Assembly (NCBI GenBank): GCA_964487565.1
Contig: CAZARN010000001.1
Span: 93,536-157,535 of the forward strand
From: an uncultured Clostridium sp.
GTDB taxonomy: Bacteria; Bacillota; Clostridia; Christensenellales; CAG-138
Direction: 5' to 3'
DNA length: 64,000 bases
Made by a program: the position numbers and the translations under genes. Below are positions 1-64,000 of the stretch, piece by piece (positions within the stretch are counted from its first letter, which is position 1; each line of letters begins with the position of its first letter). The notes under the pieces were generated by a model, which was given only the letters and a program-made list of their open reading frames with translations, made no database searches and had not been told where the DNA came from.

Positions 1-436
1 TATCATTCGTATAACGGCTCATTATCTCGCCGTGCGTGCGGCGGTCAAAATAGCTTATCGGAAGCTTCTGCATGTGGGTGAACATCTCAGCGCGCACGCG
101 AAGAAGCGTGCCTGTGGATACGTTTATCATCAGGCGCTGATATATATAGCCTCCGAGTATGCCGACGGTATATATCGAAGCCATTATGAGGAGCTGACCC
201 ACAAGACCCGTGAAGTCAGGGTTCTCGTTGCCGATCCATGGCACGATATAGTCGTTTATGACGGGCTTGAGCATGTATGTTCCCGCGATGTTCGCGCCCG
301 CGCTCACGATTATGCCGATGGTGATTATCACGAGCTGGAAGGTATACGGTTTAAGATAGCCAAATATGCGGGCTATCGTCTTTTTTGCGTTTTTAGGCTT
401 CGCAAAGCCGCGCATTGAGCGTCCCGGTCCCGGCAT
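1..436 (-). CDS. ABC transporter permease/ATP-binding protein, N-terminal part. The CDS is partial and continues beyond the window start.
   Basis: The minus-strand translation from the ATG at 436 reads MPGPGRSMRGFAKPKNAKKTIARIFGYLKPYTFQLVIITIGIIVSAG..., which is a typical N-terminal TM region of a type-I ABC exporter. The start codon directly abuts the stop of the upstream ABC gene (TAAATG), and a GGGGGTGG Shine-Dalgarno-like sequence lies 5 nt upstream. This CDS is absent from the ORF track because it has no in-window stop codon. The + strand ORF 32..418 is its antisense. Confidence 0.6.
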   Translation of the reverse strand, partial: MPGPGRSMRGFAKPKNAKKTIARIFGYLKPYTFQLVIITIGIIVSAGANIAGTYMLKPVINDYIVPWIGNENPDFTGLVGQLLIMASIYTVGILGGYIYQRLMINVSTGTLLRVRAEMFTHMQKLPISYFDRRTHGEIMSRYTND

Positions 437-2164
437 TTACGCCACCCCCTTTTGCTGCGATTCGTATACCTCACGGTATATTTCGCTGCGCTGCATGAGC
501 TCGTCGTGCGTGCCCACGTCTGAGATCTTACCGTCGTCCATGACGATTATCCTGTCCGCGTCCATAACGCTTGTGATCCTCTGCGCGATGATGAACGTCG
601 TCGTGCCGCGAAGCTCCTCGCGCATGGCGCGTCTTATGGCGGCGTCGGTCGCCGTGTCAACGGCGCTTGTGGAATCGTCAAGGATGATGACTTTCGGCTT
701 TTTCAAAAGGGCGCGCGCTATGCACAGCCTCTGTTTCTGACCGCCGGAAACATTCACGCCCCCCTGTCCGAGATCCGTGTCGTATCCTGCGGGGAAGCTT
801 TCGATGAAAGTGTCCGCGGCCGCGGCGCGGCAGGCAGCTTTGATCGTTTCGTCGTCCGCGTTCGGATCGCCCCAGCGCAGATTCTCCTTTATCGTGCCTG
901 AGAACAGCACGTTCTTTTGCAGCACCATTGAAACGCTGTCGCGCAGCGTGTCGATCTTGTATTCGCGCACGTCGCGTCCGCCCACCCTGACGCTGCCGGA
1001 ATACACGTCATAAAGCCTCGGGATGAGCTGAACAAGGCTGGTTTTTGCGCTGCCTGTGCCGCCGATGACGCCGATCGTTTCACCGGCGCGCACGGAAAGA
1101 TTGATGTGCTCAAGGGTGAGATTGTCGCCGTTATTGGAATAGCTGAAGCAAACATCGTCAAAAACTACGCTGCCGTCGGGCACTGAGACGTCTTCGGTCA
1201 CATTGTCGTCCCTTATCGAAGGCTCCTCGTCGAGGACTTCGATGATGCGCTTCGCGCTCGCATAGGTCATCACCATCATCACCATCATCATGCTCATCAT
1301 CATGAGGGAGGAAAGGATCTGCCCGATATAGCTGATGAAGCTCATCAGATCGCCCGTCTGCATCGCTCCGGAAACGATCCTGACGCCGCCGAGATAGCAC
1401 ACGGCGACCATGACCATATACACGATATACTGCGCGATCGGGAAGTTGAGCACGAGCAGCTTTTCGGCCTTGATCTGCGCGTTGCGCACATCCTCCGAAG
1501 CTTTGACGAATCGCTCGTCCTCAAACTCTCCGCGTACGAACGCCTTCACAACGCGAATGCCGATCAGGTTCTCCTGAACGGAGGCGTTCATGGAGTCGAA
1601 CTTTTTGAGCATCGCGCGGAAACGCGGATAAGTGTGTGAAACGATGAACGCGAGCGATACTGCAAGCACCGGCAATGCCACCGCAAACACCACCGCAAGA
1701 TCCCCGCCGATGCGTATGGCCATGAACAGCGCCGCAATGAGCATTATGGGCGCGCGCACGAGCGTGCGGATTATCATCATGAACGCCTGCTGTACGTTGT
1801 TCACATCGGTGGTGAGCCGCGTTATGAGCGAAGCGGTTGAAAAATGATCCACATTGGAAAATGAAAAGCTCTGCACCCTGTCAAACAGCGCTTTTCTGAG
1901 GTTCTTTGAATAACCCGCGCTGGCAACGCTTGCAAAGCGGGCGCTGAGCGAACCCATCAAAAGCGAAATAAGGGCCACGCCGATCATGGTAAGGCCGCGC
2001 TTAATGATGAAGCCGACGTCCCCTGTCGCAATGCCGACGTCAATTATATCGGCCATAAGATAGGGAATGTACACCTCGCAAAGCACCTCGAGCACCACCG
2101 TTATCGACGCAAGCGCCGAACGCAGGCCATATCCCTTTGCGAACGGGATAAGTTTTTTCAGCAT
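437..2164 (-). CDS. ABC transporter ATP-binding/permease protein (MsbA-like exporter half-transporter)
   Basis: The 575-aa product has an N-terminal six-TM domain and a C-terminal nucleotide-binding domain with a Walker A motif (GGTGSAKTS), the ABC signature (LSGGQKQRLCIARALL) and a Walker B motif (VIILDDSTSAVD). Confidence 0.85.
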   Translation of the reverse strand: MLKKLIPFAKGYGLRSALASITVVLEVLCEVYIPYLMADIIDVGIATGDVGFIIKRGLTMIGVALISLLMGSLSARFASVASAGYSKNLRKALFDRVQSFSFSNVDHFSTASLITRLTTDVNNVQQAFMMIIRTLVRAPIMLIAALFMAIRIGGDLAVVFAVALPVLAVSLAFIVSHTYPRFRAMLKKFDSMNASVQENLIGIRVVKAFVRGEFEDERFVKASEDVRNAQIKAEKLLVLNFPIAQYIVYMVMVAVCYLGGVRIVSGAMQTGDLMSFISYIGQILSSLMMMSMMMVMMVMTYASAKRIIEVLDEEPSIRDDNVTEDVSVPDGSVVFDDVCFSYSNNGDNLTLEHINLSVRAGETIGVIGGTGSAKTSLVQLIPRLYDVYSGSVRVGGRDVREYKIDTLRDSVSMVLQKNVLFSGTIKENLRWGDPNADDETIKAACRAAAADTFIESFPAGYDTDLGQGGVNVSGGQKQRLCIARALLKKPKVIILDDSTSAVDTATDAAIRRAMREELRGTTTFIIAQRITSVMDADRIIVMDDGKISDVGTHDELMQRSEIYREVYESQQKGVA

Positions 2165-2646
2165 TCTCTGTCTCCTCCCATTTCCTCAAGCTGCCGCATG
2201 ATCTCTCCCATGCAGCGGTCGGCGCCCCCCTCGGCGACATTGTTCATCATACGCTGGAGCATCGAATAGAACGACTCAAGCTCTTCCTCGCTGAAACCTT
2301 CGAAGGTCTTTGCGTCGATCTCGCGGAAAACGCTCAGAAAGTCCTCAAGCGCGCGCCGCCCCTTGGGGGTTATGCTCAGCCTGTTGCAGCGCATGTCAAG
2401 CTCGTCGCTGCGGCGCTCGATCAGGCCGGCCGCGCACATGCGCTTGGCTGAAAGCGCCACGCTTGCAGGCGACACGCCGAGATGATCGGCCGCGTCCGTC
2501 TGCGTGCAGCCTTCGTTATCCTGTATGTATCCGAGTATCGGCACCTGCCCGCGGTGCATCTCGACGCCTTTCGACTGACCGCGAATATAGATCCTGCGAA
2601 GAAGCTCGAGCTTGTGCATGCCGCCGATGAGCAATCTGTAATCCAT
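2158..2646 (-). CDS. MarR family transcriptional regulator
   Basis: The 162-aa product has a winged-HTH region (...DAADHLGVSPASVALSAKRMCAAGLIERRSDELDMRCNRLSITPKGRRAL...). It overlaps the downstream ABC gene by 7 nt, so the two are probably in one operon. Confidence 0.75.
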   Translation of the reverse strand: MDYRLLIGGMHKLELLRRIYIRGQSKGVEMHRGQVPILGYIQDNEGCTQTDAADHLGVSPASVALSAKRMCAAGLIERRSDELDMRCNRLSITPKGRRALEDFLSVFREIDAKTFEGFSEEELESFYSMLQRMMNNVAEGGADRCMGEIMRQLEEMGGDREC

Positions 2647-2906
2647 GTCTTTCTCCTCCCCTCCGCCCCGCAGGACGGAAAATCAACCGGTTGAATGTTA
2701 AACGCTTGAGGGATATTTTAAGGTATTGCGATACACAATGTCAATACCATTTTGGTATGTATCACCAGGAGTTTACATATATCGCGCCGAATGTGTCAAA
2801 ATGCGCCAAAAGAAGCTATTTTAGAATCCTTTCGCCGCACATTATGCGGTGATATGCTTATGTCACAGACAAAAAACCCCATATAATGGGGATGAGGAGG
2901 TCACAA

Positions 2907-3713
2907 ATGACAAGATACAGGGTTCTTATGGCGGATGGCAACACTCAGTTTCAAAGTGCAATGAGGGATTACTTTGCCGCACAGGAACAGGTGGCCCGTT
3001 TTGACACGGCGGCAGACGGGCAGGCCGCGCTTGAAGCGCTGTCTTCGAGCAGCTATGACGTGCTTATAACGGAGCTTATAATGCCCCGCGCGGACGGCTT
3101 CGAGCTGCTTGAGCGCATCAACGCCGGTCTTGTCGAAAGCGCGCCCGCCGTAATGGTGATAAGCGCGATGCGGCAGGAGGATATGGTGAGGCAGGCGTGT
3201 GCGCTGGGCGCGAAGTATTACATGGTCAAGCCCGCCGATCCGGAGGCCGCTTTCCGCCGTATGCTCGATATGATGGACAACTCATATATGAACCGTTCCC
3301 AGCTTTGCATGAGCGCCGCCCAGCCCCGTTCCCTTGATGAAAAGATAACCTCGGTTTTTCTTGTGATCGGCATACCGGCGCATATAAAGGGCTATCATTA
3401 TCTGCGTGAGGCGATACGCATGGTGTATTTTCAGCCGGAGCTGATCAACCGCATAACAAAAGAGCTTTATCCCGGCATCGCCAAGCGCTTTTCGACCTCA
3501 GCTTCCAAGGTCGAGCGCGCGATACGCCATTCTATAGAGGTCGCATGGACGCGCGGCAAGATAGAAAACATCAACCAGCTTTTCGGTTACAACATATATA
3601 ATAAGAACGACAAGCCGACCAACGGCGAATTCATCGCCCTTGTGGCCGACAAGCTCATCATGGAGGACGCGCGTGAAAAAAGCCGTCATGACGACACGGA
3701 AAACGTTGGATGA
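2907..3713 (+). CDS. spo0A: Stage 0 sporulation response regulator Spo0A
   Basis: The product has an N-terminal receiver domain ([11 protein letters not shown]...[22 protein letters not shown]). The C-terminal Spo0A DNA-binding domain carries the hallmark motifs [15 protein letters not shown] and [18 protein letters not shown]...LFGY...[15 protein letters not shown]. The ATG at 2907 has a GAGGAGG Shine-Dalgarno sequence 7 nt upstream. The track ORF begins 21 nt earlier. Confidence 0.9.
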
Positions 3714-3899
3714 CAGGCAGTCCGGCCGCCCGGCCGATGAATGAATTGCGTCACTATCTTTTCAGTATGAAGAAGACACGGGCAGGCGAACTGTATGCTG
3801 ATTATGCATTTTTTGAGGAATTTATACGCATGAACATGGACCCCGCCAACACGGGGTTCATGCTTTATTCACATTCGGCGGCGCCAAAATTGCCCTGAT

Positions 3900-3962
3900 T
3901 GTGGATAACCATGTGGGTAACGTGGGTAACTTCGGATGAATATCGTGGATAATTGAGTGAAT
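3900..3962. promoter_or_regulatory. Cluster of four same-orientation DnaA-box-like 9-mers downstream of spo0A
   Basis: TGTGGATAA at 3900..3908 is a perfect reverse complement of the DnaA box consensus TTATCCACA. TGTGGGTAA (3912..3920), CGTGGGTAA (3921..3929) and CGTGGATAA (3954..3962) each differ from it by 1–2 mismatches. The cluster lies in an intergenic region and is not near the dnaA/dnaN genes. Confidence 0.4.
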
Positions 3963-4087
3963 AGAAACAGATGCAAGACCGTAAAAGCCGGGACGGATAG
4001 TCCGCGCAAAAAATGCAGGAGCTGTTTTAAGCCCCTGCATAACGTGTAAACAATTACAACATTTTGACGGATTTGGTGCAAATTACG

Positions 4088-5311
4088 TCATATAACCTGA
4101 AAAATATAGAATTTCAGATAATCCGTTTCGGGGACATTCCACAGTATCGGATGGTCGGGCCCCTGACGGCGCGCCTCTATCTCGCGAAGCTGAACGTCCG
4201 CGTCCCGCGCGGCGCTTCTGAGCATATCCTCGAACAGTTCGCTTTCCATGAAATGCGAGCAGGAGCATGTGGCAAGATATCCTCCCCGGGGAAGCAGCTT
4301 CATCGCGCGATAGTTGATCTCCTTATAGCCGCGCTGCGCGCCCGCAACGGTCTTGCGGCTTTTTGTGAAGGCTGGCGGATCGAGTATAATGAGGTCGTAA
4401 GGCGAGGATTTACCCTCGCAAAGCCCGGTGAGAAGATCGAAAACATCCGCGCATATGAAATCCATTTTGTCCGTGGCATGGTTGAGCGCGGCGTTAGCGC
4501 GCGCGGCTTCAAGCGCTGTTTCGGATATGTCGACGGCCGTAACATGCGCCGCGCCGCCAGCTGCTGCGTTCAGGGCGAAGCTTCCCGTATGCGTGAAGCA
4601 GTCAAGCACGCGCCGACCGCCCGCTATGCGTGCAACCGCCTGCCTGTTGAATTTTTGATCGAGGAAAAAGCCGGTCTTCTGGCCGTTTTCAAAATCAACG
4701 TCATAATATATGCCGTTTTCGCATATGCGCGTCACCGTGGCGTCCGTGTGCGCAATGCCCTCGTACCAGCCCTTGTATTGCTCAAGCCCCTCAAGCGCGC
4801 GTATCGCGACGTCGTTCCTTTCGTATACGCCCGCGCATTTGAGGCCGCGCGCGTCAAGCTCCTTCACGAGGAGACGGTATATCATGTCTTTTATCCTGTC
4901 CATGCCGAAGGAGAGCACCTGCGCGACGAGTATGTCCGAAAATCTGTCCACGGTGAGGCCGGGCATGGCGTCCGCCTCGCCGAAAATGAGGCGGCAGCAG
5001 GAGAGATCATTCTGCATCACGGTCACGCGATAATCCAGGGCATACTTTATGCGCCGCGCAAAGAACGCCTCGTCAAAGCGGTCGTTTGCGTTTGATGAGA
5101 GCAGACGAACCGAAATTTTGCTTTTTTCGCTGTAAAAACCCGTGCCGAGATATGTTCCTTTCTGGGAGAGCACATCCGTCAACGCTCCGTTTTCAAGCCC
5201 CGCGGGCGGCGTTGCGATATCGGTTGCGTATACCCAAGGATGCGGAGTGCGTATCCACCTTTCTCCTTTTGGTGTGACCGTCACAGACGGGAACGGGCGC
5301 GGTTTATTCAT
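4088..5311 (-). CDS. Class I SAM-dependent rRNA methyltransferase (RlmI/YwbD-like, with a PUA-like N-terminus)
   Basis: The 407-aa product has an N-terminus (MNKPRPFPSVTVTPKGERWIRTPHPWVYATDI) typical of RlmI-family 23S rRNA m5C methyltransferases. A Rossmann SAM-binding core follows (VLDCFTHTGSFALNAA...DISETALEAARANAALN...ILDPPAF). Confidence 0.7.
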   Translation of the reverse strand: MNKPRPFPSVTVTPKGERWIRTPHPWVYATDIATPPAGLENGALTDVLSQKGTYLGTGFYSEKSKISVRLLSSNANDRFDEAFFARRIKYALDYRVTVMQNDLSCCRLIFGEADAMPGLTVDRFSDILVAQVLSFGMDRIKDMIYRLLVKELDARGLKCAGVYERNDVAIRALEGLEQYKGWYEGIAHTDATVTRICENGIYYDVDFENGQKTGFFLDQKFNRQAVARIAGGRRVLDCFTHTGSFALNAAAGGAAHVTAVDISETALEAARANAALNHATDKMDFICADVFDLLTGLCEGKSSPYDLIILDPPAFTKSRKTVAGAQRGYKEINYRAMKLLPRGGYLATCSCSHFMESELFEDMLRSAARDADVQLREIEARRQGPDHPILWNVPETDYLKFYIFQVI

Positions 5312-5416
5312 ATGCGAACACCTTCCTTATCAAATACGGTAATGATTATAGCATGACCGGAAAACAGCGTAAAGCGGAGGCTTGAAAGCGCGTTTTCCGC
5401 ATATTCCTGAAACGGG

Positions 5417-5893
5417 GTGATATTAATGAAAAAACTCAATTGGAAAGCGCTTCTGATAAGTCTTGCGATAAGCCTTGGCACGGGCGGCGCGGCGGCGCTT
5501 TTGACGTCGGACGCGATGCGGCGCTTCGGGGAGCTCAACAAACCGCCGCTTCCCACGCCCGGATGGCTTTTCCCGGTCGTATGGACGGCGCTTTTCACAC
5601 TCATGGGCATTTCGGCGTATCTTGTTTATAAGTCATACGATGCGCGCAAACGCGGCGCGCTTGCGGTGTACGGCGTACAGCTCGCGCTTAACTTTATCCG
5701 GACGATACTGTTTTTCGGCTTTTCGGCGTATTACGCGGCGTTCGTGTGCCTTATGCTGTTGATAGGATCGATAGCGTGGATGATCGCGGCGTTTTATCCT
5801 GTCAGCAAAGCCGCGGCGCTTTTACAGCTGCCCTGTCTTGTCTGGGCGTTTTTTGCGGGTTATCTGAATCTTGCGATAGCGCTTTTGAACTGA
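5417..5893 (+). CDS. tspO: TspO/MBR family (tryptophan-rich sensory protein) membrane protein
   Basis: The 158-aa product has five predicted TM segments and Trp-rich motifs (PPLPTPGWLFPVVWTALFTLMG). Confidence 0.75.
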   Translation: MILMKKLNWKALLISLAISLGTGGAAALLTSDAMRRFGELNKPPLPTPGWLFPVVWTALFTLMGISAYLVYKSYDARKRGALAVYGVQLALNFIRTILFFGFSAYYAAFVCLMLLIGSIAWMIAAFYPVSKAAALLQLPCLVWAFFAGYLNLAIALLN

Positions 5894-5903
5894 GAGTTAA
5901 AAA

Positions 5904-5940
5904 GCGCGCGGCCTTGTTTTGACCGCGCGCCCGTATTTTT
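5904..5940. terminator. Bidirectional rho-independent terminator between the convergent tspO and divIC-like genes
   Basis: The hairpin has a GC-rich stem (GCGCGCGG...CCGCGCGC) and is flanked by AAAA on one side and TTTTTGCGTTTT on the other. Confidence 0.5.
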
Positions 5941-5945
5941 GCGTT

Positions 5946-6263
5946 TTATCTGTCGATATTGAATTTTATGTCGCCCGGCAGCACGAGGCCCAGCTTTTCG
6001 CGCGCATACTGGATGCGGTATTCGTCGCTCTTGGCGTATTCGATCATGTATTCAAGCCGCTGTTCCTCCGCCTGAAGGGCGTCGTAGCTCGTTTGCAGCT
6101 CCGCTTCCTTCGCGCGGACCTCGGCGAGCTTGCTTTCCTGTGAAACATAAACCGCGGCAGCAAAAATGAGGCACACGAGCGTGACGAGTGCAAGAAAACG
6201 CGGAGTGGCTTTGAATTTGCGTTTATTCGTCATGACGCCTCCGGCAGCTTGTGGAAAATGCAC
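5946..6263 (-). CDS. Septum formation initiator family protein (FtsB/DivIC-like)
   Basis: The 105-aa product has a single N-terminal TM segment followed by a coiled coil (KLAEVRAKEAELQTSYDALQAEEQRLEY). Confidence 0.55.
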   Translation of the reverse strand: MHFPQAAGGVMTNKRKFKATPRFLALVTLVCLIFAAAVYVSQESKLAEVRAKEAELQTSYDALQAEEQRLEYMIEYAKSDEYRIQYAREKLGLVLPGDIKFNIDR

Positions 6264-6333
6264 TTACAGTTACTATATTTATAGCGCAAATTCAACAGGA
6301 TTACAAGCATATATTTATACGCTGCCCGCCGTT

Positions 6334-6945
6334 TCAGCGGTTTTTGTCAAGATAAGCCTCGAGCTTCTTTTTTATGCGCTGAAGCGCATTGTCGACGGTT
6401 TTGGTGCCGCGGCCGAGCTTTTGCGAGATCTCCTGATATGAAAGCCCGGAAAGAAAAAGATCGAGCACCTGACGCTCCAGAGGCGTGAGCATACCGCGGA
6501 GCATATCCTCAACGCCTTCGTATGATTCGCGCGAGATGAGCATATCTTCCGGATTATCAACGCGCGAGGAGGCGATGGTATCCACGAGCGGCCGCTCGTC
6601 CGGCTCATCCTCGCTGCGATAGATGGAAACATAGGTGTTGAGGGGGCCGTGCTTTTTGCGCGCAGCCCGCTTTATGGCGGTGATTATCTGGCGATGGATG
6701 CACATGTCCGCGAACGAACGGAAGCTTGCTTCATGGCTTTGGGAATAATCGCGGATGGCCTTGAAAAGCCCGATCATCCCCTCCTGTATGAGATCCTCCC
6801 TGTCCGCGCCCATGAGAAAATACGGCCGCGTCTTGAGACGCACCGTATTTTTGTATCGCTCGATCAGTTCCTCGTCCGCAAGCTCGTCGCCTGCATGCGA
6901 GCGGGCAACAAGCTCTTCATCGGAGAGGACCGTGAGATCCGTCAT
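6334..6945 (-). CDS. sigH: RNA polymerase sporulation sigma factor SigH
   Basis: The 203-aa product has sigma-70 regions 2 and 4 (YKNTVRLKTRPYFLMGADREDLIQEGMIGLFKAIRDY...LSYQEISQKLGRGTKTVDNALQRIKKKL). It occupies the position at the end of an mrnC-rlmB-sigH-type operon that is conserved in Firmicutes. It overlaps rlmB by 4 nt (ATGA). Confidence 0.85.
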   Translation of the reverse strand: MTDLTVLSDEELVARSHAGDELADEELIERYKNTVRLKTRPYFLMGADREDLIQEGMIGLFKAIRDYSQSHEASFRSFADMCIHRQIITAIKRAARKKHGPLNTYVSIYRSEDEPDERPLVDTIASSRVDNPEDMLISRESYEGVEDMLRGMLTPLERQVLDLFLSGLSYQEISQKLGRGTKTVDNALQRIKKKLEAYLDKNR

Positions 6946-8303
6946 TTTGCCGTACCGTCCTGACGGCGCTTCTCAAACATGAGTATGGCCGCCGCGACGG
7001 AAGCGTTGAGGGAGTCTATCTTGCCCGTGATGGGTATGGAGACGAGGAAGTCGCACTTTTCCTTTATCAGGCGGGAAATGCCCTCGCCCTCGCTTCCGAT
7101 GACGAGCGCAAGCGCGCCCTCCATCCTCGCACGGCCCATGGGCATGCCCTGCATATCCGCGCCCGCGATCCAAAGCCCCTCGTCCTTGAGCCTGTCGATT
7201 GCGCCGGCAAGGTTTGCGACGCGCGCGACGCGGCAGTATTCCACGGCGCCGGCGCTTGCCTTGCACGCGGCCGAAGTGACCGATACGGCGCGGCGCTTGG
7301 GTATCACGATACCGTGCGCCCCGGCACAGACTGCGCTGCGAATGATGGAGCCGAGATTGTGCGGATCCTCTATGCCGTCAAGAAGAATGATGAACGGCTT
7401 CTCGCCCGCCGCCTTCGCGTCGTTGAGCATATCGGAAAGCTCGCAGTATTCAACGCCCGGCACCTGCGCGAGTATACCCTGATGGTTGCCGGTCTTTCCG
7501 CCGTGGCCGAAGGGCATGCACATCTCGTCGAGCTTGGACTTGTCCACCTCGTCGATGCGGATGTTCCTGTCGCGCGCAGAGGACATTATCTCGCGAAGCG
7601 AACCGTCAGGATCGCGTGAAACGAGGATCTTGTCTATGCTGCGACCGCTTTTGATCGCTTCGCGCACGGCGTTTCTGCCTATCACGAGATACGGAAGTTC
7701 ATCCTCGGGCGTGTTTGTGCGCTGAGCATCGTTAAGCTCGGGCTTCGCAGGCCTTGTTTCCGATTTACCGTAAATCGGTTTATTGTCATGGTCGTAAGGC
7801 TTTTTGCCTGATCTTTCCGTGGCGTTGACCGCGGAATTGTACTTGTCGCCGTATTTACGCGCTCCAGTGCTGTCGGCGTCGCTTTTTTTATAGCTTTTGC
7901 CATAGCTGCGGCCGTCTGTGCCGTAGGACTTGCCGTCCCTGGAATAGCCGCGGCCGTCTGTGCCGTAGGACTTGCCGTCCTTGGAATAGCTGCGGCTGTT
8001 GCCGCCGTAGGACTTGCCGTCCCCGGAATAGCTGCGGCCGTTGCCGCCGTAGGACTTGCCGTCCTTGGAATAGCCGCGGCCGTCCTTCGCGGAGGATTTG
8101 CCGTCGTTGAACACGGGCTCGCCGTTGCGGAAGGTAACAGGCGAACCCTCGCCCGAGGCGTTGCCGCGGCGTTCGCCGTTTGCGCCCGATCTGCCGCCGT
8201 ATGAGCCGCTGCTTTTACCGGCGGGGCGGGAATCACCCTTGTTGCCGTATGAGCTGTTCCTGCCGCCGTATGAGCCGCCGCTTTTGCCGTTTTCTTTATA
8301 CAT
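6942..8303 (-). CDS. rlmB: 23S rRNA (guanosine-2'-O)-methyltransferase RlmB/YacO (SpoU/TrmH family) with an approximately 200-aa low-complexity N-terminal extension
   Basis: The C-terminal 250 aa form a SpoU methylase domain (PYLVIGRNAVREAI...LDGIEDPHNLGSIIRSAVCAGAHGIVIPKRRA...ALVIGSEGEGISRLIKEKCDFLVSIPITGKIDSLNASVAAAILMFE). The N-terminal 200 aa are G/S/Y/R/K/D-rich tandem repeats such as GKSYGGNGRSYSGD. The start codon has an AAGGAGA Shine-Dalgarno sequence, so the extension is translated. Confidence 0.8.
   Translation of the reverse strand: MYKENGKSGGSYGGRNSSYGNKGDSRPAGKSSGSYGGRSGANGERRGNASGEGSPVTFRNGEPVFNDGKSSAKDGRGYSKDGKSYGGNGRSYSGDGKSYGGNSRSYSKDGKSYGTDGRGYSRDGKSYGTDGRSYGKSYKKSDADSTGARKYGDKYNSAVNATERSGKKPYDHDNKPIYGKSETRPAKPELNDAQRTNTPEDELPYLVIGRNAVREAIKSGRSIDKILVSRDPDGSLREIMSSARDRNIRIDEVDKSKLDEMCMPFGHGGKTGNHQGILAQVPGVEYCELSDMLNDAKAAGEKPFIILLDGIEDPHNLGSIIRSAVCAGAHGIVIPKRRAVSVTSAACKASAGAVEYCRVARVANLAGAIDRLKDEGLWIAGADMQGMPMGRARMEGALALVIGSEGEGISRLIKEKCDFLVSIPITGKIDSLNASVAAAILMFEKRRQDGTAK
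7890..8090. repeat. Tandem 42-nt repeats with at least 4 copies, encoding the [GKSYG(G/T)(N/D)GRSYS(G/K)D] peptide repeats of the RlmB N-terminus
   Basis: Copies beginning at about 7920, 7962, 8004 and 8046 share the unit gccgtaggacttgccgtccNtggaatagcNgcggcNgt. More degenerate copies lie on either side. Confidence 0.6.
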
Positions 8304-8305
8304 GT

Positions 8306-9076
8306 TTATCTCCTTATCAGCCGCTTTGCGGCGGAAGTTATCGTTTCATCAGATGCGCCGTCGAGCGCCATCGCGCGGAATTCCTCAAGATATTTGAGAC
8401 TGTCGCCGGGACGGCCGCAGCTCATTTTGCCCTCGCCGCACACGCCTGATACGCAGCCGGGACCGGCTTTTGCAAAAAGGTGCGGCGCCTCGCGCATACA
8501 GATGCCGAGCATGGCCCACGCAAGCGTCCGGATCTCCCATTGGGCGCGTGCGCAGCAGCGCAGCTCGAAAAAGTGCAGAAGCTCCCGGGCGTTCATCGTG
8601 AACACCATGCGCGTTTCGGCCGCGTTTGGAAGCACGAAGCGCGCGTCCTCGGGCGCGATACCGAAGGAGAGCAGCTCACGGTAGTATGCCTCGATATCCT
8701 CCATCATATCTTTGTAGCGCTGGAGCTTGTCCGCGTCGAGCGCCGCTATGGAGGGCGGTATTATATAGTTTGCCCCGTCCTGCTTGACATATCGCTGGCT
8801 TTGCACGGAGAAGCTCGCGATCCTGTGCCGGGTGATCTGCGCGAGCAGCGCGCGCGAAACACCCTGCGCGCCGAAGGTGAAAGAGGCGTGTTCGAGCGGG
8901 GAAAGATGACCGAGGGCCGTCAGCTGCCCGATAAACTGCGGCGCGCGCTCGCGCACCGCCTCGCTGAGGGAAAGTATGTCGCTGTCGCTGTAACAAAGCC
9001 TGCCGGCGAGCGCAATGGTCTCTTCAGGCTCCGGCGTGTGGGAAAGGAGCGACACGATGAATTGAGCTTCAGGCAT
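8306..9076 (-). CDS. thyX: FAD-dependent thymidylate synthase ThyX
   Basis: The 256-aa product carries the ThyX signature RHRxxSxxxQSxRY (ITRHRIASFSVQSQRYV). Confidence 0.8.
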   Translation of the reverse strand: MPEAQFIVSLLSHTPEPEETIALAGRLCYSDSDILSLSEAVRERAPQFIGQLTALGHLSPLEHASFTFGAQGVSRALLAQITRHRIASFSVQSQRYVKQDGANYIIPPSIAALDADKLQRYKDMMEDIEAYYRELLSFGIAPEDARFVLPNAAETRMVFTMNARELLHFFELRCCARAQWEIRTLAWAMLGICMREAPHLFAKAGPGCVSGVCGEGKMSCGRPGDSLKYLEEFRAMALDGASDETITSAAKRLIRR

Positions 9077-9566
9077 CGGCGTTCACCTCGTTCTTTTCAA
9101 ATATTATGCGCATAAGCTCGATGAGCCTTGCATCGTTGCCCTTGAGATATAAATAACCCATCAGCGCCTCAAGCCCCGTCGCGGTGCGGTAATCCACGAT
9201 GCTCTGGTTCTTGGCGACAGTGCCCATGTGCGCGTTGCGGCCGCGCTTGTATACGCCAAGCTCCTCCTCGCAAAGAAGAGGCTCGATGAGCCTTGCCGCC
9301 GTCGCCTGCCCCGCCGCGCAAACGCGCTGTGCGCTCAGCAGGTGAAGCTGATGAACCTTTGCATCCATGCGCTCCACAAGATATGTGCGCACGAAAAGAT
9401 CGTACACGGTATCGCCGATGTAGGCGAGGTTGAGCGCGCTCATCTGCGCGGGGTCCTTCGCGCCGCATTCCGGTAGCGCACGGTCCACGCAAGCCCTGAG
9501 TATGTGCATATTTCCACAAATATCATCCATCAATCGTATTATAACCTTACACGCATGAGGATTCAA
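9069..9566 (-). CDS. mrnC: Mini-ribonuclease 3 (MrnC/YazC)
   Basis: The 165-aa product has the RNase III-like signature LNLAYIGDTVYDLFVRTYLV. It overlaps thyX by 8 nt. The gene order mrnC–(thyX)–rlmB–sigH is as in Bacillus. Confidence 0.75.
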   Translation of the reverse strand: MNPHACKVIIRLMDDICGNMHILRACVDRALPECGAKDPAQMSALNLAYIGDTVYDLFVRTYLVERMDAKVHQLHLLSAQRVCAAGQATAARLIEPLLCEEELGVYKRGRNAHMGTVAKNQSIVDYRTATGLEALMGYLYLKGNDARLIELMRIIFEKNEVNADA

Positions 9567-9631
9567 GCAAAACCGCGCGTCGCGCCGCAGGTTAACAAAG
9601 TGTGACGAATCGCCTGCGGGGCGTCATAAAC

Positions 9632-9660
9632 CTTGCAAAGAAAATGGAAAGATAGTAAAA
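9632..9660 (+). promoter_or_regulatory. Sigma-A-type promoter candidate for the hydrolase–cotH operon
   Basis: TTGCAA (9632..9637), a 17-nt spacer and TAAAAT (9655..9660) lie about 55 nt upstream of the GTG start at 9715. Confidence 0.35.
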
Positions 9661-9714
9661 TAAACTGATAATATGTCCGCAGCATGGATTTTTGCCGCGG
9701 ATAGGAGGATTTTC

Positions 9715-10689
9715 GTGAGTTTTTCGCTTGAAGTCAAGAAGTTCATCAACTCCGAACATACAGGAGAGTATGTGGATATAATGCTCCCTCTGCAGGCGGA
9801 GGAGCCTGTCCGTCCGTCAAAAAAAGCAGCCGCTGCGGCCGACGGTGAGAGCGCACCCGAAAGCGCGCCCGAAAGCGCGCCGGAGCCTCAGTTTGAGACT
9901 GTCAAGCTCCATTATATGGAGGCGGGAGAGGGCGAACCGCTGATACTGGTGCATTCCGTGGGGCAGTCACTGTATACCTGGCGCAATCTTTTCGACAGAC
10001 TGTCGCAGCATTACCGCACGATCGCGCTGGATCTGCCGGGTCACGGCTACTCGTCAAGGCCGGAGAGCTTCGGCTATGCGGTGGAGGATATCGCCTTTTC
10101 GATCCGCGCCTTCATGGACGCTATGGGCATAAAAAGCGCGCATTTTGTGGGCTTTTCACTGGGCTGTGCGCCCGTGATGCGCATCGCCGCGGATAATCCG
10201 GAGCGGGTGGGCCGCGTGGTGCTGCTCTCTCCCGGCGGGGTGACGCCCGATATGCCGCTTACCGTGCGCCTTATCGACAGTCCGCTGCTCGGCTTTGCCG
10301 CAAGTTACCTATATAATATGCGAACCTGCGAAAAGCTGCTCAACGATGCGGTGTTCGACCTCACAAACATCACGCCCGACGTGGTGCAGGAGTATTACCG
10401 CACGATCTCGGACGGCGCATCTAGACGCGCCGTGCGCATGTCCCTTCAATGTTTCGAGGACGAAGCGGTGATAGCTTCGCTTCGCGATGTGCAGGTGCCC
10501 GTGCTCATCCTTCAGGGCAGCGAGGACAAATGGCACCCTGCGGAGGTCGGCGCGGAGCTTTATCACGCAGCCATGCGCAATGCCGCGTTCTCCGTCGTGC
10601 GCAACGCGGGGCATCTCATTCAGGAGGAGAAGCCCGAACGCATACTTGCCGCGCTGCTTGAGTTCATACCGGTGGTGATGCCTGAGTGA
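9715..10689 (+). CDS. Alpha/beta hydrolase fold protein
   Basis: The product has the HSVGQS...GFSLGC nucleophile-elbow region and Asp/His catalytic-triad context (GSEDKWHP...NAGHLIQEE). The N-terminus carries a SAPESAPESAPE repeat. The GTG at 9715 has an AGGAGG Shine-Dalgarno sequence 6 nt upstream. The track ORF starts at 9673 and has no Shine-Dalgarno sequence. The stop codon overlaps the GTG start of cotH (GTGA). Confidence 0.7.
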   Translation: MSFSLEVKKFINSEHTGEYVDIMLPLQAEEPVRPSKKAAAAADGESAPESAPESAPEPQFETVKLHYMEAGEGEPLILVHSVGQSLYTWRNLFDRLSQHYRTIALDLPGHGYSSRPESFGYAVEDIAFSIRAFMDAMGIKSAHFVGFSLGCAPVMRIAADNPERVGRVVLLSPGGVTPDMPLTVRLIDSPLLGFAASYLYNMRTCEKLLNDAVFDLTNITPDVVQEYYRTISDGASRRAVRMSLQCFEDEAVIASLRDVQVPVLILQGSEDKWHPAEVGAELYHAAMRNAAFSVVRNAGHLIQEEKPERILAALLEFIPVVMPE

Positions 10690-13673
10690 AAAAAGGTGCA
10701 AAAGCGCTGCTTGCGCTCATACTGCTTGCGGTCGCCGTGATCGCGGTGGCAATATATCTCGGCAAAACCCCGTCCGAGGACGGGGCTGCTGCGGCGCAGC
10801 TTGAAATAAGCGAGGTAATGTCGAGCAACAAAGGCTCCGTGGCCGATCCGGAGGGCAATTATCCGGACTGGATAGAATTCCGCAACATATCGGGCAAGGA
10901 GCTTGACATAGGCGGCCTCGGCGTGAGCGACGACCTGACGGCGGGCGTTAAATACGTGTTCCCGGCAGGCACGAAGCTGCCCGCGGACGGCTATATAGTG
11001 ATATGGTGTTCGGGCGAAGCGACAGACGATCTGCACGCGGCGTTCCGCGTGTCGGCGTCCGACAGCGTGGTGCTCTTTTCCGCGTCGGGCAGCACGCTCG
11101 ACACGCTCGTGCTGCACGCGGTGGATTCCGGCATGAGCTATGCCAAGGACGCATCCGGCTCATGGACGGCGATGCAGCCGACCCCGGGCTTTTCAAACGA
11201 CGAAGCGGGCGTTGAAGCATATAAGAACACTTTGCTCGGCCAAACGGACACGGGCATATACATAAACGAGTTCATGGCCTCAAACGCGACGACGCTCATC
11301 GACGCATACGGCAATTATTCGGACTGGATCGAGCTTTACAACTCCACGGACACGGATTTTGATCTTTCCGGGTGCGGTATTTCCGATACTCTCACCCAGC
11401 CGAAGAAATACGTCGTTCCCGAAGGCGCAGTGATACCGGCAAAGGGCTTCCTCGTCATATTCTGCTCCGGCAGCGAGGGCTTCGCGGAAAACGGGGAACT
11501 GCACGCGCCGTTCGGCCTTCGCGCATACGGGGAGGACGTCGTCCTTTCTTCGCCGACAGGCGCGATCATGGACAGCGTGACATATGAACGCCAGTCAAGC
11601 GACGTTTCAAGCGCGCGAACGCCTGACGGAACGGGAGAATTTGCGCTGAACACACACCCCACGCCCGGCTATGCGAACGACGATTCGGGCTATACCGCGT
11701 TCATGGCGGCAAACGCATATCCGCGGGGCGAGCTTTCAATCTCGGAAATGCTCGGCGCCAACGTATCCACAAAGACGGCGGGCGACGGCGGGTCCTACGA
11801 TCTCATTGAGATACACAACGCCGGCTCAGAGCCGGCGTCTCTTTTAGGGTATGCCCTTTCAAACAATCCCGGCAATCCGGGCAAATGGTATTTTCCGGAT
11901 GTGACGGTGCCCGCGGGCGGATATATTGTGGTGTACGCCTCCGGCCTTGACAAAAACGAAAACGGAGAGCTGCACACCAATTTCGGCATAAGCCGGGACG
12001 GAGATTCGGTTTATCTGTTTACGCCGGAGGCACAGCTTATCGACAAGCTTCAGTCCGGCGCTTTCCTCAACGATGTGAGCTACGGACGCGATGCGCAGGG
12101 GAAGCTTGCCTATTTTGAAACCCCGACGTTCGGCGCCGCAAACGGCACGGGCTTTGCCGGGATAACCGCGGAGGTGTCGTTCGATACAACGCCCGGCGTT
12201 TATGATTCCGCGGTGGAGATCACGCTGTCCGCGCCGGAGGGCGAGACCATCCACTATACGACGGACTGCACCACCCCCACAGCCTCCTCCCCCGTGTACG
12301 CCGCACCTATCCATGCGGAAAAGAACACGGTCGTGCGCGCGGTGAGCGTGCGCGAGGGCTATATCACCAACCAGACCGTGTCCGGCACATTTCTTTTCAA
12401 ATCGGACGGCGCGGATCACGCCCTTCCGGTGGTCACGCTCGTGACGGATCCCGATAACCTCTGGAGCAGCGCGACGGGCATTTATGCCTATGGCGACAAA
12501 TACGATCCGGACCTTGCGACGCTTGGCGACATACTCAACACGGCGCAGTATTATCTGAGCAAGAAGGACCCGGACGCATGGGAACGCCCCGCCTGCTTTT
12601 CCGTGTTTGACGAGAGCGGCAGCGAGGTTTTCTCGCAGAACGTAGGCATACGGATCGCCGGCAGCTTCGGGCGGGCGAGGGCGCAGAAGGGCTTCAATAT
12701 TTTCGCGCGGGATGAGTACGGCGCGGACAGAATGAAGTATAAATTTTTCGATCAGCTCGATTACACGGAATACAAGTCCCTCGTTTTGCGCGCGGGCGCA
12801 CAGGATCAGGGCAACGGCAAATTCCGTGACGAGCTTGCGACAGGCCTTCTTGCCGGAACGGACGTGAACATACTCTATCAGGCGTACAAGCCGTATGTGC
12901 TCTATCTCAACGGCGAATACTGGGGCGTTTACTTCCTCAAAGAGAAGCGCAACCGCTTTTTTGTGGAGCAGCACGAAGGGCTTGACAACGCGACAGATCT
13001 CGATATAATCCGCAGCTCGGATTATGCCTATTACGGCTCAAGCGCGCAGTGGAAGGAACTGATGAGCTATGTTGCCGCGCACGACCTCAACGACGCTTCG
13101 GCCTATGCCTATGTTGAGGAGCGGGTGGATCTTTCAAGCTTCATGGACTATATGATCTGCGAGATATATTCCGCGAATTCCGACGTTTGGAACATCCAGT
13201 ATTACAAGGTGGACGGCGGAAAGTGGAAATGGATATACTATGACTTTTGCTGGAGCTTCGGCTCAAGCGCCAATCAGTATGACCACCAGACGCTGTCGAT
13301 CAGGCGGCAGTCGATAAAGCCGTGCAGCGACCTTTTTAACGCCCTTTTGAAGGTCCCTTCCTGGCAGGACGCCTTTTGCAGAAGATTTGCCGAAATTCTC
13401 AAAACCGTGTATGCGCCGGAGCGTGTGAACGCCCTCATCGACGAGCTTTATGCCGAAACGGAGCCGGAGATCGCACGGGAGAGGGAAAAGTTCAACGGCT
13501 CGACATGGCTCGGCGTGAAACAGCCCGACGTGAATATTTCAAGCTATGACACGTTTGTGAAGCATGTTGAAATAATGCGCGAATTTGCCCAGAAACGGCC
13601 GGAATCCCTCAAAAAGCAGATTCAGAAGGAGTTTGGCCTTTCGGATGCGTATATGCAGGAGGTTTTCGGATGA
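10686..13673 (+). CDS. cotH: CotH family kinase-like protein with an N-terminal membrane anchor, three lamin-tail domains (LTD) and a CHB_HEX_C-like domain
   Basis: The 995-aa product has an N-terminal TM segment (ALLALILLAVAVIAVAIYLG). Three LTD-like repeats follow (GNYPDWIEFRN...; GNYSDWIELYN...; GSYDLIEIHN...), then a HYTTDCTTPTASSPVY (beta-hexosaminidase C-like) segment. The C-terminal CotH domain reads VFDESGSEV...GIRIAGSFGRARAQKGFNIFARDEYG...LVLRAGAQDQGN...YVLYLNGEYWGVYFLKEK. The GTG start is coupled to the upstream hydrolase gene. Confidence 0.8.
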   Translation: MKKGAKALLALILLAVAVIAVAIYLGKTPSEDGAAAAQLEISEVMSSNKGSVADPEGNYPDWIEFRNISGKELDIGGLGVSDDLTAGVKYVFPAGTKLPADGYIVIWCSGEATDDLHAAFRVSASDSVVLFSASGSTLDTLVLHAVDSGMSYAKDASGSWTAMQPTPGFSNDEAGVEAYKNTLLGQTDTGIYINEFMASNATTLIDAYGNYSDWIELYNSTDTDFDLSGCGISDTLTQPKKYVVPEGAVIPAKGFLVIFCSGSEGFAENGELHAPFGLRAYGEDVVLSSPTGAIMDSVTYERQSSDVSSARTPDGTGEFALNTHPTPGYANDDSGYTAFMAANAYPRGELSISEMLGANVSTKTAGDGGSYDLIEIHNAGSEPASLLGYALSNNPGNPGKWYFPDVTVPAGGYIVVYASGLDKNENGELHTNFGISRDGDSVYLFTPEAQLIDKLQSGAFLNDVSYGRDAQGKLAYFETPTFGAANGTGFAGITAEVSFDTTPGVYDSAVEITLSAPEGETIHYTTDCTTPTASSPVYAAPIHAEKNTVVRAVSVREGYITNQTVSGTFLFKSDGADHALPVVTLVTDPDNLWSSATGIYAYGDKYDPDLATLGDILNTAQYYLSKKDPDAWERPACFSVFDESGSEVFSQNVGIRIAGSFGRARAQKGFNIFARDEYGADRMKYKFFDQLDYTEYKSLVLRAGAQDQGNGKFRDELATGLLAGTDVNILYQAYKPYVLYLNGEYWGVYFLKEKRNRFFVEQHEGLDNATDLDIIRSSDYAYYGSSAQWKELMSYVAAHDLNDASAYAYVEERVDLSSFMDYMICEIYSANSDVWNIQYYKVDGGKWKWIYYDFCWSFGSSANQYDHQTLSIRRQSIKPCSDLFNALLKVPSWQDAFCRRFAEILKTVYAPERVNALIDELYAETEPEIAREREKFNGSTWLGVKQPDVNISSYDTFVKHVEIMREFAQKRPESLKKQIQKEFGLSDAYMQEVFG

Positions 13674-14368
13674 TGGGTGAAACGGGTTACCGTCACGAGC
13701 TGAAATACTATATAAATCAGGGCGATTACACCTTGCTTAGCCGCAAGCTCAGCCTTACAATGGAACAGGACAGCTACGCCGCCAGGGCAGGCGGAGAGTA
13801 TTTTATCCGCAGTCTGTATTTCGACGACCTTGACGACAACGCCCTGAGGGAAAAGCTTGACGGCGTTGACGACAGGGACAAGTTCCGCATACGCATATAC
13901 AACATGCGCGACGACGCGATAAAGCTTGAGTGCAAGCACAAGGACAACGGATACATCAAAAAGCAGTCCGTCGCCCTTTCCCGCGCGGAATATGAGACGC
14001 TGCGCCGCGGGGATTACACCTTCCTTCTGCACAGGCCGGAGCCTTTCGCAAGGCGCATGTTCGCGGAGTTTTCGCTGCGTCCGCTGCGCCCCGTCGTGAT
14101 CGTTGATTATATGCGCGAGGCATATACGTTCCCTGTTGAGGACGTGCGCGTGACGTTTGACAAGAACATACGCACGGCGATGCGCTCAACGGCCCTTTTT
14201 GACCCTCATGTGCCGACATATCCCGTCATCGAGGATTATGACATGGTGCTGGAGATAAAATTCAACCGTTATCTGCCGACATATATCCGCGCGCTGCTTC
14301 AGATGGACGCCCATGCGAGAAGCGCCGTGAGCAAATATGTGCTGTGCAGAAAATACGAACTCTCTTGA
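13670..14368 (+). CDS. VTC domain (CYTH-like polyphosphate polymerase domain) protein
   Basis: The 232-aa product starts MMGETGYRHELKYYI..., an ExK-type CYTH/VTC signature. It overlaps cotH by 4 nt (ATGA). VTC/DUF4956/CotH are known genomic neighbours. Confidence 0.65.
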   Translation: MMGETGYRHELKYYINQGDYTLLSRKLSLTMEQDSYAARAGGEYFIRSLYFDDLDDNALREKLDGVDDRDKFRIRIYNMRDDAIKLECKHKDNGYIKKQSVALSRAEYETLRRGDYTFLLHRPEPFARRMFAEFSLRPLRPVVIVDYMREAYTFPVEDVRVTFDKNIRTAMRSTALFDPHVPTYPVIEDYDMVLEIKFNRYLPTYIRALLQMDAHARSAVSKYVLCRKYELS

Positions 14369-14387
14369 AGGAGGAATAACCGCTTTT

Positions 14388-15038
14388 ATGTTTTCTTTTT
14401 CAGACATCTTTACCATCACCCTCAGTCCGCTGCAGGTCGTGGCAACGCTCGTCATTGCCTTCCTCGTGGGTCTTTTCCTGTTCTTCATATATAAGAAGAC
14501 CTTCGGCGGCGTGATGTATTCGCGCAACTTCAACATCGGCCTTATAATGCTGACGATGGTATCATCCCTTATGCTGATGCTCATCCACAACAGCCTTGCG
14601 CTTTCCCTCGGCATGGTCGGCGCGCTTTCCATCATCCGCTTCCGCACGGCGATCAAAGACCCGATAGACACCGTTTTCATGTTCTGGGCCGTGGGCGAGG
14701 GCATCGCAGTGGGCGTCGCGTTTTATGACGTGGCGGTCATCGCGGCGCTTGTCATCGGCGTCATCATGGTGCTGCTGACGGTCTTCCGCGGCAAGGGCAG
14801 CCAGCCGTACCTTCTCATAATCCATTATGACGACGCGGCTTCGGGCCAGATAAAGCAGCTCGTGAAGCAGCTTCCCGGCGGCAGGCTCAAGAGCAAGACC
14901 GTCCAGCGCGACGGCATAGAGCTTACCATGGAGGTGCGCCTGAGGGATAACGAGACGGGCTTTGTTGAAAAATTTCTCCGCGTGGACGGCGTATTCGACG
15001 CGGCGCTCATCTCCCATCAGGGCGATATCGTGAGCTGA
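14388..15038 (+). CDS. DUF4956 domain membrane protein
   Basis: The product has four TM segments and an LSIIRFRTAIKDPID motif. The ATG at 14388 has a GAAGGAGG Shine-Dalgarno sequence upstream. The track ORF starts at 14337, inside the VTC gene. Confidence 0.6.
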   Translation: MFSFSDIFTITLSPLQVVATLVIAFLVGLFLFFIYKKTFGGVMYSRNFNIGLIMLTMVSSLMLMLIHNSLALSLGMVGALSIIRFRTAIKDPIDTVFMFWAVGEGIAVGVAFYDVAVIAALVIGVIMVLLTVFRGKGSQPYLLIIHYDDAASGQIKQLVKQLPGGRLKSKTVQRDGIELTMEVRLRDNETGFVEKFLRVDGVFDAALISHQGDIVS

Positions 15039-15145
15039 GGCGGACGCTGCTTCAACAGACGCGAATTTTGGATCAAGAGCAAGGCTGTTTTAACAAACGG
15101 CCTCGCTTTATGTATAGACAAGGTTAAAAGGAAGGGCCGGAGCAA

Positions 15146-16879
15146 ATGGAACTCATCCGAAAATTCATCTCCTATTACAAACCGCACAAAAAGCTGTTCA
15201 CGCTTGACATGGTGTGCGCGTTCATCGTGGCCGTGTGCGATCTGTTTTATCCCATGATCGCAAAGGACATAATCAACACCTATGTGCCAGGGCGGGATCT
15301 GCGCTCCCTCGTCATGTGGGCGGCGATACTGCTGGGGATCTATCTGCTCAAGGCCGGACTGAATTACGTCATTCAGTATTGGGGCCATATCGTCGGCGTG
15401 CGGATGCAGGCCGATATGCGCCACGACATGTTCCTGCATCTGCAAAAGCTGCCGTTCTCCTTTTATGATGAAAACAAGACCGGCACGATAATGAGCCGCA
15501 TGATAAACGACCTTCAGGATGTGAGCGAGCTTGCCCACCACGGCCCTGAGGATCTTTTCATATCGGGTATAACGCTCGTCGGCTCCTTCATAATGCTTGC
15601 AAGCATAAATTTGTATCTTGCGCTTATAGTGTTTGCAATATTGCCGTTCATGATATTCTTCGCGTGGAAGATGCGCCAGCAGATGAAGACCGCTTTCCGC
15701 CGCACGCGCGAGGAAGTGGCCGAGGTGAACGCCAATGTTGAAACCGCGATCGCCGGCATCCGCGTTTCCCGCTCGTATACGGCGGCGCCCCACGAGAACG
15801 AGAAGTTCGACGTTGCGAACGAACGCTATAAGAAAGCCCGCGCCTCCGCTTACCGCGCGATGGCGGCCTTCGGCTCAGGCATGGCTTTTTTCAACGATTT
15901 TCTGTATGTCATCGTGCTTGTGTCCGGCGGGTTGTTCTTCTTTTACGGAAAGATCGACAGCGGCAGCTTTGCCGCGTTCCTGCTTTATATCTCCATGTTC
16001 ATGAAACCCATCAACCGTCTCGTTTCCCTTTTTGAACAGCTCCAGAACGGCATGACGGGCTTTTCGCGCTTCAACGATATAATGAATGTGAACGACGAGG
16101 TGGATGAAGGCTCCCTTGAGGCGACAGAGCTTAAGGGCGACATCGCCTTTGACGACGTGAGCTTCCGTTACAGCAATTCAGACGCGGCGGACGCAGAGGA
16201 AAAGGTGATATCCCATCTCACGATGCGCATAGAACCCGGCCATACCGTGGCGCTCGTCGGCCCGTCGGGCGGCGGCAAAACCACGCTGTGCAACCTCATC
16301 CCTCGGTTTTATGAGGTGGACAGCGGCTCCATCTCCATCGACGGACACGATATACGCTCCCTCACGCGCTACTCCCTCAGGCGCAACATAGGCATCGTGC
16401 AGCAGGATGTTTTCCTCTTTAACGGTACGGTGCGCGAAAACATCGCTTACGGCGACCTTGAGGCGACGGACGAAGAGATAATCGAGGCCGCAAAGAAGGC
16501 CAACATCCATGATTACGTCATGACCCTCGAGGAAGGCTACGACACGAACGTGGGCGAGCGTGGCATCAAGCTTTCGGGCGGTCAGAAGCAGCGCATATCC
16601 ATCGCGCGCGTGTTCCTGAAAAACCCGTCGATACTCATCCTTGACGAGGCGACCTCCGCGCTTGACAACGCCACGGAAATGCTCATACAGCAATCCCTCT
16701 CAAAGCTTTCCGAGGGGCGGACATGCCTTGTCGTGGCGCACAGGCTTTCGACGATCAAAAACGCGGATGAGATAATCGTGCTCACGCGCGACGGCATAGC
16801 GGAGCGCGGCACGCATGAGGAGCTTATCGCAGGAAACGGCATTTACGCCGGGCTTTACAAGTATCAGTTCAGGGAATAA
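15146..16879 (+). CDS. ABC transporter ATP-binding/permease protein (exporter)
   Basis: The 577-aa product has a six-TM domain and a nucleotide-binding domain with GPSGGGKTT, LSGGQKQRISIARVFL and ILILDEATSALD. Confidence 0.85.
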   Translation: MELIRKFISYYKPHKKLFTLDMVCAFIVAVCDLFYPMIAKDIINTYVPGRDLRSLVMWAAILLGIYLLKAGLNYVIQYWGHIVGVRMQADMRHDMFLHLQKLPFSFYDENKTGTIMSRMINDLQDVSELAHHGPEDLFISGITLVGSFIMLASINLYLALIVFAILPFMIFFAWKMRQQMKTAFRRTREEVAEVNANVETAIAGIRVSRSYTAAPHENEKFDVANERYKKARASAYRAMAAFGSGMAFFNDFLYVIVLVSGGLFFFYGKIDSGSFAAFLLYISMFMKPINRLVSLFEQLQNGMTGFSRFNDIMNVNDEVDEGSLEATELKGDIAFDDVSFRYSNSDAADAEEKVISHLTMRIEPGHTVALVGPSGGGKTTLCNLIPRFYEVDSGSISIDGHDIRSLTRYSLRRNIGIVQQDVFLFNGTVRENIAYGDLEATDEEIIEAAKKANIHDYVMTLEEGYDTNVGERGIKLSGGQKQRISIARVFLKNPSILILDEATSALDNATEMLIQQSLSKLSEGRTCLVVAHRLSTIKNADEIIVLTRDGIAERGTHEELIAGNGIYAGLYKYQFRE

Positions 16880-17241
16880 CGGCCGTCCCCGCGCGCAAGG
16901 CAATGCGCCGTCCGGTCGGGAACGTCCCGTTGCAACTCCTCTGTGCCGCCTGCCGCGTAGATGGCGGTACGCTAGGTGAACGAAACGGTTTGAGAAAGGC
17001 TCCCTCATTGAGGGAGCCTTAAAAATGCAGCTCTAACGCGCAGGCAAGCGACGCGCGCAGGCCTGATATTCATATCACATGTTAAATATTGTTATTTTTC
17101 AATTTACACAATTGACACATATATATGCAAAAACGGTGGTATAATAGCGCATAAACGGCAGAAAACCATGCAATAACAGTTGAAGGGACAACATATAATT
17201 GTACCGATATACGAAAGCAATATGCTTCGAATCGATAAATG

Positions 17242-17459
17242 AAAAGCGCCCCCCTGAGGGAGGCGCTTTCTGTGCGTATATCGGGTTCCCCAACGGGGAG
17301 TTTGAATTACGCGCGAACCTTCTTGACGGTCACGACGGCGGCGGCGACGAGCGCGAGAGCGATCATCACGAAGCCAACCACGGTGGTGGCGTCACCGGTC
17401 TGCGGGGGCTCGACGGTGGGGTTGGTGACGGTGACATAACCGGCGGGGTACACGAGGGT
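17242..17459. repeat. Outer inverted repeat, left copy (3' end of gene A plus its terminator)
   Basis: This 218-bp segment is identical, apart from one silent GGT/GGC difference, to the reverse complement of 20759..20976. It encodes TLVYPAGYVTVTNPTVEPPQTGDATTVVGFVMIALALVAAAVVTVKKVRA. Confidence 0.85.
17245..17267. terminator. Terminator hairpin downstream of surface-protein gene A, forming part of the outer inverted repeat
   Basis: AGCGCCCCCCTGAGGGAGGCGCT is flanked by A and T tracts. It mirrors the terminator after gene B. Confidence 0.5.
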
Positions 17460-18431
17460 CTCAACGACCTCGTCGATGGTGCCAAAGTACTTCACGAAGT
17501 GAGCCTTGGTCATGGCGTTGCTGCCGTCATACTGGAAGCCAAGAAGCGCGAGGAAGTTATCGAACACGGCCTTGATGGCTTCGTACCTGCCGGTGGTGTC
17601 GCTGACGCCCCAGGCTTCAGTATCGTCGACACGGAAGATGTAGCCGCCGTTGGAAGCGGTGGAACGGGTGACATAATAAGTGCCGTCGCCTTTGCCGCCG
17701 TTGGCAACAGTCAGTTTGATCGCGCTGCCGGCGTCATCGTTCACATAGCCGTCCTTGACGGGGAACACAACAGTGTTCTTGCCATCGAAGATGGAGAAGG
17801 TGCCTTCGGTTGCGGCATCAACACCATTTGCGGTAACGGTGAAGGACTTGGTTCCCTTTGCGTTGTAAGCAACGAAGGTGTCCCCTTCCCACACATTGTA
17901 GTAACCGACGGACGCCTTGACGGTGGCATCCTTGCCGCCGGTGGTGCCCTGGCCTACAAACTCGAACTTGTACTCAAAGCCTTCGCTGGCAGTGTCGAGC
18001 GTGGTGCTCCAGGACTTGGCATCAACAACAACGTTCTTGGTGGTGCCGGCCTCGGAACCATCAGACAGCTTGGTGATATAGGTGGAGACCTTATCGATCT
18101 GGATGTAATCGGTCGAAACCTTTACCTTGAGGCCGCGGGCTGCGAGAAGCTTTACGTTGGCAGCGCTCAGATCGGCCTCGGCGGGGATGCTGACGACGAC
18201 CATGAAGTGCACGGGGGTGCCCTTCACGAGGGGATAGGTAGCGGTGAGCTCCTGATAGAGGCTGCCGAGGACGGCAGTGTTCTCTTTGGTCTCAAGGCCG
18301 TAGAGCTTGAAGGAAATAGCAGTAGCGGGGTCCTCATCAACCTTGATCGGATCCCAACCGGCTGCCATGGTGGGGATGGCGATGGCAAGCGCCATGGCCA
18401 GAGCCAGAACGAGTGCAAACAGTTTCTTCAT
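17307..18431 (-). CDS. Cell-wall-anchored surface protein, paralog A, with a signal peptide and a C-terminal (S/P)PXTG sorting signal (PPQTG)
   Basis: The 374-aa product has the signal peptide MKKLFALVLALAMALAIAIPTMAAGW. Its C-terminus is PPQTGD followed by a hydrophobic segment and a KKVRA tail. The mature region is about 50% identical to paralog B. The track ORF extends upstream to 18509 through an unlikely TTG/ATG extension. The ATG at 18431 matches the start of paralog B. Confidence 0.7.
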   Translation of the reverse strand: MKKLFALVLALAMALAIAIPTMAAGWDPIKVDEDPATAISFKLYGLETKENTAVLGSLYQELTATYPLVKGTPVHFMVVVSIPAEADLSAANVKLLAARGLKVKVSTDYIQIDKVSTYITKLSDGSEAGTTKNVVVDAKSWSTTLDTASEGFEYKFEFVGQGTTGGKDATVKASVGYYNVWEGDTFVAYNAKGTKSFTVTANGVDAATEGTFSIFDGKNTVVFPVKDGYVNDDAGSAIKLTVANGGKGDGTYYVTRSTASNGGYIFRVDDTEAWGVSDTTGRYEAIKAVFDNFLALLGFQYDGSNAMTKAHFVKYFGTIDEVVETLVYPAGYVTVTNPTVEPPQTGDATTVVGFVMIALALVAAAVVTVKKVRA

Positions 18432-18439
18432 CTCAGAAA
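18345..18439. repeat. Inner inverted repeat, left copy (5' end of gene A)
   Basis: This 95-bp segment is identical to the reverse complement of 19815..19909. It covers 8 nt of 5'UTR (TTTCTGAG), the ATG and codons 1–29 (signal peptide ... WDPI). Confidence 0.85.
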
Positions 18440-18543
18440 CCATGCTGCATAAGTATAAATTATATGCCGCCCTGAAAAGGACAGCATTTTTTGGTACGGG
18501 GGTTTGCATCGCGCTTGCTCACATGAAGCCGACAGTGCGGCGC

Positions 18544-19626
18544 TCATCCGCCGCCAGGCCCTGAACCGATATATGTGTTGAGGACTGCGGCCGCCTGCGC
18601 GCGTTTTGCTTCGGTCAGATGGGTGTATATCGCGAGCGTCATCTTCACATCCGCGTGCCTCATGAACGCCTGCGCGCTCTTTATGTCCACGCCCGCATCA
18701 TAAAGCATGGTGCAGTATGTGTGCCGCAGCATATGCGGCGTTATGCTGCCGATGCGCCCCGCGTCCGCGCTCTGACGGATGTGCTTCATCAGGCACGTCC
18801 ACGCGCACACGAACGCGCTGTATGTCATGAGCCCGCCGTCCGCGCCCGGGCATATCCATTCCGAGCGTGAACACGCCTTCTGCTGCGCAAGCGCGCCGAG
18901 AAGCACGGCCGGTATCGGCACGCGGCGCGAGCCCGCGCGGGTCTTGGGCGTTTTGAGCTCCGGCGTATTCTTTGCGAAGGAAACGGCGCGGCGCACGGCA
19001 AGCTCCGAAGCCTCGAAATCGATATCCTCCCACGAAAGCGCAAGCGTTTCGCCCCGGCGAAGTCCGCAGTAAAGCATCAGCATGGAGGCGAGCCACAGCC
19101 TTTGCCCCCGCGCGGCGGTGAACGCCTCCTGCTCATACGCAGAAAGCGCGCGGCGCGGCTCCCGCGCCGCGCCCGCCGCTTCCACGCGGGCGAAAGGATC
19201 GCCCGTCATGAGCCCCTCGTCATTCGCAAAGCCGATTATCTCCCTCACGACGGCCTTGATATCGCGCAGCGTCGTCGCCGCGTATCCCTCGCGCGAAAGC
19301 GCGCAGAGCATATCGCGCAGGTCGTTCGGACGGAGCGCGTCGAGCGCGGTCGAGCCAAGCGCGGGCAGGATGTGTCTGCCGATGAGGGAAGCGTATTTCT
19401 TTTTCGTGTTTGCGGCAAGCGCGGTCTCGCGCTGCGCGAACCATGCTTCCTCGGCCTGCGCGAAGGTCGGCCGCGGTTCCGTTTGGGCTGACGCCGGAGG
19501 GCGCAAACCGTCACATTCGGGGTATTTCCCGAGAAATATGTCGCGGGTTTTGCGCGCGCGGCGCACAAGGTCGAGCCGGCGGCGGTCTTTCCACGCCGCG
19601 TGGCGCGTTTTCAACATAAGCTCCAT
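18544..19626 (-). CDS. Tyrosine-type site-specific recombinase/integrase
   Basis: The 360-aa product has a C-terminal catalytic domain with R...HxxR...Y residues (HMLRHTYCTMLYDAGVDIKSAQAFMRHADVKMTLAIYTHL). It has a GGAAGGAG Shine-Dalgarno sequence. Confidence 0.85.
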   Translation of the reverse strand: MELMLKTRHAAWKDRRRLDLVRRARKTRDIFLGKYPECDGLRPPASAQTEPRPTFAQAEEAWFAQRETALAANTKKKYASLIGRHILPALGSTALDALRPNDLRDMLCALSREGYAATTLRDIKAVVREIIGFANDEGLMTGDPFARVEAAGAAREPRRALSAYEQEAFTAARGQRLWLASMLMLYCGLRRGETLALSWEDIDFEASELAVRRAVSFAKNTPELKTPKTRAGSRRVPIPAVLLGALAQQKACSRSEWICPGADGGLMTYSAFVCAWTCLMKHIRQSADAGRIGSITPHMLRHTYCTMLYDAGVDIKSAQAFMRHADVKMTLAIYTHLTEAKRAQAAAVLNTYIGSGPGGG

Positions 19627-19693
19627 TTATGGAACTCCTTCCTCAAAGCTAAAAGTGCTTCGAAATATTTATTAAGAATTCGTAATAAAAGCG

Positions 19694-19722
19694 TTGACAA
19701 CGGTAATATTAGATGATAATAT
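19694..19722 (+). promoter_or_regulatory. Sigma-A promoter inside the candidate invertible segment, currently oriented toward gene B
   Basis: TTGACA (19694..19699), a 17-nt spacer and TAATAT (19717..19722) are followed by a 5'UTR that contains a small hairpin at 19771..19787 and the AAAGGAG Shine-Dalgarno sequence at 19805..19811. Confidence 0.45.
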
Positions 19723-19814
19723 GATGTCGTGCAATACGGGATAGTACCCAACAGCGGCATTTATTGCCTGCCGGGGTAACGCCCCGGCGACACACACAAA
19801 TTTGAAAGGAGTTT

Positions 19815-19909
19815 TTTCTGAGATGAAGAAACTGTTTGCACTCGTTCTGGCTCTGGCCATGGCGCTTGCCATCGCCATCCCCACCATGGCAGCCGGTTGG
19901 GATCCGATC
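19815..19909. repeat. Inner inverted repeat, right copy (5' end of gene B)
   Basis: This is the reverse complement of 18345..18439 (95 bp, identical). The repeat begins 1 nt after the divergence point of the upstream sequence. Confidence 0.85.
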
Positions 19910-20911
19910 CTGCCGTCCACCACCCCCACTGAGGCCATCACCTTCAAACTTATGGGCCTTCAGACTGAAAAGAACACCGCAGTCCTCGGCGGCCTCTATG
20001 AAGAGCTTACCGCTACTTATCCCCTCGTAAAGGGTACTGCTGTTCACTTCGTGGTTTATGTAAATGTACCCGCCGAAGCGAAGCTCAGCGCCGCCAACAA
20101 GTCCCTTATCGCGAACAGGTATCTCAACCTTAACGTTGCCTGCGATAACATCACTCTTGACAGCGTTACCACCTGGACCAACGGCGTCGAAGGCGCAAAG
20201 GTCAACCTTGCCGGTGCGAAGAGCTTCACCACCGCTTGGGGTACCGGTTGCTACGGTCAGGAATACAAGCTTGAGTTCTGGGGCAGCGGCGTCACCGGCG
20301 GTAAGGATTCCACCGTCAAGGCTTCCCTCGGTTACTACAATGCCTGGGAAAGCACCACTTTCAAAGCTTACAACGCTGACGGCGATCTCGCCTTCACCGT
20401 TACCACCGATAATCTTGACAAGGCTGTTGCGACCTATTTTGAGATCAAGGATGCGGACGGCAACGTCATGAAATTCCCGGTTGCCAAGGGCGTTATCGAT
20501 ACCAGCAAGGTCATCACCCTCAAAGTTGGTTCTAATACCTATGACGTGACCAGGTCCACCGTTTCCGGTATTGCGTTCAAGCTTGCCGAGAAGGTTCTTG
20601 ACGAGAAGAGCACCGGCGACGATGCCAAGACCTATGCAGCGCTGAAGAAAGTCTTTGACAACTACTTCGCAATGCTGGGCTTCACCTATGACGGAGCCAA
20701 CGCCATGACCGCCGAGCACTTCACCAAGTACTTCGGCACCATCGACGAGGTCGTCAATACCCTCGTGTACCCCGCCGGCTATGTCACCGTCACCAACCCC
20801 ACCGTCGAGCCCCCGCAGACCGGTGACGCCACCACCGTGGTTGGCTTCGTGATGATCGCTCTCGCGCTCGTCGCCGCCGCCGTCGTGACCGTCAAGAAGG
20901 TTCGCGCGTAA
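19823..20911 (+). CDS. Cell-wall-anchored surface protein, paralog B, with the same signal peptide and PPQTG sorting signal as paralog A
   Basis: The 362-aa product has its ATG at 19823, preceded by an AAAGGAG Shine-Dalgarno sequence. Its N-terminal 29 aa and C-terminal 50 aa are identical to paralog A. The centre is divergent. Confidence 0.75.
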   Translation: MKKLFALVLALAMALAIAIPTMAAGWDPILPSTTPTEAITFKLMGLQTEKNTAVLGGLYEELTATYPLVKGTAVHFVVYVNVPAEAKLSAANKSLIANRYLNLNVACDNITLDSVTTWTNGVEGAKVNLAGAKSFTTAWGTGCYGQEYKLEFWGSGVTGGKDSTVKASLGYYNAWESTTFKAYNADGDLAFTVTTDNLDKAVATYFEIKDADGNVMKFPVAKGVIDTSKVITLKVGSNTYDVTRSTVSGIAFKLAEKVLDEKSTGDDAKTYAALKKVFDNYFAMLGFTYDGANAMTAEHFTKYFGTIDEVVNTLVYPAGYVTVTNPTVEPPQTGDATTVVGFVMIALALVAAAVVTVKKVRA

Positions 20912-20976
20912 TTCAAACTCCCCGTTGGGGAACCCGATATACGCACAGAAAGCGCCTCCCTCAGGGGGGCGCTTTT
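20759..20976. repeat. Outer inverted repeat, right copy (3' end of gene B plus its terminator)
   Basis: This is the reverse complement of 17242..17459. Confidence 0.85.
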
Positions 20977-20980
20977 TTTG
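20950..20980 (+). terminator. Rho-independent terminator after gene B
   Basis: The hairpin AGCGCCTCCCTCAGGGGGGCGCT is followed by TTTTTTT. Confidence 0.6.
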
Positions 20981-21124
20981 CATCCGCGGGAATATATGTA
21001 TTATATTGTATATTATTGAACAATGCCATGACGCATAAAGCGTGAAACGTTACCTATCGTTGCAAATTCCCGACCGATATTGCAACGCCTGAAATTGTAG
21101 ATTATATATAGCGGACCTGTTTTA

Positions 21125-21153
21125 TTGAACAGGGTGGCCTGGCGTGATAAAAT
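21125..21153 (+). promoter_or_regulatory. Sigma-A promoter candidate for iorAB-ptb
   Basis: TTGAAC, a 17-nt spacer and TAAAAT lie about 60 nt upstream of iorA. Confidence 0.35.
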
Positions 21154-21211
21154 CAAAATGAATTAAAGTAATCCGCCGGTCAATTCCGGCCATAGTGGAG
21201 GCGCATTTCTT

Positions 21212-23008
21212 ATGGAAAGAGAAATCATGAGCGGCAATGAAGCCGTGGCGCGCGGCGTGTATGAGGCGGGCTGCAATGTTGCGGCGGCTTATCCCGGCAC
21301 ACCGAGTACGGAGATACTCGAGAACATAGGAGAAAAATATAAGGACGATATATGGTGCACCTGGGCGTGCAACGAAAAAACCGCCGTGGAGATCGCGTCA
21401 GGCGCATCGATCGGCGGGGCGAGGGCGTTTGCCGCGATGAAGCATGTGGGCATGAACGTTGCCGCGGATCCCATATTCACAATGGGTTATATGGGCGTGA
21501 CGGGCGGGTTCGTGTTTGTTTCTGCGGATGATCCCGGGTGTCATTCCTCGCAGAATGAGCAGGATAACAGACTTTATGCGCCCCATGCGAAGATCGGCAT
21601 GATGGAGCCTTCCGATTCGCAGGAATGCAAGGATTTCACCAAGGCGGCGTTCGAGCTTTCGGAGCGTTTCGACACGCTGATGATGCTGCGCCTGACGACG
21701 CGCGTTTGCCACTCAAAGAGCATCGTCACCCTTGAGGAGCGTCAGCAGACGCCGGTCAGGAAGTATGTGCGCGACCCGAAAAAATTCGCCATGCTGCCCG
21801 CGCATTCCCGTCCGCGGCATATATATCGCGAGGAAATGCTGGCCAAAATGGAGGAGTATGCAAACGACTGTCCGTTTAACCGCGTGGAGAGCGCCTCGGG
21901 CGAAAGTGACATCGGCGTCGTGACCTCCGGCATATCGTATCAACACGCAAGGGAAGTTTTCGGCACAAGCGTGCACTATCTCAAGCTTGGCCTCACCTAT
22001 CCCCTGCCGCGCAAGCTCATTAAGGACTTTTGCAGCAAGCACAAGACCATATATGTTATAGAGGAAAACGACCCGTATCTTGAAAACGCCGTGCGCGAGG
22101 AAGGGTTCACAAACTGCATCGGCAAGGCGAGGCTCCCCATCTGCGGCGAGCTCAACGCCCAGATAATCCGCGATGCGTTTCTGCCGGGCACCGGCGCTGA
22201 AGGCTACGCCGCCTGCGGCGTTACGCCGCCGCCGCGTCCGCCGGTGCTTTGCGCAGGCTGCCCGCACAGGGGCTTCTTCTATTCGCTCGGCAAGTTCATC
22301 GGCAAGCCGAACGGCATCGTGCCCTGCGGCGATATAGGCTGCTATACGCTCGGCATCAACGCGCCGCTCAACGGGCTTGACACCACGATCTGCATGGGCA
22401 GCGGCATATCCTCGATAATCGGCATGGCGAAGGCGCTGGAGCTTCAGGGCGACGGCAGGAAGCCTCTCGGCTGCCTTGGGGATTCGACCTTCTTCCACAG
22501 CGGGCTTGTTTCCCTGATCGACGTCGTCAACAACGAGGCGAACGTGATCGCCTGCATTCTCGACAATTCCATAACCGCCATGACCGGTCATCAGGAAAAC
22601 CCCGGCACGGCGAAAAACCTCATGGGCAATCCTTCGCCCGTGATCGATATCGAGTCGCTGGTGCTTGCGACGGGCATTGCGCCTGAGCGCGTGCGCGTGG
22701 TCGATCCGATCGATGTCGCCGCGGTACAGTCCGCGGTGCAGGCCGGTCTTGATGTGAAGGGGCCGTTTGTGATAATCACCAAGCGTCCGTGCGTGCTTAT
22801 CAAGGAAGTCGCGCGCGCGAACGCCGGCAAGTATTGCAGGATCGATCCCGACAAATGCCGCGGCTGCAGGATGTGCATGAAGATATCGTGTCCTGCCATA
22901 GCGTTCAGCGAGGGAAAAGCGCGCATCATCGACCCGGCGTCCTGCACGGCATGCGGGCTGTGCATGGAAATGTGCAAATTCGGTGCGATCGAAAGGATCG
23001 GTGAGTGA
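21212..23008 (+). CDS. iorA: Indolepyruvate ferredoxin oxidoreductase subunit alpha (IorA)
   Basis: The 598-aa product has a TPP-dependent 2-oxoacid:ferredoxin oxidoreductase alpha domain and C-terminal 2x[4Fe-4S] motifs (CRGCRMCMKISCP...CTACGLCMEMCKFGAI). Confidence 0.85.
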   Translation: MEREIMSGNEAVARGVYEAGCNVAAAYPGTPSTEILENIGEKYKDDIWCTWACNEKTAVEIASGASIGGARAFAAMKHVGMNVAADPIFTMGYMGVTGGFVFVSADDPGCHSSQNEQDNRLYAPHAKIGMMEPSDSQECKDFTKAAFELSERFDTLMMLRLTTRVCHSKSIVTLEERQQTPVRKYVRDPKKFAMLPAHSRPRHIYREEMLAKMEEYANDCPFNRVESASGESDIGVVTSGISYQHAREVFGTSVHYLKLGLTYPLPRKLIKDFCSKHKTIYVIEENDPYLENAVREEGFTNCIGKARLPICGELNAQIIRDAFLPGTGAEGYAACGVTPPPRPPVLCAGCPHRGFFYSLGKFIGKPNGIVPCGDIGCYTLGINAPLNGLDTTICMGSGISSIIGMAKALELQGDGRKPLGCLGDSTFFHSGLVSLIDVVNNEANVIACILDNSITAMTGHQENPGTAKNLMGNPSPVIDIESLVLATGIAPERVRVVDPIDVAAVQSAVQAGLDVKGPFVIITKRPCVLIKEVARANAGKYCRIDPDKCRGCRMCMKISCPAIAFSEGKARIIDPASCTACGLCMEMCKFGAIERIGE

Positions 23009-23009
23009 T

Positions 23010-23585
23010 ATGGCAAAGAGCATACTTCTTGTTGGCGTGGGCGGACAGGGCACCATCCTTATTTCCAAAATACTGACGGCGGGTCTGACCCAGATGGGTT
23101 ATCAGGTCAAGATGAGCGAGATCCACGGCATGAGCCAGCGCGGCGGCAGCGTCACCACGCAGATAAAATACGGGGATGAGGTCCACGCGCCAAACATCGG
23201 CATCGCCGAGGCGGACATGATAATTTCCTTTGAGAAGGCGGAAGCCGTGCGCGCGCTGCCTTCGCTCAAAAAGGGCGGACTGCTCATCACAGACGAGCGT
23301 GAGATCTATCCCGTGCCGGTGCTTTCCGGCGCGGCGGAGTATCCGCACGACGCGATCGACGCGCTGAGGCGCGTTGTGGATCCGGGCAAGCTTCTGGTGA
23401 TAAAGGCTGCGGAAACAGCGGAAAAGCTCGGTTCCATCAAGGCGCAGAACATCGTGCTTCTGGGCGCGTTCGTCAAGGCGATGAAACTTGAAAACGTTGA
23501 CTGGAAGGCGCTTGTCGCAAAATTCGTACCCGCAAAGGCGAGAGAAATGAACCTTGCCGCATATGACGCCGGCTACAATATGTAA
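23010..23585 (+). CDS. iorB: Indolepyruvate oxidoreductase subunit beta (IorB)
   Basis: The product begins MAKSILLVGVGGQGTILISKIL... and belongs to the gamma-type subunit family. The ATG at 23010 lies immediately after the iorA stop codon. Confidence 0.8.
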   Translation: MAKSILLVGVGGQGTILISKILTAGLTQMGYQVKMSEIHGMSQRGGSVTTQIKYGDEVHAPNIGIAEADMIISFEKAEAVRALPSLKKGGLLITDEREIYPVPVLSGAAEYPHDAIDALRRVVDPGKLLVIKAAETAEKLGSIKAQNIVLLGAFVKAMKLENVDWKALVAKFVPAKAREMNLAAYDAGYNM

Positions 23586-23669
23586 TTGACATCTGCGTCG
23601 CGACTGGTAAAATTAATAAAGGGCCGACCGGTAATATCGGTCGGCCTGATTTTGTTTGCGAGGTATGGG

Positions 23670-24569
23670 ATGTTCAGAAGTTACAGCGATATCGTGACTG
23701 CGTGCAAACGCAGTGAAAAGGAAAGGACCATGGCCATCGCCGGCGCGCAGGACGGGCCTGTGCTCGACGCCGCGCTCAGGGCCGAGGATGAGAATATAGC
23801 AAATCCGATATTCATCGGGGATGACGCGCGTATAAGGGAGCTGCTGCGAAGGCGCGACCGCAATCCTTCCGATTATAACATAATCGAAGGGGACGACCGT
23901 AAAAGCGCGGAGACCGCCGTCAGCCTCGTGCTTGATGGCAGCGCGAACCTTCTCATGAAGGGGCTTATCGAAACGCGCGACATGCTCCATCCCGTCGTTG
24001 CCCATCTCGGGACGGGCGACCTGATGAGCCATGTGGCGTTTTTCGGCAACGTGCCGCATTTTCCGCGCCTTATCGTTGTGACCGACGCGGGCATGGTGAT
24101 GTATCCGACGCTTGAGGAGAAGGCCGGCATAATCAACAACGCCGTGCGCACATTGCTCAAGATGGGATATTCGTGGCCGCGGGTGGCGGTGCTGTGCGCG
24201 ATCGAATTCATCAATCCGAAGATGAAGGAATCGGTTGAAGCGGCGAAGCTGCGCGAGATGAACCTTTCCGGCGAAATACCCAACTGCACGGTCTACGGCC
24301 CGATATCATACGATATCGCCATGGATGCGCAGATCGCGATGCACAAGGGCTATTATTGCCCGTATTGCGGCGATTTTGATATTTTGCTTGTGCCGGATAT
24401 CAACTGCGGCAACCTTTTGAGCAAGAGCCTTATGGTCACTGCGGGAGCGAAGCTCGGCGGCATCGTCGTGGGTGCGAAAGCGCCGATAGTGCTGACGTCG
24501 CGCGGCTCATCCGCCGAGGAAAAGTTCAATTCGATTGCCATTGCGGCGCTCACCGCAAGCCGAAGCTGA
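23670..24569 (+). CDS. ptb: Phosphate butyryltransferase / phosphate acyltransferase (Ptb family)
   Basis: The 300-aa product aligns with Ptb (....MAIAGAQDGPVLDA...NPIFIGD...LMKGLIETRDMLH...MSHVAFF...VVLTSRGSSAEEKFNSIAIAALT). The ATG at 23670 has a GCGAGG Shine-Dalgarno sequence. The track ORF starts at 23586. Confidence 0.75.
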   Translation: MFRSYSDIVTACKRSEKERTMAIAGAQDGPVLDAALRAEDENIANPIFIGDDARIRELLRRRDRNPSDYNIIEGDDRKSAETAVSLVLDGSANLLMKGLIETRDMLHPVVAHLGTGDLMSHVAFFGNVPHFPRLIVVTDAGMVMYPTLEEKAGIINNAVRTLLKMGYSWPRVAVLCAIEFINPKMKESVEAAKLREMNLSGEIPNCTVYGPISYDIAMDAQIAMHKGYYCPYCGDFDILLVPDINCGNLLSKSLMVTAGAKLGGIVVGAKAPIVLTSRGSSAEEKFNSIAIAALTASRS

Positions 24570-24584
24570 ACAGGGCGCATAATG

Positions 24585-24620
24585 ATAAAAAAGGGGCCGC
24601 ACGCTCACGCGCGCGGCCTT
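24585..24620. terminator. Bidirectional terminator between the convergent ptb and fbp genes
   Basis: The stem GGCCGCACGC/GCGCGCGGCC has an A6 tract on one side and a TTGCTGTTT tract on the other. Confidence 0.55.
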
Positions 24621-24634
24621 GCTGTTTCCGGCGG

Positions 24635-26587
24635 TCATTTGGATTTTATCACGCCGTCCCTGTATGCCTGAAGGAGGACCATCAGATCCTCAATGCGATG
24701 CTGAATTTCCTCGCCGGTGTCTATATCGGCGACCATAACGCGGTGCGGGAACTCATCAACGCGGAATGTGTGGGAGGTTATGTCCCGGCTGTGCTCGACG
24801 GCGTCCTCGTGCGTGGTGAAAGGCTCGTGCGCCGCCATGTGCATGCCGCGGGAATTGAAAAACATGGTGTATCCGGCAATGCCGGTCTCGCGCTGATATG
24901 CGCGGCAGAAGCCTCCGTCGATGACGATGAGCCTGCCGTTGGCCTTGAGCGGGCTTTCGCCTTCCTTGGCCTTCACGGGGATGTGGCCGTTGATTATCCT
25001 GCTCCAGGGCTTGTTGCAGTCGAACGCGGCAAGCACCTTGTTGCAGAATTTCTCATCGTCATAGTTGTCGTAATAAGCGTTTTTCGGCTCCTTCCAGGTC
25101 GACTTGTCGTCGATGAGCGCGCGCTCGAAGGTGGAGATGTGGTCGCGCCCGAACACGGGTGAATTGCGTCCGCACCAGAGGAACCAAAGAAAATCCTGCC
25201 CGACGGCCTCCTCGTCGGAGCCTACGGGCGCGAAGACGCCCTGACGCGCGAGCTTATCGGCATAATCGAAGAAATCGCGCCCGGATAATTCCATGCCGGC
25301 CATGCTGAAGGTCATGAAGCTTCCGCCCTTGTTGCACGGCACGCAGCCGTGGAAGAGCAGATTGCCGTTGCAGCGGCGGTAGATCCCGCCGACGCGGCAG
25401 AGAAAGCGCGCGTGGAGCTGCAATTTTTCACTGCGGCGGAATGCGGTGACAAGCTGATCCATGAGGCCTTGCTCCTCGTTCGTGAGGGCGGTCGGGTTTT
25501 GCGGGTCAACTGTCGGGAATACCTTGTCGCGCAGCTCATATTCCTTATCCTTGATGGTGATGGCGCCCGTGGTCCAGTTCACACGTGAAAGCATGTCGCG
25601 GTCTTCCATCTTATATTCGGGCCTGCGGCGCACGAGCTGCCCCTCAAGCTTATACATTATGACGCTTATGGCTTTGTGCATCTTGGCGTAAAGGCCGGTG
25701 TCGCGCGTTTTGAACGGCTCAACGGGCAGGTTCCTCGGCGTGAAGACGGGGCTTTCGTCATACTGCTGCTGCGCGAACATCGCAAGCGGCAGAAGGTTGA
25801 TGCCGTATCCGTTTTCGAGCATGTCAAGATTGTCATACTGCAAACAGTTTTTGACCGCGACCGCGACGCAGGCGGGACTTCCGGCGGCCGCGCCCATCCA
25901 AAGCACGTCATGGTTGCCCCATTGTATGTCCACGTCGTGATATGTCATGAGGTTATCGAGTATGTCGTCCGCGTGAGGTCCGCGGTCGAATATGTCGCCG
26001 ACGATGTGAAGCTGATCGACCGTCATGCGCTTTATGAGGGTCGCAAGCTCGATGATGAATGTGTCCGCGCTGCCGGTCCTTATCACGGCGTCGATAATGT
26101 TGCTGTAATATTGCTCCTTGTTGCCGCCGGCGTTTGAGGTGTTGAGCATCTCCTCGAAGATATAGGCAAATTCGCGGGGCAGCGCCTTCCTGACCTTTGA
26201 GCGCGAATATTTGGAGGTGGAGATCCTGCTCACCGCGATGAGCCGGCGAAGCGTCACCCTGTACCAGTCGTCAAGATCCGCTTCATGCGTGCGGGCTTCG
26301 TTGAGCTTTTCGCGCGGATAATATATGAGGGCCGAAAGCTCGCGCCGCTCGCTCACCGTGAGCGATTCGCCAAGCGCCTGACGCACTTTTTCCGCGATCG
26401 CGCCCGAGCCGTTGTTGAGTATGTGCGTGAAGGCCTCGTTCTCGCCGTGGATATCGCTCATGAAATGCTCCGTACCCTTGGGCAGATTGAGTATGGCGGT
26501 GAGGTTGATTATCTCGGCGCTTGCCGCCGGTATTGTCGGATATTCACGCGCAAGCTGCTTGAGATAACGGATTTCACGATCGGTCAT
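24635..26587 (-). CDS. fbp: Fructose-1,6-bisphosphatase class 3
   Basis: The 650-aa product has an N-terminus and metallophosphatase motifs (FMSDIHGENEAF...GDIFDRGPH...GNHD) typical of Bacillus-type FBPase III. Confidence 0.85.
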   Translation of the reverse strand: MTDREIRYLKQLAREYPTIPAASAEIINLTAILNLPKGTEHFMSDIHGENEAFTHILNNGSGAIAEKVRQALGESLTVSERRELSALIYYPREKLNEARTHEADLDDWYRVTLRRLIAVSRISTSKYSRSKVRKALPREFAYIFEEMLNTSNAGGNKEQYYSNIIDAVIRTGSADTFIIELATLIKRMTVDQLHIVGDIFDRGPHADDILDNLMTYHDVDIQWGNHDVLWMGAAAGSPACVAVAVKNCLQYDNLDMLENGYGINLLPLAMFAQQQYDESPVFTPRNLPVEPFKTRDTGLYAKMHKAISVIMYKLEGQLVRRRPEYKMEDRDMLSRVNWTTGAITIKDKEYELRDKVFPTVDPQNPTALTNEEQGLMDQLVTAFRRSEKLQLHARFLCRVGGIYRRCNGNLLFHGCVPCNKGGSFMTFSMAGMELSGRDFFDYADKLARQGVFAPVGSDEEAVGQDFLWFLWCGRNSPVFGRDHISTFERALIDDKSTWKEPKNAYYDNYDDEKFCNKVLAAFDCNKPWSRIINGHIPVKAKEGESPLKANGRLIVIDGGFCRAYQRETGIAGYTMFFNSRGMHMAAHEPFTTHEDAVEHSRDITSHTFRVDEFPHRVMVADIDTGEEIQHRIEDLMVLLQAYRDGVIKSK

Positions 26588-26785
26588 TGCAGGCTACCTC
26601 CATGAAATGTGATATTCATAATAATTATATTATCACTATCCGCCATAAGATGAAAGTATATTATGTTATATAAGGCCATTCCTGTGGGAAATGATAGGGG
26701 ACGGCGCATTTGCGCCGTCCCCGTGTTGGATGATGTTCATATGCCGCGCTGCGGCTTTAGATGGCAATTATCCGCCGCTGACGGA

Positions 26786-27511
26786 TCAATCAACCGTTTC
26801 TGTTTCTTCGGGCGCGCTTTCCGTGACTTCCGGATCCTCTTGCGGTTCGGGTTCTTCAACAGGATCGTCCCAGGTTACGGTTATGGTTATGGTATAGCTG
26901 TTGCCGTCGGCGTCCTTTATCACGCGCTGCTGGGAGAGCTTGTTAACGTTGCTGCCTTCCGCGCTGACAGGGACAGCCACGCAGGAGAAGACCAGCGTTG
27001 CCGCGATGAGGAGCATCAGCAGCCTTTCTGCGCTGCGCACGCCGAAGCGGCGGGCAAAGAGGATCGCCAGCGCGGCGCACGCGATCAGCGCAACGCCGAC
27101 GATGAGCCATATGTTGGATGAGCCTGTGGCGGGCGGCGTGGCGACTTCGCCGACGAACAAAAGTGTGATGCTGCTTTCAGCGTCAAAACCGGCCTTGATA
27201 TTGCCGAGAGCCTGCACATATTTGCCGTCGGAAACTTTCGTTACGGAGTTGAAGGCGTCGGGCATTGAAGCGAGCGCGAACTGCTTGGGCGCTTCGAGCG
27301 TCACGCGCACGTTATCCGCGCCGCCCTTGTACAAAACGGCGTTGAGGGAGGTAGTTATCTTGGTATAATCGCCAACAGATACCGGGTTCTTGCTGATGTC
27401 AATACCGGCGATCTCAAGCGCGTCGCTGCTCGCGGCAAGACCGACCGCGGCGGCGCCGACGGTGAGAAGCAGGATGAGCGCCAACAATGAAACAAGCAAA
27501 CGTTTTCTCAT
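26786..27511 (-). CDS. Hypothetical secreted protein with an internal (S/P)PXTG-like sorting signal (PPATG + TM + RRFGVR), followed by a second signal-peptide-like segment and an acidic tail
   Basis: The ATG at 27511 has a GGGGGA Shine-Dalgarno sequence. The product starts with the signal peptide MRKRLLVSLLALILLLTVGAAAVGLAA. It contains PPATGSSNIWLIVGVALIACAALAILFARRFGV, then RLLMLLIAATLVFSCVAVPVSAEG..., and ends DDPVEEPEPQEDPEVTESAPEETETVD. Confidence 0.5.
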   Translation of the reverse strand: MRKRLLVSLLALILLLTVGAAAVGLAASSDALEIAGIDISKNPVSVGDYTKITTSLNAVLYKGGADNVRVTLEAPKQFALASMPDAFNSVTKVSDGKYVQALGNIKAGFDAESSITLLFVGEVATPPATGSSNIWLIVGVALIACAALAILFARRFGVRSAERLLMLLIAATLVFSCVAVPVSAEGSNVNKLSQQRVIKDADGNSYTITITVTWDDPVEEPEPQEDPEVTESAPEETETVD

Positions 27512-27645
27512 ATTTATCCCCCAAGATGTAAAATTTATAAATCGCACCCGCGCGCTTCCGGAAATCACGCGAATGTATTTACAATGCTATTATAGTGACT
27601 GGCGAAAGACATTGCAAGCCGGGAGACGCGCATAGGTCAAAATAA

Positions 27646-28398
27646 GTGTGGACAGATCCGGCGGATAAATATAGGATGATGATAACGGAGGTGAAAGCTT
27701 TGCGCGTCACGTATATTTACCACAGCGGTTTTCTGATCGAAACGCAAAAGAGCGTTTATGTATTCGATTATTACAAGGGAATGTTGCCCGCGTTCGATGT
27801 TAAAAAACCGGTCACCGTGTTTTCGACCCACGCCCATCAGGATCATTACAATCCGGAGATTTTTGCGCTGCTTGCTTCCCGCGGCGCGGCGGATGTGAGC
27901 GCCGTGCTTGCAAAGGACATTCCATCGCGTAAATATCCGGAAAATATACATGTGCTCACGGTCCGCGCCGACATGCGCTATACCCTCCCCATGGGGGAAA
28001 CGGTGGAAACGCTGCGCTCGACGGACAGCGGCGTCGCGTATCTTGTCACATGCGATGAGGGCGTGATATTCCATGCGGGGGATCTCAACGACTGGACCTG
28101 GGATGGCGAAAGCGACGCGGACAACCGTCAGATGCGCGGCAGCTTCCGCCACGAGATAGACAAGCTCGCGGCGCGCCGCATAGACGTCGCATTCATGCCG
28201 CTTGATCCCCGTCAGGAGGAGCATTATGCGGACGGAATGCTCTATCTTCTCAAAAAGACGGAAGCCGCTTGCGTTTATCCCATGCACTACTGGGGAAAGG
28301 GCGAGGTGCTCGACCGCTTTGCGGCCGAACACCCGGAATACGCTTCACGCACGGGCAACACCGAGGCTGCCGCGCAGCGGCGCGGCCCTCAATCGTAG
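27646..28398 (+). CDS. MBL-fold metallo-hydrolase
   Basis: The product has the HAHQDHY motif and downstream His/Asp ligands. The true start is probably the TTG at about 27700, which has a GGAGGTG Shine-Dalgarno sequence. Confidence 0.65.
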   Translation: MWTDPADKYRMMITEVKALRVTYIYHSGFLIETQKSVYVFDYYKGMLPAFDVKKPVTVFSTHAHQDHYNPEIFALLASRGAADVSAVLAKDIPSRKYPENIHVLTVRADMRYTLPMGETVETLRSTDSGVAYLVTCDEGVIFHAGDLNDWTWDGESDADNRQMRGSFRHEIDKLAARRIDVAFMPLDPRQEEHYADGMLYLLKKTEAACVYPMHYWGKGEVLDRFAAEHPEYASRTGNTEAAAQRRGPQS

Positions 28399-28898
28399 TA
28401 TTTCACTTTATCCGGGTCATAGGCGCCCCTGGGCGAGGGCGCTTCATCAGGCAAACCGAGCGTTATCATGCAAAACGGCGTGCTTTCAACGCCGAGTATA
28501 GCCTTCACGGCATTGCTGCGCTTTCTGTCCGGATATATCCCGCACCAGCATGTGCCGTAGCCGAGCGCCGCGGCGGCGAGCAGAAGGTTCTCGGTCGCCG
28601 CGCCGCAATCCTGCTGGAAAAACTTGCTGCTCATCTTCGCCTGCGTTTCGGGCAGCGCGCACACGATCAGCGCCACGGGCGCTTCAAGCACGTGCTTCAC
28701 ATATGGCGAGATCTTTGCAAGCGCGGTGCGTTTTTCAAGGTTGGTCACCACCGCGAACTCCCACGGGCGGGTGTTGCACGCCGATGGCGCGCGCATGGCG
28801 GCGTCGAGCATCTTTTCAATATCCTCGCGCGGCACGGGATCGCTCTTGTAGCGGCGTATGCTCCGTCGCGCGGCAACGGTATCAAACAAGTCTGTCAT
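28389..28898 (-). CDS. Nitroreductase family protein
   Basis: The 169-aa product has an N-terminus (RRSIRRYKSDPVPREDIEKMLDAAMRAPSACNTRPWEF) typical of the NfsB/NADH-oxidase family. Confidence 0.75.
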   Translation of the reverse strand: MTDLFDTVAARRSIRRYKSDPVPREDIEKMLDAAMRAPSACNTRPWEFAVVTNLEKRTALAKISPYVKHVLEAPVALIVCALPETQAKMSSKFFQQDCGAATENLLLAAAALGYGTCWCGIYPDRKRSNAVKAILGVESTPFCMITLGLPDEAPSPRGAYDPDKVKYYD

Positions 28899-30169
28899 AT
28901 ATCCTCCTCAGGGTCTTCCTCAGGAACGGGCCAAACCCTTATGCCGAGGCGCACCACGCGGCGGTTTTGGAGTTTTTTCACCGTTATTGTGAGGTTTTTA
29001 TACTCGAATATGTCACCGACCTTCGGATAATCGCCGAGCATCTCTATCGCCCAGCCGCCGAGGGTGGCGTTGTCGTCGTCAAAGTCGCGGTCGTCGATGT
29101 CGAGCGCGTCGAAAAAGTCCTCGATGCGCATGTCGCCGTCCGCCTCATAGGTATCCTCGCCCGTCTGCACGAATTCCTCGACCACCTCGTCCGTCTCATC
29201 CCATATGTCCCCGACGAGCTGTTCAAGCACATCCTCCATGGTGAGGCAGCCCATCGTGCCGCCGTATTCGTCGGTCACGATGACCATGTGGCATTTGCGT
29301 TTTTTCATCTCGCGCAGCACATCGTCGAGCGGCATCGTCTTATGCACGAAGTTTACGGGCATGAGCAGCTTCTGTATGTCAAAATCCTTTTCGCCGAGGG
29401 CAAGCGCCTTGAAGAAATGATTGAGATGCAGTATGCCGATTATATTGTCTATCGTATCCTCATAAACAGGGATACGCGAATATGGCGAGGAATTGACCGT
29501 TGCAAGTATTTCATCAAAGCTGTCCTCGACGTCGATCGAAAGCATGTCCACGCGCGGTGTGATTATCTCATACGCAAGCACGCCGTCGAAATCGAGCGCG
29601 CTTTGCAGAAGCTCCGCGCGGTCCTCGTCGATCACGCCCTCGTCCTCGACCGTGTCGATTATGGTTTCAAGATCCTCCTCGGTTATGGCGGGCTTGGCAG
29701 CGTCGCTCTTGTCGCTCCAGAGGCGGTCGATACAATGCAAAAGCTTCTGCATGAGCCATACAATGGGGAAGGTGACGATCATCAGTATCCACAGCGGCAC
29801 GGCGGCAAGCTTTGTGAAGCCAAACGCCGTCTGAACGGCCACGATCTTCGGTATTATCTCGCCGAAGGTTATGATGAGCACCGTCATTATGCCCGTCGCA
29901 GCCCACGCGCCGTCGTCGCCCAGAAGCGTGATGGCGATGACCGTCGCCACGGATGAGGCGGCGATGTTCACGAGGTTGTTGCCGATGAGTATGGTTATGA
30001 GCGCGTCGTCGTATTTTTCGTATATTTTCCACGCGAGCGACGCGAGTCTGTTTTTCCCGTCCTCCGCAGCGCGCTTGAGGCGAAGTTCGTTCACCGAGGC
30101 GTAAGCGATCTCCGAGCCGGAGAAAAACGCCGAGAACACGATGAGAACGGCGATCAGTGCGTAGTTCAT
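28895..30169 (-). CDS. Hemolysin/CNNM family protein (DUF21 TM domain + CBS pair + CorC_HlyC domain)
   Basis: The 424-aa product has an N-terminal DUF21 region with four TM segments, tandem CBS domains and a C-terminal transporter-associated domain. Confidence 0.8.
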   Translation of the reverse strand: MNYALIAVLIVFSAFFSGSEIAYASVNELRLKRAAEDGKNRLASLAWKIYEKYDDALITILIGNNLVNIAASSVATVIAITLLGDDGAWAATGIMTVLIITFGEIIPKIVAVQTAFGFTKLAAVPLWILMIVTFPIVWLMQKLLHCIDRLWSDKSDAAKPAITEEDLETIIDTVEDEGVIDEDRAELLQSALDFDGVLAYEIITPRVDMLSIDVEDSFDEILATVNSSPYSRIPVYEDTIDNIIGILHLNHFFKALALGEKDFDIQKLLMPVNFVHKTMPLDDVLREMKKRKCHMVIVTDEYGGTMGCLTMEDVLEQLVGDIWDETDEVVEEFVQTGEDTYEADGDMRIEDFFDALDIDDRDFDDDNATLGGWAIEMLGDYPKVGDIFEYKNLTITVKKLQNRRVVRLGIRVWPVPEEDPEEDI

Positions 30170-31188
30170 TGCGCGCCCTCCTCACGGTCGTCCTCGTCGT
30201 ATATTTCGCCGACAAGTTCCTCAAGAATATCCTCCACAGTGATTATGCCAAGCGTATTGCCGGAGCTGTCGAGCACGACGGAAAAATGGGTCTTGTTGCG
30301 GCTCATGTCCGGCAAAAGCTCGTCGATGGGCATGTCGTCGCGCACGAAATGCACGTCGTCCATCGCGTCCGTCGGGCGCACGGCGGGATTGGCGAGATGC
30401 GCTTTCAGATAACGCCTGATCTGGAGCATACCGATTATGTTGCCGTCCGCGTCGAGCACGGGCAGGCGGGAATGGACGTTTTCCTCGATGATGCTGAGTA
30501 TCTCATCGTCGTTCATTTCGCTTGAAACGGTCACGACCTTCTCCCACGGGGTAAGAGCTTCGCGCACGCGGGTGTCGGAAAATTCGAGCGCGCTTTGCAC
30601 AAGCTCGGATTTTTCGTCGTCAAGCTCGCCCTCGTCAGATATGCTGCCGATGATGTCATAAAGATCATCCTCGCTCACGGTAGGCTCCTCTTCCTCCTTG
30701 TGGCGGAACGGTTTGCCCACCCATGCGCTAAGTTTTGAAAAAACGAAGGATATCGGCGTGAGCGCGCGCATCAAAAACAGCAGCGGGCCAGCAACGCCGA
30801 GCGCAAAGCGCTCGCTGCATGCCTTTGCGATGCGCTTGGGCACCATTTCAGAGGCGAAGAACACAATAAAGGTGACCACAAATGTGGTCGCCGTCACAGC
30901 ATCCACGCCCCAAAGCCGGTTTGCCATCACCGTTGCGATGCTTGCGCAGCTTATGTGCATTATGTTGTTGCCGATAAGTATCGTTGTAAGCGCCTTATCG
31001 AAGTGGTCCAGTATATACAGCACGCGCTTTGCGCGTTTGTTGCCATCGTCCGCATAGCTCATCATGCGGATACGGTTGACCGAGGCAAGCGAGGTCTCGG
31101 TCGCGGCGAAAAAAGCGCCGCCCAGGATCAATAGGATAATCGCGATAATATATCCTATCGGACTCCCGTCGTCCATTCGGACAATCAA
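30166..31188 (-). CDS. CNNM/DUF21–CBS domain protein (tandem paralog)
   Basis: The 340-aa product has the same architecture as its neighbour but lacks most of the CorC_HlyC C-terminus. The genes overlap by 4 nt and are likely in one operon. Confidence 0.75.
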   Translation of the reverse strand: MIVRMDDGSPIGYIIAIILLILGGAFFAATETSLASVNRIRMMSYADDGNKRAKRVLYILDHFDKALTTILIGNNIMHISCASIATVMANRLWGVDAVTATTFVVTFIVFFASEMVPKRIAKACSERFALGVAGPLLFLMRALTPISFVFSKLSAWVGKPFRHKEEEEPTVSEDDLYDIIGSISDEGELDDEKSELVQSALEFSDTRVREALTPWEKVVTVSSEMNDDEILSIIEENVHSRLPVLDADGNIIGMLQIRRYLKAHLANPAVRPTDAMDDVHFVRDDMPIDELLPDMSRNKTHFSVVLDSSGNTLGIITVEDILEELVGEIYDEDDREEGAQ

Positions 31189-31288
31189 CTCACTTTCTTT
31201 ATTACAATTCAGTTATTTATTATAAGCAATTATTTTATATATTGCAAGCCGTGCCGCAGCATAACCCGCGGAATATGGCCGCAGCGGG

Positions 31289-31322
31289 CAAAAAAGCCCC
31301 GCGCCGGAGTGCGGCGCGGGGT
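31289..31322 (-). terminator. Rho-independent terminator after the SPFH gene
   Basis: The 10-bp GC stem CCCCGCGCCG/CGGCGCGGGG is followed on the minus strand by CTTTTTTG. Confidence 0.55.
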
Positions 31323-31346
31323 CTGAGCGCGTGTTTTAATGTCGGA

Positions 31347-32654
31347 TCAAAGCTTCTTGCCGCAGCCGGGGCAGAACTTCGCGCCCGGTTCAAGCTTCGC
31401 GCCGCAGGCGGGACAGAAGGCGGTCGTTGCCGCGGGGGTTTCGGCAGGCTTCTTCGCGCCGCAGGCGGGACAGAAGGCCGCGCTTGCGGGATTGACAGCG
31501 CCGCAGGCACAGGTCCAGCCGTCCGCAGCGGGCTTGGGCGCGGGTTTCTTTGCGCCGCAGGCAGGGCAGAAGGCCATGCTGTCCGGGTTCTTTGCGCCGC
31601 AGGCGCAGGTCCAGCCGCCGGCGGCTGCCTGCTGCTGTTGTTGTTGCTGCTGCTGATTGATCTGCTGCTGGTTGGAGGCGGAGAACGCGCCGGCCATGTT
31701 GCCGCCTGCGTTCATGCCGAGACCGACGCCCATGAACGCGCCGGCCGCGCCCGCCGTGTTGCTGCCCGCAGCTTCCACGCCGCGCGCCATCGCGCCCTGA
31801 ACATAGCCTTCGCGCACGCCGGGATCGGACAGCATCGCGCCCTGATTGCGCATATTGATGAGCTTCTGGCTTTCCTCGTCGTATGAAAGGGAGCCGATGC
31901 CGACGCTTTGCACCTGCATACCGCGCATCTGGTTCCAGTCCGCGTCGAGCGTGTCGGACATGTACTTGGAAAGCTCGCGCGCCTTGCTTGTCACAAAGCT
32001 GATGCGCGTGCCGTCGGCACTCATCTGGTTGATCGCGCTTTGCAGCGCCTCAAGGAACTCGTTGAGATACTGCTCGTTTATATCGTTGATATCCACGTTC
32101 GCCGCGTTCCTGGGTATCGCTTCGGCATAGAACTTGAGCGGGTCTGTGACCTTTATGGAATAAGTGCCGTGCGCGCGGAGAAACAGCTCGGAATTATAGA
32201 AGCAGTCAAAATAGTTGATGGGGTTGCGCGTGCCGAACTTTATGCCCTTTATCTCCTGAAGGTTGATGAAGAACACCTTCTGGGAGGAGGAGGGCGTGCC
32301 GCCGTATTTCACACGGGAGAAGGTCTCCTTGAGGGAGGCGCCGAACTGTCCGTTGAAAAGCGAGGGCATGGAGGAATTATCCACCTTGAAGTAACCCGGC
32401 TCGGCGGTATAGTCAACGACCTTGCCACCGTCAACGAGCATCATGAACTGGTTGTCATAAACGTGGATGATAGAACCGTTGGAAACGGTGTCGACCGTGC
32501 CCTTGAGGTTCTGGTTGCGCTTATCGTCCGAGCGCACCTTGACTCCGCTTGCAAAAACCGTGGTGTTGCCCATATCCTGACACTCGATTACCTCGAGCCA
32601 GGAATCCGCAAGACCTCCGCCGATCGCACCGATTACGGCTTTGATTATGCCCAT
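31347..32654 (-). CDS. SPFH-domain protein (B. subtilis YdjI-like) with a C-terminal poly-Gln stretch and three zinc-ribbon motifs
   Basis: The N-terminus MGIIKAVIGAIGGGLADSWLEVI...NGSIIHVYDNQFMMLVDGGKVVDY matches the YdjI family. The C-terminus has QQQINQQQQQQQQQ followed by WTCACGAKN...FCPACGAKK, repeated twice more. Confidence 0.65.
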   Translation of the reverse strand: MGIIKAVIGAIGGGLADSWLEVIECQDMGNTTVFASGVKVRSDDKRNQNLKGTVDTVSNGSIIHVYDNQFMMLVDGGKVVDYTAEPGYFKVDNSSMPSLFNGQFGASLKETFSRVKYGGTPSSSQKVFFINLQEIKGIKFGTRNPINYFDCFYNSELFLRAHGTYSIKVTDPLKFYAEAIPRNAANVDINDINEQYLNEFLEALQSAINQMSADGTRISFVTSKARELSKYMSDTLDADWNQMRGMQVQSVGIGSLSYDEESQKLINMRNQGAMLSDPGVREGYVQGAMARGVEAAGSNTAGAAGAFMGVGLGMNAGGNMAGAFSASNQQQINQQQQQQQQQAAAGGWTCACGAKNPDSMAFCPACGAKKPAPKPAADGWTCACGAVNPASAAFCPACGAKKPAETPAATTAFCPACGAKLEPGAKFCPGCGKKL

Positions 32655-32976
32655 GTATGTTCCTCCTTATGTTAAATATATGGTTTGCCAAACATCATGT
32701 ATATTATGATTTTACCCGCGATATTTGTCAAGGAGAAGACGATTGCGGTAAAGCGCGCTGTTTTATTGGCGAGCCGGACTATATGCTCCCGGCGCTCAGG
32801 GTCGCGGCGCGATGCAGCCGGAGATCGCGCGCGATATGGAATATGAATTCAGCCGCCGGCATGCCATGATTTTTCCATATCAAATTGCGCATGCCGGCCT
32901 ATGTTTTTACAATCACGTCACCATTAACCTAAATATATGTGGTAATATAGACGTATCAAATAAAGGATGTGTTGTG

Positions 32977-33432
32977 ATGAACGTTCTGTTTTTTCTCAAA
33001 CCAAAGGTATCTGTCGCATACATCTACAATGACAACACGCTCCGTCAGGCGCTTGAAAAGATGCGTTTTTACGGATATTCCGCGATCCCGGTCATCGACC
33101 GCGAAGGGAAATACACGGGCACCGTCACGGAAGGCGATTTTTTATGGAAGCTGTCGGACGCCTCCGCGTGGGATAATCACGCGCAGGAGCGGCTGTATGT
33201 GAAGGATCTGCTGAGGCCCGAGCATAACCCCGCCGTGAACGTGAACGCCTCGATTGAGGATCTGCTGATGATGGCGATGAACCAGAACTTCGTCCCGGTC
33301 GTGGACGACATAGGCTCATTTATAGGCATCGTCACAAGGCGCGACATCATGCAGTATTATTTCAAGCTGACGCACGGGGAAAGCACTGCCCCGTCAAAGC
33401 CTGTAAACAAGTCCTTCGAAGGGCAGCAATGA
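32977..33432 (+). CDS. CBS domain pair protein
   Basis: The product has two CBS motifs (GYSAIPVIDREGKYTGTVTEGDFL; NFVPVVDDIGSFIGIVTRRDIM). The ATG at 32977 has an AAAGGA Shine-Dalgarno sequence. The 3' end overlaps the convergent GH13 gene by 39 nt. Confidence 0.55.
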   Translation: MNVLFFLKPKVSVAYIYNDNTLRQALEKMRFYGYSAIPVIDREGKYTGTVTEGDFLWKLSDASAWDNHAQERLYVKDLLRPEHNPAVNVNASIEDLLMMAMNQNFVPVVDDIGSFIGIVTRRDIMQYYFKLTHGESTAPSKPVNKSFEGQQ

Positions 33433-35067
33433 AAGCTCGCCCGCCGCGGCGCGCGACGAATGGGTATACAGCAGACACTCGGCTCCCGTTTTAAGCGGGA
33501 GCTTTATTTTTGCCTGACGGTCTGTCAGATTTATCGCGATGAGGAGCTTCTCCTTTGCGTCTGAGCGCGTGTAGGCGATCACATTGGGATCGTTGCGCTC
33601 CACGGGCCTGTATTCGCCCCGGACGAGGACGGGGTGCTCGCGCCTGAACGCGATCGCGCGCTTGTAAAACCCGACGATGGAATCCATGTGCGTCATGTCG
33701 AGCGATATGTTGATGAGGTTGTGGTTCGGGTTCACGCGCATCCATGGCGTACCGGCGGTGAAGCCGGCGTTGCGGCTGCCGTCCCACTGGACGGGGGTGC
33801 GCGCGTTGTCGCGCGAGGCGCGCGAAACGATCTTTTCCGCGATGAACGCCGGCAGGTGCATCATTTTCTGGAGCTGTTCATAACCGTTGATCGCCTCGAA
33901 ATCCTTCCATTCGCTCCGCTTCATGGGCATGTTCGTCATGCCGCACTCCTCACCCTGATATATGAAGGGCGTGCCGCGGAGGGTCATGTTGAAAAGGCAC
34001 AGCGCTTTTGCGCTTGCGCGGCGGAAACGTTCATCCTCGCTGCCGAAGCGGGCGAGCTGGCGCGGCTGATCGTGGTTGGAAAGATAATTGCCGACCCAAC
34101 CGCCTTTTTCCTGCATGGCGAGCTGCCAACGGTCGGACGCGCGCTTGAAATCGAGCACGCTGAAACGGTACAGCTTGCGGAAATCGAATTTGCCTAGCGG
34201 CCCGCAGCCGAGCATCGCGAGATCGAAATGGAACATCATCGTGAGCTCCCTGCGCGACGGCTCGGTGAATTTCGCGACGTCATCGATCCCGGTGAGGCAG
34301 CCCTCGCCGACCGTCATGCAGCCGGGATAGCGCGAGAACACCTCCTCGTTCATCTCCCTTATGATCGGGTGTATGCCCTCCTGCGCGGTGACGAGCGTAC
34401 CGGGGAACTGCAGCCCGCGCTTTTGCGGGTCCTTGTCGGGGAAGCCTTCCGGCTTTTTGAGAAGATTGACAACGTCGATGCGGAAGCCCGCAATGCCTTT
34501 ATCCATCCAGAAGCGCATCATGTCGTACATCTCGCGGCGAAGCTGCGGGTTTTCCCAGTTGAGATCGCATTGCTGCGGCGTGAACGAGGTGAGATAGTAT
34601 TCGCCGGAGGCTTCGTCGAGCGTCCATGCGCTGCCGCCGAAAAAGCTCATCCAGTTGTTCGGCGGATTTTTGCCGCCGTTTTTGCCTTTTTTGAAGATAT
34701 AGTAATCGCGGTATTTGCAGGAAGGGTCGCGGAGCGCCTCGCGGAACCACATATGCTTGTTCGAGGTGTGGTTGGGCACGAGATCGAGCAATATCCTTAT
34801 GCCGCGATCCCGCGCGCGGGCGACGAGCGTTTCAAAGTCCGCCATCGTGCCGAATTCAGGGTTCACCGCGCGGTAATCCGAAATGTCATAGCCATAATCG
34901 CAGTTTGGCGACGGGAATATGGGCGATAGCCATATCACGTCCACGCCAAGCTCCGCAAGATAATCAAGCTTTGCCGTGACGCCCGCAAGGTCGCCTATGC
35001 CGTCGCCGTTCGCATCATAAAAGGAACGGGGCCATATCTGATAAACAATGCTTTCTCTGGGGTCCAT
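33394..35067 (-). CDS. GH13 alpha-glucosidase / oligo-1,6-glucosidase family protein
   Basis: The 557-aa product has GH13 regions (YQIWPRSFYDANGDGIGDL..., DLVPNHTS, GFRIDVVN, EGCL, FLSNHDQPR). Confidence 0.8.
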   Translation of the reverse strand: MDPRESIVYQIWPRSFYDANGDGIGDLAGVTAKLDYLAELGVDVIWLSPIFPSPNCDYGYDISDYRAVNPEFGTMADFETLVARARDRGIRILLDLVPNHTSNKHMWFREALRDPSCKYRDYYIFKKGKNGGKNPPNNWMSFFGGSAWTLDEASGEYYLTSFTPQQCDLNWENPQLRREMYDMMRFWMDKGIAGFRIDVVNLLKKPEGFPDKDPQKRGLQFPGTLVTAQEGIHPIIREMNEEVFSRYPGCMTVGEGCLTGIDDVAKFTEPSRRELTMMFHFDLAMLGCGPLGKFDFRKLYRFSVLDFKRASDRWQLAMQEKGGWVGNYLSNHDQPRQLARFGSEDERFRRASAKALCLFNMTLRGTPFIYQGEECGMTNMPMKRSEWKDFEAINGYEQLQKMMHLPAFIAEKIVSRASRDNARTPVQWDGSRNAGFTAGTPWMRVNPNHNLINISLDMTHMDSIVGFYKRAIAFRREHPVLVRGEYRPVERNDPNVIAYTRSDAKEKLLIAINLTDRQAKIKLPLKTGAECLLYTHSSRAAAGELSLLPFEGLVYRL

Positions 35068-35076
35068 AATGCCTCC

Positions 35077-35877
35077 TTACCCCAAAAACGGGTTTGTAAA
35101 AAACAGATGCGTGATGAATTGATCCGCAAGCACTAATATGCCCAGAACGAGCACATATATCGAAAAACCCATGAGGCTTTTTTTGGCGATCAGGCGAAGC
35201 ATGAGCCTTATCGCGAAATATCCGCTGACAGCGGCTGTCGCCGTGCCGATTATGACCGATATCCACGGTATGCCGCCGGTGCCCTGCGCCGCCACATCGG
35301 GTATCTGCACGATAAGGGAGCCGAGAATGACCGGGATGGAGAGTATGAATGAAAACTCCGCCGCATCCTCTTTTTTGAGGCCGAACAGGCGCGCGCCCGC
35401 GATCGTCGAGCCGGAGCGGGAAACGCCGGGCATTATGGCGACGCCCTGCATGAAGCCGACGGCGAGCGCTTCGGGTATTTTCATCTCATCCACCCCGCGG
35501 GAGCCGCGGGCAAACCTTTCGTTGATAAAAAGGATAAGCGCCGTGAGCAGGAAGCCGAAGCCGAGGAACCTGCCCGAGAACGCATCGTCAAAAACGTCGC
35601 GCAGCAGGAAAGCCATCACGGCCGTGACAAGCGTCGCGATGAGGAGCATATACACTTTTTTCTGGAAGGGCTTTTTGATGAGCGCCCATATCTTATTGTA
35701 AAAAACGGCAAAAACGGCGACGAGCGTGCCCATATGCAGCATCGTGTCAAAGAAAAGCGCCCCCTCGTCGATGCCGAACACCGTTTGCAGCAGCACGAGA
35801 TGGCCGGAGCTTGAAACAGGCAGGAACTCGCAAAGACCCTGTATGAGCCCGAGCAGCGCGGCGATAAAAACGTTCAT
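35077..35877 (-). CDS. uppP: Undecaprenyl-diphosphate phosphatase UppP (BacA)
   Basis: The product starts MNVFIAALLGLIQGLCEFLPVSSSGHLVL, which carries the BacA signature. It has eight TM segments. The ATG at 35877 has a GGAGGA Shine-Dalgarno sequence. Confidence 0.8.
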   Translation of the reverse strand: MNVFIAALLGLIQGLCEFLPVSSSGHLVLLQTVFGIDEGALFFDTMLHMGTLVAVFAVFYNKIWALIKKPFQKKVYMLLIATLVTAVMAFLLRDVFDDAFSGRFLGFGFLLTALILFINERFARGSRGVDEMKIPEALAVGFMQGVAIMPGVSRSGSTIAGARLFGLKKEDAAEFSFILSIPVILGSLIVQIPDVAAQGTGGIPWISVIIGTATAAVSGYFAIRLMLRLIAKKSLMGFSIYVLVLGILVLADQFITHLFFTNPFLG

Positions 35878-36012
35878 CCTCAATCCTCCGCAGCGTAATG
35901 GATGGTTTATTTTATGACGCTTGAGCGAATATAGCAAGGGAAGATTGAATTTGCGCGTGCTTTGCGGTATGCTGTTAACAAATTGTTATCAACTGATGAG
36001 GAGGACCACAGG

Positions 36013-37395
36013 ATGAATCCCGTTGTCGACAAATGGATTGATGAACATACGGATGAGCTCGTCGCGCGCGTGCGCCGCTGCATCGCGTTTCCGACTGTGC
36101 TCGATGAAAGCACGGCGGGCCCCGGCGCGCCGTTTGGCCGCGTCACGGCCGAATGTCTTGAGGATACGCTCGCCCAGGGCCGGGAGATGGGCTTTGAGGC
36201 CAAAAATCTTGACGGCTACTGCGGCTATATAGATTTCGGCGCGGGCGAGGAACAGCTTGCCCTCATATGCCATCTTGACGTGGTGCCGGAGGGTACAGGC
36301 TGGCTGTATCCGCCCTATGCGGGCGAGGTGCATGACGGCAGGTTTTACGGCCGCGGCACGATGGATGATAAAGGCCCGGCGTTCGCCGCGCTTTTCGGCA
36401 TGGCGGCCATCAAGGCTTCCGGGCTTGAGATGAAACGCCGCGTGCGCCTTATCCTCGGCTGCAACGAGGAGAGCGGAATGGAGTGCATGAAGCACTACAA
36501 GAAGGTCGAAAAGGATCCCGATATCGCCTTTTCGCCCGATGCGGAATACCCTGTTGTCAATTCGGAAAAGAGCGGCTATCACGGCGCATACCACAAGCTT
36601 TACGCTTCAAAGGTGCGTATGCACGGCGGCACTGTAAGCAATGCCGTGCCGGGCGAAATGGTGATCGAGGTGCCGTTCACCCTCAACCGCATACTGCCCA
36701 TAATGGAAGCCTTTATGGAAAAGAGCGAATTTGCCTGCGCCGCCGAGGAAAGCGAATACGGCACGAAGATCACCATGAAGGGTCTCGCCGCGCACGCCTC
36801 CACGCCGGAGATCGGGCACAACGCATTCCTCGCTGCAATAGCGCTTCTTGACAAGCTGCCCCTTGAGGGGGAGGACGCCGCGACCGTCGCGGGTCTTGTG
36901 AAGCTGCTTGGGTTCTATTGCCACGGCGAGGGCTTCGGCCTTGACTGCGAGGATAAGTCCGGCAGGCTCACGTTCTGCCCGGGCGGCATCGTGGATTGGG
37001 ATGAGACCGGCATAAAGCGCCTCACCATCGATATCCGCGCGCCGATATCCTGCAAGGGCGAGGACGTCACGGGCGCGCTCGAACGCGGCTTCGGCGAATA
37101 CGGCCTCACAGAGCTCAACGGCAGATACGGTATGGGCCATTATGTTCCGGAGGACAGCGAGCTTGTGAGCACCCTTCTCGACGTATACGCCAAGCGCTTC
37201 GGCAAGCGTCTGCCCCCGCTTGCCATCGGCGGCGGAACATATGCGAAATGCTTCAAAGCCGCGGTAGCCTTCGGCATAGAGCGCCCGGGCGAGGCGGCGA
37301 GCATACATATGCCCAATGAGAATATCGAGGTCACCCATCTTGTTGAGGACTGCAAGGTGATGGCGGATGCGATAATCGCGCTTGCCTGCAAGTAA
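36013..37395 (+). CDS. pepV: M20 family dipeptidase (PepV/Sapep-like)
   Basis: The product has M20 metal-ligand motifs (HLDVVPEG, GRGTMDDKGP, NEESGME). The ATG at 36013 has a GAGGAGG Shine-Dalgarno sequence. Confidence 0.7.
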   Translation: MNPVVDKWIDEHTDELVARVRRCIAFPTVLDESTAGPGAPFGRVTAECLEDTLAQGREMGFEAKNLDGYCGYIDFGAGEEQLALICHLDVVPEGTGWLYPPYAGEVHDGRFYGRGTMDDKGPAFAALFGMAAIKASGLEMKRRVRLILGCNEESGMECMKHYKKVEKDPDIAFSPDAEYPVVNSEKSGYHGAYHKLYASKVRMHGGTVSNAVPGEMVIEVPFTLNRILPIMEAFMEKSEFACAAEESEYGTKITMKGLAAHASTPEIGHNAFLAAIALLDKLPLEGEDAATVAGLVKLLGFYCHGEGFGLDCEDKSGRLTFCPGGIVDWDETGIKRLTIDIRAPISCKGEDVTGALERGFGEYGLTELNGRYGMGHYVPEDSELVSTLLDVYAKRFGKRLPPLAIGGGTYAKCFKAAVAFGIERPGEAASIHMPNENIEVTHLVEDCKVMADAIIALACK

Positions 37396-37528
37396 AAAAA
37401 CGGCATCAAAAGGGGCCGCGGTTTGTCCGCGGCCCCATGAATATCTTCGGGCGTGTTCCCGATCACCCAACCGAGCGGACGAGCCGCTCCTTTTTTATTT
37501 CAGACAGGAATGCGTCTGACAGCGCCGG

Positions 37529-39043
37529 TTACTGCTGCGTGTTGTAAAGCCTGCTGTCCTTTTGGACGACGTCATGCGCGCCGCCCTCCGTTATGCTGGC
37601 GGCGGAAACGAGCGTGAGACGCGCCTTGGCGCGAAGCTCCGGTATGCTCAGCGCGCCGCAGTTGCACATCGTGGAGCGTACTTTGGCAAGCGTGGTCTCA
37701 ACGTTGTTGTGCAGGCTGCCGGCATAAGGCACATATGAATCGACGCCCTCCTCAAAGGAAAGCTTCGCCTTGCCGCCCATGTCGTATCTCTGCCAGTTGC
37801 GCGCGCGCGCGCTGCCCTCGCCCCAGTATTCCTTCATATAGCTGCCGTTGACGAGCACCTTGCTTGTGGGGCTTTCGTCGCAGCGGGCAAAATACCTGCC
37901 CAGCATGCAGAAGTCCGCGCCCATCGCAAGCGCGAGGGCTATATGGTAATCCATCACGATGCCGCCGTCCGCGCAGATGGGGACGTATATGCCCGTTTCG
38001 GCAAGGTATTCGTCGCGCGCCTTCGCGACCTCCTGCACGGCGGTCGCCTGCCCGCGGCCGATGCCCTTTGTTTCGCGCGTGATGCAGATGGAGCCGCCGC
38101 CGATGCCCACCTTGACAAAATCGGCGCCCGCGTCGGCGAGGAAACGGAAGCCCTCCCTGTCGACGACGTTGCCCGCGCCGACCTTTACCCGGTCGCCGTA
38201 AGCGCCGCGTATCCAGGCGAGCGTGCGGCTCTGCCATTCGGAAAAGCCTTCGGACGAATCGATGCAGAGAATGTCCGCGCCGGCGTCCACAAGGGCCGGC
38301 ACGCGCTGTTCGTAATCACGGGTGTTTATGCCCGCGCCCACGACATATCCCTTGTTCTTGTCCAAAAGCTCGTTGGGGTTCTCCTTATGCGTGTCATAAT
38401 CCTTGCGGAACACGAACGCGACCATGTTGCCTTCCCCGTTGACGATGGGCAGGGCGTTGAGCTTGTGATCCCAGATGATATCGTTCGCTTCCTTGAGGGT
38501 CACGCCCTCATATGCGAAGACGAGCTTGTCCTTTGGCGTCATGAATGTGGAGACCGGCGTTTCCGGATCCATGCGGCTCGGGCGGTAATCGCGGCTTGTG
38601 ACGATGCCGAGAAGCTTGCCCGTGGCTGTGCCGTCGTCGGTCACGGCCACCGTTGAATGGCCTGTCTTTTCCTTGAGCAGCATCACGTCGCGCATGGTGC
38701 TTTGCGGCGTCACGTTGCAGTCGCTGCCGGCAAAGCCGGATTTGTAGCGCTTGACGCGGCGCACCATCTCGGCCTGCGAATCTATCGGCTGGGAGACGAA
38801 AATGAAGGATATGCCGCCTTCCTTCGCAAGCGCGATGGCAAGCTTTTCACCCGAAACGGACTGCATGACGGCTGAGGTCATGGGTATGTTCATAATAAGC
38901 GGACTTTCTCCCTCGCCCGGACGGTATCTGCAAACGGGCGTTTTGAGGGAGGTGTTCTGCGTGGTGCATTCGGCCGACGAATAACCCGGCACGAGCAGAT
39001 ACTCCGCGAAGGTATGTGAAGGTTCGTCAAAATAAAAAGCCAT
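37529..39043 (-). CDS. IMP dehydrogenase family protein
   Basis: The 504-aa product has IMPDH N-terminal region homology ([31 protein letters not shown]...[14 protein letters not shown]). It also has a CBS pair and a catalytic loop [12 protein letters not shown]. Confidence 0.65.
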
Positions 39044-39187
39044 TTGAGCCCCTTTCCCGCAAGATGCTGATTTACAATATAATAATTGAAAGCGTGCGCG
39101 TTATCAAGGGCAAAACCCTTTCAAATCAACGCCAAATAATATATGATTGATGGTGAATCGAACATATTTGCACGGCGGAGGTATATT

Positions 39188-41584
39188 ATGGATGAGATAA
39201 AGCGCGCGGCCGCTGGCCTTGTTGAAAAAATGACGCTTGAGGAAAAGACGTCGCTGCTTTCGGGCTTTGACTTCTGGCGTCTCAAGGGCGTGGAGCGGCT
39301 GGGCATTCCGATGATTGCCGTGTCGGACGGGCCGCACGGGCTGCGCAAGCAGCCGTATGGCAAGGATCAGCTCGGCATCAACGGGTCAAGTCCGGCCACA
39401 TGCTTCCCAACCGCTGCGACAACCGCCTGCTCCTTTGACAGGGCGCTTCTCGGCGAGATTGGCCGCGCCATAGGGGAGGAGTGCTGCGAGGAGGATATCG
39501 CGGTGATCCTCGGCCCCGGCCTCAACATAAAGCGAAGCCCCCTGTGCGGGCGCAATTTTGAATATTTCAGCGAGGATCCCTGCCTTGCCGGGGAGCTTGC
39601 CGCCGCATATACCGCGGGCGTGCAGAGCATGAACGTCGGCGTTTCGTGCAAGCATTTCGCCCTCAATTCGCAGGAGACGCGCCGCATGAGCGAAAACTCG
39701 GTCTGCGACGAGCGCGCCATGCGCGAGATATATCTCGCCGGCTTCGAGCGCGCGGCGAAAGAGGGCCGTCCGTGGACGGTGATGAGCTCATACAACCGTG
39801 TGAACGGCACATATGCCTGTGAAAATCAAAAGCTCCTCACGGACATACTGCGCCGGGAATGGGGCTTTGACGGGCTTGTCGTTTCCGACTGGGGCGGCAT
39901 GGACGACCGCGCGGCGGCCGTGCGCGCGGGCAACGATCTGGAGATGCCGGGCGTCACGCGCGAAAACGACATGTATGTTGCGCGATCGGTCCGAAGCGGC
40001 GCGCTTGAAGAAGAATATGTGGACGCGGCGGCGCGGCGCGTCACGGAACTTATACTCAAAAGCATGCGGCGAAAGAAGCTTTCGGACACGATGGCGGCGC
40101 ATCATGAGATCGCGCGGCGCGCGGCGGCGGAGAGCGCGGTGCTCCTCAAAAACAAAGGCGGGATACTGCCGGGCAACGCCATGCAGAACGCGGCCGTGAT
40201 CGGCGCTTTTGCAAAGCATCCGAGATATCAGGGGGCGGGCAGCTCCAAGATAAACCCCAAAAAGCTCGACTGCCCGTTCGACGCGCTCGCCGCGGCGGGG
40301 CTCAACGCCGTATACGCGCCGGGTTATGACCTTGACCGGGATGAGGCGGACGAGGCGCTCATTGCCGGGGCGTGCGAGGTCGCGCGCGGGCGCGATATAG
40401 TGTATGTGTTCGCGGGCCTTCCGGACAGATACGAGTCCGAGGGCTTCGACAGGACGACCCTCGCCCTGCCAAAAGCGCATACGGAGCTTATCGCGCGCGT
40501 CGCCGCTGTCAATCCAAATACGGTGGTCGTGCTTCAGGGCGGCGGCGTGATGGAGCTTCCCTTCGAGGGGAAGGTGCCCGCGATACTGATGTGTTATCTT
40601 GGGGGCGAGGCGGGGGCCGGCGCCGTGGCGGACATACTGCTCGGCATTGCGAACCCGTCCGGCAAGCTTGCGGAAACATGGCCGCTCAGGCTTGAGGACA
40701 ATCCGTCCTTCGCGTATTTTGGGGGTTATCCGCAAACGGTCGAATACCGCGAAAGCATATTCGTCGGATACAGGTATTATGACACGGCGGAAATTCCCGT
40801 GCGTTATCCGTTCGGCTTCGGCCTTTCGTATACGGCGTTCAGGTATTCAAACCCGGCCGTTTCGGGCAGCGCGGAGGACGGCTTCACGTTCACGCTCGAC
40901 ATAACCAACACGGGCGATAAACAGGGCGCCGAGACGGTTCAGCTTTATGTGAAAGCGCCTGAAAACTGCGTGTATAAGCCTTCGCATGAGCTGCGCGGCT
41001 TCGCAAAAACCAAAAAGCTCCTTCCCGGCGAAAAACAGACCGTCAGCATACCGCTCACGGCGCGCGATTTCGCGTTTTATGATACGGGGATAGGCGCGTG
41101 GCGTATAGCGCCCGGCGAGTATGTGATCGAAGCCGCGGCTTCCTCGCGCGACATACGTCTCACGAAAAGGGTTTCGCTCGAGGACAGCGCGCAGGGCATA
41201 CCCCTCCCTGATATGCGGGAGGAGGCCTCGTGCTATTATGAACTTTCGCACGGCATCGCGGACGTGCCGGACGCGGCGTTTGAAAAGATATACGGCGCGC
41301 CCATACCCCCGCGTTACAGGGAAAAGGGTGCGCCGCACACGAGAAATTCCACGTTTGAGGATATAAGGGACAGGCCGCTTGGCAGGGTGATCTATTCGCT
41401 CGTCGTCAGTCTGTCCGTGAAGCTTGCCGGCAACGACGCCGAGATGCGCCGCATGGTCGAAGGCTCCGTGCGCGAGATGCCGCTTCGCGGGGTGTTCATG
41501 AGCGGTATCAGGGGCTTGACCTTCAGGCGGCTGGACGGCGTCATTCGCCTCATCAACGCCGGACGGGCGCGCACAAAGGCGTGA
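39188..41584 (+). CDS. GH3 beta-glucosidase (BglX-like)
   Basis: The product has the GH3 N-terminal domain with a catalytic Asp context (LVVSDWGGM), a C-terminal alpha/beta domain and an FnIII-like domain. The ATG at 39188 has a GGAGG Shine-Dalgarno sequence. Confidence 0.8.
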   Translation: MDEIKRAAAGLVEKMTLEEKTSLLSGFDFWRLKGVERLGIPMIAVSDGPHGLRKQPYGKDQLGINGSSPATCFPTAATTACSFDRALLGEIGRAIGEECCEEDIAVILGPGLNIKRSPLCGRNFEYFSEDPCLAGELAAAYTAGVQSMNVGVSCKHFALNSQETRRMSENSVCDERAMREIYLAGFERAAKEGRPWTVMSSYNRVNGTYACENQKLLTDILRREWGFDGLVVSDWGGMDDRAAAVRAGNDLEMPGVTRENDMYVARSVRSGALEEEYVDAAARRVTELILKSMRRKKLSDTMAAHHEIARRAAAESAVLLKNKGGILPGNAMQNAAVIGAFAKHPRYQGAGSSKINPKKLDCPFDALAAAGLNAVYAPGYDLDRDEADEALIAGACEVARGRDIVYVFAGLPDRYESEGFDRTTLALPKAHTELIARVAAVNPNTVVVLQGGGVMELPFEGKVPAILMCYLGGEAGAGAVADILLGIANPSGKLAETWPLRLEDNPSFAYFGGYPQTVEYRESIFVGYRYYDTAEIPVRYPFGFGLSYTAFRYSNPAVSGSAEDGFTFTLDITNTGDKQGAETVQLYVKAPENCVYKPSHELRGFAKTKKLLPGEKQTVSIPLTARDFAFYDTGIGAWRIAPGEYVIEAAASSRDIRLTKRVSLEDSAQGIPLPDMREEASCYYELSHGIADVPDAAFEKIYGAPIPPRYREKGAPHTRNSTFEDIRDRPLGRVIYSLVVSLSVKLAGNDAEMRRMVEGSVREMPLRGVFMSGIRGLTFRRLDGVIRLINAGRARTKA

Positions 41585-41608
41585 CGGCGCGCCAGTGCCC
41601 CGCACCGG

Positions 41609-42535
41609 TCATTTGCTCTTTTCCTTCGAACGCTTGTCGTTGATTATGTTCATGTGCTCCTCGGTTATGAGGGTCACGTCGTGCTCGCGCGCCCAGTCTA
41701 TGCAGCCGCGCAGGGCGGTCGGCAGGAATATGCGCGGCACGTTGACGAGCTTTGCGCACGCTTCGTCCGTGAATTTTATCTTGTCGTCAATGCGGTCGGC
41801 CGCGTAACGCACGGACTCGACCGTCGTCGCGCGCACCTGCAAAAGCTCCGGCAGCGGACGCCTGTGGCGCGAATACCAGAAGTTCTTGCTGTCCCTGTAA
41901 CCGTAATCGACAGGCACGGGCGGAAAATCCTTTGCGCGCACGCCGTTGATTATCGCATTGTAATATTTCTCCTTCATGAGGATCTTATCCACGCGCAATA
42001 TGAACGTTGCGCCGAATTTGCTTGTTATGCCGTTGAAATCGTGATAAGGCGGCTCATAACCGTCAAGCTCTCCGGGCCTGCATTCGGCCCCGTTGTCAAG
42101 CGCGCTCATCCATGTGCATTCGATGACCTGAAACGCCTCGGCGACGACCTTCGGGAATTTTTCGCCGGGGTTTGCCGCCGCCATAAGGCCCTCCTCAAGG
42201 GTGAAATTGCACTTGGGCATCTTCTCCTCGGGCTTGTCGCCGGGCCAGCTCAGTTTGACGGCTTCCTTGAAATACTTTCGGTCATCGGGTATGAAGCTGA
42301 TCGAGCATTTGCCTGTGCGCAGGATGTTCTGGGCCGTATTCGACGAGTTGCGGCAGTTGAGCAGCATCGCGTAATACTCCTTGCCCGCCACATAATACGG
42401 CTGGATGAGGCTGTAAGGCCCCAGGGTCGTTTCGCCGTTCTCCGTGAGCGTGCCGACCACGACCGTGGGCATGGGGAAGAAAAGCGAGGTCTGATAGAAA
42501 TTGTCCACAATGCGAAGATCCTTGAAACTTGACAT
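41609..42535 (-). CDS. Hypothetical protein with an N-terminal flavin-reductase-like (FMN-binding split-barrel) domain
   Basis: The ATG at 42535 has an AAAGGA Shine-Dalgarno sequence. The product has a pattern P.PTVVVGT...G...L..YS......Y.AGK...MLLN.R.SSNT..NI..TGK.SISF that resembles the flavin reductase family. The track ORF start at 42805 overlaps the tetR gene. Confidence 0.4.
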   Translation of the reverse strand: MSSFKDLRIVDNFYQTSLFFPMPTVVVGTLTENGETTLGPYSLIQPYYVAGKEYYAMLLNCRNSSNTAQNILRTGKCSISFIPDDRKYFKEAVKLSWPGDKPEEKMPKCNFTLEEGLMAAANPGEKFPKVVAEAFQVIECTWMSALDNGAECRPGELDGYEPPYHDFNGITSKFGATFILRVDKILMKEKYYNAIINGVRAKDFPPVPVDYGYRDSKNFWYSRHRRPLPELLQVRATTVESVRYAADRIDDKIKFTDEACAKLVNVPRIFLPTALRGCIDWAREHDVTLITEEHMNIINDKRSKEKSK

Positions 42536-42570
42536 ACTTTTATCCTTTCTTTGTCCGTTTATCGGCGGTG

Positions 42571-43107
42571 TTATTTTTCCTTGATTATTCGCCCTATAAG
42601 CGCGGCCGTCTCCTCGAAACGGTATTCGCCGTTTGATGCGATGAGGATATTTTCCGCGATGAAGCGCGGCAGATAATCCCCTTCTTCTGCGCCGAAGCGC
42701 GTAAGCAGCGGCTGCACGAGGGCGGCTATCTGGGCGACGAGCAGGGCGTGCCTTTCGCGGAAAAGCTTTTTCTGCGATGCGCCGGAAAGGCCGTGGCTCT
42801 CCCATATTTCCTCATAAGGCTTCCTGAACGCGGCGATCGCGTCGAATATCGCAAAAAGGCCCGCGTCGACGCTGCCCGCGCGCGCGGTTTCATCCTTCAT
42901 GGCGGCGAGCGCGTTTTGCCAGTCCTCAAGCATCACGCTTGCGGCCAGGATATCCTTGCTTTCAAAATAGTTATATACAGTGCCGGCGGCGATCGCGCAG
43001 CCGCGCGCCACGGCGCGGATGTTGAGCGCGTCGTATCCGCCCGCAAAAAGCTCCCTGCGCGCTTCATCGAGTATCATCCGGCGCGCGCCGTCAATTATCT
43101 TTGGCAT
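42571..43107 (-). CDS. TetR/AcrR family transcriptional regulator
   Basis: The product has an N-terminal HTH (ILDEARRELFAGGYDALNIRAVARGCAIAAGTVYNYF). The ATG at 43107 has a GGAGGA Shine-Dalgarno sequence. The gene lies immediately upstream of the flavin-reductase-like gene. Confidence 0.75.
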   Translation of the reverse strand: MPKIIDGARRMILDEARRELFAGGYDALNIRAVARGCAIAAGTVYNYFESKDILAASVMLEDWQNALAAMKDETARAGSVDAGLFAIFDAIAAFRKPYEEIWESHGLSGASQKKLFRERHALLVAQIAALVQPLLTRFGAEEGDYLPRFIAENILIASNGEYRFEETAALIGRIIKEK

Positions 43108-43238
43108 ACCGATCCTCCGAAACATCAATATGAACGTGTTCATATAAATAATAGCACAACGGCGCGCGCTGTCAAGCGCATTGGCGGCATAACGCAAAAA
43201 AACGCCCCGCTTTGAGGCGGGGCGTCGATGGGAAGAAC

Positions 43239-44045
43239 TCAGTCGTCGTCATCATCGTCATCGTCGTCATCGTCGTCATCCGGCGTAACGTCGATTATGC
43301 CGGCCTTTGCGCGCCTGCGGCGATAGCGGCGGTCGGCGGTCTCGGCGATCGGGTAATACACGGGGATGGTCAAAAACAGCACCCATGCGGGATGCCACAG
43401 GTTCCACACGCAGCCGAGCAGGAGGAACGCGCACACCACGAAGAAGACATACGGGAACGCCTTGAAGAAGCTGTGCCTGCGGCTGCCGGTGAAATAATGC
43501 ACGATGGAATAATACGCGGGTATCGTGATGAAAAGTATCCAGCCCGGATGCCAAAGATCCCACACAAAGCCCAGGCAAAGATATAATATGGTGATGAAAA
43601 TGGGATAAGGGAACATGAGGAAAAAGGACTTGTCGTGATGTTCGTCATCGTTTTCGCGGGTGATGCGCACGTTCACGTTGTCGCAGTCGCATTTTCCTTC
43701 GGCGGCGTGTTCGCATTCCTGCTTATATTCTTCCTCGTCGTCGCCGTATGTGAAATAGAAGCCGTCCTTGGTTTCAAACTTGATGGGCTTGCCGTTCACC
43801 GTAAGCTTCACGCCGCGATCCGGCTCAGGCTCGGGTATCGGGTCCTCGGTGCGCAGCAGTTCATCAACGCTCACGCCGTAAACGCGGGAGAGCATGATGA
43901 GGTTATCCGTATCGGGCGACGCCTCCGCGCGTTCCCATTTGCTCACCGCCTGACGGGAAAGGCCGAGCTTTGCCGCAAGCTCCTCCTGGGAAAGACCGTG
44001 CTGCTTCCTCAATTGCACGAGTCTGTTTGCGATCTCGATGTTCAT
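43239..44045 (-). CDS. XRE-family HTH transcriptional regulator with a C-terminal membrane module and a poly-Asp tail
   Basis: The N-terminal Cro/C1 HTH reads RLVQLRKQHGLSQEELAAKLGLSRQAVSKWER. The C-terminus has a duplicated W(D/N)LWHP(G/A)W(I/V)LF(I/L)TIP(A/V)YY TM element. The protein ends in 13 consecutive Asp residues. Confidence 0.65.
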   Translation of the reverse strand: MNIEIANRLVQLRKQHGLSQEELAAKLGLSRQAVSKWERAEASPDTDNLIMLSRVYGVSVDELLRTEDPIPEPEPDRGVKLTVNGKPIKFETKDGFYFTYGDDEEEYKQECEHAAEGKCDCDNVNVRITRENDDEHHDKSFFLMFPYPIFITILYLCLGFVWDLWHPGWILFITIPAYYSIVHYFTGSRRHSFFKAFPYVFFVVCAFLLLGCVWNLWHPAWVLFLTIPVYYPIAETADRRYRRRRAKAGIIDVTPDDDDDDDDDDDDD

Positions 44046-44132
44046 TGTGTTACCTCCGTTTCAAATCAGCTTTTCTACGGTGATAATGATACGCGCAACC
44101 GGGTATGTTACGCCACCAATTCTGCTTTTCAT

Positions 44133-44164
44133 TTGAAAAAATCCGCGCAACGGGCGGTTGCGCC
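44133..44164 (-). terminator. Rho-independent terminator downstream of serS
   Basis: The hairpin GCGCAAC-GGGCG-GTTGCGC is followed on the minus strand by GGATTTTTTC. Confidence 0.5.
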
Positions 44165-44262
44165 GGGTTGCACGGATCCGAAAAACACAGACGAAACGCG
44201 CCGTGTGCAGGTAGCGGAGAATGAGATCCGCAGGGATCAGGCCGCGCGGCCAACGTCCGCCG

Positions 44263-45543
44263 TCAGCCTATGTATTCCTTGCCGCCCATATACATGCGAA
44301 GCGGCGCGGGGATGGCTATGCGGCCGTCGGAGAGGAGATTGTTCTCCAAAAAGGCGATCAGCGTGCGCGGCGGGGCGACGACGGTGTTGTTGAGCGTATG
44401 CGCGAAATAGTTGCCGCGCTCCTTGTTCTTTATGCGTATGCCGAGCCTTCGCGCCTGCGCGTCGCCGAGGTTTGAGCAGGACCCCACCTCGAAATACTTC
44501 TGCTGGCGCGGGCTCCAGGCCTCAACGTCGACGCTTTTGACCTTGAGATCGGCAAGGTCGCCCGAGCAGCACTCGAGCGTGCGCACGGGGATATCCATGG
44601 AGCGGAAGAACTCGACCGTGAAGTTCCACAGCCTGTCATACCACATCATGCTCTCCTCGGGGCGGCAGACGACGATCATCTCCTGCTTTTCAAACTGATG
44701 CACGCGGTAAACGCCGCGCTCCTCGATGCCGTGCGCGCCGACTTCCTTGCGGAAGCAAGGCGAATAGCTTGTGAGCGTGTAGGGCAGCTTTTCCTCGTCG
44801 ATGAAGGAATCGATGAAGCGGCCGATCATGGAATGCTCGCTCGTGCCTATGAGATAAAGGTCCTCGCCCTCGATCTTGTACATCATGTTTTCCATCTCGG
44901 TGAAGCTCATCACGCCAGTCACCACGTTCGAGCGGATCATGAACGGCGGGATGCAGTATGTGAAGCCGCGGTCGATCATGAAATCGCGCGCATAGGAAAG
45001 TATCGCGCTTTGCAGCCGCGCGATATCGCCCGTGAGATAATAGAAGCCGTTGCCGGCGACGCTGCGCGCGTTGTCCAGATCGATGCCGGAAAGGCGTTCC
45101 ATGATATCCGTGTGATAAGGTATTTCAAAATCGGGCACGCGGGGCTCGCCGAAACGCTCAAGCTCCACGTTTTCGGAATCGTCGTGTCCGATGGGCACCG
45201 AGGGGTCGATTATGTTGGGGATGACGAGCATACGCTTCTTTATCTCTTCTTCAAGCTCTGCTTCCTTCACCTCAAGCGCCGCCATCTCGTCGGCCATGGC
45301 TTTCACGTCGGCCTTGGCGGCTTCGGCCTCCTCGCGCTGACCCTTGGCCATGAGGCCGCCGATCTTTTTGGAGATGACGTTCCTCTGGTTCCTGAGGTAA
45401 TCCCCGCGGGTATGCGCCTCGCGGAACTGACGGTCAAGCTCCGCCACCTCGTCCACGAGGGGCAGCTTGTCGAACTGGAACTTCTTTCTGATGTTTTCGC
45501 GCACGGCGTCCGGGTCGTTGCGGATAAGCTTAATGTCTATCAT
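44263..45543 (-). CDS. serS: Serine--tRNA ligase
   Basis: The 426-aa product has a coiled-coil N-terminal arm and a class II core with motifs 1–3. Confidence 0.9.
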   Translation of the reverse strand: MIDIKLIRNDPDAVRENIRKKFQFDKLPLVDEVAELDRQFREAHTRGDYLRNQRNVISKKIGGLMAKGQREEAEAAKADVKAMADEMAALEVKEAELEEEIKKRMLVIPNIIDPSVPIGHDDSENVELERFGEPRVPDFEIPYHTDIMERLSGIDLDNARSVAGNGFYYLTGDIARLQSAILSYARDFMIDRGFTYCIPPFMIRSNVVTGVMSFTEMENMMYKIEGEDLYLIGTSEHSMIGRFIDSFIDEEKLPYTLTSYSPCFRKEVGAHGIEERGVYRVHQFEKQEMIVVCRPEESMMWYDRLWNFTVEFFRSMDIPVRTLECCSGDLADLKVKSVDVEAWSPRQQKYFEVGSCSNLGDAQARRLGIRIKNKERGNYFAHTLNNTVVAPPRTLIAFLENNLLSDGRIAIPAPLRMYMGGKEYIG

Positions 45544-45569
45544 ATAAACCTCAACTCTTCTTTTGTCGA

Positions 45570-47270
45570 TTACATCCTCTCGGGCGCTTCAAGCCCGAGC
45601 AGATACAGGCCGTTCCTGATGCTCTGCCTCGCGGCGTCCGTCAGGGCAAGACGCGCCTGACGCACCGCTGGATCGTCGTCCATTATGCGGCAGTCGAAAT
45701 AAAACTTGTTGAATGAGGAGCATATGTCGATGACCGCGCGCGCCACGAGATACGGCTCGTATTTATCCGCGGCGGCAAGCACGACGTCGGGAAGCGCGGA
45801 TATCGCCTTCACGAGCGAAAGCGCGGAAGGCTCGGCAAGCTTGTGATAATCGACGCCGGCCCTGTCGTAGCCGCCTGATTTGCGCAGCACGGAGCAGCAG
45901 CGCGCGTGCGTATACTGCGCGTAAGGGCCTGTTTCACCGTCAAAATTGAGCACCTTCGCCCAGGAGAAGGAGGTGTCCTTTATGCGGCTGTTGTACAGCA
46001 CGCCCCACATGATGGCGCCCACGCCCACCGCGCGCGCGGCGGCTTCCTTGTCGGGAAGGTCGGGGCTTTTTTCCTTTATGATCTCAAGCGTCTTCTCGAT
46101 CGAGGCGTTGAGGACGTCTTCAAGATAAACCACGTTGCCGTGGCGTGTGGAAAGCGTGCCTTCCTCCATCGAGACCATGCCGAAGTTGACATGCACGCAG
46201 TCCTTGACCCAGTCGCGTCCCATAAGCTCGAGCACCTTGAAAAACTGGCGGAAGTGCAGGTTCTGCTGATAGGCGACGACGTAAAGGGATTTGACAAAGT
46301 CGTATGTCGTTTTGCGATAGTTGGCGGCGGCAAGGTCGCGCGTCGCATAAAGGGTGGCCCCGTCGGATTTGACGATTATGCAGGGGGGCATGTCGTAAGC
46401 GGAAAGGTCCACGATCTTCGCGCCCTTGTCCTCCACGAGCAGACCCTTTATATCAAGCTCGTCGATTATGGCCTGCATCTTGTCCTCATAGAAGCTCTCG
46501 CCAGCGAAGCTGTCGAACTTGACGCCGAGAAGCTTATAAACCTCGCCGTCCTCCTTGAGGGTGAGATCCTTGAAGCGCTGCCAAAGATCGACAGCCTCCG
46601 CGTCGCCCTGCTCTATCTTGCGGAACCACGCGCGGGCTTCGGCGTCGAGGGTGTTGCCGTCGTCCTTTTCCGCCTCTTCATGGAAGCGGACGTAAAGCCG
46701 CACCAGCTCGCGCACGGTGCTCTCTTCAACGGGCTTGTTGTTGCCCCATTTTTTGTATGCGACAATCATCTTGCCGAACTGCGTACCCCAGTCGCCCAAA
46801 TGGTTGATGGCGATCGTGTGATAGCCAAGCGCCTGATATATCCTGTTGAGGGAGTTGCCGATGGCGGTGCTCGGCAGATGCCCTATATGGAAAGGCTTGG
46901 CGATGTTGATGGATGAAAACTCCACGCACACGTTTTTGCCGTGGCCGACGTCCGTATTGCCGTAAGCATTTCCTTCGTCGAGCACGCGCTCGACGGTCGC
47001 GCCGCAAAGGGATGCGTTGTCGGCGAAGAAATTGAGGTAACCCCCGGCGACCTCCGCGCGGTCTATCCCGGCAGGCAGAACGAGCTTGCCGTGAAGCTCC
47101 GCTGCGATCGCGGGCGGTGCCTTGCGCAGCGCCTTTGCAAGCCTGAAGCACGGGAAGGCATAATCGCCCATGGCGCTGTCCTTGGGTATCTCGATGTATC
47201 CGAGCAGTTCGTTTTCGTCAATGCCGGCCGCGTCCGACAGGCTTTTTGCGATGAGTTGTTTTGCGTCCAT
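45570..47270 (-). CDS. argS: Arginine--tRNA ligase
   Basis: The 566-aa product has a class I HIGH motif (PFHIGHLPSTAIGNS) and a C-terminal DALR anticodon-binding domain. Confidence 0.9.
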   Translation of the reverse strand: MDAKQLIAKSLSDAAGIDENELLGYIEIPKDSAMGDYAFPCFRLAKALRKAPPAIAAELHGKLVLPAGIDRAEVAGGYLNFFADNASLCGATVERVLDEGNAYGNTDVGHGKNVCVEFSSINIAKPFHIGHLPSTAIGNSLNRIYQALGYHTIAINHLGDWGTQFGKMIVAYKKWGNNKPVEESTVRELVRLYVRFHEEAEKDDGNTLDAEARAWFRKIEQGDAEAVDLWQRFKDLTLKEDGEVYKLLGVKFDSFAGESFYEDKMQAIIDELDIKGLLVEDKGAKIVDLSAYDMPPCIIVKSDGATLYATRDLAAANYRKTTYDFVKSLYVVAYQQNLHFRQFFKVLELMGRDWVKDCVHVNFGMVSMEEGTLSTRHGNVVYLEDVLNASIEKTLEIIKEKSPDLPDKEAAARAVGVGAIMWGVLYNSRIKDTSFSWAKVLNFDGETGPYAQYTHARCCSVLRKSGGYDRAGVDYHKLAEPSALSLVKAISALPDVVLAAADKYEPYLVARAVIDICSSFNKFYFDCRIMDDDPAVRQARLALTDAARQSIRNGLYLLGLEAPERM

Positions 47271-47360
47271 TGCGTTTCTCCCATATGTAAAATTAAATTT
47301 GTTTCGCCTGAAATCCTAATATACCATATTATCGCGTAAAAGTTAAGGCGTTTCGGCGTT

Positions 47361-48107
47361 TCATATCAGGCCTATCACGCATGACACCGTGGATATCGTG
47401 CCGCCCGCAAGCAAAATGACGTAAATGAGCTTGCGGAAGGCCGTGTTGTCGATGCGCCTGTGCAGGAACATGCCCAACAGTATGCCGGCGATCAGCAGCG
47501 GCAGGCATGTCGCCGCGCGCACGAAGGTATCCGCCGTGTATATGTCAAGCAGCAGCAGCCGCAGTACCAGCGCAAGGGAGTTGACCGTGAACCAAAGCGC
47601 GCTCATCGTTGCGCGGAAAGCGCTCTTGTCCTTTATTTTTTCGCTTGTGTAAAGCACGATGAGCGGCCCGCCGGCGGAGAACATCCCCTGCGTCAGCGCG
47701 CCGAGCGCCAGCGCCGCATACCGGCCGAAGCCGCCAAGCGAAGGCGGCTCCGTCTTTTTCACATACCAGTACCACACGCCGCGCGCGCCGACAAAAATGA
47801 TCGTCGCGCCGAGGATCAGCTTGAGCGCCGCCTCATACGGCGAAAGCGCCCCGTAAAGGATTATGCCCACCGGGATGAAGGGCAAAACGCAAAGCGTGAC
47901 CTTGACGTATTCCTTCCAGTTGACGTCCTTTATGTGCGAGAAGAAGATTATCCCGCCCGAAACGAAGGAGTTGACGGCGAGGAGAGCCACCGCGCCCGCG
48001 GTGCCGATGGCCATGGAGAGGAACGGTATCGCCATGACGGTTGAGCCGAAGCCTGCAAGCCCTTCGATGGTCTGGGCAAAAAAGGTGAGTATATAATACC
48101 AGATCAC
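47361..48107 (-). CDS. Sulfite exporter TauE/SafE family membrane protein
   Basis: The 248-aa product has about eight TM segments and TauE-type internal repeats. Confidence 0.7.
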   Translation of the reverse strand: MIWYYILTFFAQTIEGLAGFGSTVMAIPFLSMAIGTAGAVALLAVNSFVSGGIIFFSHIKDVNWKEYVKVTLCVLPFIPVGIILYGALSPYEAALKLILGATIIFVGARGVWYWYVKKTEPPSLGGFGRYAALALGALTQGMFSAGGPLIVLYTSEKIKDKSAFRATMSALWFTVNSLALVLRLLLLDIYTADTFVRAATCLPLLIAGILLGMFLHRRIDNTAFRKLIYVILLAGGTISTVSCVIGLI

Positions 48108-49405
48108 AGCCTTGTCGCCTCATACTGCGCGCGGACGTCCTCCGGCACGAGCCTTCCTCCGGTGAGCCACGCGATATGCGCGGAATTTTCCATTTTGTCC
48201 GAAAGACCGTGCGCGACAAGGTAATCATGCCCTTCGGGGAAGGTGAAAAGCCCGTCGGGGCCTGCGAACGCGGCGCAGGAGGAAGGCTCGGCGAAGATCC
48301 CCTCGGACGCCTTGAGCGCGCGCATATAATCATAAAGCGCGGCGTCGGTCAGGGTGAATTCGCCTGAAAGCAGGCCTTCCATCACATGCCCGACAAAGCT
48401 TGAGGCGCGGCCGACAGCGAGCCCGTCCGCGTGGGTCTTGCCGGAAAGGCCGATATCGGCGACGCATATTTTGCTGTGCAGTCCCGTCGCCATGCCAAGC
48501 GCCATGCAGGGCGCCTCGACAGGCTCGATGAAGAAGATATGCACGTTATCGCCGTAGATGAGCTTGAAACCGAAGGCCACGCCGCCGGGACCTCCGCCCA
48601 CGCCGCAGGGCAGATACACAAAAAGCGGATGATCCGCGTCAACGCTCACGCCCCTGGCGGCAAGCTGCGCCGCCGTGCGCTTTGCAGCCACTGCGTAGCC
48701 CATGAAAAGATCGCGCGAATTTTCGTCGTCGACAAAATAACTCATCGGGTCCGCGTCGGAGCGCTTTCGCCCTTCTACCACGGCCGCAGAATAATCCGTC
48801 GCGTATTCAATGACGCTCACGCCCTTCGCGCGCAGCAGATCCTTTTTCCACTGACGCGCGTCCGCGCTCATGTGTACCGTCACCTTGAAGCCGAGCGCCG
48901 CGCTCATGATGCCTATGGAAAGGCCGAGGTTGCCGGTCGAGGCCACCTGCATGGTATAGCGTGAGAAAAACGCGCGCGCCTCAGGCGTGTCAAAAAAGGT
49001 ATAATCGCTTTGCGGGGTTATGAGGCCGTTTTCAAGCGCGAGCGTTTCCGCGTGCTTCAAAACCGCATATATGCCTCCGCGCGCCTTGATGGAACCGGCG
49101 ACAGGCAGATCGCAGTCGAGCTTTGCATAAAGCGAGCCGCGAAAATCGCCGCAGAGCCGCGCCTTCATGCCCGGGATAAACGCAAGCCCGGATTCGATGA
49201 TGCCGCCGTCCTTCACGGTTTCAGGGAAGCGGCTGGCGATGAACGGGGCGAAGCGGATAAGCCGCGCCTCCGCTTCCTCAACATCGGCGGCCGATATGTC
49301 AAGGCGCGAGAGCGCGCCTTGGGCACAGGTATATTTGGAATTGAGCCACGCCATGGGGCGGGCGCAGGCAAGCGATTTTACGACGGGATCGTCGGTGAAC
49401 GCCAA
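48104..49405 (-). CDS. dsdA: D-serine ammonia-lyase
   Basis: The 433-aa PLP-dependent enzyme has the GSIKARGG lysine motif and a DsdA-like N-terminus. Confidence 0.8.
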   Translation of the reverse strand: MAFTDDPVVKSLACARPMAWLNSKYTCAQGALSRLDISAADVEEAEARLIRFAPFIASRFPETVKDGGIIESGLAFIPGMKARLCGDFRGSLYAKLDCDLPVAGSIKARGGIYAVLKHAETLALENGLITPQSDYTFFDTPEARAFFSRYTMQVASTGNLGLSIGIMSAALGFKVTVHMSADARQWKKDLLRAKGVSVIEYATDYSAAVVEGRKRSDADPMSYFVDDENSRDLFMGYAVAAKRTAAQLAARGVSVDADHPLFVYLPCGVGGGPGGVAFGFKLIYGDNVHIFFIEPVEAPCMALGMATGLHSKICVADIGLSGKTHADGLAVGRASSFVGHVMEGLLSGEFTLTDAALYDYMRALKASEGIFAEPSSCAAFAGPDGLFTFPEGHDYLVAHGLSDKMENSAHIAWLTGGRLVPEDVRAQYEATRL

Positions 49406-49506
49406 TGAAGGATCCTCCTTAACGTATTTCCTTCATATTGTACAGCCCGTATTTGGTATTCGCAACAAAAAACGACCGTAAACGCTGATGTTATGCGGCG
49501 CGATAT

Positions 49507-50316
49507 GTGGTATATTGTCATAAAAAAGCGCGCGCAGGCGCGCAGGCGGAGGCTGACGTGCAGATCGAAACGGAAAGGCTCATATTGCGTCCGTGGAAGG
49601 GGGAGGACGCGGAGGAACTTTATAAATACGCAAAAGACCCGCGGGTAGGCCCCCGCGCGGGCTGGCCGCCGCACACGGATGTTGAGGACAGCGCGCGGAT
49701 AATCGCCGGCGTGCTTTCGGAGCCTGAAACATATGCCGTGGTTTTGAAGCAGACCGGCAAGCCGGTTGGCAGCGTCGGCATAATGATGGGCAGCGGGCGC
49801 AGCGGCTGCTCAAAGGACGACGAGGCAGAGCTTGGCGCGTGGATCGGCGTGCCTTACTGGGGCATGGGCCTTATCCCGGAAGCGCTGAACGCGCTTTTGC
49901 GGCGCTGTTTCACGGAGCTTGACTGCAGCGGCGTGTGGTGCGGTTATCACGAGGGCAATTTCAGGTCGCGCCGCATACAGGAAAAATGCGGCTTCACATA
50001 CCATCACTGCGAGGAAAGGGAAACCCCGGGCGAGGATGGATCCCGCGCCACGCATTATACCTATCAAAGCCGCGCGCAATGGGAAGGGAACGACGGTTTC
50101 CACCCGGGCATATACAGGCACTTCAAGGGCAAGGAATACGAGTTGCTATACACTGCGACGGATTCCGAAACGCGGGAGGAGGTCGTCGTTTACCGCGCGC
50201 TTTACGGCGAATGCGGCGTATGGGTGCGCCCCAAACGGATGTGGAACGAAACCGTCGAACGCGACGGGCAAAGCTACAGGCGCTTCACCTATATCAAAGC
50301 GTCGGCGCGGCGGTAA
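49507..50316 (+). CDS. GNAT family N-acetyltransferase fused to a DUF1653-like C-terminal domain
   Basis: The N-terminus has a RimJ/RimL-like acetyltransferase fold (LILRPW..., GSVGIM..., WIGVPYWGMG). The C-terminus reads YRHFKGKEYELLYTATDSETREEVVVYRALYGECGVWVRP. The true start may be the GTG at 49558, which has a GGAGG Shine-Dalgarno sequence. Confidence 0.55.
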   Translation: MVYCHKKARAGAQAEADVQIETERLILRPWKGEDAEELYKYAKDPRVGPRAGWPPHTDVEDSARIIAGVLSEPETYAVVLKQTGKPVGSVGIMMGSGRSGCSKDDEAELGAWIGVPYWGMGLIPEALNALLRRCFTELDCSGVWCGYHEGNFRSRRIQEKCGFTYHHCEERETPGEDGSRATHYTYQSRAQWEGNDGFHPGIYRHFKGKEYELLYTATDSETREEVVVYRALYGECGVWVRPKRMWNETVERDGQSYRRFTYIKASARR

Positions 50317-50334
50317 GGCGTGCTTTCGCGCCGC

Positions 50335-51915
50335 TCATCCGCCGAAGATGAAGCGGTCGTCCTTTATCGTCGCGCAAACCCTGATATCGCGTATGCGTTC
50401 CGGCGCGCACGCCGTGGGATCGTCTTCAAGCAGGACGAAATCAGCGTTTTTCCCAGGCGCGATGCTGCCCTTGCGGTCCTCTTCGAAATATTGATAGGCG
50501 GCGTTTGCCGTCACCGCCCGAAGCGCCTCATATGCGCTTATGCGCTCCTCGGCGCCGAGCAGCGTTCCGCTTTGCGTGACGCGGTTGACGGCGCACCACA
50601 CGCTCAGGAGCATATCGGGCTCCGTCACGGGCGTATCCTGATGGAAGGTGAAGCGTATGCCGGCTTGGAGCGCGGACGCGGCCGGACTGATGCGCCGCGC
50701 GCGCTCCATGCCGAAGTTCCTGACGTGCGCGTCCCCCCAGCGGAATATATGGCCGGGGAAAAAGGAAAGGATTATGCCCGCGCGCTTTACGTCTTCAAGC
50801 TGATCGGGGGCGAGAAGCTGCGCATGTATCATCACGGGGCGCAGCGCGTGCACGTCGCCGCGGGCGCCAGCGCTCACGGCCATGCGTATGAACTGCTCCG
50901 CCGCGGCGTCGCCGTTGCAGTGCGCAAGAAGCTGCATATCGCGCCTGAGCGCCTCGTCGAAAGCCGCCGACACTTCAGCGTCGGTCATCGTCGGGTACCC
51001 GCGATAATTGGCGTCCCCGCCCTCATACGGCGCTCTCATCCATGCCGTGCGCGCCTGCGGCGAACCGTCCAGAAATATCTTCAACCCGCCGATGCGAAGG
51101 CGACCGTCATATCCCCCGCAGGCCTTTGGAAACGCATCGGTGAAAGCCTTTGCGTCCTTAACGGAGGGATACGCCACAAGATCAAGATACAGCGCTTTTT
51201 CTTCAATGAGCTTTTGATATGAAGGTATCATTTCTTCGACCGCCATGCCTTCCTGGATGGTGGTTATGCCGTGGGCGGCATACGAGGCCTGCGCTTTCGC
51301 ATACGCCGCCGCGAGCGCGGCGGGGTCCGGCCCCGGAACCTTTCTTATGTATTCAAAAAAGGCGTTCTCCTCAACATAGCCTGTCAGGCGGCCGTCGCTC
51401 ACGCCTATCTGTCCCCCTTCGGGCGCAGGCGTTTCAGGCGTTATACCAAGGCTTTTTTGCGCGGCGGTGTTCATTACGCCGGCATGGCCGGAGGCATGCC
51501 TTATGAAAAGCGGATTGCGAGGTGCGCAGGCGTCAAGGAGCTCAAGCGTCGGGTGGCGCGCCTCCTGAAGCGAGTTATTGTCATAGCCTTCGGCGATCAC
51601 CCATTCGCCGGGCTTTATCGCGTTATCCTCAATGAATGCGCGTACGCTATCGCCGATAGCCGCGAAGCTTTTCGCATGCGTGAGCTGCAGGTGCAAAAAC
51701 GAGCTTGCATACGATGAAAAATGGCCGTGCGAGTCTATGAACGCCGGCAGCATCACCGCGCCGCAAAGGTCTACGCGCTGCGCGGAGGCGGAGCTTCGGC
51801 GCAGCTCCTCCCTTGTGCCGAGGCGCAGTATCTTTCCGTTTTCGGTGAGCACCGCCTCCGCCGTGCCGTGCGCGTCCATCGTGATCACCCTGCCGCCCTC
51901 ATACAGTTTTTTCAT
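50335..51915 (-). CDS. Amidohydrolase family protein (amidohydrolase 3 / metal-dependent hydrolase)
   Basis: The 526-aa product has an LPAFIDSHGHF metal-binding motif. Confidence 0.75.
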   Translation of the reverse strand: MKKLYEGGRVITMDAHGTAEAVLTENGKILRLGTREELRRSSASAQRVDLCGAVMLPAFIDSHGHFSSYASSFLHLQLTHAKSFAAIGDSVRAFIEDNAIKPGEWVIAEGYDNNSLQEARHPTLELLDACAPRNPLFIRHASGHAGVMNTAAQKSLGITPETPAPEGGQIGVSDGRLTGYVEENAFFEYIRKVPGPDPAALAAAYAKAQASYAAHGITTIQEGMAVEEMIPSYQKLIEEKALYLDLVAYPSVKDAKAFTDAFPKACGGYDGRLRIGGLKIFLDGSPQARTAWMRAPYEGGDANYRGYPTMTDAEVSAAFDEALRRDMQLLAHCNGDAAAEQFIRMAVSAGARGDVHALRPVMIHAQLLAPDQLEDVKRAGIILSFFPGHIFRWGDAHVRNFGMERARRISPAASALQAGIRFTFHQDTPVTEPDMLLSVWCAVNRVTQSGTLLGAEERISAYEALRAVTANAAYQYFEEDRKGSIAPGKNADFVLLEDDPTACAPERIRDIRVCATIKDDRFIFGG

Positions 51916-52004
51916 GGCATTCTCCTTTCGTGTTCCGGTTTAGTATGGCGCAACGGATAATAAAAATACCCGAAAACGGCGTTGCGCCGCAGAGAAGGGG
52001 AAGC

Positions 52005-52036
52005 AAAAAGCGCCGGTTCGAAGGCCGGCGCTTTTC
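52005..52036 (-). terminator. Rho-independent terminator at the end of the LacI-associated cluster
   Basis: The hairpin GCGCCGG-TTCGAAGG-CCGGCGC lies directly after the kinase stop codon and is flanked by an A/T tract. Confidence 0.5.
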
Positions 52037-52038
52037 GC

Positions 52039-53664
52039 TCAAAGTTTGCCAAGCGCACCGCCGGGATGACGTTTGACGTATTCGGCGGCGTCCCAGCCCA
52101 CGACGGTCTGGGTTATCACGCTCAGCGCCTGAAGCACCATCGTTTCCGCCAGTATGGACGCCCTCGGCGCACGGCCGAGCGGGCCGCCCTCGCGCGAAAC
52201 ACGGGCGATGAGATGCACGCTCGAATGCTGCGCAAGATAGGACGAAGCGCTGCCTGAAACGCCGATGACCGTGCAGCCGTTGTTTATCACCGCCTGAAGG
52301 CAGGTCTTCATCTCCGCGGTTTCGCCGCTGTTGGAAATGAATATCACGACATCACCCTGCACGAGCTGACCGCAGGAGCCGTGGACGGCCTCAGTGCCGT
52401 GCAGGTAATATGTCGGCACGCCGGTCGATGAGAACAGCGACGCCGCGTATGCGGCGATATGCGCGGGCTTGCCGATGCCCGTCACATGTATTCTGTTGCC
52501 GCGGCTGCGCGCCTGCAAAATAAGCTCCGCCGCCGCAAAAAGGCCGCCGCGCTCGTATGAGCCGAAAAATGCGCCGGTCTCCTGCGTGACGGTTTCCATA
52601 TATGCGTCGAGCGCTTTTTCGGGCGTCGCTTTATTTGCGCCCGAGGAGTTCGGGTATTCGGTGAGCGCGCGCAGCGCGGACGTATCGACGGAAACGCCGT
52701 GCGCGTCAAGCGACGCGAGCACATCCGAAAGACGCGGCAGGCTTGGCTGCGCGCCTATGCCGCCGACTGTGATCGCCGCCGTGTGGCAGGCGATATTAAG
52801 GGCATCCTCATCGGAATACCCGAGCGTGTGCGCGGTGCAGAACGCGCCGACGAACGAATCGCCGGCCGCCGTCGGGTCGGCGACGGAGACGCCTTTCGCC
52901 GCGGGGCGGTATACGGCGCCCTCCGATGAAATGCAGGCCGCCCCGTTGCCGCCGAGGGTGAGGATCAGCTTGCGTATATGCTTTTCGGCCGCGATGCGCG
53001 CGATGCTTTGCGCGTCGGCCTGTTCAATGCCGTTTTCGCCCACCGCCGCGCAGAAGCCGAGCATGCTTTGGGCTTCCGTCTCGTTGGGGGAGATGTATTC
53101 AACGCAGGAAAGCATGGTATCGCTCAGCGTGGAATACGGCGCGGGGTTGAGCATCACCGGCACGCCGCATTTTGCGGCATAGCCTGCGACGGCTTCGTTG
53201 ACGTCCATGGGGATCTCGAGCTGAAGCAGCACCATGTCGTAGGATGCAATCGTTTCTTCAAGGAAAGCGACGTCCGCGCGCGTAAGGCGCATGTTCGCGC
53301 CGGGGGCTACTATTATGCGGTTGTTGAGCGTGCCGTCCGGCTGCTTCGCGAGCACGATGTTGCCGACCGCGGACGAACAGCTGTCCGTAACATAAACATG
53401 GGAAACGTCAATCCGTTCGCGGATGAGGGACTGGAGCAGGGCGCGGCCGAAGGCGTCGTCGCCGACGCGGCCGACCATCGTGACCTCCGCGCCGAGGCGC
53501 GCGGCCTGTACGGCCTGATTTGCGCCCTTGCCGCCGGGCGCAGTCGTGAAGTTTTCACCTGTGACGGTCTCGCCCGTTGCCGGCATGCGGCCTGTTGTGA
53601 CGATGAGATCCATCACAAGGCTTCCGACGACAAGAAGACGGGGTTTCCTGCAAATCGATTTCAT
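52039..53664 (-). CDS. Bifunctional-type fusion of a PfkB-family sugar kinase (ribokinase-like) N-terminal domain and a SIS (sugar isomerase, KpsF/GmhA-like) C-terminal domain
   Basis: Residues 1–310 have the ribokinase signatures (PGGKGANQAV...; AAGDSFVGAF). Residues 330–541 form a SIS domain (HVTGIGKPAHIAAYAASLFSSTGVPTYYLHGTEAVHGSCGQL...VIFISNSGETAEMK). Confidence 0.7.
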   Translation of the reverse strand: MKSICRKPRLLVVGSLVMDLIVTTGRMPATGETVTGENFTTAPGGKGANQAVQAARLGAEVTMVGRVGDDAFGRALLQSLIRERIDVSHVYVTDSCSSAVGNIVLAKQPDGTLNNRIIVAPGANMRLTRADVAFLEETIASYDMVLLQLEIPMDVNEAVAGYAAKCGVPVMLNPAPYSTLSDTMLSCVEYISPNETEAQSMLGFCAAVGENGIEQADAQSIARIAAEKHIRKLILTLGGNGAACISSEGAVYRPAAKGVSVADPTAAGDSFVGAFCTAHTLGYSDEDALNIACHTAAITVGGIGAQPSLPRLSDVLASLDAHGVSVDTSALRALTEYPNSSGANKATPEKALDAYMETVTQETGAFFGSYERGGLFAAAELILQARSRGNRIHVTGIGKPAHIAAYAASLFSSTGVPTYYLHGTEAVHGSCGQLVQGDVVIFISNSGETAEMKTCLQAVINNGCTVIGVSGSASSYLAQHSSVHLIARVSREGGPLGRAPRASILAETMVLQALSVITQTVVGWDAAEYVKRHPGGALGKL

Positions 53665-54740
53665 ATATTCTCCAAACTGAATGCATCGGGCAGCGCGGGG
53701 AGCGGGTTGGACGGGAGCGTCTGATACCAGAACGCAACGCTTGAAAAGTCGTCGCTGCGCACAAGATAAGTCCTTCCGTTTCTCCGCCAGCCGAGATCCT
53801 GTATAGTGACGTTTATGTTCTCTTCAAAACGGATGGGATCGGGGATGTGCAAGCGGTACATCGCAAACCGCTGCTGCACATCCTCGCCACCCGCAGGCTC
53901 ATGGATCTGATGCACGCCGCTGTACATATGGGAATAAGGCGTGTAGCGCCCGTTCACATCCCAGCCGAACGCGCCGCCGAAATAATCCTCGGTGCCTGTG
54001 CCGCAAACTGTGGGGTGTTCGTCGCCGTCAATCCTGAATTTGACCTCGCCCTCGCCCCACCAGAGATTCTGTCCGTTGATGCCGACATGGAGCATCGTGC
54101 CGACATACTGGCCGCGTCCGCTCACGTTGTCCAGTATCGTATGCACGCCGTCCCTGACGGGATTTGATCTGCGAAAGCACGCATGGAAATAACCCTCGTC
54201 CTCATCGATGCGGCAAAGCTCATAATTGATCTGATAATAGAAATTTACGCTTTTCTCGCCGCGGTTCTCAAGCGTGATCGCGCAGCTTTTGCCGAAAGGC
54301 ATCGGCCAGTAACTGTTGAAGCCGTGGATGGGGCAGACGGATATCATTGCGGAATCGACCGGCGCGAACTGGGGCTGTACCTTGCTGAGCCCACCGTGCC
54401 AGCCGCAGCCGAAGAAATCCGAAAGGGGACATTCGACGCTTGGATGATCCTGACCGTCCCAGTATATGCGAAGGATATAATCCCGCCCGACGGCGCCGGT
54501 GAACCACATGGACTGTATACGGCCGGGGCCTGCAATGCGGGCAAGGTCGGCCGTCTGACCGGGCGCTATGCTTATGCTCGGCGAAAGTTTCCAACCGACG
54601 CCGAGCCCGGCCTCGTCCGCACAGCGTTTTGCGGTGCCTTCAAGGGCCATCGCGCCGCGGCCTTTTTCGCCGTTGAAATTTTCCGGCGAAATGGAGCGGC
54701 TCTTTGCGCCCGTTATCATTGAGATGTCGCTTGTGTGCAT
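53661..54740 (-). CDS. DUF2961 / GH172-like family protein
   Basis: The 359-aa product has jelly-roll-type motifs (GEGEVKFRIDGDEHPTVCGTGTEDYFGGAFGW) recalled for DUF2961. It overlaps the kinase gene by 4 nt. Confidence 0.5.
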   Translation of the reverse strand: MHTSDISMITGAKSRSISPENFNGEKGRGAMALEGTAKRCADEAGLGVGWKLSPSISIAPGQTADLARIAGPGRIQSMWFTGAVGRDYILRIYWDGQDHPSVECPLSDFFGCGWHGGLSKVQPQFAPVDSAMISVCPIHGFNSYWPMPFGKSCAITLENRGEKSVNFYYQINYELCRIDEDEGYFHACFRRSNPVRDGVHTILDNVSGRGQYVGTMLHVGINGQNLWWGEGEVKFRIDGDEHPTVCGTGTEDYFGGAFGWDVNGRYTPYSHMYSGVHQIHEPAGGEDVQQRFAMYRLHIPDPIRFEENINVTIQDLGWRRNGRTYLVRSDDFSSVAFWYQTLPSNPLPALPDAFSLENI

Positions 54741-54755
54741 AAAGCGCAGCCTTTC

Positions 54756-55958
54756 TCAGTCTTTGATGAGCCAGATCTCGTCCTGGAGCGTGCTGAGTAT
54801 TTCGCCTTCTTCGCGGCCGACGGCCACGACCTCTTCACGGCACACGCGGCCGCAGCTCGTGAGGATCGCCGGCTCAAGCGTGAAGGTCATGCCCTCGAGC
54901 AGGGTCGCGTCGATATCGGGTTCGCAGCGGGAGGTGCCGGGCGACAGTACGCCGTCATGCGCATAGTAGCCTATCTCGTGACCGAAACCGCCGTTCCTTT
55001 CGGGATAGCCGTTTTTCACGAACACCTCGTTCGCGTATTTGAGTATGTCGCCGGACTTGACGCCCGCCTTCATGTGCTTGGCAAGCGCGTTGTTCACTTC
55101 CCTTATCGTGTTGAATGCATGAACGACCTCTTCGGGCGGTTCTGTTTCGCCCTTGCGCAGTGCGTAGAAGGTGCGCTGATTGTCGCTTGAGGCGCCGTTT
55201 ACGATTATGCCGAAGTCAACGTTCACGACGTCGCCAGGCTCTATGAAAACATCCTCCGGCGGGCGCTTGCACAGGTATGACGAGCGCGTGCCGACGGAAT
55301 CGAACGGATTGCCGTATTTTGACCAGGAATAGCCGAAGCCCTTGCGGTCTGCAATGCCCTGGAAAAGACGCTGTATATCCATTCCGCTCATGTGCATCTT
55401 CATCTGCGGACGCGCTTCCTCATATATCCTCATCGATTCCTGCACGGCGTTGCGTATGAGGGCGACCTCCATGGGACTGCGGTTCGCGCGCAGATATTTC
55501 ATGAGGTTCTGGCTTGAAAGGATCTCGCCCTTGAAGCCCGCCGCGTCGAACGCGCGCGTGAGCACCTTGTGAAGGGTGAAGGAAAGCCCGTCGGACGTGA
55601 CGTCCTTGTCGGAATAATTGAGCGCTATGCGCCGCGGGGCAAGCTCGCGGATCTTTTCGGCGACGATGGCGGCTATGCCGTCATAACCATCGGTGTTGGT
55701 GATGACTTCGCTGAAAAGGCCCATGCTCTGTATCTCTTCGATTTCAAGCGGAGCGTTGACGGCGATCGTCCTGCCGGATTTTGTGAGTATCACGGCCACG
55801 GGGCCGCCCATTTCAAACGTGAGGAGGTAGTTGAGCATGGGCTCGCCCTTGTGCAGCAGATCGCGCCCGACGGCGATCCACATGTCAACATCCTGTTCCC
55901 GCATTGCCTTTATGCCGCGGTCAAGCCTTTCGGCGCGTATAAGCATCATTTTATCCAT
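54756..55958 (-). CDS. M24 family metallopeptidase (Xaa-Pro dipeptidase/creatinase-like)
   Basis: The 400-aa product has a creatinase-type N-terminal domain and a pita-bread C-terminal domain with metal ligands (D..D..H..E..E context). Confidence 0.7.
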   Translation of the reverse strand: MDKMMLIRAERLDRGIKAMREQDVDMWIAVGRDLLHKGEPMLNYLLTFEMGGPVAVILTKSGRTIAVNAPLEIEEIQSMGLFSEVITNTDGYDGIAAIVAEKIRELAPRRIALNYSDKDVTSDGLSFTLHKVLTRAFDAAGFKGEILSSQNLMKYLRANRSPMEVALIRNAVQESMRIYEEARPQMKMHMSGMDIQRLFQGIADRKGFGYSWSKYGNPFDSVGTRSSYLCKRPPEDVFIEPGDVVNVDFGIIVNGASSDNQRTFYALRKGETEPPEEVVHAFNTIREVNNALAKHMKAGVKSGDILKYANEVFVKNGYPERNGGFGHEIGYYAHDGVLSPGTSRCEPDIDATLLEGMTFTLEPAILTSCGRVCREEVVAVGREEGEILSTLQDEIWLIKD

Positions 55959-55962
55959 TGTA

Positions 55963-56940
55963 TTATATTTCTCCTTTCGGTTTCATCGCTTTGCTGCAAG
56001 AGGTCATATGCCCGGGGTTAATTTCAAAAAGCTCCATCGTGCTGTTGCTGCACTCGGCGGATGCGTATTTACAGCGGTTCATGAACGAGCAGCCCTTGGG
56101 AAGATCGATGGGGCTGGGCATTTCACCTGTAAGGCGGACATGCTGCTTGCGCGCCTCGATCTCCGGATCGGGTATCGGGATCGCCGAAAGCAGAAACTCC
56201 GTGTAAGGATGGCAGGGATTGGCGTAAAGCTCGCTTGAATCCGTTATTTCAACGATCTTGCCGAGATACATCACGGCGACCCTGTCCGAAATATATTTTA
56301 CCATGGAAAGGTCGTGCGCGATGAAAAGATATGTCAGATTGAGCTTTTTCTGCAACTCCTTAAAAAGGTTCACGATCTGCGCCTGTATGGATACGTCGAG
56401 CGCGGATATCGGTTCATCGCAGACTATGAACTCCGGATTGAGCGCAAGGGAGCGCGCAATGCCTACCCTCTGCCGCTGACCGCCTGAAAACTCATGCGGG
56501 AAACGGCTTGCATGCTCGCTGTTGAGGCCGACCGTTTCAAGAAGCTCGATCACGCGGTCATGCCGCTGCTGCGGGGTGCCGATGGAATGTATCTCCATGC
56601 CTTCGGCGATTATCTCGGCCACGGTCATGCGCGGGTCGAGCGAGGAATACGGGTCCTGAAATATCATCTGCGCGCGGCGCGAAAAATCCTTGAGCTTCGC
56701 CTTGTCGTGCGCGTCGACGACCTCGCCGTCGAACACGATCCTGCCGCTCGTCGCGGGATAAAGCTGCTTCACCGTGCGCCCGAGGGTCGTCTTGCCGCAG
56801 CCTGACTCGCCCACAAGGCCGAGTATCTCGCCCTTCTTCACGTTGAAGGAAACGTTGTCAACGGCCTTGAGCACGCTGCCTGCGCCGATGTTGAAGTATT
56901 TGCAGAGGTTTTCGACCTCAAGCATATAGGCGTTGTTCAT
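55963..56940 (-). CDS. Oligopeptide/dipeptide-type ABC transporter ATP-binding protein (OppF-like)
   Basis: The product has Walker A (GESGCGKTT), the signature [15 protein letters not shown] and a C-terminal oligopeptide-transporter domain with Cys residues. Confidence 0.8.
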
Positions 56941-57992
56941 GACTTGACCTCCGTGCTGCGCACCGCGTAATCGGCCTCGAATTTTGCCCTGGAGGCGGCT
57001 GCGCGTTCGTCATAAAGGTGACAGTAGTATCTGTGCGCCTCGTCCGCACCGCGGTTTTCAGGCATTTCACCGTAACATATGCGCATGGAATACCTGCATC
57101 TCGGGGCGAAGGGGCAGCCGGCGGGCGGCGCCGTCATATCCGGCGGGGAGCCCACGATGTATTCGAGGGGCTTGTGCGAGTCCACGTCGAGCCTTGGCAC
57201 GGCGGCGAGCAGGCTGCGCGTGTACGGATGCTTCGCGTCCTTGAATATCTCAAGCGCGGAGCCTGTTTCGACGATTTTGCCGCCGTACATCACGATCACG
57301 CGCTCCGCCATGTTGGCGACGATGCCCATGTCGTGCGTTATGAGTATGATGGACATGCCAGTGTTCTCGTTTATCTCGCGAAGGGTGCCGAGTATCTGGG
57401 ACTGGATCGTCACGTCGAGCGCGGTCGTCGGTTCATCCGCCACAAGCAGCTTGGGCTGCATCGCGATGGCGATGGCGATCATTACCCTTTGGCGCATGCC
57501 GCCAGAAAGCTCGTGCGGATATTGGCGCATACGCTTTTCGGGGTTGGGTATGCCGGCGTTGCGCAGAAGATCCACGGCCTTTTGGTAAGCTTCGCTTTTG
57601 TTGAGCCTGCTGTGGGCAAGGATGCCCTCCATCACCTGGGAGCCGATCTTTATCGTGGGGTTGAGGCTCGTCATGGGGTCCTGGAAAATATAAGCTATCT
57701 CCGCACCCTTGAGCTTGCGAAGCTGTTTGAAATCGTACTTTGAAATATCCTTTCCTTCAAACCGGACGGAGCCGCTTTTTATCACGGCTGGGGGTTGGGG
57801 AAGAAGCTTGACGAGCGATTGAGTCATCACGCTTTTTCCGCTGCCGGACTCGCCGACGATCGCGATTATCTCGTTGCGCTTGAGCTCAAAGCTCACGCCG
57901 CGCACGGCCTGGACTTCGCCCGCATAGGTCATGAAGGAAACGCTGAAATCCTCAACTTCGAGTATGTTGTCTTTTGGTGTATTGTTTGTCAT
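56937..57992 (-). CDS. Oligopeptide/dipeptide-type ABC transporter ATP-binding protein (OppD-like)
   Basis: The product has Walker A (GESGSGKS), the signature LSGGMRQRVMIAIAIA and Walker B (LLVADEPTTALD). Confidence 0.8.
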   Translation of the reverse strand: MTNNTPKDNILEVEDFSVSFMTYAGEVQAVRGVSFELKRNEIIAIVGESGSGKSVMTQSLVKLLPQPPAVIKSGSVRFEGKDISKYDFKQLRKLKGAEIAYIFQDPMTSLNPTIKIGSQVMEGILAHSRLNKSEAYQKAVDLLRNAGIPNPEKRMRQYPHELSGGMRQRVMIAIAIAMQPKLLVADEPTTALDVTIQSQILGTLREINENTGMSIILITHDMGIVANMAERVIVMYGGKIVETGSALEIFKDAKHPYTRSLLAAVPRLDVDSHKPLEYIVGSPPDMTAPPAGCPFAPRCRYSMRICYGEMPENRGADEAHRYYCHLYDERAAASRAKFEADYAVRSTEVKS

Positions 57993-58008
57993 ATCGTCCT
58001 CCTCCGTT

Positions 58009-58965
58009 TCAGCGGCGCAGTTTCGGATCGAGCGCGTCGCGAAGGCCGTCCCCGATGAGCTGAAGCGAAAGCATGGTTAGGCTTATGCACACGCAGGGGA
58101 TGAGAAGGCGCAGCGGATAAGTGTAGATCTGCTTCATGCCCATGCTCACAAGCAGGCCCCATGAGGTCTGCGGCGACTTTATGCCTATGCCGATGAAGCT
58201 CAGGAACGCTTCCGAAAATATCGCGCCCGGTATTGCGAAGGTCATGTTGACGATTATCACGCCCATCATATTGGGGATCATATGCTTGAAAACGATCCGC
58301 TTCCCCTCGGAGCCGAGGGAGACCGCCGCCAGCACATAGTCCTCGTTTTTGAGCGAGAGTATCTGGCCGCGCACGAGGCGCGCCATCGAAAGCCAGCCCG
58401 TAAGGGTAAGTGCGAGTATCATCGGCAGTATGCCGGAGCCTGTCACCATCATGAGCAGCGTCACCCACACAAGATAGGGGAACGCGGTCATGAAATCGAC
58501 GATGCGCATGATAAGGTTATCGACCTTGCCGCCGACGAAGCCCGCGATGCTGCCCATGATTATGCCGATGGTGCCTTGCAGCAGCGCCGCGATGACGCCG
58601 ATGATTATCGATATGCGGCCGCCCGTCCATACCCTTGCCCACATGTCGCGTCCAAGCTCGTCCGTGCCGAACCAGTGCGCGTTCGAAGGCGACTGGTTCG
58701 CCTCCGTCATGCTGACAGCGTCATAATTATAGCCGCCAAACAGCGGGCCTATAAAAGACATGGCCACGAATATCGCGAGCAATATCATGCCCAGCACAGC
58801 CGCCCTGTTCTGCTTGAAGCGGCGGGAGGCGTCCTGAAGATAGGTGAGGCTCTTACGTTTTATCTTTTCCGCCTCGTCGACGCTTGGGCCGACATGGGCG
58901 AAAAGCTCGTTCTCATCGCATTTGCTCTGAGCCGGAGTTATTGTTTCCATCGCTTTATCCTCCAT
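58009..58965 (-). CDS. ABC transporter permease (OppC-like)
   Basis: The 318-aa product has six TM segments and a BPD_transp_1 EAA-loop region. Confidence 0.8.
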   Translation of the reverse strand: MEDKAMETITPAQSKCDENELFAHVGPSVDEAEKIKRKSLTYLQDASRRFKQNRAAVLGMILLAIFVAMSFIGPLFGGYNYDAVSMTEANQSPSNAHWFGTDELGRDMWARVWTGGRISIIIGVIAALLQGTIGIIMGSIAGFVGGKVDNLIMRIVDFMTAFPYLVWVTLLMMVTGSGILPMILALTLTGWLSMARLVRGQILSLKNEDYVLAAVSLGSEGKRIVFKHMIPNMMGVIIVNMTFAIPGAIFSEAFLSFIGIGIKSPQTSWGLLVSMGMKQIYTYPLRLLIPCVCISLTMLSLQLIGDGLRDALDPKLRR

Positions 58966-58974
58966 CTCTCAAAG

Positions 58975-59895
58975 TTACTCAAGCCTGATGCGCGGGTCAA
59001 TGAGGGCGTATACGATATCAACGACAAGGTTCATGAACACGAGGATGACCGCGAAGAAGATCGTAAGCCCGGTTATAAGCGTATAATCAAGGTTCTGCAC
59101 GCTTGTCACATAATGCCTGCCGAGGCCGGGTATGCCGAACACGTTTTCAACGACGAACGTGCCAGTGATGACGCTTGCAACGATGGGGCCGAGCAGAGTG
59201 ACCACCGGCATAAGCGCGTTCCTCAACTGGTGAACAAATATTATGCGGAACTTGGAAAGTCCCTTTGAATCGGCGGTTTTCACAAAATCCGAGGATATGA
59301 CCTCGAGCATGCTCGAGCGCGTGTATTTTGCGATCGTCGCAAGCATACCGAGGCCGAGCGCGAAGGTGGGCAGCACCGTGTGCAGCACGCTTTCATACTG
59401 CGCGACGGGGAACCATTGCAGCTTCACGGCAAAAAGATACTGTATGAAAAAACCGATGATAAACGACGGCACGGAAGTGCCTATGATCGCGATTATCATG
59501 GTGAGGGTATCCATCGCACGGCCGCGCTTGTAAGCTGCGATTATACCGAGCAGTATGCCCATCGTGAGCGCGAAGGCGATGGCCCTTATACCAAGATCGA
59601 GCGAATACGGGAAAGCCGTCGCGATTATCTGGTTGACGGATATCGCCCTGATCTTGTATGACGTGCCGAGATCGCCCTTGAGCAGATTGCCCATATATAT
59701 GAAGTATTGCTGATATACCGGTTTGTCAAGTCCGTAATAGGCATAGATGGCTTCCTTGTTGCCGGCCTGCATCTTTTCGCTGGTGAAAGGGCTTCCGGGG
59801 ATGAGCTTCACCATAAAGAATGTCACCGTAACGAGGATAAAGAGCATTATTATTGATGTTACGACTCTTTTTAAGATATATTTGAGTAATTTCAT
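58975..59895 (-). CDS. ABC transporter permease (OppB-like)
   Basis: The 306-aa product has six TM segments and the BPD_transp_1 family fold. Confidence 0.8.
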   Translation of the reverse strand: MKLLKYILKRVVTSIIMLFILVTVTFFMVKLIPGSPFTSEKMQAGNKEAIYAYYGLDKPVYQQYFIYMGNLLKGDLGTSYKIRAISVNQIIATAFPYSLDLGIRAIAFALTMGILLGIIAAYKRGRAMDTLTMIIAIIGTSVPSFIIGFFIQYLFAVKLQWFPVAQYESVLHTVLPTFALGLGMLATIAKYTRSSMLEVISSDFVKTADSKGLSKFRIIFVHQLRNALMPVVTLLGPIVASVITGTFVVENVFGIPGLGRHYVTSVQNLDYTLITGLTIFFAVILVFMNLVVDIVYALIDPRIRLE

Positions 59896-59982
59896 GTTTC
59901 CTCCGATCGGAACCTATATGGCCGGGGCCGTCCGTTTTGCCGGACGGCCCCCGGTTCATTGCGAATGCTTCGGGAAACCGTG

Positions 59983-61710
59983 TCAGCCTATTGTGGCGTA
60001 ACGGAAATCAAAGCGTGCGCCGAAGGTGTTGATGCTCACATTGTTGATGTTGCCGGAGAGAACGAGCGCGCCGCGGGACATGTAAAGCGGGATGATCGGC
60101 GCTTCGGTAAGCAGGATCTTCTCGGCCTGTGAGAACATGTCGTTGCGCTTTGCAAAGTCGGATTCCTTGTTGGCAGCGGTGATAAGCTCGTTGTATTCAT
60201 CGCTGGACCAGCCGGTCTTGTTCCAGCCGCCGCGGCTGTCCCACATATCAAGATAGGTGAACGGATCGTCATAATCCGGGCCCCAGCCAGTGCGGGCGAT
60301 GTCATAGGGCTGATTGTAGAGATTCTCCCAGTACTGGGCGAACTCAAGCTGACGGATCTCGATGTTGAGACCGAAGGCGTCCTTCCAGATGCTCTGGAAA
60401 TACTCGGACAGGGTGCGCTGCTGTTCGCCTGTGGTGGTGAAGAAGTCGAGCGCAGGCATATCGGCTGCCGAAGCGTAGCCGAGCTCCTCGCACGCGGCCT
60501 GCATATAGGCCTTCGCCGCTTCGAGGTCGGCCGTGGTCTTGTGATAAACGTCGGTCACGTCATACTCGGCATGGTCGCCCCACTTGCCGCCAAGCTCGTC
60601 GGAGATGGCGGGGTTGATGACGCCCGTGAACGGGGAGTTGGTGGGGAACATCGCGTCGACAAGCGCCTGACGGTCGATGGCCGCGGACAGGGCGTTGACG
60701 AAGTTGCGGTTCTGGGTGATCTTCGCGGTCTCTTCGCTTGCGCCGTTGAAGCTCAGGCACATGAAGGTGACGCCGCCGCTCACAAAGTACTGGAAGTCGG
60801 GTGAGCTTTCGTAGGCGGGGATCATGTCGGAATCGAGCTGCATGAAGTAGATTTCGCCGGTGTCATACATGTTCTTCATGGTGTTCGTGTCGGCGACGAG
60901 AAGCAGCGTGACCTCTTCGAGGGTGATCGCGTCCGCATTCCAGTAATCGGGATTCTTCACGAAGACCATACGGTCGTTATGCGCCCACTCCTTGAGCAGG
61001 AACGGCCCGTTGCAGACGAACTTGTCCGCGTCGGAACCGTAAGCGGTGCCGAGTTCGTTGGCAAGATCGTTGCGGATGGGGTACATCGCGGAAGAGGCAA
61101 AAAGCGTTACCATGAACGGATATGCGGCTTCAAGTGTGATGACGAGGGTCTTGTCGTCAACGACCTCGACGCCAAGCTCGGAAACATCCATCTCGCCGGC
61201 GTTGATGGGCTGTGCGTTCTTGATCGGGAAGATCAGGTAGGCGAGGTCCATTGCATCCTGCCTGGTGAGCATACGCTTGTAAGTGTCGGCAAAATCGGAA
61301 GCGGTGACTTCCTTGCCGTCAGACCACTTCGCATCGCGCAGATGGAAGGTGTAGACGGTGCCGTCGTCTGAAACCTCATAAGTTTCGGCCATGCCCGGGG
61401 CGATCTCGCCGTTGACAACGTTGAGCAGACCTTCAAAGGCCAGCATCAGAGCGGTCGCGGTGTTGGAATCGTTGCCGACATGGGGATCCATGGAGATGGG
61501 CTCCGTGGAAAGGGCAACCTTGAGGCTGGTTGCAGCGGGTTCTTCAACGGCGGTGCCTTCGCCGGTGCCGGCCTCAGTGGCAGCGGGCTCGGCGGAAGGG
61601 GCTTCTGTTGCAACGGGTGACTCTGCTGTCTGCTGTCCGGGGACGGAGCAGCCGGCAACAACGGCCGCCAGCATCATGGCAGCCATGACGATTGCAAGCA
61701 AACGTTTCAT
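59983..61710 (-). CDS. ABC transporter substrate-binding lipoprotein, family 5 (OppA/DppA-like)
   Basis: The ATG at 61710 has a GGAGGA Shine-Dalgarno sequence. The lipoprotein signal is MKRLLAIVMAAMMLAAVVAGC. The mature protein is about 550 aa and belongs to solute-binding protein family 5. Confidence 0.8.
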   Translation of the reverse strand: MKRLLAIVMAAMMLAAVVAGCSVPGQQTAESPVATEAPSAEPAATEAGTGEGTAVEEPAATSLKVALSTEPISMDPHVGNDSNTATALMLAFEGLLNVVNGEIAPGMAETYEVSDDGTVYTFHLRDAKWSDGKEVTASDFADTYKRMLTRQDAMDLAYLIFPIKNAQPINAGEMDVSELGVEVVDDKTLVITLEAAYPFMVTLFASSAMYPIRNDLANELGTAYGSDADKFVCNGPFLLKEWAHNDRMVFVKNPDYWNADAITLEEVTLLLVADTNTMKNMYDTGEIYFMQLDSDMIPAYESSPDFQYFVSGGVTFMCLSFNGASEETAKITQNRNFVNALSAAIDRQALVDAMFPTNSPFTGVINPAISDELGGKWGDHAEYDVTDVYHKTTADLEAAKAYMQAACEELGYASAADMPALDFFTTTGEQQRTLSEYFQSIWKDAFGLNIEIRQLEFAQYWENLYNQPYDIARTGWGPDYDDPFTYLDMWDSRGGWNKTGWSSDEYNELITAANKESDFAKRNDMFSQAEKILLTEAPIIPLYMSRGALVLSGNINNVSINTFGARFDFRYATIG

Positions 61711-61783
61711 GATATCCTCCTTGATTTTTATATATCGGATGCTGTTCGCATCCGAAAAGATAACGTCGGAAATGCGCCGCGCC

Positions 61784-62788
61784 TCAACCGTGACTTGCGC
61801 GGAGCACAAGCTCCGTGCCGAGCGTCATGCGCTCCTCGCTGTCCATGCCGGAGAGCTTGCGCATCACCATTTCGGCGGCGACATATCCCATCTGATAGGA
61901 TTGCTGCTTGACGGTGGTGAGCGGCGGCGTGATGAGATCCATCCAGTCAAAATTATCGTAACCTATGACGGATATCCTGTCCGGTATCGAAATGCCTTCG
62001 TTTTTAAGCTCGTTGACTGCGCCCATGGTGAGGGTGTTGTCCGAAATGAAAAGCGCGTCTATGCCGCTTTTGATGAGCGAACGCGCACATTCGGCGCCTC
62101 TTCCCATCGAATACGCCTCGGTGAGCTGGGCATATTCGTCGCCGTATGTGAAGCCGGCGTCCGCCAGGGCGCGTTTGTAGCCGTTGTAACGCTCAAGTCC
62201 GGAGGAAACGTTGAGGTTGCCGCCGATGAAGCCGATCGTTTTGCGGCCCTGCGAGGCGAGCAGCGAAACCGCGTCATACGAGCCTTTTTCGTTGTCCGAT
62301 CCGACATAGCTGAAGCCGCCGCCGTCCACCTTGCGGTCAACGAGCACAAACGGCACGCCCATGGAGCGAAGCACTTCGATCTGGGCGCTGTCCTTGCTGG
62401 AGGGGACGAAAAGCACCGCGTCCACCCATTGCTTCTGGCAGACCTTGAGCGCGCGCAGGCTCTTTTCCTGATCGCCACAGAGACCGTAGTTGGAAACGAT
62501 GACGTCATAGCCGGTTTCAAGCAGCTTTTTTCTTATCCCGAGCAGTATGTCCATATAGAAGAAGTTCGCGTTCGTGTTGCCTTCCTCGGTTGGGATAACA
62601 AATGCGATGGTGTTGGATTTTTGCGTTTTCAGGAACTGCGCGGCAAGATTCGGGCGATAGCTTATGGATTTTGCGGCCTCCAGCACCTTCCTGCGGTTTT
62701 CTTCGGACACAGGCTTGCTTGCATTGATGACGTGCGACACCGTGGCCGTTGACAGGCCTGTCATTTCAGCGATCTTCTTGATGCTCAT
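61784..62788 (-). CDS. LacI family transcriptional regulator
   Basis: The product has an N-terminal HTH (MSIKKIAEMTGLSTATVSHVINASKPVSEENRRKV) and a periplasmic-binding-protein-like sugar-binding core. Confidence 0.85.
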   Translation of the reverse strand: MSIKKIAEMTGLSTATVSHVINASKPVSEENRRKVLEAAKSISYRPNLAAQFLKTQKSNTIAFVIPTEEGNTNANFFYMDILLGIRKKLLETGYDVIVSNYGLCGDQEKSLRALKVCQKQWVDAVLFVPSSKDSAQIEVLRSMGVPFVLVDRKVDGGGFSYVGSDNEKGSYDAVSLLASQGRKTIGFIGGNLNVSSGLERYNGYKRALADAGFTYGDEYAQLTEAYSMGRGAECARSLIKSGIDALFISDNTLTMGAVNELKNEGISIPDRISVIGYDNFDWMDLITPPLTTVKQQSYQMGYVAAEMVMRKLSGMDSEERMTLGTELVLRASHG

Positions 62789-62855
62789 TTCAGCACAGCT
62801 CCTCTTTTAAATTATATTTTGCACACGGGCGTCCCCCTCGCGGGCGCGTCGGCGT

Positions 62856-63611
62856 TCAGTCCCTGTTCGCGAGGAAACGGACGATATTGTCCCAAAGCTT
62901 CGGATAGTATTCCCAGCCGTGCATGGCCGCCGGGGCCCAGTGCGGGGCGCAGTCCATCGTGCAGGCAACGGTGCGGCCGCGGCCGTAAGCGCCTGCCGCA
63001 ATGATAGGATCGCCTTCAAACTCAACGAGCACTTTGGCGCCGGGCTTGGGCGTGACCTTGTTGTATCCGAGGATATACGGCCACTGCGCAGGCATACCGT
63101 AAAGTATCGGGTGAGAATCGGGTATGCAGCAAAGATCGGCACCTTCGGGCACCTCAACGCGGTCGTCGCCGTACTGGAGCGTCACGGGCAGTATGCTCTC
63201 TATTGCGGAATCCTTCCATTTGCCCTTCGCATCCATGCCCTGATAGGTAAGATAGCCGCCGATCATGCAAAAGCCGCCGCCCTCGTTCACATAATCCCGC
63301 GTGAGCTTGAGCAGGTTGACGACCCTTGCCCCCGTTTTCACCATGTCGGGCAAAAGCAGGAAGGAGTTGCTGCCGACGTCGCTGAAAAGGATCGCGTCAA
63401 AACGGCGAAGCTCCTCAAGCGTTCTCGGAAAGGCGGAGGAAATGAGATGGCACGGGATATGCGTGACCTTATGGCCGCATTTTTCAAGCGCCTTTATGAG
63501 AATGGCGGCGGATTGATGATAGTTCGTTTCTGAAAAAAGATCGACGCCCTTGTATTCAGTTACCGTTGCAAAACAGGATTCTCCGACAAGAAGTACGGAC
63601 AGCTCTTTCAT
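62856..63611 (-). CDS. Class I glutamine amidotransferase-like (ThuA/DUF1355-like) protein
   Basis: The 251-aa product has a flavodoxin-like fold pattern (VLLVGES..., ILFSDVGSNSF, GGGFCMIGGYLTYQG). The assignment is by general resemblance only. Confidence 0.4.
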   Translation of the reverse strand: MKELSVLLVGESCFATVTEYKGVDLFSETNYHQSAAILIKALEKCGHKVTHIPCHLISSAFPRTLEELRRFDAILFSDVGSNSFLLLPDMVKTGARVVNLLKLTRDYVNEGGGFCMIGGYLTYQGMDAKGKWKDSAIESILPVTLQYGDDRVEVPEGADLCCIPDSHPILYGMPAQWPYILGYNKVTPKPGAKVLVEFEGDPIIAAGAYGRGRTVACTMDCAPHWAPAAMHGWEYYPKLWDNIVRFLANRD

Positions 63612-63649
63612 ATTTTGTTCCGTTCTGCCATGAAGGCTGGTAATATGTG

Positions 63650-63663
63650 GTTAAACGTTTAAC
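63650..63663. promoter_or_regulatory. LacI-family operator-like perfect 14-bp palindrome GTTAAACGTTTAAC
   Basis: It lies 39 bp upstream of the ThuA-like gene start. It has an AACG/CGTT core typical of LacI/CcpA-type operators. Confidence 0.45.
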
Positions 63664-63771
63664 TCAAGGTGAAAAAATAAACGCACGGAATCTGTGCCAG
63701 TTTATCGTGCCGGTTGCTGAGAATTGAAAAACGAAATCTGTTGATTCTTGTGCGTCGTTGACTCAAATAAT

Positions 63772-63785
63772 GTTAAACGTGTAAC
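63772..63785. promoter_or_regulatory. Second LacI-type operator-like site GTTAAACGTGTAAC
   Basis: It has 1 mismatch from the palindrome at 63650..63663 and lies 122 bp from it. Confidence 0.4.
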
Positions 63786-64000
63786 TTGAGCCTATTATAT
63801 TCATTTGGATATGCCGTGTCAATACCGTAATATGTTTTTTTCCGCCGTGCGGTGAAGCGTCAGTTCATTTGTTCGGGCGGCGGTGCGTTTTTGCGCACGG
63901 CGCGGGCAAGCTCACGCGCAAGGCGTGAAACGCCTGATCTGACCGGCGCGCTGAGGCCCGTGCCGGGATCGACGGAAACGGGTTCTATGCCGATATAAGC

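Follow-up and report, generated by a model that had tools for sequence, protein, structure and literature searches.

Two paralogous surface-protein genes, A on the minus strand and B on the plus strand, diverge from a 1375-bp segment in the 64-kb stretch of DNA analyzed here (hereafter the window), and in the present arrangement gene B alone is served by expression signals. The segment encodes a tyrosine recombinase and is bounded by perfect inverted repeats, raising the question of whether it can invert and hand those signals from one gene to the other. The reading that best accounts for the locus, and one we hold with moderate confidence, is a recombinase-driven promoter toggle that would allow either A or B, but not both, to be expressed.

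Layout of the locus and its expression signals

Table 1. Features of the locus, in window coordinates
Feature	Position	Strand	Remarks
Outer inverted repeat, left arm	17242..17585		Gene A 3' end (anchor signal) and its terminator
Gene A, surface protein, 374 aa	17307..18431	-	Signal peptide MKKLFALVL...
IR-L, inner inverted repeat	18345..18439		8 nt of 5' UTR, ATG and 28 further codons of gene A
Segment between inner repeats	18440..19814		1375 bp
Terminator-like 10-bp hairpin with A/T-rich tail	18464..18487	-	OFF end, between recombinase stop codon and gene A
Tyrosine recombinase, 360 aa	18544..19626	-	Own AAGGAG 8 nt before ATG
Predicted sigma-A type promoter, TTGACA-17-TAATAT, TG extension	19694..19722	+	Faces gene B
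5' leader, ~95 nt	19729..19822	+	Three predicted hairpins, CA-rich tract, AAAGGAG at 19805-19811
IR-R, inner inverted repeat	19815..19909		5' end of gene B
Gene B, paralogous surface protein, 362 aa	19823..20911	+	Currently directly downstream of promoter, leader and AAAGGAG
Outer inverted repeat, right arm	20633..20976		Gene B 3' end and its terminator

The inner inverted repeats comprise 95 nt per arm, are 100% complementary and have sharp inner boundaries; the first 44 nt of the repeat occur 2 times in the 64-kb window, against 0 expected (Table 1). An outer pair of inverted repeats (344 nt, 90% complementary) covers the 3' ends of both genes and bears terminator-like hairpins in its arms. 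Between the inner repeats lie the recombinase gene, the promoter, the structured leader and AAAGGAG, and a search for a smaller inverted repeat bracketing the promoter alone found none. The attributes looked for in an invertible promoter, namely inverted repeats flanking a segment, an outward-reading promoter inside it and an available site-specific recombinase, are thus found together here, the latter two as predictions.

The predicted promoter matches the consensus at 10 of 12 positions, has TG before its -10 box and is the top site within the locus; the sole other site with 10 of 12 matches (21029-21000, minus strand) falls outside it. In the leader, which has no match in Rfam, the strongest hairpin is the GC-rich GCCGGGG-UAAC-GCCCCGGC at 19769-19789, and the fold of the 102 nt that span the leader and the first gene B codons (19729-19830) gives z = -2.8. 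The Shine-Dalgarno sequence ends 3 nt before IR-R, and its spacing of 11 nt to the gene B start codon is on the long side of what is usual.

Distant single-copy homologues whose proteins are only ~35% identical retain this cassette of promoter, leader and Shine-Dalgarno sequence with hardly a base changed between the -35 box and the start codon, which argues that the promoter and leader are real. All aligned loci have the -35 box, and the -10 box reads TATCAT in loci with a divergent recombinase allele (L006 and L048) and TAACAT in single-copy relatives from the human gut, in each case with TG two bases before it. N-terminal extensions of the form MIVQTGRPQKQ..., seen in other lineages and considered as OFF forms, proved to be the conserved leader in translation.

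Among the genes examined in this comparison, gene A alone lacks the cassette: in the present orientation it has neither promoter nor leader nor Shine-Dalgarno sequence, and its upstream region reads ...GCAGCATGG|TTTCTGAGATG, with GCAGCATGG as the OFF-end sequence. The first-pass annotation had described repeats bounding a 1375-bp segment with the only strong promoter of the locus and a good Shine-Dalgarno sequence inside, and a gene A devoid of such a sequence, and in all of this, coordinates included, we agree with it. It had, however, placed the start of the repeats exactly at the ATG, when the repeat begins 8 nt upstream of the gene B start codon at 19823. It had also allowed gene A no promoter other than read-through from the recombinase gene; gene A indeed has no promoter, but the terminator-like hairpin that separates it from the recombinase gene makes read-through unlikely as well.

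The proteins encoded by A and B are 60% identical, and both have a putative sortase-type anchor signal. Read directly, the C-terminus of A consists of PPQTGD, a membrane helix of 21 hydrophobic residues and KKVRA; the sorting-signal profiles TIGR01167 and NF033846 score 15.2-15.3 (15.2 for A) and 16, against cut-offs of 15.9 and 23.5. The AlphaFold model of B (pLDDT 84.8) is composed mainly of beta strands, and B has weak matches to Gram-positive pilins. Each gene probably encodes a version of an abundant wall-anchored protein.

The embedded recombinase

The protein encoded within the segment matches Pfam PF00589 at 85.9 bits (cut-off 27.1) and retains all of the predicted catalytic residues (R190, K228, H298-x-x-R301, H324 and Y334). 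With a dN/dS of 0.21-0.31, even between alleles at a dS of 0.7, the gene is under purifying selection and, to judge by its sequence, looks functional. Among proteins of known structure it comes closest to Tn1549 Int (6EMY; E = 3.5e-17 over residues 88-343), and it matches the integrase family PHROG_1 at E = 5e-65. Homology to the Tn916/Tn1549-type integrases covers the catalytic and core-binding domains, and the N-terminal 53 residues do not align to them.

The nearest relatives (~40% identical) are ordinary element integrases encoded behind Xis-like HTH_17 genes, and the relatives P0010 and P0011 have Xis-like or element genes alongside. A scan of GTDB genomes with the recombinase gave no informative hit, all of the relatives found being at <=30% identity over a long alignment. 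The FimB/FimE-type invertase models NF007371 and NF007370 score 29.4 and 23.9 bits, far from their cut-offs of 222 and 221. The relatives of the recombinase are element integrases of the Tn916/Tn1549 type and not known invertases.

Such clustering with element integrases is also what would be seen at a static locus, made up of an inverted duplication of the surface-protein gene and the stranded integrase gene of a decayed mobile element, with repeats that are no more than conserved paralogue ends, A silent or weakly expressed from signals of its own, and nothing flipping. A lone perfect TATAAT without a -35 box, on the minus strand at 18464-18459 and 27 nt upstream of the gene A start codon, would likewise suit that account. 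It is less easily reconciled with catalytic residues that are intact in a gene under purifying selection, or with the surroundings of that gene: neither an HTH_17/Xis gene nor any other mobile-element gene is found among the open reading frames of the 1375-bp segment, nor are element ends found there. The segment therefore does not look like the remnant of a mobile element, which we count in favor of the toggle.

Proposed inversion and its alternatives

We infer that the segment inverts, that its own recombinase is the catalyst and that crossover takes place within the inner repeats. The 1375-bp segment would then be an invertible expression cassette, with promoter, structured leader and Shine-Dalgarno sequence at its ON end and a terminator-like hairpin and no ribosome-binding site at its OFF end. 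The recombinase encoded mid-segment would catalyze strand exchange between the two 95-nt repeats, and inversion would take the signals for transcription and translation away from gene B and give them to gene A, a second inversion returning them. Since both genes begin with the same 8-nt UTR, ATG and signal-peptide codons, inversion would leave both reading frames intact, with the sequence past the repeat continuing as the A-specific AAGGTTGATGAGGAC or the B-specific CTGCCGTCCACCACC. At any one time the cell would display one of the two putatively wall-anchored proteins, a form of phase or antigenic variation. A candidate crossover core is the dyad GTTTCT-N7-AGAAAC, which lies across the ATG within the first 26 nt of the repeat; several dyad symmetries occur inside the repeat, so that sequence by itself does not fix the core site.

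Orientation could be scored in the window and in four related assemblies with both flanking genes identified (L004, L006, L048 and L049), and it is identical in all of them, gene B being faced by the promoter and gene A by the OFF end. The contigs inspected were those encoding the recombinase, P0001-P0003, P0085 and P0086, and the inverted form is absent among the scorable ones. Proteins predicted for that form, gene B with an OFF-type MVSE or MQTP... extension and gene A with an ON-type MKGVFSE start, likewise gave no exact match among the 15 billion proteins of the collection searched. The claim of the first-pass annotation that inversion would pass promoter, leader hairpin and AAAGGAG to gene A stands as far as geometry goes and has comparative support, the flip itself being a prediction drawn from loci in one orientation. 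Uniform orientation is also what a locus that never flips would display. Breaks of Logan contigs 30 nt into each repeat, considered as a sign of inversion, were discarded, such breaks being expected at any repeat with k = 31.

The architecture is kept in L004, L005, L006 and L048, and L049 shows the half with the recombinase and gene A. IR-L is 100% identical in L004, L006, L048 and L049, and the segment ends are 100% identical to those of the window (both ends in L004, L006 and L048, the OFF end in L049), around a recombinase gene that is only 65-80% identical to that of the window (full length in L006 and L048, in part in L004 and L049). Gene A is intact in these four assemblies, free of stop codons and frameshifts, with a dN/dS (0.5-0.8) close to the values for gene B (0.4-0.7). 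Segment ends conserved perfectly between strains, and a gene A that remains intact and evolves no faster than B, are at odds with a static locus, which we consider unlikely.

A flip might also come about by RecA-dependent homologous recombination across the 95-nt repeats or the 344-nt, 90% complementary ones, with the embedded recombinase not the catalyst. Perfect identity over 95 nt is long enough for homologous recombination, and the repeats are far longer than a typical recombinase core site. Yet an intact, selected recombinase gene lies inside the segment in every strain, and the architecture persists in the diverged relative L005, where three mismatches between the arms leave at most 26 nt of unbroken identity, too little for efficient RecA exchange; we therefore regard this route as highly improbable. 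In L005 the two arms still agree over the first 26 nt of the repeat and match the window there, and the OFF-end terminator-like hairpin is absent.

The first-pass annotation had further argued, from the arrangement of the repeats, that they are crossover sites and not merely conserved coding sequence. This argument is weakened by relatives that have no recombinase: a scan of JGI metagenomes with the surface-protein alignment found 14 loci, each with a single copy and none with a recombinase close by, and in single-copy relatives of this kind alleles share their first 75 coding nt exactly, their bodies having 51-65% identity to one common reference protein. Identical 5' ends are thus a trait of the whole family and alone do not mark crossover sites; paralogy and family-wide constraint could explain the repeat. 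Conserved ends around a variable middle, as a family trait, are also compatible with a static locus.

Allelic variation is consistent with a further process. L060 carries a third allele there, next to iorA and after an identical leader and repeat, with a dS to A (0.37) below that to B (0.47), and the human-gut relatives L057 and L059 have different alleles at one chromosomal site. Non-reciprocal exchange would produce such patterns, either with A as a silent donor converting the expressed B or with alleles swapped between strains via the conserved ends, but it leaves the recombinase and the leaderless gene A unexplained, and we give it very little credence as the main source of variation. Such exchange could operate alongside the toggle.

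Significance and comparison with known systems

If the segment flips as the toggle proposes, an uncultured Clostridia-type anaerobe would alternate between two versions of a probably abundant wall-anchored protein, a possible escape route from phages, predators or host recognition. The locus would also be a compact, self-contained case in which gene regulation has taken over an integrase from a mobile element, and its total length of 1.6 kb would make a reporter test easy. Its design principle, one mobile promoter for two genes, is already well known, and the putative switch rather likely belongs to a known kind, with Hin, Campylobacter fetus sap and mycoplasma vsp/vpma/mba as comparable systems. 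More tentatively, and with considerable doubt, we suggest that an integrase of the Tn916/Tn1549 conjugative-transposon lineage may have been domesticated here as a dedicated invertase, with its core GTTTCT-N7-AGAAAC over the start codon, two deeply diverged recombining alleles (dS ~0.7) kept by the population in otherwise near-identical flanks and, in the cassette that it moves, a structured leader that is shared by the family and lies outside Rfam. The Tn916/Tn1549 integrases are the closest relatives of the recombinase by sequence, and unlike their elements the locus has no Xis gene, transfer genes or element ends.

The Hin/H segment of Salmonella is an invertible segment with a recombinase gene and an outward promoter that chooses between two surface antigens, and the present locus, as proposed, would resemble it in each of these respects. 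Hin is a serine recombinase that acts at 26-bp hix sites and requires both Fis and an enhancer, and it switches one operon on or off, the other flagellin being silenced through a repressor; here, in contrast, the recombinase is of the tyrosine type and two divergent paralogues would be served directly. In Campylobacter fetus sap, a single promoter lies on an invertible segment between oppositely oriented homologous surface-layer protein genes with a conserved 5' region, an arrangement that the locus described here would share. The sap segment is ~6 kb or larger, carries secretion genes and inverts in a largely RecA-dependent manner, whereas the 1375-bp segment carries a recombinase instead.

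In the Firmicute Clostridioides difficile, the RecV switches of cwpV and the flagellar genes provide a further parallel, a tyrosine recombinase inverting DNA upstream of a cell-wall protein gene (PMC2784873; PMC5386303). The cwpV switch differs in being a short element that has a fixed promoter upstream of it and acts through a terminator, in turning one gene on or off and in having its recombinase encoded elsewhere. The sites of Mycoplasma bovis vsp, M. agalactiae vpma and Ureaplasma mba/UU376 and UU172/UU171 are reported to lie in conserved 5' regions, and the tyrosine recombinase is encoded at the locus in vpma (Xer1) and is proposed to come from genes elsewhere in the genome in Ureaplasma (PMC3047005; PMC2268961). 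The vsp, vpma and mba systems are lipoprotein multigene families of Mollicutes with short sites of ~21-35 bp, whereas the locus described here pairs two putative sortase-type proteins of a Clostridia-like organism with a Tn916/Tn1549-related recombinase inside the segment.

Architecture of the locus and its surface proteins

The locus (17242-20976) carries two divergent paralogous genes, A and B, between which the first-pass annotation had proposed an invertible promoter segment. The sequence observation behind this proposal is confirmed, and the positions of the promoter, the AAAGGAG sequence and the 1375-bp interval are all correct.

Features of the locus (window positions; IR-R is the inner-repeat arm at the 5' end of gene B)
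Feature	Position	Strand or direction	Description
Gene A	17307-18431	minus	374 aa
Gene B	19823-20911	plus	362 aa
Tyrosine recombinase	18544-19626	minus	360 aa; PF00589, 85.9 bits
Inner inverted repeat	18345-18439 / 19815-19909		95 nt, perfect, 1375 bp between arms
Outer inverted repeat	17242-17585 / 20633-20976		344 nt, 90%
Promoter	19694-19722	toward gene B	TTGACA-17-TAATAT, TG before -10 box
Shine-Dalgarno sequence	19805-19811		AAAGGAG, ends 3 nt before IR-R
Leader hairpin	19769-19789
Terminator-like hairpin	18487-18464	minus	10 bp, between recombinase stop codon and gene A
TATAAT	18459-18464	minus	perfect, no -35 box, 27 nt upstream of gene A ATG

The A and B proteins are 60% identical. Both begin with the signal peptide MKKLFALVLALAMALAIAIPTMAAGW and end in PPQTGD, a hydrophobic helix and KKVRA, a predicted sortase-type sorting signal that scores slightly below the TIGR01167 cut-off. 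Pfam searches found no domain in either protein; for B, an AlphaFold prediction (pLDDT 84.8) consists mainly of beta strands, and Foldseek matched it no more than weakly, to Gram-positive pilins (TM about 0.25). The family is large (266 matches); its records list no Pfam domain and seldom carry a name given by the source. Most of the lineages examined have a single copy of the gene and no nearby recombinase, and in ADurb.Bin248-like relatives it adjoins iorA/iorB/ptb, the same genes that follow gene B here. Around this iorA-iorB-ptb operon lies a 21-nt inverted repeat (21141-21161 / 24635-24655; 20/21 complementary), its left arm overlapping a promoter-like TTGAAC-17-TAAAAT and its right arm the stop codon of a minus-strand 650-aa gene. 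In two human-gut relatives (L057 and L059) one and the same chromosomal site, adjoining yhbY and obg, is occupied by different alleles, of 392 aa and 378 aa; both contigs run out 242-648 nt upstream of the gene.

The promoter and leader cassette

Judged by sequence, the promoter and leader form a real cassette, and its conservation is the strongest new evidence. Comparison of upstream regions revealed that human-gut relatives with proteins only about 35% identical keep the -35 box and its upstream TCGTAATAAA, the 17-nt spacing, the TG-preceded -10 box, two leader hairpins, a CA-rich tract, TTTGAAAGGA and ATGAAGAAACTGTTTGC. Such conservation across distant relatives argues that the cassette is the ancestral expression unit of the family, and gene A is the only gene among those examined here to lack it. 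Where strains carry the divergent recombinase allele, their -10 box reads TATCAT, with TG and spacing unchanged. The Shine-Dalgarno sequence lies 11 nt from the gene B ATG, and the 5'UTR hairpin of the earlier annotation is borne out by the fold of 102 nt of leader and first gene B codons (19729-19830; z = -2.8). An Rfam search with the roughly 95-nt leader gave no match; the conserved leader may be mRNA-stabilising or regulatory. The upstream regions compared with promoter and leader (19670-19822) were those of L057, L063 and L065; the conservation runs through the surface-protein family and includes single-copy genes of human-gut relatives.

Gene A, preceded by GCAGCATGG and then TTTCTGAGATG, indeed has no Shine-Dalgarno sequence. 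Read-through from the recombinase gene had been suggested as its source of expression; the terminator-like hairpin argues against this. The TATAAT, which sits in the tail of that hairpin, could provide weak basal transcription of gene A. In L005 (2190-2260), a diverged relative with the same architecture, the hairpin is absent from this OFF end (the segment side facing gene A), and the recombinase frame extends into the repeat. The TGA of TTTCTGAGATG, inside the 26-nt motif described below, ends it 1 nt ahead of the next ATG, an arrangement that could permit translational coupling.

Inverted repeats and recombinase

The inner repeat takes in 8 nt of UTR, then the ATG and the next 28 codons, so that its start lies 8 nt ahead of the ATG (19823 in gene B) and not, as had been described, exactly at it. 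The outer repeat spans the anchor-coding 3' ends and terminators of both genes; recombination there would exchange gene positions and leave the A and B proteins unchanged. A search for a shorter inverted repeat bracketing the promoter alone found none.

The argument for the inner repeats as crossover sites is weakened. A perfect repeat alone is no proof, because identical 5' ends on divergent bodies are a family-wide trait: the first 75 coding nt are common to four single-copy relatives (L057, L059, L065 and L067) near which no recombinase was found, and, compared with the L059 protein, L065 and L067 have bodies of only 51-65% identity. The distinctive feature is instead the inner boundary, where at position -8 of gene A the family leader is replaced by sequence of the recombinase-distal segment end. 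The L005 arms differ at three positions, and only their first 26 nt, TTTCTGAGATGAAGAAACTGTTTGCA, match perfectly between the arms and also match the window; these contain the dyad GTTTCT-N7-AGAAAC spanning the ATG, a candidate core site.

The recombinase has the catalytic residues R190, K228, H298-x-x-R301, H324 and Y334, and its gene has an AAGGAG of its own 8 nt upstream of the ATG. Among solved structures its nearest relative is the Tn1549 integrase (6EMY, E = 3.5e-17), and the homologues that share 40% identity with it are conventional element integrases encoded behind Xis-like HTH_17 genes. Because of this kinship, and because no Xis or other element gene was found in the segment, it looks like a domesticated integrase. 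By family it is not a known invertase; the FimB/FimE models give it about 25-30 bits, where their cut-offs lie at about 220. Four related assemblies (L004, L006, L048 and L049) have flanks 96-100% identical to the window, and repeat, leader and OFF end 100% identical wherever covered. Two recombinase types occur among these strains (20-35% nucleotide difference over 18650-19680), with dN/dS of 0.21-0.31 despite a dS of 0.70 between types; the L004 and L049 genes are mosaics of both. Inversion driven by RecA, rather than by this enzyme, appears quite improbable.

Orientation of the segment and known systems

Strand exchange by the recombinase within the repeats would, in the proposed mechanism, invert 18440-19814, turning the ON end (promoter, leader and Shine-Dalgarno sequence) toward gene A and the OFF end, with its hairpin and no Shine-Dalgarno sequence, toward gene B. 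Owing to the identity of the first 95 nt, neither reading frame would be lost. Expression of A and B would be mutually exclusive. Inversion is unproven: the promoter faces the B orthologue, with the A orthologue beside the OFF end, in the window and all four related assemblies alike, a count that omits L005, whose alleles are too diverged to assign. Among 15 billion proteins on record, only OFF-form A (MVSE start) and plain-form B were found. Breaks in Logan contigs 30 nt into each repeat are an effect of k = 31, not evidence of inversion.

Flipping is indirectly supported by gene A itself, which is free of stop codons and frameshifts in four other strains and shows a dN/dS (0.5-0.8) about equal to that of gene B (0.4-0.7). 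Permanent silence is hard to reconcile with such a gene, and a static relic, fixed in the present orientation, seems unlikely. Cassette conversion or allele exchange, which could coexist with a toggle, is as an explanation less probable still. It is favoured by a JGI contig (L060, Ga0116247_10086944, 1-1146), in which the B position, adjoining iorA, holds P0085, a third allele that shares about 64% identity with A, with identical copies of the leader and the 95-nt repeat ahead of it; this indicates allele exchange at the locus. The toggle interpretation is plausible and partly supported.

In Campylobacter fetus sap, a single mobile promoter serves oppositely oriented paralogous surface-protein genes, as in the toggle proposed here, and as with Salmonella Hin, the recombinase gene rides with the promoter inside the segment. 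The same one-mobile-promoter design, again with oppositely oriented paralogous surface-protein genes, appears at vsp, vpma/Xer1, mba/UU376 and UU172/UU171 of mycoplasmas and ureaplasmas, according to PMC3047005 and PMC2268961, and C. difficile cwpV with RecV offers a Firmicute precedent (PMC2784873). Literature searches on this surface-protein family or locus found nothing. The design itself is thus already known; the novelty lies in the lineage of the recombinase, in the host group and in the protein family.
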